The notes under the pieces: model-generated | Seen by the model: the letters and a program-made list of their open reading frames with translations, nothing else | Told to the model about the DNA's origin: nothing | Database searches by the model: none | From: a virus | Lineage: Duplodnaviria > Heunggongvirae > Uroviricota > Caudoviricetes | Reading direction: 5' to 3' (one strand) | Virus record (IMG/VR): IMGVR_UViG_2703718816_000013 | DNA: 15,311 nucleotides | Position numbers and translations under genes: made by a program | Part shown: one piece after another, positions 1 to 15,311 of the stretch | How the letters are laid out: each line of letters begins with the position of its first letter | How positions within the stretch are numbered: position 1 is the first letter of the stretch

Positions 1-525
1 GTCTGGAAATATAGGGGCAAATCCAGTGGATATGAAGGCAAGGATAAAAATCCACAGGGCATTAATATCAGGTATCGCTACGAGATAACGGATGATTTTG
101 GCGTTATCACCTCTTTTACATGGACGCGTTCTCTCACTAACTCACAGACATTTATTGATGTGCAGTCAGCCGATCATACCAGGAAGATTAAGAATCCGGC
201 AGCTTCTGCCAGAACGGATATCAGGGCGAATTACTGGAGTCTGTTAGCGGGGCCTTCATGGCGGGTTAATCAGTACATGAGTTTATATGCGATGGCAGGG
301 ATGGGCGTTGCTAAAGTTAGCGCTGACCTGAAAATTAAGGACAATATTAACAGTAGTGGCGGATTTTCTGAAAGCAACAGCACGAAAAAAACCTCCCTTG
401 CGTGGGCTGCAGGTGCACAGTTTAACCTGAATGAGAGTGTTACACTGGATGTGGCTTACGAAGGTTCCGGCTCTGGCGACTGGCGCACGAGTGGCGTTAC
501 TGCTGGCATTGGCCTGAAATTCTGA
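1..525 (+). CDS. lom: Lom/Ail/PagC/OmpX-family outer-membrane beta-barrel protein, 5'-truncated at the window edge
   Basis: Frame 1 is open from base 1 to the TGA at 523-525; the ORF track starts it at an internal GTG at 160, but the upstream codons translate without stops to ...GINIRYRYEITDDFGVITSFTWT..., which closely resembles the lambda Lom segment GINVKYRYEFTD as I recall it. The C-terminus ends in ...AGIGLKF with a terminal aromatic residue, typical of OM beta-barrels. An intrinsic terminator follows. Confidence 0.8.
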   Translation, partial: VWKYRGKSSGYEGKDKNPQGINIRYRYEITDDFGVITSFTWTRSLTNSQTFIDVQSADHTRKIKNPAASARTDIRANYWSLLAGPSWRVNQYMSLYAMAGMGVAKVSADLKIKDNINSSGGFSESNSTKKTSLAWAAGAQFNLNESVTLDVAYEGSGSGDWRTSGVTAGIGLKF

Positions 526-548
526 CCTGTATCCGGTAACCGTTTACT

Positions 549-574
549 ACCCGCTGTGATGGCGGGTTTTTTAT
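549..574 (+). terminator. Rho-independent terminator of the lom-like gene
   Basis: GC stem cccgc (550-554) pairs with gcggg (562-566) around a 7-nt loop, followed directly by a T-run (567-572), about 25 nt after the stop codon. Confidence 0.75.
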
Positions 575-609
575 TGCCCGTACAGGGCAAAAACCGTAAA
601 TTATGCGTG

Positions 610-625
610 GGTGCCTTTCGGCTGA
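610..625 (+). promoter_or_regulatory. Putative 5' fold-back element of a hok-family mRNA, complementary to 945-961
   Basis: ggtgcctttcggctga (610-625) is near-perfectly complementary to tcagccgatatggcacc (945-961), which lies downstream of the small hok-like ORF. Long-range 5'-3' pairing (fbi) is a hallmark of hok mRNAs. Confidence 0.4.
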
Positions 626-756
626 TGGCTGGAGGGAGAACCTGAAGGCCTGATGTGGAAAGGCCCCGAGTCAACTTAACGTTAACCCGAGGCCCTGACC
701 ATCATACCTTAAGCAAGTAGAAGATTAGCGCCTCTCTGTAAAAGGAGTCAAGCGCT

Positions 757-897
757 ATGTCGCAAAAATCGCTTATCACCGTCACAATTTGTATGACGGT
801 TATCTTCACTATCTGGATGTTGCACGGTTCACTGTGTGAGTTCCGGCTGAATTTGTGGGGAGCGGAGTTTGCGGCGTTCTTACAGTGTAAGCAGTAG
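757..897 (+). CDS. Hok/Gef-family type I toxin (small membrane peptide, 46 aa); not in the supplied ORF track
   Basis: ATG at 757 is preceded by a strong SD (aaaggagt, 741-748). Translation is MSQKSLITVTICMTVIFTIWMLHGSLCEFRLNLWGAEFAAFLQCKQ: an N-terminal hydrophobic helix followed by SLCE-x-R...E-x-AAF, matching the conserved Hok/Gef/RelF C-terminal signature (Hok: ...SLCEIRYRDGHREVAAF...). Stop TAG is at 895-897. Confidence 0.65.
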   Translation: MSQKSLITVTICMTVIFTIWMLHGSLCEFRLNLWGAEFAAFLQCKQ

Positions 898-906
898 GAA
901 AACCGC

Positions 907-961
907 GACGGGGACGAAAGTCCCCGTCAACTGGTTGCTGAGGTTCAGCCGATATGGCACC
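907..961 (+). promoter_or_regulatory. 3' structured region of the putative hok transcript (perfect 8-bp hairpin plus 3' fbi partner)
   Basis: gacgggga (907-914) pairs with tccccgtc (921-928) around a 6-nt loop, 10 nt after the hok-like stop, with no U-tract after it. The 945-961 segment is complementary to 610-625. Confidence 0.4.
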
Positions 962-964
962 TGT

Positions 965-1248
965 TTGCAGAGTATGTTTTATACAATGCAGGCTGACAGA
1001 GAGAGGTAATATTTATCAATGGTAAATAATAACTACAGAAAATGTTTTGTTTTTTCTGAGTAATACTGGTGTTATTTAGGGGAAGTTTTTGATGCGTATT
1101 GCATCCTTGTGATTTTAATTGTTAATTTTTCTTAACTCATTGATTTTAATATTTTATTTGCCTTGTTATTGTGAGTAGTATCCCTGAAGACATTTGCGTT
1201 CCGAATGTCAACATATTTATAACATGATTTAACATAAGGGTACACATC
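965..1248 (+). promoter_or_regulatory. AT-rich upstream/promoter region of the adhesin gene
   Basis: Visibly AT-rich stretch with a repeated gattttaat motif (about 1111-1119 and 1142-1150) immediately upstream of the autotransporter start. Typical of horizontally acquired, H-NS-type silenced promoters. No specific -35/-10 assigned. Confidence 0.3.
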
Positions 1249-2451
1249 ATGAAAATCATGAAAAAGGCAAGCAAGCTATTGTTGGCTTTAATGCCGGCAT
1301 TAAGCCTGTCGGTATTTTCTGTCGGGGCGTATGCCAGTGGTTATTCCGTTACACCTGAAACTCTGAATAGTAATGCAATAAAGCATGCGGATTTCTTGAA
1401 AGGTATCGGTGTATATAAACAAGATGGATATCCATTAATTAAGCTTGAGAATGGTAAGGTTATTTCTCTTGACGGGAATACACCAACCTCATTAAATATA
1501 GACGCTGTTTCCGGTAAATATTTGAAATATACCTTAATTGATTATGGTAAGGCTGGCCTGACAGATACCGAGTTAGCTGCTCCAAGGGGAGACATCGTCT
1601 CATATTATGATTACGCGAATGAGACAGCTTATTTTGTAAACACAAAAACCAATCAAATTCTGTTTAGTGCAGATGGCGAAGGAGTTGTCTCGACTGTAGG
1701 CGCTGATGGAAAAACATATTCAAGACATATTCCTGAAATCAGTGAATATATTTATGAAATTAAAATGAAGGCTGTGCAATATGGAGCCACTATTGACACT
1801 GGTCTTTCTGCTGCAGATGTAACAGATATTCACGCCCGTCTGTCATCTCTGGGCACCGGTAAAACTCAGGTTGGTGGCGGGGCAACGGCAGGCGGAGAAA
1901 ACGCCACTGCTGTCGGTTACAACGCCATTGCAAACCATACGAACAGTGTTGCTGTAGGGGCTAACTCTCAGACCACTCGCCCCGATGAAGTTAATGTGGG
2001 GAATCGTGTAATTGGTGGGCTTCGTGATGGTGTTCAGGCTGCGGATGCCGCAACCTATGGTCAGTTAGAGCGCTATCGTATTGCAGAAGAGAATGCCCGT
2101 ATTCAGGGTGATGCACAGACACTGAAGTCTGCTAATACCTACACAGATAACCGGGTCAGTACCCTGGAGCGTAGTACTAATCAGCAATTCCGTCAGTTAC
2201 GTGATGAGGTGGAGAAAAACCGTAAACGTGCAGATGCAGGTATTGCAGGAGCAATGGCGATGACTGCCATTCCTGTTGTTGAGGGTAAAACGTACTCCTT
2301 TGGTATGGCTGCAAGTAACTACCGTGATGAGCAGGCTATCGCAGCAGGTATGCACTTCCGCACCACTGAAAATTCTGCTGTACGTTTGAATGCTTCATGG
2401 GATACCCAGAACGGTTCAGGTGTTGCTGCGGGTATGTCTGTCGGCTGGTAA
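1249..2451 (+). CDS. Trimeric autotransporter adhesin (YadA-like C-terminal anchor; Eib/YadA-type), 400 aa
   Basis: N-terminal signal peptide (MKIMKKASKLLLALMPALSLSVFSVGAYA). Glycine-rich head/neck-like repeats (GGGATAGGENATAVGYNAIAN...SVAVGANSQ), a coiled-coil stalk, and a C-terminal membrane anchor ending ...SFGMAASNYRDEQAIAAGMHFRTTENSAVRLNASWDTQNGSGVAAGMSVGW with a terminal W. Size is comparable to prophage-borne E. coli Eib proteins. Confidence 0.85.
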   Translation: MKIMKKASKLLLALMPALSLSVFSVGAYASGYSVTPETLNSNAIKHADFLKGIGVYKQDGYPLIKLENGKVISLDGNTPTSLNIDAVSGKYLKYTLIDYGKAGLTDTELAAPRGDIVSYYDYANETAYFVNTKTNQILFSADGEGVVSTVGADGKTYSRHIPEISEYIYEIKMKAVQYGATIDTGLSAADVTDIHARLSSLGTGKTQVGGGATAGGENATAVGYNAIANHTNSVAVGANSQTTRPDEVNVGNRVIGGLRDGVQAADAATYGQLERYRIAEENARIQGDAQTLKSANTYTDNRVSTLERSTNQQFRQLRDEVEKNRKRADAGIAGAMAMTAIPVVEGKTYSFGMAASNYRDEQAIAAGMHFRTTENSAVRLNASWDTQNGSGVAAGMSVGW

Positions 2452-2562
2452 TTTATTTTTTGCGGAGAACGCCAGCCGTGTTGGTTATCGGAAGCGTTCT
2501 CCGTCATCCTTCTGTCGCTGAAGACACAGCACAGTCACATTGTTCTTTTTTGTGGTGAGAGT

Positions 2563-2940
2563 GTGAGTGAAAAAATTCTCCGGTATATGCAGCGTGTGGT
2601 GAGAAATTCCCGCAACCCTGAATTTATGAATGAAGTTAAAGACGCCTGCTTTAAAAAGCAGGCGTTTTGTTTTGAGGCACCTGATGGCTTTCTGGTGCTG
2701 CGTTCTGTGCTCAGTGCTGATGGTATCCCTTATGTTCTGGTGTTGCTGGGCGTGTGTACGGGGAGTAACAGTGTTGAGCGTTATCTGCCGGAGGTGAAGA
2801 CATTAACCCGTCTGGCTGGCGGACGTTGGGCTGAATTTCATACGGCAAGGCGGGGATTTATCCGGCTGGGAAAACGTCTGGGCTTTGAGCGAATGCCGGA
2901 TGATGAGGATGGCTTCATGGTGTTCAGGATAGCGGTCTGA
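2563..2940 (+). CDS. Hypothetical protein (125 aa from GTG at 2563; alternative ATG start at 2587)
   Basis: Open frame ending at TGA 2938-2940, directly followed by an intrinsic terminator. No recognisable motif by eye and start codon uncertain. Confidence 0.5.
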   Translation: MSEKILRYMQRVVRNSRNPEFMNEVKDACFKKQAFCFEAPDGFLVLRSVLSADGIPYVLVLLGVCTGSNSVERYLPEVKTLTRLAGGRWAEFHTARRGFIRLGKRLGFERMPDDEDGFMVFRIAV

Positions 2941-2993
2941 CTGCCACAGTTTTCATCATCGTGTTTAAACCAACATTGCAATTCACATTCTGA

Positions 2994-3017
2994 CCCTGCT
3001 CCGGCAGGGTTTTTTTA
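2994..3017 (+). terminator. Rho-independent terminator
   Basis: ccctgc (2994-2999) pairs with gcaggg (3004-3009) around a 4-nt loop, followed by a T-run (3010-3016). It sits only a few nt before the RBS of the next gene. Confidence 0.7.
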
Positions 3018-3034
3018 TTATCCAGGGGGCCATT

Positions 3035-3691
3035 ATGGGTGGAAGTAAAGGTGGTGGTGATACCAAAGTAAAACCAACAGCAGCGCAAATAGCACAGGAA
3101 GAAGTGGCTTGGAAAGGGTGGCAGGATTACAAAAATATCCTCCGCCCGGCTGAAGATAACTTCATGGAAAAGGTCGATGACCTGAACAGTGAGCAGCAGT
3201 ACGACAATATTGCTGGCACGACAAATCTGGGGTATCAAAAACAGTTTGGCGAAGCGCGGAAGGAGCTGGCAAGTAATCTCACTCGGTCCGGTGTTGACCC
3301 GTCCAGTGGTCGCTTTAACGCGGTAATGAATGCGAACCAGAGTGATCAGGTAACCGGGCAGATTGACACAACCACACGGGGGCAGGTATCGCAGGCAGAT
3401 AAGTATGTTGCCGGGCTACAGGATGTTGCTGCTCTCGGTTCTGGTCAGAAGGCGGATGCGTTACAGAGTTTTAACTCTCTGGCAGACAGCAGTCTGGCAA
3501 AAGCTAAATCGGATGCACAGGCGGCGTTTACGAAACAGCAGGGGCGAGCCTCTCTTGTTGGCGCTGGTCTGGGTGCGGCAGGTGCATATGCGATGCATAA
3601 GGCTGGCGGTAGCGGAGGAAGTGGCGGTGCTAAAACACCTGGCACTGGCGCTAATGCCATTCAGCATCAGGCTCAGAACTGGAGACTGTGA
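3035..3691 (+). CDS. Hypothetical Gly/Ala/Gln-rich protein (218 aa), first gene of a 4-gene operon
   Basis: ATG 3035 with RBS aggggg (3024-3029). No signal peptide (MGGSKGGGDTK...). C-terminal Gly/Ala-rich tract (GAGLGAAGAYAMHKAGGSGGSGG). Stop TGA at 3689-3691 lies 2 nt before the next start. Confidence 0.7.
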   Translation: MGGSKGGGDTKVKPTAAQIAQEEVAWKGWQDYKNILRPAEDNFMEKVDDLNSEQQYDNIAGTTNLGYQKQFGEARKELASNLTRSGVDPSSGRFNAVMNANQSDQVTGQIDTTTRGQVSQADKYVAGLQDVAALGSGQKADALQSFNSLADSSLAKAKSDAQAAFTKQQGRASLVGAGLGAAGAYAMHKAGGSGGSGGAKTPGTGANAIQHQAQNWRL

Positions 3692-3693
3692 TT

Positions 3694-4140
3694 ATGGAGT
3701 ACGGTAAATACGAAACACTTGCGAGATACGGTTATACCGGAGCAGCCCGCCCTCCGGGGGACTGGCAGACATCCGCAGCGCTGACCCGCCAGCAATACGA
3801 CGACTGGCGCACCAGATATTTACCCCGTGTAGCAAGGCTGGCTGACCTTGGGGAGAACAACAGTCTGATGAATCCACAGCTTGCACGGGTGGGAGGCCTT
3901 GCCACTTCCAGTCTCCGTACAGCGCAGATGGCGCAGGATAACCAGATGGCGAGATACGGGGTAAGCCGCCCGGATAATCCCGACAGTAATACGCTGGGGT
4001 TACGTAATGCCCTGGCAATAGCAGGTGCGAAAAATGGTATCCGTGAAGCCGAACAGGATCGCCAGATGAATATTCTGACGGGGGCTTCTGCACCGGCAAG
4101 ACAGAAACTGAGTGTTGGCGGACAACTGGTGGCAGCGTAA
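3694..4140 (+). CDS. Hypothetical protein (148 aa from ATG 3694; ORF track starts at GTG 3688)
   Basis: RBS ggag (3681-3684) is correctly spaced for ATG 3694 and too close to GTG 3688. Hydrophilic protein with no signal peptide. Confidence 0.65.
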   Translation: MEYGKYETLARYGYTGAARPPGDWQTSAALTRQQYDDWRTRYLPRVARLADLGENNSLMNPQLARVGGLATSSLRTAQMAQDNQMARYGVSRPDNPDSNTLGLRNALAIAGAKNGIREAEQDRQMNILTGASAPARQKLSVGGQLVAA

Positions 4141-4149
4141 GGGGGCAAT

Positions 4150-4422
4150 ATGGGATACGGTTTACTGGATATTGCAAATCAGTCGCGGCGTGAGGCATTA
4201 CAGGGAATAAGTGACGCAGACAGACGACGTACAGAGATTGAGGCATCAAATAAACAACTGGCTGCTCAACAGAAAGCTCAGAAAAAACAGAATATCGGTA
4301 CGGGCATTGGTACGGGGGCCACTATCGGGGCGACTGTTGGTTCAGCAGTACCGGTAGTGGGGACAGCCGTCGGCGCTGTTGCTGGTGCAGTAATTGGCGG
4401 CATTGCAGGCGCTTTGTTTTAA
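4150..4422 (+). CDS. Small protein with C-terminal glycine-zipper hydrophobic segment (90 aa); probable membrane-anchored peptide
   Basis: RBS aaggggg precedes ATG 4150. Charged, coiled N-terminal half, then GTGIGTGATIGATVGSAVPVVGTAVGAVAGAVIGGIAGALF with GxxxG/AxxxG spacing. Confidence 0.7.
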   Translation: MGYGLLDIANQSRREALQGISDADRRRTEIEASNKQLAAQQKAQKKQNIGTGIGTGATIGATVGSAVPVVGTAVGAVAGAVIGGIAGALF

Positions 4423-4432
4423 GGAGTGGTGA

Positions 4433-5698
4433 ATGAGCGGATTTGCACAGGGGTTACTTGCCGGATTCAGCACTGTTGACCAGGCAATGACCCGTCGTAA
4501 GGAGCTTGGTTTGCGAGAAGCACAGCTTGCTCAGCAACAGAAAAATAACGAGCGCGATTTTGAATTTGCGCAGTCTCAGTTTGAACATAATAAAGACGTT
4601 GATCAGCGGAACTTTGATTACAGAGCCAAAGTTGATGACCGCAATTACACACTGCAGGAAAGGGAGTTTAACGCCAACCAGAATTACCGGAATGCGTCGC
4701 TGGGGATGGAACAGCAACGACTCCAGTTGCAGAAATACAACCAGCGACGGCTTGAGTATAACGATATGCTGGCGCGCGATCAGCCTGTGATGGCGGCGCT
4801 GGGAAAAGCGATTGATGCGGGTGACCATGATGCGGCTTCTCATCTGTTCGGTAAATTATCGGACGCCAATCCGCTTAAGATGATGTCAACGGTAGGCTAT
4901 GCTGCGAAAGCGGGTCAGGCCGTGAACAACCTGCAGAAAATCTTTGATGATAAGCCGGACAGGGCGATTGCTTCGCTGAATACCCCGGAAAATCTCGATG
5001 TGCTTTCCGGCGTGTTTGCCCCGGAACTACAACAGCGTATTGGCATGCCTGATTCAACCGGGAAAAAAACGATAAAAGAGGCCAGGATTGGCAGTATCGT
5101 ACCGGCGCAGCAGGAAGGGTACGTACTTATTGGCCTTGATCTCACATACAGCGATGGCTCCACCGCGCATAAACCTGTAACAGAATACGGCAGTGCGCAC
5201 CCTGATGATCAAACCGTGCTGGCGATACCCGTTGATAAGGCTATCGCTCAGGTCAGGGATCGCAGCAAATTTGCAGAGATATCGAAAAATTATGGTTATT
5301 TTATGCCGAAGCAGCAGGGACTTTCTCTGAAAGAGCTTCAGAAGGGGGCCAGCAACGTAGCGGCGGACGCGATCAAGAATGGCGGTAATGCTCAGGCTGC
5401 GGTGGATGAATATTATGCTGCGACTGGTTCACAACCGCATCAACAGAAAATTCAGCAACAAAAACTTCAGCAACAGGTTATCAACTGGGCGGGAGATGAT
5501 CCTGATAAGCTGTCATTTGCCAGAAATGTAGCGGCCCGTCAGCCTGAAATGCTGGAACCTCAGAATCAGAAATTGCTGGAGAACGGGTATGCGAATTTTC
5601 TCCGTATTCAAAAGGCCAGGGGGGAACAGGCCAGAGATGAAAGTGCTTCATCTGCATCTCAGTTTATCCGTGGACTGAAACAGAATTACGCCCAGTAA
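4433..5698 (+). CDS. Hypothetical coiled-coil, Q-rich protein (421 aa)
   Basis: RBS aggag (4422-4426) precedes ATG 4433, 10 nt after the upstream stop. Q/E/R-rich heptad-like N-terminal region and a QQKIQQQKLQQQ tract. Followed by a strong terminator. Confidence 0.7.
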   Translation: MSGFAQGLLAGFSTVDQAMTRRKELGLREAQLAQQQKNNERDFEFAQSQFEHNKDVDQRNFDYRAKVDDRNYTLQEREFNANQNYRNASLGMEQQRLQLQKYNQRRLEYNDMLARDQPVMAALGKAIDAGDHDAASHLFGKLSDANPLKMMSTVGYAAKAGQAVNNLQKIFDDKPDRAIASLNTPENLDVLSGVFAPELQQRIGMPDSTGKKTIKEARIGSIVPAQQEGYVLIGLDLTYSDGSTAHKPVTEYGSAHPDDQTVLAIPVDKAIAQVRDRSKFAEISKNYGYFMPKQQGLSLKELQKGASNVAADAIKNGGNAQAAVDEYYAATGSQPHQQKIQQQKLQQQVINWAGDDPDKLSFARNVAARQPEMLEPQNQKLLENGYANFLRIQKARGEQARDESASSASQFIRGLKQNYAQ

Positions 5699-5731
5699 TT
5701 CACGATATTCCATTAATACCATTTCCTGATG

Positions 5732-5756
5732 CCCGGCCATTGTGCCGGGTTTTTTT
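5732..5756 (+). terminator. Rho-independent terminator between the 4-gene operon and the giant gene
   Basis: cccggc (5732-5737) pairs with gccggg (5744-5749), a perfect 6-bp GC stem with a 6-nt loop, followed by a T-run (5750-5756). It lies inside the N-terminal extension of the ORF-track call (5729 start), arguing for a downstream true start. Confidence 0.75.
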
Positions 5757-5767
5757 ATGGAGTCTGT

Positions 5768-8700
5768 ATGGCCTATTCAGAGGAACAGCGTCCTGAGGCG
5801 CAACTCGGTAACCAGAATCGTAACAGCCTGAACATTCAGCAACCCGGCGAAACTGACAGCTATGAAGCATTTTTCTCTGATCCGAATCGCTGGAAGGATA
5901 ACAGTACGTCGTTCAGCCTGGGCGATGTATTGCCAACAATGGGTAAAGGTTTCGCCCAGTCCGTCCGGGGAACAGGGGAAATGGCCCGTGGACTCGGTGA
6001 TGCGATGATTCAGAGCCCGGTAAAAACAGGGGCGCGTATTTTAAATGAGTTCAGCCGTATGGGGCTGCCGGGTGTCGCAACTGTGCAGGATATTTTTGCC
6101 GGTGGCAGCAGGGGGGCTGATGAGGTCATCGATACCCTGCCTGATGGCAAAAACGCGGTTACTGATACTGTCGGTAAAGGTCTGAAGGCAACCGGTAAGG
6201 CTGTCAGTGATGGTGCTGAAGCCACTGATGAATGGCTGACCGGTAAGATGTCGCCGGGTGCAGTTCGTGCGCTGAATACGCCGATGACCGAAGGCTATGA
6301 TGATTCTGCGGTCTGGGTGGCGAAGGGTGTAAACCTGATTGGTGCGCTTGTACCTGATATGGTTGTTGGCGGTGTGGCTAAAAAGGTGGGTGATGTCACA
6401 CTGCGAAAAATGCTGACCGCCGGGCTGGAGAAAAAATACATCGCGGCAGGGATGCAGCCGGAAAGAGCCACGGCACTGGCAGCAGAAGCTGTCGATAAAA
6501 AAATGCCGGATTTATTCCAGGCGGGCCTGATCACCCATTCCACAGCCAGTGCACAGGGGCAGAGTGCAATGGCGGCAGCAGATGCTGTTCTTAATGCGGA
6601 TTACTCTGAGCTGGCGCAGTCACCGAAATTTCAGCAGACGTTTTTGTCCATTGACGCCGACCCGCAGCACGCACAGCTTACTGATCGCCAGAAAATGGAT
6701 CTGGCAAAAGAGCGTGTTGCCGATGAGGTGCGCGCGCAGCTGGCAACCGATCCTGAATTGCTGGCTGTGAATGCCATGGCGGCAAAACTGGGTGACGCAC
6801 AACTGTTTAATCTGGTGACACGAGGCACAGCGAAGACCGTTAAAAGCGGCATTGTCAGAAATGCCACGGAACAGGGGGCGATTAATGCGGCGCAGGGCGG
6901 CTATTCACGCTATCAGGAAAACACGGCATTGCGTGAGACCGCCGGAATGGATGTGTCACCGTGGGAGGGCGTGGCTGACGCAACGATCGAAGGTGCAGCC
7001 TTTGGTGCTGCGATGGGGGCTCCATCCGGTGCGGTTGCCGGATATCGTGGCAGACGTCAGGCCGCAGAAGAAACCGCCATGCGTGATGCTGAAACCGTGC
7101 AGCAGGACGACGCAGCCCCGCAACCAGAATCTGTTGATCCGGTGGCGCAGCAGCGTGAATCCATGCAGGGCATGAATCGCGAGCAGCTTCTGGAGCAGTA
7201 TGCTGATGCGGATATGGCAACAGAGGGTGACGCATCCGCAGCTCATCGCCGGGAAGCTGCCAGCCAGTTGTTGAATGAACTGGACGAACAGGCGAAGCGA
7301 CAGGCTGTGATGAATGAGCTGAAGGCGAAGCCGCGTTCTGAACTGCTTGAGGAATACCGCAGACTCAGCCAGAAAGAGGGGCGCACCGAGACTGAAGAAC
7401 AACAGTTTCAGGCAATACGAGAAGTCATTCGCCCACAACAGGAAGTGACGCCGGAAGCACAGTCACAGCCTGAAAATGCGGAGGATGGTAACGGGAGCAT
7501 TTACCCGACGGTGCGGTTCCGGGACCCGAATGAAGTCCGCATTGAAATTAACGGGAATGGTGCGTCCAGACCAGCGGAACGCATTGAAAAGGTGCGCCCG
7601 GACAACCGTTATTTCACGGATGAGAAAAGCGCCATGGGGAGTGATGTTTTCCGTAATGCCGCCGCCACCGGCCTGAAACCGTCCGTAGTGAAGAAAGGCG
7701 AGAATCAGTATGCCGTTGAAATGGATAATCCTGCGTTCTCTGAAGATGTGGCAACGGAAACCATTAACACCCTGGCTGACGGAGAGCGTATTGCTGATGC
7801 TGACCCGATGGAGCAGCCCGCGTTCATGCGTGACCCGCGATTCCGTGGTTTCACGGGGGATGATACGGAGGTACAGGCCCGCCTTGCCCGTGGCAATGCG
7901 CCGACGGCGGAGGAGCTTGTACGTTCACAGATGGCTGAAGGTGATGCCGGTCCGACAGCACAGGAGTTAACTGAGCGTCCACGCCTGCCCGCTCCCGGCG
8001 ATATTCATCCCGGACAGGGATATCCGTTACCGGGAGAGGTGGCGCGTACGCCGGATGAGAATCAGGCCGGACGTGGTGGTCGTTTTACCACAACCGGTGA
8101 GGTTAAGGGCCAGAGTTTCCAGAAAGGACAAGCTCCGGCACCGGAAAACGCCGCTGGTCGCCAGGGGGAAACACTCGAGGGTGAAATGGTTCGTCGTGGT
8201 CTGCCGTCACCGGATGCGCAGAACGCGACAGCACCGGTACGTGAAGGGCTACCGGCTCCTGACATTGCGCGTAATGTTCGTATGCCTCAGCCTGAATCAC
8301 TTCCCCGCACTGTACGGGACTCACTGCCTGAGCTTGCACAGCAGGCAGAAGTACGCCGACAGGCCGGAGGAAATCGTGACATCCCGCAGCCTGAGACAAT
8401 CGCACCTGAATCTGAAACAACTGTCTCTACTGACAGGGAAGCTACCGTGCGCGGAGGTGAAGTCAGGGGCAAAAAAATTGAAGACTTTGGCGAGGAAATT
8501 AAAGGGGCAGCCAAACACCGTTATGCACAGCTTGCTGAAACACTGGGTAAAACGCTGGAAGACAGGGATTATGCCACGCAGCCGCTGAGCAAACTGTTCC
8601 CGAAACCGGACTACGCAAAACTGGCGAACGAAGGTGCCGATGCTGACACTCTGGCAATGATAGCGCTGTATCGTAGCGATATTCCGGCGAAGACGAAACA

Positions 8701-15311: not shown

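Follow-up and report, generated by a model that had tools for sequence, protein, structure and literature searches.

Directly 3' of lom, the window (the whole 15,311-nt stretch of viral DNA analyzed here) very probably carries a hok/sok-type type I toxin-antitoxin cassette, a moron belonging to a 46-aa Hok subfamily ("cluster 72"). The host element is a 933W-like prophage of the Stx-phage type, and the locus is an ordinary known element that public databases and a catalogue already list; its one deviation, a regulatory one of modest interest, is that there is no mok leader frame. The original prediction, made from the sequence alone, had assigned the locus to the hok/sok family, and this call is now backed at the protein, RNA, and synteny levels, the locus being collinear with the annotated hokW/mokW/sokW genes of phage 933W. 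It had also described the locus as unannotated, which is true of the ORF track available at the time but not of public records, as RefSeq annotates the CDS in an identical genome as "Hok/Gef family protein" (WP_000078907.1) and the peptide appears in a published catalogue. The features of the sense strand are the following.

574-602, plus strand: putative hok promoter read from the sequence, with -35 TTGCCC (574-579), a 17-nt spacer, and -10 TAAATT (597-602)
609-962, plus strand: full-length hok mRNA, 5' end placed by homology and 3' end at least through fbi
609-625, plus strand: tac, the 5' partner of the fold-back helix, pairing with 945-962 in the minimum-energy structure
658-667, plus strand: ucb-like box, the alternative partner of tac after removal of the 3' end, from complementarity and the fold of a truncated RNA
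726-757, plus strand: hairpin sequestering the hok Shine-Dalgarno (SD) sequence and start codon (726-731 with 752-757 and 734-737 with 744-747)
742-747, plus strand: hok SD sequence AAGGAG, 9 nt 5' of the ATG
757-897, plus strand: hok-family toxin gene of 46 aa (MSQKSLITVTICMTVIFTIWMLHGSLCEFRLNLWGAEFAAFLQCKQ), with an ATG start and matches in Pfam, NCBIfam, and PHROGs
907-928, plus strand: 3' stem-loop, the presumed stop for 3' exonucleolytic trimming (907-915 with 920-928, 9 bp, GAAA loop)
945-962, plus strand: fbi, the 3' partner of tac, from folding and complementarity

The 46-aa ORF and the SD sequence that had been proposed for the toxin are both present, and the Hok/Gef signature seen in the peptide is borne out by profile searches, with a match to Pfam family PF01848 (HOK_GEF) of 33.2 bits, above the gathering score of 22 (E = 4e-8). 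Each of the 32 family members in the alignment matches the same profile. Within their alignment, positions 6 to 22 form a hydrophobic stretch, C27 is invariant, and S25, L26, and E28 are nearly so; the C-terminal tail of the peptide reads G-A-E-F-A-A-F-L-Q-C-K. PHROGs places it in phrog_251, which belongs to the moron category (E = 2.8e-24). The best NCBIfam match is the HokA equivalog NF007290, with a score of 38.4 bits that is far under the cut-off of 89, and on this score we rejected the peptide as a HokA orthologue. By profile, the nearest named Hok is HokA of E. coli K-12 (b4455, accompanied by mokA and sokA), with which it shares the residues M-x-QK, W-M, SLCE, and AAFL-x-C; the difference is that an in-frame mokA is annotated in K-12. 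Identity reaches 40% to the HokA-type peptide, 37% to HokW, and 30% to Hok of plasmid R1.

Across 258 pairs the median dN/dS is 0.26, falling to 0.14 in the C-terminal half, and the 46-codon frame is unbroken in 24 of 26 distinct loci, comparisons that demonstrate purifying selection on what is predicted to be a small membrane-toxin gene. The exact peptide is listed as 72_1589 in Table S2 of the Hok catalogue preprint of Escalera-Maurer et al. (doi:10.1101/2025.08.07.668861), for which it was cloned (LRP157) and tested by arabinose induction; the full catalogue comprises 1,264 peptides in 61 clusters. Only 19_179, 60_1482, and 69_1540 were non-toxic among the 45 homologs tested there, so 72_1589, which is not one of these three, counts as reported toxic.

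Transcription of hok is predicted to start at G609, 6 to 7 nt past the -10 hexamer. Every related locus preserves a TAnAnT hexamer 6 nt 5' of GGGTGCC, as does hokW (TAGAAT), while the -35 hexamer lies outside the conserved cassette, because homology between the different genomic contexts begins only at about 590; a consensus promoter scan did not flag the putative promoter at 574-602. At the 3' side, the homology shared with 933W and with every other context stops just past fbi, and no dedicated terminator is visible 3' of fbi in the window or in the 933W locus. The validated hokW is likewise without a terminator right after fbi; in P2-like prophages, the relatives carry a strong intrinsic one 25 to 40 nt past fbi.

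Fold prediction, which had been put forward as a check on the transcript, returned a strongly structured RNA, with a free energy of -151.9 kcal/mol for 609-965 (z = -6.27) and the 5'-3' helix formed in the minimum-energy structure. The complementarity that had been noted between the two ends exists, but it is not one continuous stretch of 16 to 17 nt. It consists of two blocks separated by a small internal loop, the first of 7 bp (609-615 with 956-962, including a G609-U962 wobble) and the second of 8 perfect pairs (618-625 with 945-952). The energy of the tac/fbi duplex is -27.4 kcal/mol, compared with -14.8 +/- 3.0 kcal/mol when the 3' segment is shuffled, and none of 1,000 shuffles was as strong; over the 25 loci scored, the values all fall between -23 and -31 kcal/mol. 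The GGGUGCC core of tac does not vary among the 26 loci, and 11 sequences have changes on both sides of the second block. We claim no co-evolution of tac and fbi beyond these column counts, since the 7-bp core does not change, G-U pairs are tolerated in the remainder of the helix, and pairing each tac with its own fbi or with those of relatives gave indistinguishable energies (-27.3 kcal/mol for cognate and -26.2 kcal/mol for non-cognate combinations).

The alternative partner of tac is the ucb-like box, to which 610-619 is 90% complementary (9 of 10 positions). In the Rfam sok model this pairing appears as the first stem, and it forms in the fold of an RNA truncated to 609-925. The hairpin over the SD sequence and start codon has an energy of -14.1 kcal/mol (in 25 of 26 relatives it lies between -12 and -18, and for hokW it is -17.1); it is helix 7 of the consensus structure and is paired in 99.4% of cases, the changes in it being one-sided (wobble) only. 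The perfect hairpin described earlier after the stop codon is indeed there, with 9 pairs instead of the 8 that had been counted, and 5 of the 9 show compensatory changes among the 26 loci. On the minus strand, this same stem-loop resembles a terminator, with a U-run after it.

These elements persist across the subfamily. The consensus structure of 26 distinct related loci contains 75 pairs, 16 of them with compensatory changes, and standard pairs fill 97.9% of the pair cells, compared with 37 to 42% when the partners are slid; the covariation score was reached by none of 500 shuffles. At gathering thresholds, Rfam gave no match anywhere in the window. A permissive scan with covariance models, the kind of search that had been suggested for this region, does find RF01794 (sok, which covers the hok mRNA leader) over its full model length, with positions 1-157 of the model aligned to 609-770 and an E value of 7.9e-6, but the score of 33.9 bits misses the gathering score of 59. 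A failure of covariance models to hit the region had been named as grounds for refuting the prediction, and in formal terms half of this applies. Relatives score 43 to 54 bits, the subfamily 34 to 54, and hokW 113.5, and we attribute the sub-threshold score to divergence of the whole subfamily and not to a lack of homology. As the gathering score misses the entire subfamily, RNA-based surveys count too few hok loci in pathogenic E. coli and in Salmonella.

On the opposite strand, two further elements can be predicted.

722-751, minus strand: predicted Sok-like promoter at the position homologous to that of sokW, with -35 TTGACT (751-746), an 18-nt spacer, and -10 TAATCT (727-722)
655-715, minus strand: predicted Sok-like antisense RNA of about 59 to 61 nt, running from 715 to about 657, from its fold and homology with sokW

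The 5' end of this RNA was set from the distance to the -10 element in the annotated sokW, and its predicted position falls inside the bracket of 630-740 on the minus strand where an antisense RNA had been expected. It would have a single-stranded 5' tail of 14 to 19 nt and a hairpin of 16 bp (696 to 660), after which comes no more than UUUCC, and it is predicted to fold into a shape like that of SokW of 933W (-29.8 kcal/mol; z = -5.2). At the homologous position, the sokW promoter reads TTGCCT-17-TAACCT, and the candidates in relatives combine TTGCTC or TTTACT with TAACCT or TATCCT across a spacer of 17 nt. Conservation within the leader is lowest (majority fraction 0.67) at 697-715, where the Sok 5' tail is predicted to bind, as is to be expected of a specificity determinant in genomes that carry up to 8 copies.

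The antisense side is where the strongest competing reading applies, that of a solitary toxin gene, in which a real hok mRNA has no functional antisense RNA and folding alone (tac/fbi and the SD hairpin) restrains expression. We consider it improbable. It would fit the consensus scan of the minus strand, which flagged no promoter, the Sok-like candidate with 8 of 12 consensus positions being under the threshold and its -10 matching at only 3 of 6. It would also agree with the absence of a canonical Sok target in a locus without mok, and the conservation of the putative Sok promoter is confounded, since the same bases are constrained as parts of hok mRNA stems. However, the candidate is at least as close to consensus as the sokW promoter (7 of 12), whose mutation unmasks toxicity (PMC8621323), the minus-strand RNA has the SokW-like fold described above, and every one of the 26 loci preserves T1, A2, and T6 of the -10, as TAACCT, TATCCT, or TAATCT.

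The one unusual trait of the cassette lies in its leader. The original prediction had found no convincing mok-like frame, and a scan of the three frames, with in-frame N-terminal extensions included, agrees with it. In the window and in the 933W copy, the frames open across the hok start have neither a canonical nor a near-cognate start codon. None of the 26 loci has frame 0 open, and a read-through ORF with an SD sequence occurs in only 4 of them. The mokW, mokA, and mokC genes are built as in-frame N-terminal extensions, and the same scan recovered mokW in the hokW control. A conserved substitute leader ORF was rejected as well, as the starts and stops are scattered and the ends lie anywhere between -111 and +137, counted from the hok ATG. 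There is an even chance that the 46-aa Hok subfamily (cluster 72) has dispensed with Mok, with activation and Sok-like repression following another route.

The lack of a leader ORF running into the hok start could also mean that the loss of mok left hok untranslatable, a decaying and silent relic that hitch-hikes in prophages. In R1, translation of mok up to the hok SD sequence is mandatory for hok translation (PMC9841398), and some copies of the cassette are damaged (such as L026, which lacks tac). We regard decay as even less probable than a solitary toxin, as it does not agree with the low dN/dS and the frame kept intact in 24 of 26 loci, with RNA helices that keep pairing through compensatory changes, with the spread of the cassette to several unrelated mobile-element contexts and to 1,672 of 5,426 E. 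coli genomes, or with a peptide that is reported toxic (doi:10.1101/2025.08.07.668861).

For a working hok/sok-type cassette, homology with R1 hok/sok and hokW-sokW suggests the following course. The full-length mRNA would be stable and translationally inert until slow 3' trimming to the hairpin at 907-928 removed fbi, upon which tac would pair with ucb and the leader would be exposed. A short-lived antisense RNA, made leftward from TTGACT-18-TAATCT (about 715 to about 657), would pair with the leader at 655-715, and RNase III would cut the duplex. Under such antisense-directed cleavage, Hok would be made only on depletion of the antisense RNA, for example, by loss of the element or prophage induction, and would then depolarize the inner membrane. 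RNase III degradation of the duplex and slow 3' processing have been described for R1 (PMC9841398) and, genetically, for hokW-sokW (PMC8621323). The activation step is not explained by thermodynamic folding, as constrained folding predicts an SD accessibility of 0.32 whether the mRNA is full-length, truncated, or bound by Sok.

With no mok frame, the antisense RNA cannot work by blocking mok translation. Two routes are the most likely for its action here, destruction of the mRNA alone, driven by RNase III, or occlusion by the Sok 5' tail of an unstructured ribosome-loading stretch at 697-725, which lies just 5' of the SD hairpin and coincides with the predicted target of that tail. The second route has a possible model in tisB/IstR-1 of E. 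coli, studied by Darfeuille et al. in 2007, where a toxin mRNA with a structured ribosome-binding site reportedly needs an unstructured standby site upstream, and the antisense RNA is said to bind this standby site and not the ribosome-binding site. The two systems have no sequence relationship, and we offer standby loading of this type as a hypothesis, by analogy, for how a mok-less hok might operate. Should the lack of mok prove functional, the subfamily would be a natural case for asking whether hok control truly needs translational coupling, and for learning what an antisense RNA does without a leader ORF to block.

Among the closest known systems is hokW-mokW-sokW of 933W and Sakai prophage 5 (Takada et al. 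2021, PMC8621323), which belongs to the same phage type; 933W carries both loci. Their RNA layouts are collinear, beginning with tac (GGGUGC) at the 5' end and ucb, continuing through the segment complementary to the Sok hairpin, a Sok -10 hexamer at one and the same aligned position, and the hairpin over the SD sequence, and closing with the 3' stem-loop and fbi (GCACCC). The shape of the antisense RNA (like the other Sok elements, predicted in our case) and the PHROG are also shared. HokW, in contrast, has 51 aa (MKQQKAM...DYESEK) and only 37% identity to the 46-aa peptide, and hokW has an in-frame mok start, an ATG at -57 with GAGG 8 nt upstream, where the present locus has stops and no start codon. 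In 933W, hokW-sokW occupies 58.46-58.79 kb, near the end of the phage and on the other strand, 13 kb away from the cassette after lom (45.46-45.87 kb). Positions 590-1000 of the window correspond to 45,440-45,900 of 933W (AF125520). The idea that the two are one and the same, that is, the characterized hokW-sokW of Stx2 phage Sp5/933W, could draw on one phage record that labels the CDS "MokW-like host killing" and on the shared PHROG, but it has next to no probability and is refuted by position, strand, and sequence, including the absence of the hokW leader sequence from the window. A chance ORF with chance complementarity in the intergenic region 3' of lom, for which the shortness of the ORF and the missed Rfam gathering score might speak, is just as far-fetched and is refuted by the Pfam match (E = 4e-8), the duplex that no shuffle equaled, the fold (z = -6.27), and the covariation over 26 loci.

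The likeness to R1 hok/mok/sok (PMC9841398) includes a small membrane toxin, the tac/fbi lock, the tac/ucb alternative, a sequestered hok SD sequence, and an antisense RNA opposite the leader, the last being only predicted at this locus. The differences are a peptide identity of 30%, the absence of mok, and the absence here of a separate terminator hairpin after fbi.

As a discovery, the locus adds little, as it is annotated in RefSeq, resides in a well-studied Stx phage, and codes for a peptide that is catalogued and reported toxic. Literature searches with the peptide sequence or accession returned nothing, and no description of the RNA layer of the locus was found in the searchable literature. 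The preprint that defines Hok cluster 72 (doi:10.1101/2025.08.07.668861) deals with coding sequences only and explicitly sets aside Mok, Sok, and mRNA structure, and the RNA anatomy and the absence of mok are not in it. An RNA-seq/RIBO-seq paper on EDL933 gives Rfam sok matches that are not assignable to this locus. No report of hok loci without mok was found in the literature searched, although Steif and Meyer 2012 ("The hok mRNA family") may mention them. Stx phages of the 933W type have two different hok-family cassettes, and the deletion of hokW-sokW only, which reportedly halved the release of Sp5, left some Hok activity in the prophage.

The same DNA is present in the 1,672 complete E. 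coli genomes counted above and in 198 phage records, 933W among them. A search for related loci from the peptide alignment yielded only 7, three of which were probably from contaminated assemblies. In Stx phages the cassette follows lom, in P2-like prophages it follows ogr, and it also occurs in other places; homology stops at its borders, with only about 590-962 shared with all related loci. Damaged copies, like the one without tac, are found among them.

Searches with the 46-aa peptide and folding of its transcript support the original prediction of a hok/sok-type type I toxin-antitoxin locus, through the RNA anatomy, the Pfam match, and a permissive match to RF01794. The features of the locus are as follows.

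549-567: clean intrinsic terminator after the Ail/Lom gene (sequence and scan)
715 to ~657, minus strand: predicted Sok-like antisense RNA (homology with sokW)
751 to 746 and 727 to 722, minus strand: predicted Sok-like promoter, TTGACT, 18-nt spacer, TAATCT (aligned with sokW)
726-757, plus strand: hairpin burying the SD and AUG, -14.1 kcal/mol (local fold)
742-747, plus strand: SD AAGGAG, upstream of the ATG at 757
757 (ATG) to stop 895-897, plus strand: hok-family ORF, 46 codons (sequence)
907-928, plus strand: stem-loop after the hok stop, nine perfect pairs, GAAA loop (sequence)

The proposed Hok/Gef ORF with its SD was confirmed, as the peptide (MSQKSLITVTICMTVIFTIWMLHGSLCEFRLNLWGAEFAAFLQCKQ) scores 33.2 bits (E = 4e-8) with Pfam HOK_GEF, whose curated threshold is 22 bits. 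Its PHROG assignment is phrog_251 ("MokW-like host killing," moron category; E = 2.8e-24). The top NCBIfam match is the HokA equivalog, with a score (38.4) far under the cutoff of 89, which rules out a HokA orthologue. The peptide is a different member of the Hok family, sharing 40% identity with a HokA-type peptide, 37% with HokW, and 30% with Hok of R1. Purifying selection acts on the coding frame (dN/dS: median, 0.26; C-terminal half, 0.14). A 13-pair helix (761-773/861-873), 98% conserved over 26 loci, joins the first hok codons (UGUCGCAAAAAUCGC) to codons 35 to 39 (GCGGAGUUUGCGGCG) and may be the reason why MSQK and AEFAAF are nearly invariant at the nucleotide level.

Gene and peptide were both known before. 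A Hok homolog catalogue, limited by design to coding sequence, with Mok, Sok, and mRNA set aside, lists the identical peptide as 72_1589, a member of a high-abundance cluster, and reports its cloning as LRP157; 42 of the 45 homologs tested were toxic, and 72_1589 is not among the three named as nontoxic (bioRxiv 10.1101/2025.08.07.668861). Our only additions are the RNA anatomy, the separation from hokW-sokW, and the missing mok, the last being a modest, testable regulatory question.

The 16- to 17-nt complementarity claimed between the mRNA ends is real, involving the 5' tac element (609-625) and the 3' fbi element (945-962), but it is made of two blocks, one of 7 bp and a perfect one of 8 bp. 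This duplex reaches -27.4 kcal/mol versus -14.8 ± 3.0 when shuffled (0 of 1,000 shuffles as low), and it closes the fold of the 609-965 RNA (-151.9 kcal/mol; z = -6.27). The hairpin after the stop, described before as 8 bp, is perfect and has one pair more. Nine of ten positions of 610-619 are also complementary to 658-667, which corresponds to the alternative tac/ucb pairing in hok mRNAs. The covariance-model search was only partly positive: Rfam gave no match in the window at gathering thresholds, and in permissive mode RF01794, named "sok" yet modeling the sense-strand hok leader, aligned full length to 609-770 (33.9 bits; E = 7.9e-6).

In an alignment of 26 distinct loci, RNAalifold predicted 75 pairs, of which 16 show compensatory changes, and standard pairs filled 97.9% of the cells, versus 37 to 42% with partners slid by 1 to 3 columns; the covariation score was reached by none of 500 shuffles. 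Compensatory changes occur in five of the nine pairs of the 3' stem-loop and two of the six of the Sok-hairpin complement, and the SD hairpin varies by wobbles only. The GGGUGCC/GGCACCC core of tac/fbi is invariant and, because it never varies, uninformative on covariation either way; three adjacent pairs show both-sided changes in 11 sequences, partly through register shift. The 5'-3' duplex lies between -23 and -31 kcal/mol in all 25 loci scored.

Among the hok loci of Stx phages, only hokW-sokW of Sp5 has been studied by experiment; its toxin has 51 aa and starts with MKQQKAM (PMC8621323). In 933W it is found at 58.46 to 58.79 kb, annotated with mokW and sokW, 13 kb from the lom-adjacent locus and on the opposite strand. 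Position, strand, and the hokW leader, which was not found in the window, rule out identity of the two loci. With this different locus 13 kb off, 933W-type phages therefore carry two distinct hok cassettes, hokW-mokW-sokW (L019, 933W 57.8 to 59.7 kb) and the lom-adjacent one (L003, 933W 43.0 to 48.4 kb), so the published hokW-sokW deletion spared a second Hok gene.

The RNA layout of hokW-sokW is collinear with that of the window locus, and this collinearity guided our placement of the antisense RNA. The sokW start lies 7 nt beyond TAACCT, itself preceded by TTGCCT 17 nt upstream; in relatives, the promoter position is occupied by TTGCTC or TTTACT and, after a spacer of 17 nt, TAACCT or TATCCT. 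From this homology we infer the promoter and the RNA in the window; the RNA is predicted to fold like SokW, into a single-stranded 5' tail and a 16-bp hairpin (-29.8 kcal/mol; z = -5.2). The putative promoter agrees with consensus at 8 of 12 positions and the promoter scan did not pick it up, the hairpin is trailed by UUUCC only, and hok mRNA stems constrain the same bases.

In R1, hok translation requires translation of mok, a leader frame, up to the hok SD (PMC9841398), and in loci such as hokW and mokA, mok extends the hok frame upstream. A three-frame scan including near-cognate starts confirmed the absence of a mok-like frame: none of the three window frames that stay open over the hok start contains ATG, GTG, TTG, CTG, ATT, ATC, or ATA, and the same script recovers mokW in the control. 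The codon aligned to the mokW ATG is ATC, with TAA three codons on. Frame 0 is closed 6 to 36 nt upstream of the hok ATG in 26 of 26 loci. Only 4 of these have a different frame in which an SD-preceded leader ORF continues past the hok start, and leader ORF starts and stops are scattered over related loci. The SD hairpin matches that of hokW in stability, and predicted SD accessibility is the same in full-length, truncated, and Sok-bound states. The canonical model thus accounts neither for the switching on of translation nor for the antisense block. Conservation within the leader is lowest at 697-715, directly before the SD hairpin, where the Sok 5' tail is predicted to bind; this would fit a specificity determinant combined with a ribosome standby site and would also fit relaxed constraint at a former mok start. 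We found no description of a mok-less hok locus in the searchable literature, one pertinent paper being outside its reach.

The window opens within the Ail/Lom outer membrane protein gene, which ends at 525. The 441-bp query 560-1000 matches 1,672 of 5,426 complete E. coli genomes, in up to 8 places per genome, with 100% identity in strains ST866 and ST865, where RefSeq calls the ORF a Hok/Gef family protein (WP_000078907.1). A further 198 matching records are from phages, most of them Stx-converting (933W and VT2-Sakai included), and there the cassette always follows directly after lom; the original 933W record leaves this ORF unannotated. Relatives of 46 aa occur in E. coli, Shigella, Salmonella, E. 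albertii, and Citrobacter, at P2-like prophage ends after ogr, by a type-B L31 gene, or by YafO-like or HicAB genes, sometimes in tandem. Homology is limited to ~590-962 in every comparison; the cassette is a discrete mobile module. Near-identical enterobacterial cassettes in a Xanthomonas pisi contig (L004, 857 bp), a Planococcaceae MAG (L005), and Vagococcus sp. (L007) are most simply explained by assembly contamination. In Salmonella, L020, L021, and L022 hold tandem subfamily cassettes (genes 701-841 and ~1191-1335, ~490 nt apart) adjoining a YafO-like toxin gene, L026 has unrelated sequence replacing tac and the 5' leader at ~510-600 with the CDS intact and is probably disabled or rewired, and a strong match to Rfam STnc540 (L028, 1008-1189, minus strand; 178 bits) lies directly downstream of a cassette at a P2-like prophage end.

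Homology with 933W ends at ~966, just after fbi. There, 933W continues with L0129 and the window with an AT-rich spacer of ~290 bp and a YadA-like trimeric autotransporter gene (RefSeq start, 1258; ORF list, 1249-2451); in 966-2451, cassettes appear to have been swapped at the 3' border of the module. Further on, an identical genome annotates an 8.4-kb ORF for an LPD5 domain-containing protein (5768-14152) and an integrase-core, transposase-like gene (14241-15311, minus strand).

In relatives from P2-like prophages, fbi is followed 25 to 40 nt on by a strong terminator, and most copies outside Stx phages (L014, 1601-1628; L006, L007, L013, and L020 to L034) have a strong, often bidirectional one. 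None was found after fbi in the window or 933W, and the validated hokW likewise lacks one right after fbi. This part of the cassette is missing from both the window and 933W, and in 933W the L0129 start codon aligns with the linker ATGAAC. With CGGTTT(T)CCTT behind it, the hok 3' stem-loop (929-906) scores as a minus-strand intrinsic terminator, as it does in every relative examined (L003, 2871-2848; L014, 1543-1518; L028, 873-850), and could be a barrier to convergent transcription entering hok.

Follow-up and report, generated by a model that had tools for sequence, protein, structure and literature searches.

A probable adhesin of the Saa family of trimeric autotransporters encoded in a moron cassette of an Stx1c-converting prophage

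We analysed a 15,311-nucleotide stretch of phage DNA (the window). It very probably carries, in a self-contained 1.58-kb moron cassette of an Stx1c-converting prophage, the gene of a trimeric autotransporter adhesin of the Saa family. The window is 100% identical to DNA of E. coli ST866 and represents the Stx1c prophage of this strain. The genes stxA1c/stxB1c are located about 25 kb upstream in the same prophage, and the integration site is ynfG. The prophage is 933W-like, short-tailed and Stx1c-converting, and the cassette is situated in its late/tail region. The features of the locus are listed in Table 1.

Table 1. Features of the adhesin cassette and its surroundings, in window coordinates.
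Feature	Position	Strand	Evidence or remark
lom (Ail/Lom), 3' part; phage gene	1..525	+	Ail/Lom match, E 3.7e-32
Terminator-like site after lom	549-567
hok/sok-type toxin-antitoxin locus	609..897	+	hok CDS 757-897
Accessory cassette (moron), 1583 bp	971..2553	+	AT-rich leader, adhesin gene and 3' hairpin
AT-rich leader, presumed promoter/regulatory region	971..1248	+	29.5% GC
9-bp tandem duplication, ATCATGAAA x2, at start codon	1246..1263	+	repeat analysis
Saa-family trimeric autotransporter gene	1249..2451	+	400 aa and stop
Sec signal peptide, aa 1-29	1249..1335	+	inspection and hydropathy; predicted cleavage between AYA and SG
Hypervariable mature N-terminal tip, aa 30-88	1336..1512	+	allele comparison
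Conserved core of Saa-family N-terminal domain, aa 89-204	1513..1860	+
Short left-handed beta-roll head, YadA-head repeats, aa 205-250	1861..1998	+	Pfam PF05658
Presumed neck, aa 251-274, GNRVIGGLRDGVQAADAATYGQLE	1999..2070	+	alignment with EibD and EibE neck
Coiled-coil stalk, aa 275-340	2071..2268	+	AF2 helices; one Saa 37-aa repeat
YadA-type membrane anchor, aa 341-400, last residue W	2269..2448	+	Pfam PF03895
Stable hairpin just past stop codon	2462..2504	+	RNA fold of 2449-2565
Conserved phage gene (phrog_610)	2563..2940	+	first ~8 codons replaced by cassette right end

A preliminary description of this locus had proposed a 400-residue trimeric autotransporter. Indeed, the product of the plus-strand ORF matches two Pfam domains, YadA_head (PF05658, residues 214-240, E 6.8e-6, 26.7 bits against a cutoff of 25) and YadA_anchor (PF03895, residues 345-400, E 1.2e-11, 45 bits against a cutoff of 22.7); the latter is the anchor domain on whose detection by a hidden Markov model the proposal had been made to depend. 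The other parts named there, a signal peptide, head repeats, a coiled-coil stalk and a final tryptophan, were recovered as well. By inspection, the N-terminus (MKIMKKASK-LLLALMPALSLSVFSV-GAYA, followed by SG) is organised like a Sec signal peptide, with successive n-, h- and c-regions; the n-region is rich in lysine, the hydrophobic core spans 16 residues, and the h-region has a mean Kyte-Doolittle value of 2.2. This N-terminus can be aligned with the signal peptide of Saa. The head aligns with the heads of EibD, YadA, BoaA and SadA. The adjacent segment, which we take to be the neck from the general neck motif of trimeric autotransporters, does not vary among alleles and is also kept in Saa.

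The AF2 monomer model of the full chain, which has low confidence (pLDDT 60), contains helices at residues 270-289 and 301-339 followed by a four-strand beta unit at 349-399. The anchor matches those of Hia and YadA in phmmer searches, and its fold matches the anchors of Hia, AtaA and YadA in Foldseek comparisons, with E-values of 1e-6 to 1e-4 in both cases. The C-terminal residues of the protein are GW. In NCBIfam, the exception models for YadA, BimA and Ata were matched only far below threshold. The phage protein family phrog_10464 already covers the protein (E 1.6e-164), and its RefSeq name is 'YadA-like family protein', so that NCBI does not name it Saa. With its anchor, signal peptide, head, neck and stalk, the protein is a type Vc trimeric autotransporter, and it would be expected to trimerise and to be displayed on the cell surface.

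The preliminary description had likened the protein to the prophage-encoded Eib proteins of E. coli, pending an alignment of the passenger with several families including Saa. This alignment settles the question, and the suggested likeness to Eib does not hold. Saa, the STEC autoagglutinating adhesin of pO113-type megaplasmids (Paton et al. 2001, as cited in PMC3714128 and PMC3491183), is collinear with residues 18-400, and thus with the whole mature protein, at 52% identity over 383 residues (E 2e-137). The order of domains is the same in both proteins, from the signal peptide through the N-terminal domain, head, neck and stalk to the anchor; the family-specific N-terminal domain and the 37-residue stalk repeat are common to both, and the anchors are about 85% identical. 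Both genes have AT-rich leaders and occur in LEE-negative STEC. However, saa is located on a plasmid, whereas the gene considered here is chromosomal and prophage-borne, and its N-terminal tip is hypervariable and unrelated to that of Saa. The stalk repeat (ARIEGDAQTLKSANTYTNKQV...) is present here in a single copy (residues 283-313, nucleotides 2095-2187), while protein alignment of the 386-, 423-, 460- and 516-residue variants of Saa shows 1, 2, 3 and more copies, respectively. At the DNA level, similarity to saa is confined to the last 366 nt of the gene (2086-2451, 73% identity). When the N-terminal domain was searched against 1.84 billion cluster representatives, only its own 50% cluster, a fragment and a single further match came up; the latter, a eukaryotic BED-finger repeat protein, was judged spurious.

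Similarity to the Eib proteins is much more restricted. EibE matches over 107 residues of the generic head and neck (40% identity, E 6e-14), and its alignments with the stalk and anchor are weak (27-28% identity). The match to EibD is confined to the head both in the search and in the fold comparison; its neck can also be aligned, and a short YTD-containing stretch of the stalk is common to the two proteins. No similarity to the Eib stalk with its immunoglobulin-binding sites was detected in the protein, the stalk of which has only about 65 residues. The end of the anchor is of the Saa type (...MSVGW) rather than the Eib type (...VNFEF). More generally, the Eib and Cla proteins (EibA, C, D, E, F, G; ClaA, ClaB) are, like the present protein, trimeric autotransporters with a head and neck of the YadA type, and are encoded by lambdoid/933W-like prophages of E. 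coli, but they have their own N-terminal domain, stalk and anchor, and are longer (about 390-510 residues), with a saddle and an immunoglobulin-binding stalk. The phage slot differs too: in PhiR12_3 and in the Stx1c prophage of JNEC-KY202 the Eib-lineage genes lie upstream of lom, after the tail-fibre genes, and are followed by an ORF-156-like gene, whereas the present gene follows lom-hok. Kotaka et al. (PMC13534694) report that neither the saddle nor the N-terminal domain of Eib is present in the Saa and Yal proteins. Serum resistance is a property common among trimeric autotransporters, the non-immunoglobulin-binding Cla proteins included (PMC13534694), and the eib genes are likewise prophage-borne; nevertheless, an Eib-type immunoglobulin-binding, serum-resistance protein is a very improbable reading of this gene. 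Since the alignment with Saa is full-length and collinear and that with Eib covers only the head and neck, the alignments place the protein with the plasmid adhesin Saa rather than with the Eib antibody-binding proteins. The gene thus belongs to the Saa family, but is not saa proper, the named plasmid virulence gene. The published saa PCR primers (saa1) have no match in it within 3 mismatches.

The boundaries of the cassette were defined by comparison with collinear phages; O157 Stx2 phages lack it, with a clean junction in its place. In the Stx2 prophage of EC4115 (O157:H7), the sequences corresponding to window positions 24-970 and 2554-3200 abut at one point (97-99% identity, BLASTN), and the same empty site is seen in the Stx1c prophage of the O22:H8 strain 154. 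The GC content of the cassette is 42.5%, compared to 49-53% in the flanks and 51.8% in the whole window. Given this precise point of presence or absence and the atypical composition, the cassette is a moron, and the gene is prophage-borne cargo, as had been suggested. The left edge, at 971, nearly coincides with position 965, at which the preliminary description had begun the region. Neither a target-site duplication nor terminal inverted repeats were seen at the junctions, and a transposon-like origin of the cassette is thus unsupported.

A lom-like neighbour had also been reported, and the Ail/Lom gene indeed lies upstream of the adhesin gene, with the cassette starting about 450 bp downstream of it. 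The hok/sok locus separates the two genes. In RefSeq the hok CDS is annotated as a Hok/Gef family protein, and it matches phrog_251 (E 2.8e-24); the Rfam scan of the window placed a sok model upstream of hok at 33.9 bits, below the gathering score. At the right end, the phrog_610 homologue of EC4115 starts MAPVSGERMNDKIL..., and the frame in the window starts with GTG at 2563 (VSEKIL...) or ATG at 2587. The lambda-type morons lom and bor resemble this cassette in that they encode late-region outer-membrane or surface proteins, are dispensable for phage growth, have atypical composition and are thought to serve the lysogen. However, Lom is a monomeric 8-strand barrel and Bor is a lipoprotein, whereas a type Vc secreted trimer is predicted here.

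The gene lies among late and tail genes on the same strand, as would a gene for a tail fibre or receptor-binding protein whose C-terminus resembles YadA, and proteins of several phages are annotated in this way. The C-terminal third matches phrog_17426 and phrog_26246 (labelled tail, adhesin or tail protein; E 1e-20 to 1e-16), and the tblastn matches include phage proteins annotated as tail or receptor-binding. On the other hand, the protein combines a Sec signal peptide with an entire membrane anchor, and Saa, to which it is related over the full length, is a bacterial adhesin encoded on a plasmid. The cassette also has foreign composition and a leader of its own. Moreover, the gene is dispensable, as most collinear 933W-like phages lack the cassette and have a clean empty site. 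A virion component is thus extremely unlikely.

The AT-rich upstream region of about 280 bp noted earlier is real, with 29.9% GC at positions 965-1248 against the window average given above. The leader is AT-rich in all alleles; it is 93-97% identical to those of close alleles and 76% identical to that of KY176. The repeated motif described in it (GATTTTAAT, gattttaat) does occur twice, at 1111 and 1142, 31 nt apart. However, this is no more than expected by chance, since 37% of shuffles of the AT-rich stretch contain an exact 9-mer repeat (13% contain a 10-mer) and other alleles have not kept the motif; it was thus rejected as an operator-like element. A scan of the leader for consensus sigma-70 promoters produced no site except one overlapping the start codon. 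The sequence TTGCGT-18-TATAAC at 1194-1223, picked by hand, might be a weak candidate promoter. The leader contains no convincing small ORF and has no Rfam match, either at the gathering score or at E<=1.

The Shine-Dalgarno box AAGGG at 1236-1240 has 8-nt spacing from the ATG at 1249. Since ATCATGAAA is doubled in ST866 and single in other alleles, the N-terminus of the ST866 protein gains MKI; the start given in RefSeq is the second ATG (1258). The hairpin beyond the stop codon has an 11-bp stem (-36.1 kcal/mol overall for 2449-2565, z = -2.7). It is not a canonical intrinsic terminator, as the U-run precedes the hairpin rather than following it, and a consensus scan found no canonical terminator in the cassette. 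Autonomous expression in the lysogen is thus assumed. Given its base composition, silencing of the leader by H-NS is plausible.

The alleles form a mosaic: the five that were compared do not differ in their final 378 nt, and the tip (residues 30-88) falls into at least five cassette types, the DNA of which cannot be aligned between allele groups. In the tip, dN is 0.3-1.2 and dN/dS is 0.3-1.0 (0.67-0.99 between close alleles). The core of the N-terminal domain is under purifying selection, with dN/dS of 0.09-0.16 (about 0.1 at dS up to 1.3). These data bear on the possibility that the gene is a silent or decaying passenger that has no current function. Such a reading would agree with the lack of promoter and terminator consensus matches in the cassette, with a leader that could be fully silenced by H-NS, and with the many partial database entries, although these are mostly contig ends. 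However, each of the 20 complete genomes examined has an intact ORF, the core is constrained, and the variable tip stays in frame across the cassette types; we regard a passenger as highly unlikely.

The cassette was found in 20 of 5426 complete genomes, at 29 places, all of them chromosomal. Of the 14 complete genomes positive for stx1c, thirteen have it on the Stx1c prophage, at a distance of 23-27 kb on the downstream side of stx1c, in a count that ignores shared ancestry. It also occurs on an Stx2b prophage and on stx-less relatives, and some genomes hold two or three copies on different prophages. The main benefit of the gene could in principle be to the prophage, by masking receptors or changing the envelope and thereby excluding other phages, or by aggregating the lysogens. 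Short-tailed Stx phages use BamA. The points in its favour are circumstantial: the adjoining lom and hok/sok cargo and the cargo-rich zone fit this explanation, and an exposed tip that is hypervariable would be in keeping with an arms race against phages or antibodies. However, no PADLOC defence model matched, the presence of two or three copies in one genome, on different prophages, speaks against a strong exclusion of related phages, and we know of no precedent for a trimeric autotransporter acting in phage exclusion. There is little chance that this is the main role of the protein.

The product probably belongs to the Yal proteins, a group named in 2026 whose members are adhesin-like and have no assigned function (Kotaka et al., Nat Commun 2026, PMC13534694); the mapping to Yal clades is one that we infer. 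In that paper, the Yal proteins come from JNEC-KY LEE-negative STEC genomes, were picked up as EibG-like BLAST hits, cluster with Saa and not with Eib, and are predicted to form a lollipop trimer that lacks the saddle; YalA is placed on a plasmid or the chromosome in other strains, KY178 and KY180. Strains reported there with Yal, JNEC-KY202, 174, 171 and 176, also hold copies 88-97% identical to the adhesin gene. The parts of the paper drawn on here give no Stx-phage location, cassette boundaries or allele mosaic, and we found no description in the literature of the gene on Stx1c phages.

Existing knowledge of type Vc secretion and of Saa suggests how the protein may act. The Sec signal peptide would take it to the periplasm, where three C-terminal four-strand units would be assembled via BAM into a 12-strand outer-membrane barrel. 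Once threaded out, the passengers would fold as a short lollipop consisting of a coiled-coil stalk, the neck and a three-turn beta-roll head. Atop the head would be the Saa-family-specific N-terminal domain, the distal 60 residues of which vary between alleles. The AT-rich leader probably has its own promoter, possibly repressed by H-NS, and Q-antiterminated late transcription could also read through the cassette on induction. By analogy with Saa, the most likely function in the lysogen would be adherence and/or cell-cell aggregation, perhaps with complement resistance, as in many trimeric autotransporters. However, the function need not match that of Saa, as the identity is only 52% and the N-terminal tip is unlike that of Saa.

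LEE-negative STEC have no intimin, and how they attach has been worked out only in part. Few adhesins have been tied to these strains; Saa is among them and serves as a target of PCR screening. Here, a Saa paralogue missed by the saa primers rides on the toxin phage itself. As the cassette is part of an Stx1c prophage, one phage can deliver both the toxin and a probable adhesin, and LEE-negative STEC would gain the two together. A bolder reading, which we consider possible but doubtful, is that this protein is the missing colonisation factor of Stx1c/Stx2b LEE-negative STEC (O128:H2, O146:H21 and relatives). If so, a single transduction event would bring toxin and adhesin, the swappable tip cassettes would determine tropism for hosts or tissues, or would permit antigenic escape, and the identical 3' half would serve as a recombination handle letting phages exchange tips. 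More generally, phages of the 933W-like family offer two distinct slots to trimeric autotransporters. If the protein is a working adhesin, then toxin and adhesin are co-transferred, and the hypervariable tip would be of use as a marker for typing and would be a candidate for what determines host range or immune escape.

The trimeric autotransporter gene of the preliminary description is real and intact, and its product has the domain order proposed there: an N-terminus with a classical Sec layout, head repeats, a coiled-coil stalk and an anchor. The anchors of Hia, YadA and AtaA with solved structures match by sequence and by fold. The C-termini of tail, receptor-binding or adhesin proteins annotated in unrelated Aeromonas, Pantoea, Yersinia, Salmonella and Erwinia phages (records H29-H38) resemble the stalk and anchor at 34-43% identity.

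The proposed likeness to the prophage-borne Eib proteins did not hold. EibE aligns over only 107 aa of the head and neck (40% identity), and EibD matches in the head only. In a search of 5.8 billion proteins, close copies (82-96% identity) had no label beyond "YadA-like family protein" or "hemagglutinin", and the nearest named relative was Saa, the plasmid-borne STEC autoagglutinating adhesin (48-52% identity, with 96% of the length aligned). The alignment is collinear from the signal peptide through the last residue. The anchors of the two proteins are nearly identical, and both have an N-terminal domain of about 170 aa, a three-turn head, a neck and a 37-aa stalk repeat; the repeat occurs once here, and its copy number distinguishes the Saa variants of 386, 423, 460 and 516 aa. 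Thus, judged by these alignments, the protein is a member of the Saa family and not an Eib. Nor is it Saa proper, since DNA similarity to saa (73%) is confined to the last 366 nt, every copy of the gene is chromosomal, the published saa primers have no match in it, and NCBI gives the adhesin another name.

Features of the window and domains of the adhesin
Feature	Window coordinates	Codons or residues	Observations
sok-like match	609-770		scores under the Rfam gathering score
hok/sok-type toxin-antitoxin locus	609-897		between lom and the cassette
hok CDS	757-897		conserved in ~1670 E. coli genomes
AT-rich leader	965-1248		29.9% GC (window 51.8%)
Inserted segment (cassette)	971-2553		1583 bp, 42.5% GC; AT-rich leader, gene, stable hairpin after stop codon
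9-bp tandem duplication	1246-1263		ATCATGAAA x2, across the start codon
Adhesin gene (+)	1249-2451	1-400	signal peptide with AYA|S cleavage motif
Mature tip		30-88	dS 1.0-1.7 between allele groups, dN/dS 0.3-1.0
N-terminal core		89-204	dS 0.5-1.3, dN/dS 0.09-0.16
Head and neck		205-274	dS <= 0.04
YadA-head repeat (Pfam)		214-240	E 6.8e-6, above curated threshold
Long helices, then beta anchor (AF2)		270-339 (helices)
Invariant 3' part (last 378 nt)	2071-2448	275-400	identical in 5/5 alleles
YadA anchor (Pfam)		345-400	E 1.2e-11, above curated threshold
90-aa ORF	4150-4422		C-terminus glycine-zipper or class II bacteriocin-like (weak Pfam matches); partial match to PADLOC LeoB model, E 1.2e-8
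2807-aa ORF	5729-14152		annotated LPD5 domain-containing here, LPD38 in another strain
Integrase-core (IS) gene and IS630 transposase (-)	14241-15311 and beyond		directly after the giant gene (29342-32342 in ST866 locus L001)

The window matches the E. coli ST866 chromosome (NZ_CP077646.1) at 100% identity; this strain was isolated from a human during a food-poisoning outbreak in China. The RefSeq annotation assigns this region to a short-tailed, 933W-like prophage and lists its late and tail genes (terminase, portal, N4-gp56-type capsid protein, tail fibres, Ail/Lom and Hok/Gef), followed by "YadA-like family protein", five small conserved phage genes and a 2807-aa LPD5-domain protein, the giant protein conserved among 933W-like phages. 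The 90-aa ORF is also conserved in such phages (phrog_594), and its homologue in JNEC-KY174 is annotated as "bacteriocin". The same prophage carries Q, stxA1c and stxB1c about 25 kb further upstream, and therefore the window belongs to an Stx1c-converting prophage. It is integrated at ynfG. The prophage looks split in this record because the record origin falls inside it, within a terminase gene (coordinates 1-40 and the record end; loci L001 and L003). Its right part bears IS insertions, as indicated by the IS genes adjoining the giant gene. The record of phage phiSTEC1589-Stx1c (L002; PQ600364.1) has an apparently shifted or mis-assigned annotation, the adhesin gene, for example, being named "terminase large subunit" and lom "virulence determinant Bor".

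In the Stx2 prophage of O157:H7 EC4115, the 133-aa phage gene that follows the adhesin gene in the window is located directly after hok. The window flanks 24-970 and 2554-3200 abut there at one point with 97-99% identity, and the segment between them replaces the first ~8 codons of the 133-aa gene. No target duplication or terminal repeats were seen at the junctions. The segment is built like a phage moron. No promoter matching the consensus and no canonical terminator turned up when the cassette was scanned, however, and thus its autonomous expression is an assumption. The adjacency to a lom-like gene described earlier is partly correct: the upstream fragment is Ail/Lom, but the hok/sok locus separates it from the adhesin gene. 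The leader is AT-rich, as described. The repeated motif GATTTTAAT is indeed present there twice, but 37% of shuffles of the AT-rich stretch give some exact 9-mer repeat, and other alleles do not retain the motif. It is the sole part of the observation that did not survive; the rest is confirmed, with a Saa-family adhesin in place of an Eib. The 9-bp duplication is confined to the ST866/ST865 allele; it lengthens the signal peptide by an N-terminal MKI and explains why RefSeq starts the gene at the second ATG. The Shine-Dalgarno spacing favours a start at 1249.

The gene was found in 20 of 5426 complete E. coli genomes, in up to three copies per genome. Just 14 of these 5426 genomes contain stx1c. 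The Stx1c prophage carries the cassette in 13 of these 14, with the same orientation as stx1c and at a distance of 23-27 kb downstream; the fourteenth has an empty site. This association is very strong (Fisher p ~2e-33, uncorrected for shared ancestry). The cassette was also found on an Stx2b prophage of strain 04-00955, and JNEC-KY176 and 2015C-3121 have it on prophages of this type that lack stx.

Codon-by-codon comparison of five alleles (the window, L002, L005, L006 and L009) revealed 5' parts with dS above 1 despite the complete identity of the 3' ends. The mosaic is sharp, which suggests that recombination has recently homogenised the 3' half and the phage genes downstream of it. The tips fall into at least five types, which recombine independently of the core, and the tip dN/dS is 0.67-0.99 between otherwise near-identical alleles. 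Read from the codons, this pattern means that the gene is likely functional and its exposed end under diversifying or relaxed selection, as expected where the outermost surface of an adhesin meets receptors, antibodies or phages. Homologous recombination in the invariant 3' half and the conserved phage flanks would permit tip exchange.

Eib-lineage trimeric autotransporters do occur in these phages, at a different position. They follow the tail-fibre genes and precede lom in phage PhiR12_3 (L011 5245-6738) and the Stx1c prophage of JNEC-KY202 (L005 20616-21737; 74% identity to EibE over the C-terminal 155 aa), whereas the Saa-like cassette follows lom and hok. Thus the 933W-like family has two independent slots for trimeric autotransporters, and KY202 fills both. 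In ST866 the former slot is occupied by a Gp38-like gene. In KY202, lom has been replaced by an IS3 element, which has also cut short the tail-tip fibre gene.

The JNEC-KY strains were sequenced by Kotaka et al. (Nat Commun, August 2026, PMC13534694). In that paper, EibG-like matches clustering with Saa were named Yal, adhesin-like proteins of unknown function that have neither the Eib saddle nor the Eib N-terminal domain. Four JNEC-KY genomes hold copies of our gene at 88-97% identity, and so it probably encodes one of the Yal proteins. A PHROGs family without a function label already exists for it. Thus the generic annotation and probably the name were known; our literature search found no published account of its location on Stx1c or Stx2b phages, of where the cassette begins and ends, or of the mosaic of alleles. 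What is new is the context, a discrete cassette with a hypervariable tip on toxin-converting phages; the finding would gain weight should adhesion and joint transfer with the toxin be demonstrated.

What the first reader, a model, noticed from the sequence alone, without database searches (positions are those of the whole stretch)
3035..14152. Terminator-bracketed five-gene block (four small proteins plus a 2.8-k-aa giant) with no recognisable family: candidate undescribed system
Four tightly packed, probably translationally coupled genes (3035-5698; intergenic gaps of 2-10 nt, each with its own SD) encode a Gly/Ala-rich protein, a hydrophilic 148-aa protein, a glycine-zipper tail-anchored peptide and a Q-rich coiled-coil protein. 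None has a signal peptide. An intrinsic terminator sits just upstream of the block (2994-3017), and a second strong terminator (5732-5756) separates it from an 8.4-kb ORF. The block lies in a cargo position between a lom/hok/adhesin cluster and an IS. Small Gly-rich and coiled-coil proteins followed by one giant multidomain protein recall podovirus internal-virion/ejection modules and the injected polyvalent proteins of phages and conjugative elements, but the neighbourhood (lom, hok, adhesin) is not a head-morphogenesis module. It may therefore be a cargo effector, anti-defence or defence cassette.
Basis: partly seen in the sequence, partly recalled or inferred. Interest (0 to 1): 0.8.

Follow-up and report, generated by a model that had tools for sequence, protein, structure and literature searches.

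The report
Stx-phage DNA-ejection protein module
These genes are the conserved operon of proteins that short-tailed Shiga-toxin phages pack inside the capsid, most likely to deliver their DNA, ending in a giant multi-enzyme protein. The module has already been studied genetically and by virion proteomics, and it is not a cargo or defence cassette.

Summary
The five ORFs, their ribosome-binding sites and the two terminator-like hairpins are real.

- **Identity.** The block is 95-99.8% identical to the late region of 933W/Sp5/phi24B-type Stx phages. It equals Sp5 ORF76-80 and phi24B gp51-gp47.
- **Published genetics and proteomics.** ORF79 (421 aa) and ORF80 (the giant) are essential for infectious particles but not for DNA packaging. 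All five proteins are detected in purified phi24B virions.
- **Recognisable families.** The giant carries Pfam LPD5, LPD1, MuF_C and LPD38, which mark it as a "polyvalent protein".
- **Conservation.** The same gene order recurs in Salmonella, Citrobacter-type, Aeromonas and Vibrio phages. There it sits directly after the tail genes, so lom/hok/adhesin are morons inserted upstream. A sixth gene (2563-2940) always precedes the block, so the upstream terminator lies inside the module.
- **New here.**
  - There are no cysteines in 3,671 residues.
  - The 90-aa protein matches the C-terminus of P22 ejection protein gp7.
  - The giant's N-terminus matches the membrane-binding N-terminal domain of N4 virion RNA polymerase.
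  - The giant's middle is swappable between lineages.
  - The hairpin after the 421-aa gene is conserved in position.

Verdict: an internal-virion ejection module with an injected polyvalent giant. It is already known and of low to moderate interest.

The parts
2563..2940 (+). Conserved sixth gene (125 aa; Sp5 ORF75/ECs1237; phrog_610). It has 3 Cys, is not seen in the held phi24B virion MS list, and is dispensable in Sp5. It is probably a non-virion accessory or assembly factor.
   Evidence: A homologue lies immediately upstream of the 218-aa gene in all 79 related loci, including Aeromonas (42% identity) and Vibrio (25%). PHROG match. Size mapping. Cys count. No profile link to the GP4 GNAT protein or to P22 gp14.
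2992..3018 (+). Terminator-like hairpin plus T-run between the sixth gene and protein A. It is lineage-specific (E. coli and Salmonella types only).
   Evidence: It is conserved in L002, L047, L052, L056 and L058. It is absent where the two genes are 7-11 nt apart (Aeromonas, Vibrio and others).
3035..3691 (+). Protein A (218 aa; Sp5 ORF76; phi24B gp51). Gly/Ala-rich, Cys-free virion protein whose deletion strongly reduces infectivity. Candidate small (gp7/gp14-sized) ejection protein.
   Evidence: phrog_611. Virion MS gave 523 peptide-spectrum matches (PSMs). Phenotype. Profile match to the GP4 277-aa virion-associated protein: 95.9%, E 6e-9, with shuffle control. The match to the mature N-terminus of P22 gp7 is weak: 21.6%, E 1e-3.
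3694..4140 (+). Protein B (148 aa; Sp5 ORF77; phi24B gp50). Hydrophilic, Cys-free virion protein, dispensable in Sp5. Possible paralogue of A.
   Evidence: phrog_596. Virion MS gave 129 PSMs, 83 of them in the batch sample. Dispensable. A-versus-B profile comparison: 75.5%, E 2.4e-5.
4150..4422 (+). Protein C (90 aa; Sp5 ORF78; the phi24B 86-aa 'bacteriocin homologue'). It has an N-terminal helix and a C-terminal glycine-zipper membrane segment ending in ...SLF/ALF. It is homologous to the C-terminus of P22 ejection protein gp7.
   Evidence: Hydrophobic segment at 59-90. Sub-threshold Gly-zipper Pfam hits. Profile match to P22 gp7 residues 189-229: 92.9%, E 3.8e-7. Shuffled controls scored at most 22.4 against 45.6. 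Low-level virion MS signal, 13 PSMs.
4433..5698 (+). Protein D (421 aa; Sp5 ORF79/ECs1241; phi24B gp48). An essential, Cys-free, mostly helical virion protein. Candidate periplasmic-tunnel component.
   Evidence: Essential, yet DNA is still packaged. Virion MS gave 1634 PSMs. AF2 model: pLDDT 70, helix 14-129, small beta domain 213-266. No PDB fold match. No profile link to gp20, N4 gp51 or the GP4 509-aa protein.
5731..5757 (+). Terminator-like hairpin plus T-run between D and the giant gene. Its position is conserved across divergent lineages.
   Evidence: Hairpin plus U-run immediately after the D stop codon in window, L002, L058, L059, L063, L003, L078, L074, L070 and L072, with unrelated stem sequences.
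5768..14152 (+). Giant polyvalent protein (2794 aa; Sp5 ORF80/ECs1242; phi24B gp47). It is essential, Cys-free, abundant in virions and invisible in cryo-EM maps.
   Evidence: phrog_616. Pfam domains. Essential. Virion MS gave 10962 PSMs. Proposed as an ejection protein by the phi24B authors. The 5729-5767 extension would add 2 Cys to a protein that otherwise has none.
5942..7042 (+). Giant N-terminal domain (about aa 59-425). It is the part conserved in all relatives and is related to the lipid-binding N-terminal domain of N4 vRNAP. It contains a hydrophobic stretch at 182-200 and a Gly-zipper-like stretch at 406-433.
   Evidence: Profile A5 against N4 gp50 residues 1-700: 95.5%, E 1.3e-8, aligning giant 262-425 with vRNAP 299-444. 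A wider alignment covers 59-416 with 101-444. Shuffle control. The domain lies at the N-terminus of 61 giant representative proteins (1511-4665 aa). Properties of the N4 N-terminal domain are from PMC13434306.
8918..10087 (+). LPD5 (aa 1051-1200) followed by a CLCA_X-like zincin region (aa 1182-1437, HEWFH at 1284) that overlaps LPD1 (aa 1361-1440).
   Evidence: Pfam LPD5 at 1e-44 and LPD1 at 1e-23. NCBIfam CLCA_X at E 1e-43, but 149.6 bits is below the curated cut-off of 260. HEW(F/W)H is conserved in the 6 lineages that have this region.
10205..10687 (+). Second conserved domain of about 160 aa, with RHExxxH (HEIIHH at 1551) and a downstream (E/G)E(F/V)xAH motif. It is present in nearly all related giants, sometimes twice. 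Its function is unknown; it could be a metal site.
   Evidence: phmmer alignment across 11 giant lineages. The only Pfam signal is a weak Peptidase_M76 hit at E 0.2.
11015..11284 (+). MuF_C domain (aa 1750-1839). This is the PBECR predicted RNase fold of Iyer et al. 2017, not a metallopeptidase.
   Evidence: Pfam PF18819 at 1.2e-17. Definition taken from PMC5512222.
11450..14149 (+). Conserved C-terminal module of about 900 aa, which includes LPD38 (aa 2477-2682; nt 13196-13813). It is the shared C-terminal end of phage polyvalent giants and has no solved structural relative.
   Evidence: 26% identity, E 2e-66, to the C-terminus of the GP4 giant. LPD38 is present in the Vibrio, Aeromonas and GP4 giants. 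Many residues are invariant. AF2 model: pLDDT 79.8, pTM 0.75. No PDB hit at or below 1e-3. 67 hits in the BFVD library of predicted viral protein structures, with TM-scores up to 0.87, to C-terminal segments of giant phage proteins.

Best explanation
The region is the internal-virion (ejection-protein) operon of a short-tailed 933W/Sp5/phi24B-type phage. It has six genes: a small non-virion accessory gene (2563-2940), then A, B, C and D, then a 2794-aa polyvalent giant.

**Shown in close relatives (published work)**
- A, B, D and the giant are packed in the virion at roughly ten to a few tens of copies each. C is detected at low level.
- None of them is visible in the cryo-EM reconstruction of capsid and tail.
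- D and the giant are needed for infectious particles but not for head formation or DNA packaging. Loss of A cripples infection. B, C and the upstream gene are dispensable in K-12.

**Shown here**
- The six-gene order is conserved from E. coli to Aeromonas and Vibrio phages, where it sits immediately after the nozzle and needle genes.
- All five virion proteins lack cysteine.
- C is homologous to the membrane-inserting C-terminus of P22 gp7.
- A is homologous to a virion-associated protein of Ralstonia phage GP4.
- The giant's N-terminal domain is related to the lipid-binding N-terminal domain of N4 vRNAP.
- The giant has a fixed N-terminal domain and a fixed LPD38-containing C-terminal module around a middle that differs between lineages.

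**Inferred mechanism**
1. After receptor binding and needle release, the proteins leave the capsid unfolded through the tail, ahead of the DNA.
2. A and C insert into the outer membrane.
3. D, with its roughly 17-nm helix, builds the periplasmic conduit.
4. The giant's N-terminal domain anchors in the inner membrane.
5. The rest of the giant enters the cytoplasm. There its enzymes act early, either by self-processing or on host targets. These enzymes are a CLCA-like HEWFH zincin, LPD5, a second RHExxxH domain and a PBECR RNase-like domain.
6. The hairpin after D probably lowers or stabilises transcripts so that the giant is made in smaller amounts than A-D.
For: **Identity with studied phages**
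- 186 phage records match at 80-99.8%.
- ORF sizes map one to one onto Sp5 ORF75-80 and onto the phi24B genes.

**Genetics**
-.

**Virion proteomics (PSM counts)**
- gp47 10962, gp48 1634, gp51 523, gp50 129, and the 86-aa ORF 13.
- I normalised batch PSMs per residue to 12 portal copies. That gives about 23 gp47, 37 gp48, 48 gp50 and 32 gp51 copies. The same arithmetic gives 6 for the nozzle, whose expected number is 6.
- gp47 is absent from the cryo-EM maps and the authors propose it as an ejection protein.

**Synteny**
- Vibrio 1.205.O and Aeromonas phiARM81mr.
- Every one of the viral contigs with enough flank.
- The sixth gene is present in all 79 loci that hold gene A.
- GP4 and N4 show the same tail genes, then small proteins, then giant layout. 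P22 has needle-14-7-20-16.

**Cysteine avoidance**
- 0 Cys in 3671 residues, and 0 in P22 gp7/20/16, N4 gp50-52 and GP4 giant/509/277.
- 6 Cys in 178,507 residues of 61 related giants.
- This trait is described for ejection operons of N4-like (Schitoviridae) phages in PMC11445570.

**Homology links**
-, with shuffle controls.
- The N4 N-terminal domain is lipid-binding and part of the inner-membrane complex.

**Giant domains**
-.
- Variable middles in relatives: methyltransferase plus ParB, SLT plus LPD3, and ART, RelA/SpoT or methylase.
Against: - No experiment shows that any of these proteins is ejected or forms a channel.
- Mondal et al. saw no tail-fibre antibody labelling on delta-ORF79 and delta-ORF80 particles and concluded "tail formation". 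A pure ejection role does not predict that result.
- D shows no sequence or fold similarity to P22 gp20, T7 gp15, N4 gp51/DEV gp72 or the GP4 509-aa protein.
- The links to P22 gp7 and to the N4 vRNAP N-terminal domain are short profile-versus-single-sequence matches (35 and 146 columns). The aligned segments are glycine- and alanine-rich.
- A direct phmmer search with the giant's N-terminus reached no N4-like vRNAP.
- B and C are dispensable, whereas P22 gp7 is essential (established knowledge).
- The CLCA_X match is below NCBIfam's curated cut-off.
- The role assignments of A, C and D rest on size, order and analogy only.
Confidence: 0.75

Rival explanations
1. Tail-assembly or tail-structural proteins, as Mondal et al. 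2016 read them. On this view D and the giant are needed to build or stabilise the short tail, for example as an internal tail core, plug or assembly chaperone. The giant's predicted ATPase-like region would drive an energy-requiring assembly step.
For: - Delta-ORF79 and delta-ORF80 particles package DNA and have normal heads but do not bind anti-tail-fibre antibody.
- The module follows the tail genes directly in relatives.
- The Gly-zipper of C resembles segments of tape-measure and tail-lysin PHROG families.
Against: - The phi24B tail was modelled completely (portal, two adaptors, nozzle, fibres, needle) without any of these proteins, although they are abundant in the same sample.
- No AAA+ or other ATPase Pfam domain was found in the giant.
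- The immuno-EM negatives were "data not shown".
- Cysteine avoidance and the gp7 and N4 N-terminal-domain links fit translocated proteins.
- The two roles are not exclusive. An internal core that plugs the portal could be needed for stable tail attachment.
Confidence: 0.15
2. One reading: a mobile cargo cassette (effector, anti-defence or defence system) carried between morons and an IS, and unrelated to virion structure.
For: - The giant carries domain types typical of injected conflict effectors: a zincin, a PBECR RNase fold and LPD domains.
- Its middle region is exchanged between lineages.
- The GP4 homologue is annotated as DarB-like.
- Flanking morons and an IS are present in this window.
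Against: - The gene order is strictly conserved and adjacent to tail genes in phages without morons.
- Two of the genes are essential for infectivity on K-12.
- All the products are virion proteins.
- There are no system-level hits to the PADLOC defence-system library.
- The conserved parts (giant N- and C-terminal modules, A-D) behave as core rather than accessory genes.
Confidence: 0.03
3. Internal capsid core or DNA-organising proteins. On this view their main role is to fill or organise the T=9 capsid interior or to assist packaging, and they are not translocated.
For: - The proteins are abundant inside the capsid but invisible in the maps.
- phi24B packs 57.7 kb in a T=9 shell, whereas N4's record is 70 kb. 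That N4's capsid is also T=9 is from my own knowledge and was not read here. If so, the shell has room for protein.
Against: - Deletion mutants still package nuclease-resistant DNA at wild-type levels and have normal heads.
- Cysteine avoidance across 178,507 residues of related giants is unexplained by a purely internal role.
- C and the giant's N-terminal domain contain membrane-type segments.
Confidence: 0.05

Closest known systems
Sp5 (VT2-Sakai) ORF75-ORF80 / phi24B gp51-gp47 / 933W late-region genes (Sepvirinae)
   Same: This is the same module. It has 92-99.8% nucleotide identity, identical gene order and near-identical sizes of 125/133, 218, 148, 83/90, 421 and 2793/2794 aa.
   Different: In this window an extra hok-like ORF and a YadA-type adhesin sit between lom and the module, and an IS481-family element lies downstream. 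The protein C variant here is 90 aa rather than 83 aa.
P22 ejection proteins gp7, gp20 and gp16 (with gp14 upstream)
   Same: - The position is the same, directly after the needle gene.
- The sizes are graded in the same way: about 220 aa, then about 420-470 aa, then the largest.
- All are cysteine-free.
- C matches the gp7 C-terminal glycine zipper to the last residue.
- The A N-terminus resembles the mature gp7 N-terminus, though weakly.
   Different: - The gp7 functions appear split over A and C, with an extra protein B.
- No detectable homology links D to gp20 or the giant to gp16.
- The largest protein is 2794 aa with enzyme domains, against 609 aa in P22.
- C is dispensable, whereas gp7 is essential (established knowledge).
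N4/DEV ejection operon: gp52/gp73, gp51/gp72 and gp50/gp71 (vRNAP)
   Same: - The virion module is syntenic: portal, N4-family capsid protein, tube, nozzle, small membrane protein, mid-size helical protein, then a cysteine-free giant of about 3000 aa.
- The giant is invisible in virion maps in both systems.
- The giant's N-terminal domain is related to the vRNAP N-terminal domain.
- Iyer et al. already class N4 vRNAP among polyvalent proteins.
   Different: - The giant has no RNA-polymerase domains.
- Its C-terminal LPD38 module is not found in N4 gp50.
- The operon has four or five small genes instead of two.
- The phage is temperate and lambdoid and uses host RNAP with Q antitermination (established knowledge).
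T7 internal core proteins gp14, gp15 and gp16
   Same: The functional analogy is an outer-membrane pore, a periplasmic tunnel and a large inner-membrane or cytoplasmic protein with an enzymatic domain. The three are encoded consecutively and packed in the capsid (PMC8954989).
   Different: No sequence or fold similarity was detected. This giant has no lytic transglycosylase domain, although the GP4 homologue has an SLT domain.
Polyvalent proteins of phages and conjugative elements (Iyer et al. 2017), including P1 DarB
   Same: Several unrelated effector-type domains sit in one giant polypeptide: LPD5, LPD1, MuF_C/PBECR, LPD38 and an HExxH zincin. The gene lies among virion genes, and delivery with the DNA is predicted.
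   Different: Here the protein is essential for making infectious particles and has conserved N- and C-terminal structural modules. It is therefore more than a dispensable anti-restriction cargo like DarB. It has no methyltransferase or helicase domains.

Membership tests
Sepvirinae (933W/Sp5/phi24B) late-region module ORF75-80 | Near-identical DNA, and the same order and sizes of the six genes | tested here: met
   megablast found 186 records at 80-99.8% identity, each covering the whole query. Sizes map onto Sp5 Table S1 and the phi24B annotation.
Podophage ejection-protein (ejectosome) operon | Encoded on the same strand directly downstream of the tail hub and needle genes, as consecutive genes ending in the largest | tested here: met
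   Directly adjacent in Vibrio 1.205.O and Aeromonas phiARM81mr. In this window the module is separated from the tail genes only by lom, hok and adhesin morons.
Podophage ejection-protein (ejectosome) operon | Proteins present in the mature virion but not part of the capsid shell or tail | not testable with these tools
   Published for 95%-identical phi24B. All five proteins appear in the virion MS, and gp47 is absent from the maps. The authors discuss only gp47. Not measured for this phage.
Podophage ejection-protein (ejectosome) operon | Required for infectivity but not for head assembly or DNA packaging | not testable with these tools
   Published for Sp5. ORF79 and ORF80 are essential with packaging intact, ORF76 deletion reduces infectivity, and ORF75, 77 and 78 are dispensable.
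Podophage ejection-protein (ejectosome) operon | Strong avoidance of cysteine | tested here: met
   0 of 3671 residues here. 0 in P22 gp7/20/16, N4 gp50-52 and GP4 giant/509/277. 6 of 178,507 residues in 61 related giants. The trait is described in PMC11445570.
Podophage ejection-protein (ejectosome) operon | Sequence or fold homology to characterised ejection proteins | tested here: inconclusive
   Positive for C against the P22 gp7 C-terminus (92.9%) and for the giant N-terminal domain against the N4 vRNAP N-terminal domain (95.5%). Weak for A against gp7 (21.6%). Negative for D against gp20, gp51 and the PDB.
Podophage ejection-protein (ejectosome) operon | Ejected into the host and assembled into a trans-envelope channel | not testable with these tools
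   No experiment exists for this phage group. This step is inferred only.
Polyvalent proteins (Iyer et al. 2017) | Two or more unrelated effector or LPD domains in one polypeptide | tested here: met
   Pfam LPD38 at 5e-48, LPD5 at 1e-44, LPD1 at 1e-23 and MuF_C at 1e-17, all above the gathering scores.
Polyvalent proteins (Iyer et al. 2017) | Zincin-like metallopeptidase with HExxH | tested here: inconclusive
   HEWFH at residue 1284 lies inside a CLCA_X-like region (E 1e-43, but 149.6 bits against a curated cut-off of 260). The motif is conserved in 6 lineages. The Pfam metallopeptidase models for polyvalent proteins did not hit.
Polyvalent proteins (Iyer et al. 2017) | Gene neighbourhood of virion or late genes (phage type) | tested here: met
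N4-like virion RNA polymerase | Single-subunit RNAP core (Pfam N4_RNAP_helical, vRNAP_dom, vRNAP_dom_2, vRNAP_plug) | tested here: not met
   These four models hit N4 gp50 and none hits the giant. phmmer with N4 gp50 finds none of the related giants.
Known anti-phage defence systems (PADLOC library) | Match of the gene set to a defence-system model set | tested here: not met
   The only hit is the Gly-zipper of the 90-aa protein to LeoB positions 402-472 (E 1e-8). The other five proteins have no hit.

The most novel reading that the evidence does not exclude
The six-gene module may define a distinct and widespread type of ejectosome, found in prophages and phages of Enterobacterales, Aeromonadales, Vibrionales, Xanthomonas and, through GP4, Burkholderiales.

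In this type, the largest component would be a modular delivery chassis. It would combine a membrane-binding N-terminal domain shared with N4 vRNAP and a structurally unprecedented C-terminal module of about 900 aa containing LPD38. Between them, lineages would swap enzyme cassettes: zincin plus RNase-like domains here, and methyltransferase/ParB, transglycosylase, ADP-ribosyltransferase or RelA/SpoT elsewhere.

On this reading N4 vRNAP is one specialised derivative of an older family of injected giants. Short-tailed Stx phages would inject a protease/RNase-type enzyme set into E. coli with their DNA. The conserved hairpin after gene D would set the stoichiometry.
Probability: 0.4. Interest if true: 0.5.

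Novelty: already known. Interest (0 to 1): 0.27.

Why it matters
Short-tailed Stx phages spread Shiga toxin genes, and how they deliver DNA through the E. coli envelope is still unresolved. This module is the best candidate for that machinery.

If the giant also injects a protease and an RNase-like enzyme, that would bear on host takeover, host range and the lysogenisation of new strains.

For the genome scan, the practical result is negative. The block is a known, conserved structural module of a well-studied phage group and not a new defence or cargo system.

The analysis yields modest, testable refinements:
- The module has six genes, not five.
- Cysteine avoidance is family-wide.
- There are sequence links to P22 gp7 and to the N4 vRNAP N-terminal domain.
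- The middle of the giant is swappable between lineages.
- Two annotation points in the phi24B preprint look mistaken: the MuF-C domain called a metallopeptidase, and the 86-aa "bacteriocin" dismissed as a contaminant.

Tried and rejected
1. **Homology of D to known tunnel proteins.** Profile comparison with P22 gp20, N4 gp51 and the GP4 509-aa protein gave probabilities below 2%. Pfam and NCBIfam found nothing. An AF2 model (pLDDT 70) searched with Foldseek against the PDB gave nothing at or below 1e-3.
2. **Fold of the giant's C-terminal module.** The model is confident (pTM 0.75) but has no PDB relative. The BFVD library of predicted viral protein structures returned only other uncharacterised phage giants.
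3. **Sequence search of the giant's central 900 aa against the PDB.** No hits.
4. **Direct phmmer from the giant's N-terminus to N4-like vRNAPs.** None of the 99 representative proteins is a vRNAP. The N4 link therefore exists only at profile level.
5. **The idea that the upstream 125-aa gene is a GNAT-type acyltransferase that modifies the invariant MGK/GG N-terminus of A.** The idea was prompted by the GP4 acyl-CoA N-acyltransferase gene and P22 gp14 at the equivalent position. There is no profile similarity to either and no Pfam hit, so I dropped it.
6. **Defence-system reading.** The PADLOC library found only a Gly-zipper match.
7. **Known RNA families in the window.** None at gathering score.
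8. **First protein search with D alone.** It returned only E. coli sequences at or above 79% identity and was useless for diversity. I repeated it with a profile of distant relatives.
9. **The AAA+ ATPase (COG1483) reported for ORF80 by Mondal et al.** No ATPase family was found by Pfam or NCBIfam.
Full report
**1. What is in the sequence**

The window holds, on the plus strand:
- the 3' part of lom (1-525; Pfam Ail_Lom);
- a 46-aa ORF (757-897) whose sequence looks Hok-like to me; no profile search was run on it;
- a YadA-type trimeric autotransporter adhesin (1249-2451);
- a 125-aa ORF (2563-2940);
- four tightly spaced ORFs, which I call A (3035-3691, 218 aa), B (3694-4140, 148 aa), C (4150-4422, 90 aa) and D (4433-5698, 421 aa);
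- a giant ORF.

An IS481-family transposase follows on the minus strand (14241-15311).

The giant ORF is open from 5729. The start annotated in near-identical phages is 5768, giving 2794 aa. That start has a GGAG ribosome-binding site and lies downstream of the hairpin.

Gaps between A, B, C and D are 2, 9 and 10 nt, each with a Shine-Dalgarno sequence.

Terminator-like hairpins with runs of seven T lie at 2992-3011 and 5731-5750. The window as a whole is not enriched for such sites (18 against 14.7 +/- 4.3 in shuffles).

**2. Identity**

The A-D segment matches 186 phage records over its full length at 80-99.8% identity. Almost all are Stx-converting, Escherichia or Shigella phages. The best match is phiSTEC1589-Stx1c at 99.8%, and phi24B is at 94.9%. 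phi24B belongs to Sepvirinae, genus Traversvirus.

Table S1 of Mondal et al. lists Sp5 ORF75 (133 aa), ORF76 (218), ORF77 (148), ORF78 (83), ORF79 (421) and ORF80 (2793). These correspond one to one with the window genes.

**3. What is already published on this module**

Mondal et al. 2016 (PMC5155283) deleted these genes one at a time.
- ORF79 and ORF80 are essential for plaque formation and lysogenisation and can be complemented in trans.
- Mutant particles still contain nuclease-resistant DNA and have normal heads, but they were not labelled by anti-tail-fibre antibody. The authors concluded "tail formation".
- Delta-ORF76 has strongly reduced infectivity.
- ORF75, 77 and 78 are dispensable.

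Bubenchikov et al. 2026 (bioRxiv 10.64898/2026.04.10.717836) solved the phi24B virion. It has a T=9 capsid, portal, two adaptor rings, nozzle, six fibres and a needle, and it is closest to Ralstonia phage GP4. By mass spectrometry they found the giant (their gp47) to be abundant yet invisible in the maps, and they proposed it as an encapsidated ejection protein.

Their main text never mentions the neighbouring genes. Their supplementary table nevertheless shows peptide-spectrum matches for all of them:

| phi24B protein | Window gene | PSMs |
|---|---|---|
| gp48 | D | 1634 |
| gp51 | A | 523 |
| gp50 | B | 129 |
| 86-aa ORF | C | 13 |

I normalised the batch-sample counts per residue to 12 portal copies. 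That gives roughly 23 copies of the giant, 37 of D, 48 of B and 32 of A. The same arithmetic returns 6 for the nozzle, whose expected number is 6. These are rough figures of my own. The authors' Table 1 is an image that I could not read.

The authors set the 86-aa protein aside as a contaminant on the strength of its "bacteriocin" annotation alone.

**4. Recognisable families**

The giant has Pfam LPD5 (aa 1051-1200), LPD1 (1361-1440), MuF_C (1750-1839) and LPD38 (2477-2682), all far above the gathering scores. These are the signature domains of the "polyvalent proteins" of Iyer et al. 2017. That paper lists LPD5 among potentially enzymatic domains and defines MuF-C as a PBECR (predicted RNase fold) domain. 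The preprint's description of MuF-C as a peptidoglycan-degrading metallopeptidase therefore looks mistaken.

NCBIfam CLCA_X aligns to aa 1182-1437 at E 1e-43, although the score is below the curated cut-off. This region contains HEWFH at residue 1284, and the motif is conserved as HEW(F/W)H in six lineages.

A second domain of about 160 aa (aa 1480-1640) carries RHExxxH and a downstream (E/G)E(F/V)xAH motif. It is present in nearly all related giants, sometimes twice. Its function is unknown.

A, B, C and D have their own PHROG families of unknown function. C gives sub-threshold glycine-zipper hits.

**5. Conservation and context**

A and D each have distant relatives in about 100 Vibrio phages, and A also has one in Aeromonas phage phiARM81mr.

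In Vibrio phage 1.205.O and in phiARM81mr the order is: terminase, portal, capsid, adaptors, nozzle, needle or tip fibre, a small gene, A, B, C, D, and a giant of 3130-3190 aa. No morons interrupt this order. Pairwise identities are 22-48%.

Among 79 viral contigs recovered with a D profile, every locus with enough flank has A-B-C-D-giant in the same order and strand. This holds down to 23% identity for D.

The 125-aa gene has a homologue immediately upstream of A in all 79 loci that hold A. The module therefore has six genes.

The hairpin at 2992-3011 lies between two conserved members. It exists only in the E. coli and Salmonella lineages. Elsewhere the two genes are 7-11 nt apart.

In contrast, a hairpin plus U-run directly after the D stop codon recurs in at least ten divergent lineages with unrelated stem sequences.

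D relatives occur in prophage regions of Citrobacter, Edwardsiella, many Aeromonas species and Xanthomonas, and in Salmonella.

GP4 has the analogous layout: virion-associated 277-aa and 509-aa proteins followed by a 3224-aa "DarB-like" giant, after its tail fibres. N4 has portal, capsid, gp54, gp53, gp52 (150 aa), gp51 (644 aa) and gp50 (vRNAP, 3500 aa). P22 has needle, gp14, gp7, gp20 and gp16.

The "cargo position" in the window is therefore the result of lom, hok and adhesin morons inserted upstream of a core structural module.

**6. Links to characterised ejection proteins**

- The C family matches the last 41 residues of P22 gp7 at 92.9% probability, E 3.8e-7. Both end in the same glycine zipper and terminal SLF.
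- The A family matches the GP4 277-aa virion-associated protein at 95.9%, E 6e-9. It matches the mature N-terminus of gp7 only weakly, at 21.6%.
- A and B may be paralogues (75.5%).
- A profile of the giant's N-terminus matches N4 vRNAP residues 299-444 at 95.5%, E 1.3e-8. A wider alignment puts giant 59-416 against vRNAP 101-444. By my own offset arithmetic from that alignment, the giant's only strongly hydrophobic stretch (182-200) then falls opposite the N4 helices predicted to span the membrane (224-278).
- Local-shuffle controls stay well below the real scores for all three main links.
- The N4 N-terminal domain binds lipid nanodiscs and is proposed to form the inner-membrane complex together with gp51 (PMC13434306).

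D shows no similarity to gp20, gp51 or the GP4 509-aa protein. Its AF2 model has pLDDT 70, a 116-residue helix, a small beta domain and a C-terminal helical bundle. It has no PDB relative.

A direct phmmer search from the giant's N-terminus finds 99 representative clusters. Sixty-one of them are proteins of 1511-4665 aa, and in the listed alignments the domain lies near the N-terminus. None is an N4-type vRNAP.

**7. Cysteine avoidance**

A, B, C, D and the giant contain no cysteine in 3671 residues.
- P22 gp7, gp20 and gp16, N4 gp50-52, and the GP4 giant, 509-aa and 277-aa proteins also have none.
- Neighbouring proteins that are not candidates for ejection do contain cysteine: the 125-aa ORF has 3, the GP4 PAPS-reductase-like protein has 5 and the GP4 acyltransferase has 4.
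- The 61 long relatives of the giant hold 6 cysteines in 178,507 residues.

Lokareddy et al. 2024 describe exactly this suppression for the ejection operon of N4-like (Schitoviridae) phages. They relate it to passage through the periplasm.

At the 0.54% cysteine content of five other late-region proteins of the near-identical phage L001 (14 of 2576 residues), the chance of zero in 3671 residues is about 2e-9. This is my own arithmetic.

**8. Architecture of the giant**

Only the N-terminal domain and parts of the middle are found in all relatives.

The last 900 aa or so are 26% identical to the GP4 giant (E 2e-66) and strongly conserved in the Vibrio and Salmonella types, with many invariant polar residues. 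LPD38 is present near the C-terminus of the Vibrio, Aeromonas and GP4 giants as well.

The AF2 model of this module is confident (pLDDT 79.8, pTM 0.75). It has no PDB relative. It matches 67 C-terminal segments of phage giants in the BFVD library of predicted viral protein structures.

The domains found with this module in relatives differ between lineages:
- a methyltransferase plus a ddrB-ParB domain in Aeromonas;
- an SLT transglycosylase plus LPD3 in GP4;
- LT_GEWL lysozyme-type, RelA/SpoT or methylase annotations in others;
- ADP-ribosyltransferase and methyltransferase domains in others.

This is the pattern of a fixed delivery scaffold carrying exchangeable enzymes.

**9. Most likely mechanism**

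The module encodes the phage's internal, ejected proteins.

*Shown for close relatives:* virion location, dispensability for packaging and requirement for infectivity.

*Shown here:* conserved six-gene synteny next to the tail genes, cysteine avoidance, the gp7, GP4 and N4 N-terminal-domain links, and the modular giant.

*Inferred by analogy with P22, T7 and N4/DEV:*
1. After needle release the proteins exit unfolded through the tail.
2. A and C insert into the outer membrane.
3. D forms the periplasmic conduit.
4. The giant's N-terminal domain anchors in the inner membrane.
5. The enzyme-bearing remainder reaches the cytoplasm and acts by self-processing or on host targets, as Iyer et al. argue for zincin-containing polyvalent proteins.
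6. The conserved hairpin after D probably tunes the ratio of the giant to A-D. In lambdoid members, Q-modified RNA polymerase would read through it (established knowledge of lambdoid late transcription; not tested here).

The main counter-evidence is the missing tail-fibre labelling on delta-ORF79 and delta-ORF80 particles. This leaves room for an additional role in tail attachment or stability.

**10. Comparison and novelty**

The thing itself is already known. It is the Sp5 ORF75-80 / phi24B gp47-gp51 module, with published genetics and proteomics, and its giant belongs to a described protein class.

It works like the P22, T7 and N4 ejectosome operons. It is not a member of the N4 vRNAP family, because the RNAP domains are absent. 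Membership in the gp20/gp15 family could not be shown for D.

Points not stated in the papers I read:
- the six-gene extent of the module and its breadth of conservation;
- the virion presence of A, B, C and D being treated as part of one module;
- the gp7 and N4 N-terminal-domain links;
- family-wide cysteine avoidance;
- the conserved hairpin after D.

These are refinements, not a new kind of system. Interest is low to moderate.

Noticed in passing
It lies immediately upstream of the 218-aa gene in all 79 related loci. It is dispensable in Sp5 (ORF75), is not seen in the held part of the phi24B virion MS table, and has no recognisable family.
   Followed up: yes
window 5731-5757; also L003, L058, L059, L063, L070, L072, L074, L078 just after the D homologue: An intrinsic-terminator-like hairpin plus U-run directly after the 421-aa gene is conserved in position across very divergent phages, although the stem sequences differ. 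It may be an attenuator or a transcript-end element that sets the ratio of the giant to the small proteins.
   Followed up: partly
window 757-897: A 46-aa ORF (MSQKSLITVTICMTVIFTIWMLHGSLCEFRLNLWGAEFAAFLQCKQ) resembles Hok/Gef membrane toxins. No Rfam hok/sok family reached the gathering score anywhere in the window.
   Followed up: partly
window 1249-2451 (GC 0.33 at 1001-1500): A 400-aa YadA-type trimeric autotransporter adhesin with its own signal-like N-terminus sits in a low-GC stretch between lom and the module. phi24B lacks it at this place. It is a likely moron of possible virulence interest.
   Followed up: no
window 14241-15311 (minus strand): An IS481-family transposase gene starts 89 nt after the giant's stop codon and runs off the window. 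The 99.8%-identical phage PQ600364.1 has small phage ORFs there instead, so this prophage copy carries an IS insertion or replacement downstream of the module.
   Followed up: no
L001 (PQ600364.1, phiSTEC1589-Stx1c): Product names in this GenBank record look displaced or wrong. For example, "portal protein" is on the 218-aa gene, "N4-family major capsid protein" is on the 90-aa gene, and "terminase large subunit" is on the adhesin-sized gene. The record's labels should not be propagated.
   Followed up: partly
bioRxiv 10.64898/2026.04.10.717836 (phi24B), text and supplement: The preprint calls the MuF-C domain a metallopeptidase that degrades peptidoglycan, whereas Iyer et al. define it as a PBECR RNase-fold domain. 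It also discards the 86-aa "bacteriocin homologue" as a contaminant, although it is the gp7-C-terminus-like member of the module. It does not discuss gp48, gp50 or gp51, which its own MS table shows in virions.
   Followed up: partly
window 10205-10687 (giant aa 1480-1640) and homologues: A domain of about 160 aa with RHExxxH and a downstream (E/G)E(F/V)xAH motif is present in almost all related giants, and twice in the giants of three loci (L061, L070, L072). The spacing and motifs recall gluzincin-type metal sites, but no family model matches.
   Followed up: partly
L004 (Aeromonas phage phiARM81mr) 17555-29113 and 6876-8509: The giant gene is annotated from 19541, but the reading frame is open from 17555, right after the D homologue, so the deposited start may be too far downstream. 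Separately, a retron-type reverse transcriptase and a "23S rRNA-intervening sequence protein" gene are inserted among the tail genes of this phage.
   Followed up: no
window 3035-4140: Proteins A and B share a common N-terminal core (hhalign 75.5%, E 2.4e-5). Both align to the same part of the GP4 277-aa protein, which suggests a tandem duplication.
   Followed up: partly
window 4150-4422: The glycine-zipper tail of the 90-aa protein also matches internal segments of tape-measure, tail-lysin and other large phage proteins in PHROGs. It also matches LeoB positions 402-472 in the PADLOC defence-system library. These hits are probably shared membrane-insertion segments or a composition effect.
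   Followed up: no

Follow-up and report, generated by a model that had tools for sequence, protein, structure and literature searches.

Polyvalent proteins are giant phage and plasmid proteins that join unrelated effector domains in one polypeptide (Iyer, Burroughs, Anand, de Souza and Aravind 2017, PMC5512222). They are predicted to enter the new host alongside the DNA and to be cleaved by their own zincin-like metallopeptidases; the same paper regards LPD5 as potentially enzymatic, lists LPD38 among the phage-specific domains and gives MuF_C a PBECR RNase fold. Experiments have been reported for two giant proteins of short-tailed Stx phages. Deletion of ORF80 (2793 aa) from phage Sp5 abolishes plaques and lysogens, and complementation works (Mondal et al. 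2016, PMC5155283). The mutant still fills normal-looking heads with DNA, yet its particles do not infect. Labelling by an anti-tail-fibre antibody was reported to be lost (data not shown in that paper), and on this basis ORF80 was classed as a tail-formation gene; a match to COG1483 (AAA+) was also noted. Deletion of ORF79 behaves like that of ORF80 (PMC5155283). In phage phi24B, gp47 has been detected by mass spectrometry in purified virions, where it is described as abundant, and it is seen neither in cryo-EM nor in negative stain; its LPD domains were recognised and it was proposed to be an encapsidated ejection protein (Bubenchikov et al. 2026, bioRxiv 10.64898/2026.04.10.717836). The "DarB-like" giant gp69 of the distantly related Burkholderia podophage JC1 is also virion-associated according to mass spectrometry (PMC9144972). 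Finally, cysteine is suppressed across the products of the Schitoviridae ejection operon, which Lokareddy et al. 2024 (PMC11445570) linked to the crossing of the oxidising periplasm.

The window analysed here is a stretch of viral DNA of 15,311 nucleotides (IMG/VR record IMGVR_UViG_2703718816_000013). It contains on the + strand a single ORF of 8.4 kb (5768..14152; 2794 aa plus stop), which is an already described gene, that of the giant "polyvalent" virion protein of short-tailed Stx phages. Its product is 100% identical to WP_044809834.1, from a prophage of E. coli ST866 (chromosome NZ_CP077646.1). The gene matches over its full length, at ~97% nucleotide identity, 186 phage records (933W group, VT2-Sakai/Sp5, phi24B, PA2 and others), all of them short-tailed Stx-converting phages or relatives, and it is found in 426 of 5426 complete E. 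coli genomes. Judged by its sequence, the ORF is the orthologue of Sp5 ORF80/ECs1242, VT2-Sakai orf71 and phi24B gp47 and belongs to PHROG 616: the phrog_616 match runs end to end (aa 1-2793 of 2793), the genes are colinear over their full length and the neighbours are as in VT2-Sakai. The gene represents ~13% of the genome of short-tailed Stx phages and is already annotated as an LPD5/LPD38 domain-containing protein. With a knockout (2016), a described protein class (2017) and a virion detection (2026 preprint), the finding is already known, and the remaining interest is mechanistic.

The gene stands at the right-hand end of the late region in a Sepvirinae prophage, beyond the tail-fibre genes. 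Before it come lom, some morons (among them, here, hok and a YadA-like adhesin) and then four small genes. Like Sp5 ORF80, VT2-Sakai orf71 and phi24B gp47, it follows a 421-aa gene and encodes the same four Pfam domains. It differs from them by allelic mosaic patches at aa 401-600, 801-1200 and 1801-1900, where identity among Stx-phage alleles falls to 57%, whereas their C-terminal module is 95-100% identical. The cargo and the linker are mosaic among these alleles, and cargo swapping is visible even at this level. This prophage is also set apart by an IS transposase after the giant gene and by the YadA-like moron upstream.

The ORF itself is real. An open frame of 2794 codons would arise by chance with a probability of (61/64)^2794, or ~1e-58 by our own arithmetic, and thus is not due to chance; it is open in 7 of 7 alleles examined, and none of them carries a stop or frameshift that would split it. 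The longest ATG-started version covers 5729..14152 (+; 2807 aa) in the ORF listing. We nevertheless consider the start at 5768, which the first-pass annotation had used, to be the better one, because a GGAG Shine-Dalgarno sequence (5758-5761) stands 6 nt before this ATG, the RefSeq protein WP_044809834.1 starts at the same position, and a terminator hairpin precedes it. This hairpin, GCCCGGCC..GCCGGGT plus T-run (5731..5757, +), is immediately 5' of the gene start: within the 39 nt preceding the ATG, a GC-rich stretch (nt 5731-5750) is followed by a T7 run, a canonical intrinsic terminator closing the gene before the giant ORF. The 13 extra codons of the longer version are the hairpin translated, and they hold the only two Cys codons of the 2807-aa version. 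By analogy with lambdoid late operons, we infer that the giant gene would be expressed late, by Q-antitermination read-through of this terminator. An Rfam scan of the window gave no matches.

The proximity of moron genes (Ail/Lom, hok, YadA-like) raises the question of whether the product could be a secreted or surface toxin, or a virulence factor of the lysogen, carried as a moron in the way of lom and the YadA-like gene nearby. HExxH motifs such as those described below also occur in some toxins, and a large secreted toxin had been the alternative offered by the first-pass annotation. We regard this as hardly credible, since the terminator separates the giant gene from the morons, the N-terminus is hydrophilic and has no signal peptide, the orthologues are essential for phage infectivity and present in virions, and the family is tied to phage late genes.

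A domain-by-domain HMM search, recommended at first pass, revealed four Pfam domains, all on the + strand: LPD5 (aa 1051-1200, 8918..9367; E 1e-44, 152 bits), LPD1 (aa 1361-1440; 84 bits), MuF_C (aa 1750-1839, 11015..11284; E 1e-17, 64 bits) and LPD38 (aa 2477-2682, 13196..13813; 164 bits). MuF_C is a predicted PBECR RNase-fold domain. As these scores are far above the Pfam gathering cut-offs of the four families (27-27.6 bits), the giant protein is a polyvalent protein in the sense of Iyer et al. 2017 (PMC5512222). It combines several class domains in one large polypeptide, a late phage-gene setting and zincin-like metallopeptidases, predicted to be self-processing, with a downstream Glu. The difference from the class as described there is that two terminal modules here form a fixed frame. 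No match to tape-measure, adhesin or RTX-type proteins was obtained with Pfam, PHROG or NCBIfam, nor were tandem repeats present, TRF showing a single trivial 25-nt array; the absence of a repeat architecture claimed earlier thus holds.

The first of these modules is N-terminal (aa ~100-470, 6065..7177, +). It has no Pfam model, we found no mention of it in the available part of PMC5512222, and it stands at the N-terminus of 60 distinct giants. The module ends in a GxxxGxxxGxxxG glycine zipper (aa 413-425, nt ~7004-7042, +) that is near-invariant, being conserved at 72-100%, with only moderate hydrophobicity. A Pro/Glu/Gln-rich low-complexity linker follows (aa ~471-1040, 7178..8887, +), which has no family match and is mosaic among alleles. 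The long disordered linker proposed at first pass, counted from aa ~440 to ~1040, is plausible from its composition (14-25% hydrophobic residues, rich in Pro, Glu and Gln, variable between alleles), although scanning it for TOP-IDP propensity revealed no strong run.

The two zincin motifs noted from the sequence, HEWFH at aa 1284-1288 (nt 9617-9631) and HEIIH at aa 1551 (HEIIH(H), aa 1551-1556, nt 10418-10435), are borne out, each having a conserved downstream Glu and a zincin-like predicted fold. Zincin 1, together with LPD1, covers aa 1182-1440 (9311..10087, +). Its residues H1284, E1285, H1288, E1375 and E1382 are invariant across 51 homologues with 29-87% identity to the query, and this set is a gluzincin signature. 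E1375 and E1382 lie on an "EMAARAFE" helix within LPD1, so that LPD1 is the C-terminal half of a gluzincin domain. The NCBIfam model CLCA_X also matches aa 1182-1437 with an E-value of 1e-43, yet below the family cut-off; its name points to the CLCA family. Zincin 2 (aa 1473-1664, 10184..10759, +) has E1607 and E1614 downstream of its motif. Across 14 giants that are only 17-40% identical, both His and the Glu of this motif are invariant, as is a Glu ~55 residues further, and the Vibrio homologue carries an HExxxH variant of the motif. No other internal domain of the family is shared as widely as zincin 2, which is present in about 50 of the 60 giants at ~900-1000 aa from the C-terminus.

The C-terminal module (aa 1861-2792, 11348..14143, +) contains LPD38 and, in giant phage proteins, is always found at the very C-terminus. 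Its AF2 model is confident and mostly helical (pLDDT 84.9, pTM 0.81) and has no solved structural relative. The C-terminal hydrophobic helices suspected at first pass are present only as moderately hydrophobic ones: over 19 residues, the Kyte-Doolittle mean reaches at best 1.22 (aa 2450-2468) and 1.04 (aa 2516-2534), whereas ~1.6 is the usual transmembrane threshold, and both segments are helices within a compact domain of the model. Searching all PDB chains with the sequence of the whole protein gave no match at E<=0.1, and a profile of the central region recovered only polyQ artefacts.

Together with the polyvalent domains, the detection of phi24B gp47 in virions and the essentiality of Sp5 ORF80 support the earlier suggestion of a virion-packaged multi-domain protein, the injection of which would be the inferred part. 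We propose that the ORF encodes a giant polyvalent internal virion protein of Sepvirinae podophages (933W/Sp5/phi24B-type) that is packed in the head and ejected with the DNA, a reading to which we give a probability of roughly 70%. Alternatively, the protein could be a tail-assembly factor or a structural component of the tail, possibly using ATP as a COG1483 AAA+ protein, as concluded for Sp5 ORF80. The phenotype of the ORF80 deletion, with packaged DNA, normal heads, no binding of the anti-tail-fibre antibody and complementation (PMC5155283), is in line with this; the reported loss of tail-fibre labelling is the main datum in conflict with ejection. However, the tail label was given largely by exclusion and the antibody result is unshown in that paper, the phi24B cryo-EM model (portal, adaptors, nozzle, fibres, needle) has no gp47 although mass spectrometry detects it, and the Cys-free composition and the polyvalent domains suit ejected proteins. 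An AAA+ ATPase is ruled out: in line with the lack of NTPase motifs noted at first pass, the giant has neither a Walker A nor a Walker B pattern, and no P-loop family is matched at E<=0.1. We thus hold a tail factor to be unlikely. The two roles could nonetheless be compatible, and one may speculate that stable attachment of the tail requires an internal core, which would bring a position inside the virion into agreement with the lost labelling.

The genes immediately upstream argue for ejection as well. The giant gene follows four small genes (3035..5698, +) encoding proteins of 218 aa (3035-3691), 150 aa (3688-4140), 90 aa (4150-4422, with a glycine zipper) and 421 aa (4433-5698), the last being the counterpart of ORF79, essential in Sp5. 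All four products are cysteine-free. The giant itself has no Cys in 2794 aa, while the other two frames of the same DNA contain 97 and 161 Cys codons. In total, the five consecutive products have 0 Cys in 3673 residues, compared with 0.57% Cys in the other late proteins of Sakai. The N4 vRNAP, a known injected protein, is also Cys-free. The five-gene cassette thus shows the cysteine suppression described for the ejection operon by Lokareddy et al. 2024, which marks the giant and the four upstream genes as an ejection cassette; this sign is not new, being a published hallmark of ejection proteins in N4 and DEV. The same avoidance is seen in the related giants, 55 of 60 being Cys-free (6 Cys in about 175,000 residues), and in BcepIL02 gp70 and the Vibrio giant. 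In Vibrio phage 252E42.2 the order of the five-gene cassette is kept and its products are Cys-free too; a counterpart of the 421-aa protein is detectable there. BcepIL02 gp69 was also considered as a homologue of the 421-aa protein, and BLASTP detected no similarity.

Composition also bears on another possibility, namely that the protein is internal to the head and stays in the capsid as a DNA organiser, scaffold or plug, with no delivery to the host. Such a role would agree with phi24B gp47 being in virions yet not externally visible, and with a C-terminal module that is highly conserved and looks essential. It would leave unexplained the extreme avoidance of cysteine, common to the injected N4 vRNAP, and it offers no obvious use in the capsid for enzyme-like cargo (the zincins and the RNase fold here, helicases and methylases in relatives). 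We therefore find retention in the capsid quite improbable.

Comparison of the giants suggests a constant frame around a variable centre. With the N-terminus as query, a word-based search recovered homologues from E. coli and Salmonella alone, and exhaustive HMMER searching (aa 1-480) was needed for the remainder; it placed the N-terminal module at the N-terminus of the 60 distinct giants, which range from 1500 to 4665 aa. The middles of these giants contain ddrB-ParB, LPD39, ResIII and Sno-type helicases, a pyrophosphatase, a methylase, SNF2 or RadC. A profile of the C-terminal module matches 28 of the 60 metagenomic giants, in each case ending 1-14 residues from the C-terminus. The same module (75% identity in Salmonella, ~33% in Halomonas, Sphingopyxis and metagenomes) is found at the extreme C-terminus of giants in Vibrio phages (41%; 3066 aa), of a protein of the archaeal virus MetMV (29%; 3002 aa), of Burkholderia BcepIL02 gp70 (27%; 4667 aa) and in Ralstonia phages. 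The N-terminal Pfam domains of the relatives sharing it vary and include ART-PolyVal, methyltransferases, PBECR1 and LPD3.

For some of these relatives, found in Ralstonia and Bcep22-like phages, the annotation is a DarB-type antirestriction enzyme, and one would wonder whether this function applies here: PHROG 10089, "DarB-like antirestriction", and BcepIL02 gp70 both match aa ~1895-2773. This match, however, covers only the C-terminal carrier module that the protein has in common with the "DarB-like" giants. Pfam detects neither the N6-adenine methyltransferase nor the SF2 helicase domain of DarB of the P1 type, and a Walker A motif is lacking, which makes an antirestriction enzyme of this type very unlikely. 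What the protein does share with the giants of the Lessievirus phages Bcep22, BcepIL02 and JC1 and with their Ralstonia homologues is to be a Cys-free podophage giant that closes the morphogenesis module and, for BcepIL02, to end in a homologous LPD38 module with 27% identity over ~880 aa. The detection of JC1 gp69, which is of this type, in virions by mass spectrometry is a further parallel and agrees with a virion location. In contrast, the Bcep22/BcepIL02 type carries a different cargo (SLT transglycosylase, Eco57I-type methylase, helicase, LPD3), and BLASTP finds no similarity between the N-terminal module and the Bcep22/BcepIL02/JC1 type.

A parallel can also be drawn with N4 gp50 and DEV gp71 (~3400-3500 aa). 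Like the present protein, these are giant, cysteine-free, encapsidated and invisible by cryo-EM (here for the phi24B orthologue), and they too are encoded beside genes of small cysteine-free proteins of the ejection type. Their helical N-terminal region is membrane-associated, an enzyme occupies the centre, and the helical region at the C-terminus bears an HExxH zinc motif; the protein studied here would have a similar layout, with a membrane-leaning N-terminal region, central enzymes and a helical C-terminal region with a zinc motif. It lacks, however, the RNA polymerase domain of gp50 and gp71. An RNA polymerase of the N4 virion type is excluded by the absence of any RNAP match in Pfam, and homology of the C-terminal module to the C-terminus of N4 gp50 was rejected as not significant (HMM 0.2 bits, hhalign probability 0.4%). 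The parallel with the vRNAP of N4 and DEV is therefore an analogy rather than a demonstrated homology.

On this basis, the following scheme can be proposed for an ejected internal protein. Made late from the Q-antiterminated operon, the giant would be incorporated into the head, consistent with the presence of its phi24B orthologue in virions by mass spectrometry, and its packaging could go through one constant module. At infection, it would leave through the short tail in a largely unfolded state, either ahead of the DNA or together with it, and would act with the four small cysteine-free proteins encoded upstream as an ejectosome crossing the envelope. The N-terminal module with its conserved glycine zipper is a candidate for the membrane or pilot end, and zincin 2 with the ~930-aa LPD38 module is a candidate for the end that associates with the head or portal and serves as conduit. 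This frame would bracket the exchangeable cargo, namely LPD5, the gluzincin with LPD1 and the MuF_C RNase-fold domain. For the conserved zincins, the most likely role is that of self-processing proteases, which would release or activate the cargo inside the cell. LPD5 and MuF_C could then take part in the early takeover of the host or in anti-defence, following the family model of Iyer et al. 2017.

The product is essential and packed in the virion in the orthologues, and thus is probably the first phage protein that a new host meets. Short-tailed Stx phages carry Shiga toxin genes between E. coli strains. If the cargo neutralises host defences or processes host targets, allelic differences could affect which strains can be lysogenised and so turn into new EHEC.

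A broader hypothesis, which we put forward tentatively and with the odds somewhat against it, is that the frame made of the N-terminal module, zincin 2 and the LPD38 module builds an "ejectosome with cargo bay" of general use, jointly with the small cysteine-free proteins of the four upstream genes. Podophages of the 933W, Bcep22 and GP4 types, marine Vibrio phages and even a virus of the archaeon Methanosarcina would share this device. In function it would be the equivalent of the vRNAP ejection operon of the Schitoviridae, with which it has no detectable homology. Zincin 2 would then be a universal self-processing protease freeing lineage-specific effectors after delivery, and the swapping of cargo would shape which hosts a Stx phage can convert.

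As a separate observation on the C-terminal module, the gene context of a "stand-alone" version of it (P0039, Amphritea) is uninformative, its neighbours being genes for an integrase, an excisionase and an exonuclease in an apparently rearranged prophage.

Several database records, such as those of VT2-Sakai orf71 and phi24B gp47 (entered at '2811 aa'), place the start of the giant gene, which encodes the proposed ejection protein, further upstream. These versions translate the terminator hairpin (window 5729-5767) and thus gain 13 or more residues. Since these additional residues are the hairpin read as protein, and since they hold the only cysteines of the giant protein, the upstream start in the VT2-Sakai and phi24B records is likely a start-codon mis-annotation. 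Variation among the Stx-phage alleles is clustered in discrete patches at aa 401-600, 801-1200 and 1801-1900 (window 6968-7567, 8168-9367 and 11168-11467, respectively), where identity falls to 57% per 100 aa beside neighbouring stretches that are 98-100% identical. This distribution suggests that the giant gene, its LPD5 domain included, is a mosaic generated by recombination within the gene.

A homologue of the C-module, the C-terminal part of the giant protein that includes LPD38, is found in an archaeal virus. It forms the C-terminus of the 3002-aa giant protein of Methanosarcina virus MetMV (MK170447.1; positions 2584-11592 of its locus), with 28.6% identity and an E-value of 8e-83 (1e-40 for LPD38); the MetMV giant contains three cysteines. 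Such a cross-domain spread is unexpected for a module presumed to handle the Gram-negative envelope.

The four genes preceding the giant gene on the plus strand (window 3035-5698), encoding products of 218, 150, 90 and 421 aa, keep this order in a Vibrio podophage (positions 2020-5553 of its locus), and none of them encodes a cysteine. Judged by position alone, Sp5 ORF76 should correspond to the 218-aa gene; deleting ORF76 greatly lowered infectivity. The 90-aa product (window 4150-4422, plus strand), also cysteine-free, has a C-terminal glycine zipper and gives weak Pfam matches to Gly-zipper_Omp and Bacteriocin_IIc. In PHROGs, tail lysins and tape-measure proteins match it with their C-terminal ends. 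Vibrio phage 252E42.2 has a syntenic homologue (E 8e-6), its 'bacteriocin' gene. A 'bacteriocin homolog' was detected in phi24B proteomics and set aside there as a contaminant (10.64898/2026.04.10.717836); if it is the orthologue, the 90-aa protein may be a genuine ejection protein.

At the other side of the giant gene, 89 nt downstream, lies an IS transposase with an rve integrase core (window 14241-15311, minus strand) that extends past the window edge. Beyond it, the source genome (L001:17474-22072) carries genes for an IS630 transposase, TraR and an antirepressor, and a truncated 4Fe-4S protein gene adjoining ynfF. With these genes following the giant gene, the right end of the prophage differs from that of VT2-Sakai and may have been rearranged.

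Between lom and a YadA-like gene, the source-genome annotation places a toxin gene of the Hok/Gef family (window ~757-897, plus strand; mapped from L001:3990-4130). The YadA-like gene (window 1249-2451, plus strand) encodes a trimeric autotransporter adhesin with YadA_anchor and YadA_head domains and is a moron sitting between lom/hok and the cassette, where VT2-Sakai has only a 133-aa ORF. No hok/sok RNA was found in the window with Rfam at gathering thresholds. In phi24B, the lom-vb_24B_43 region is reported to encode the 20-nt regulatory RNA 24B_1 (PMC4426718); the counterpart of this region falls within the window (~525-3035).
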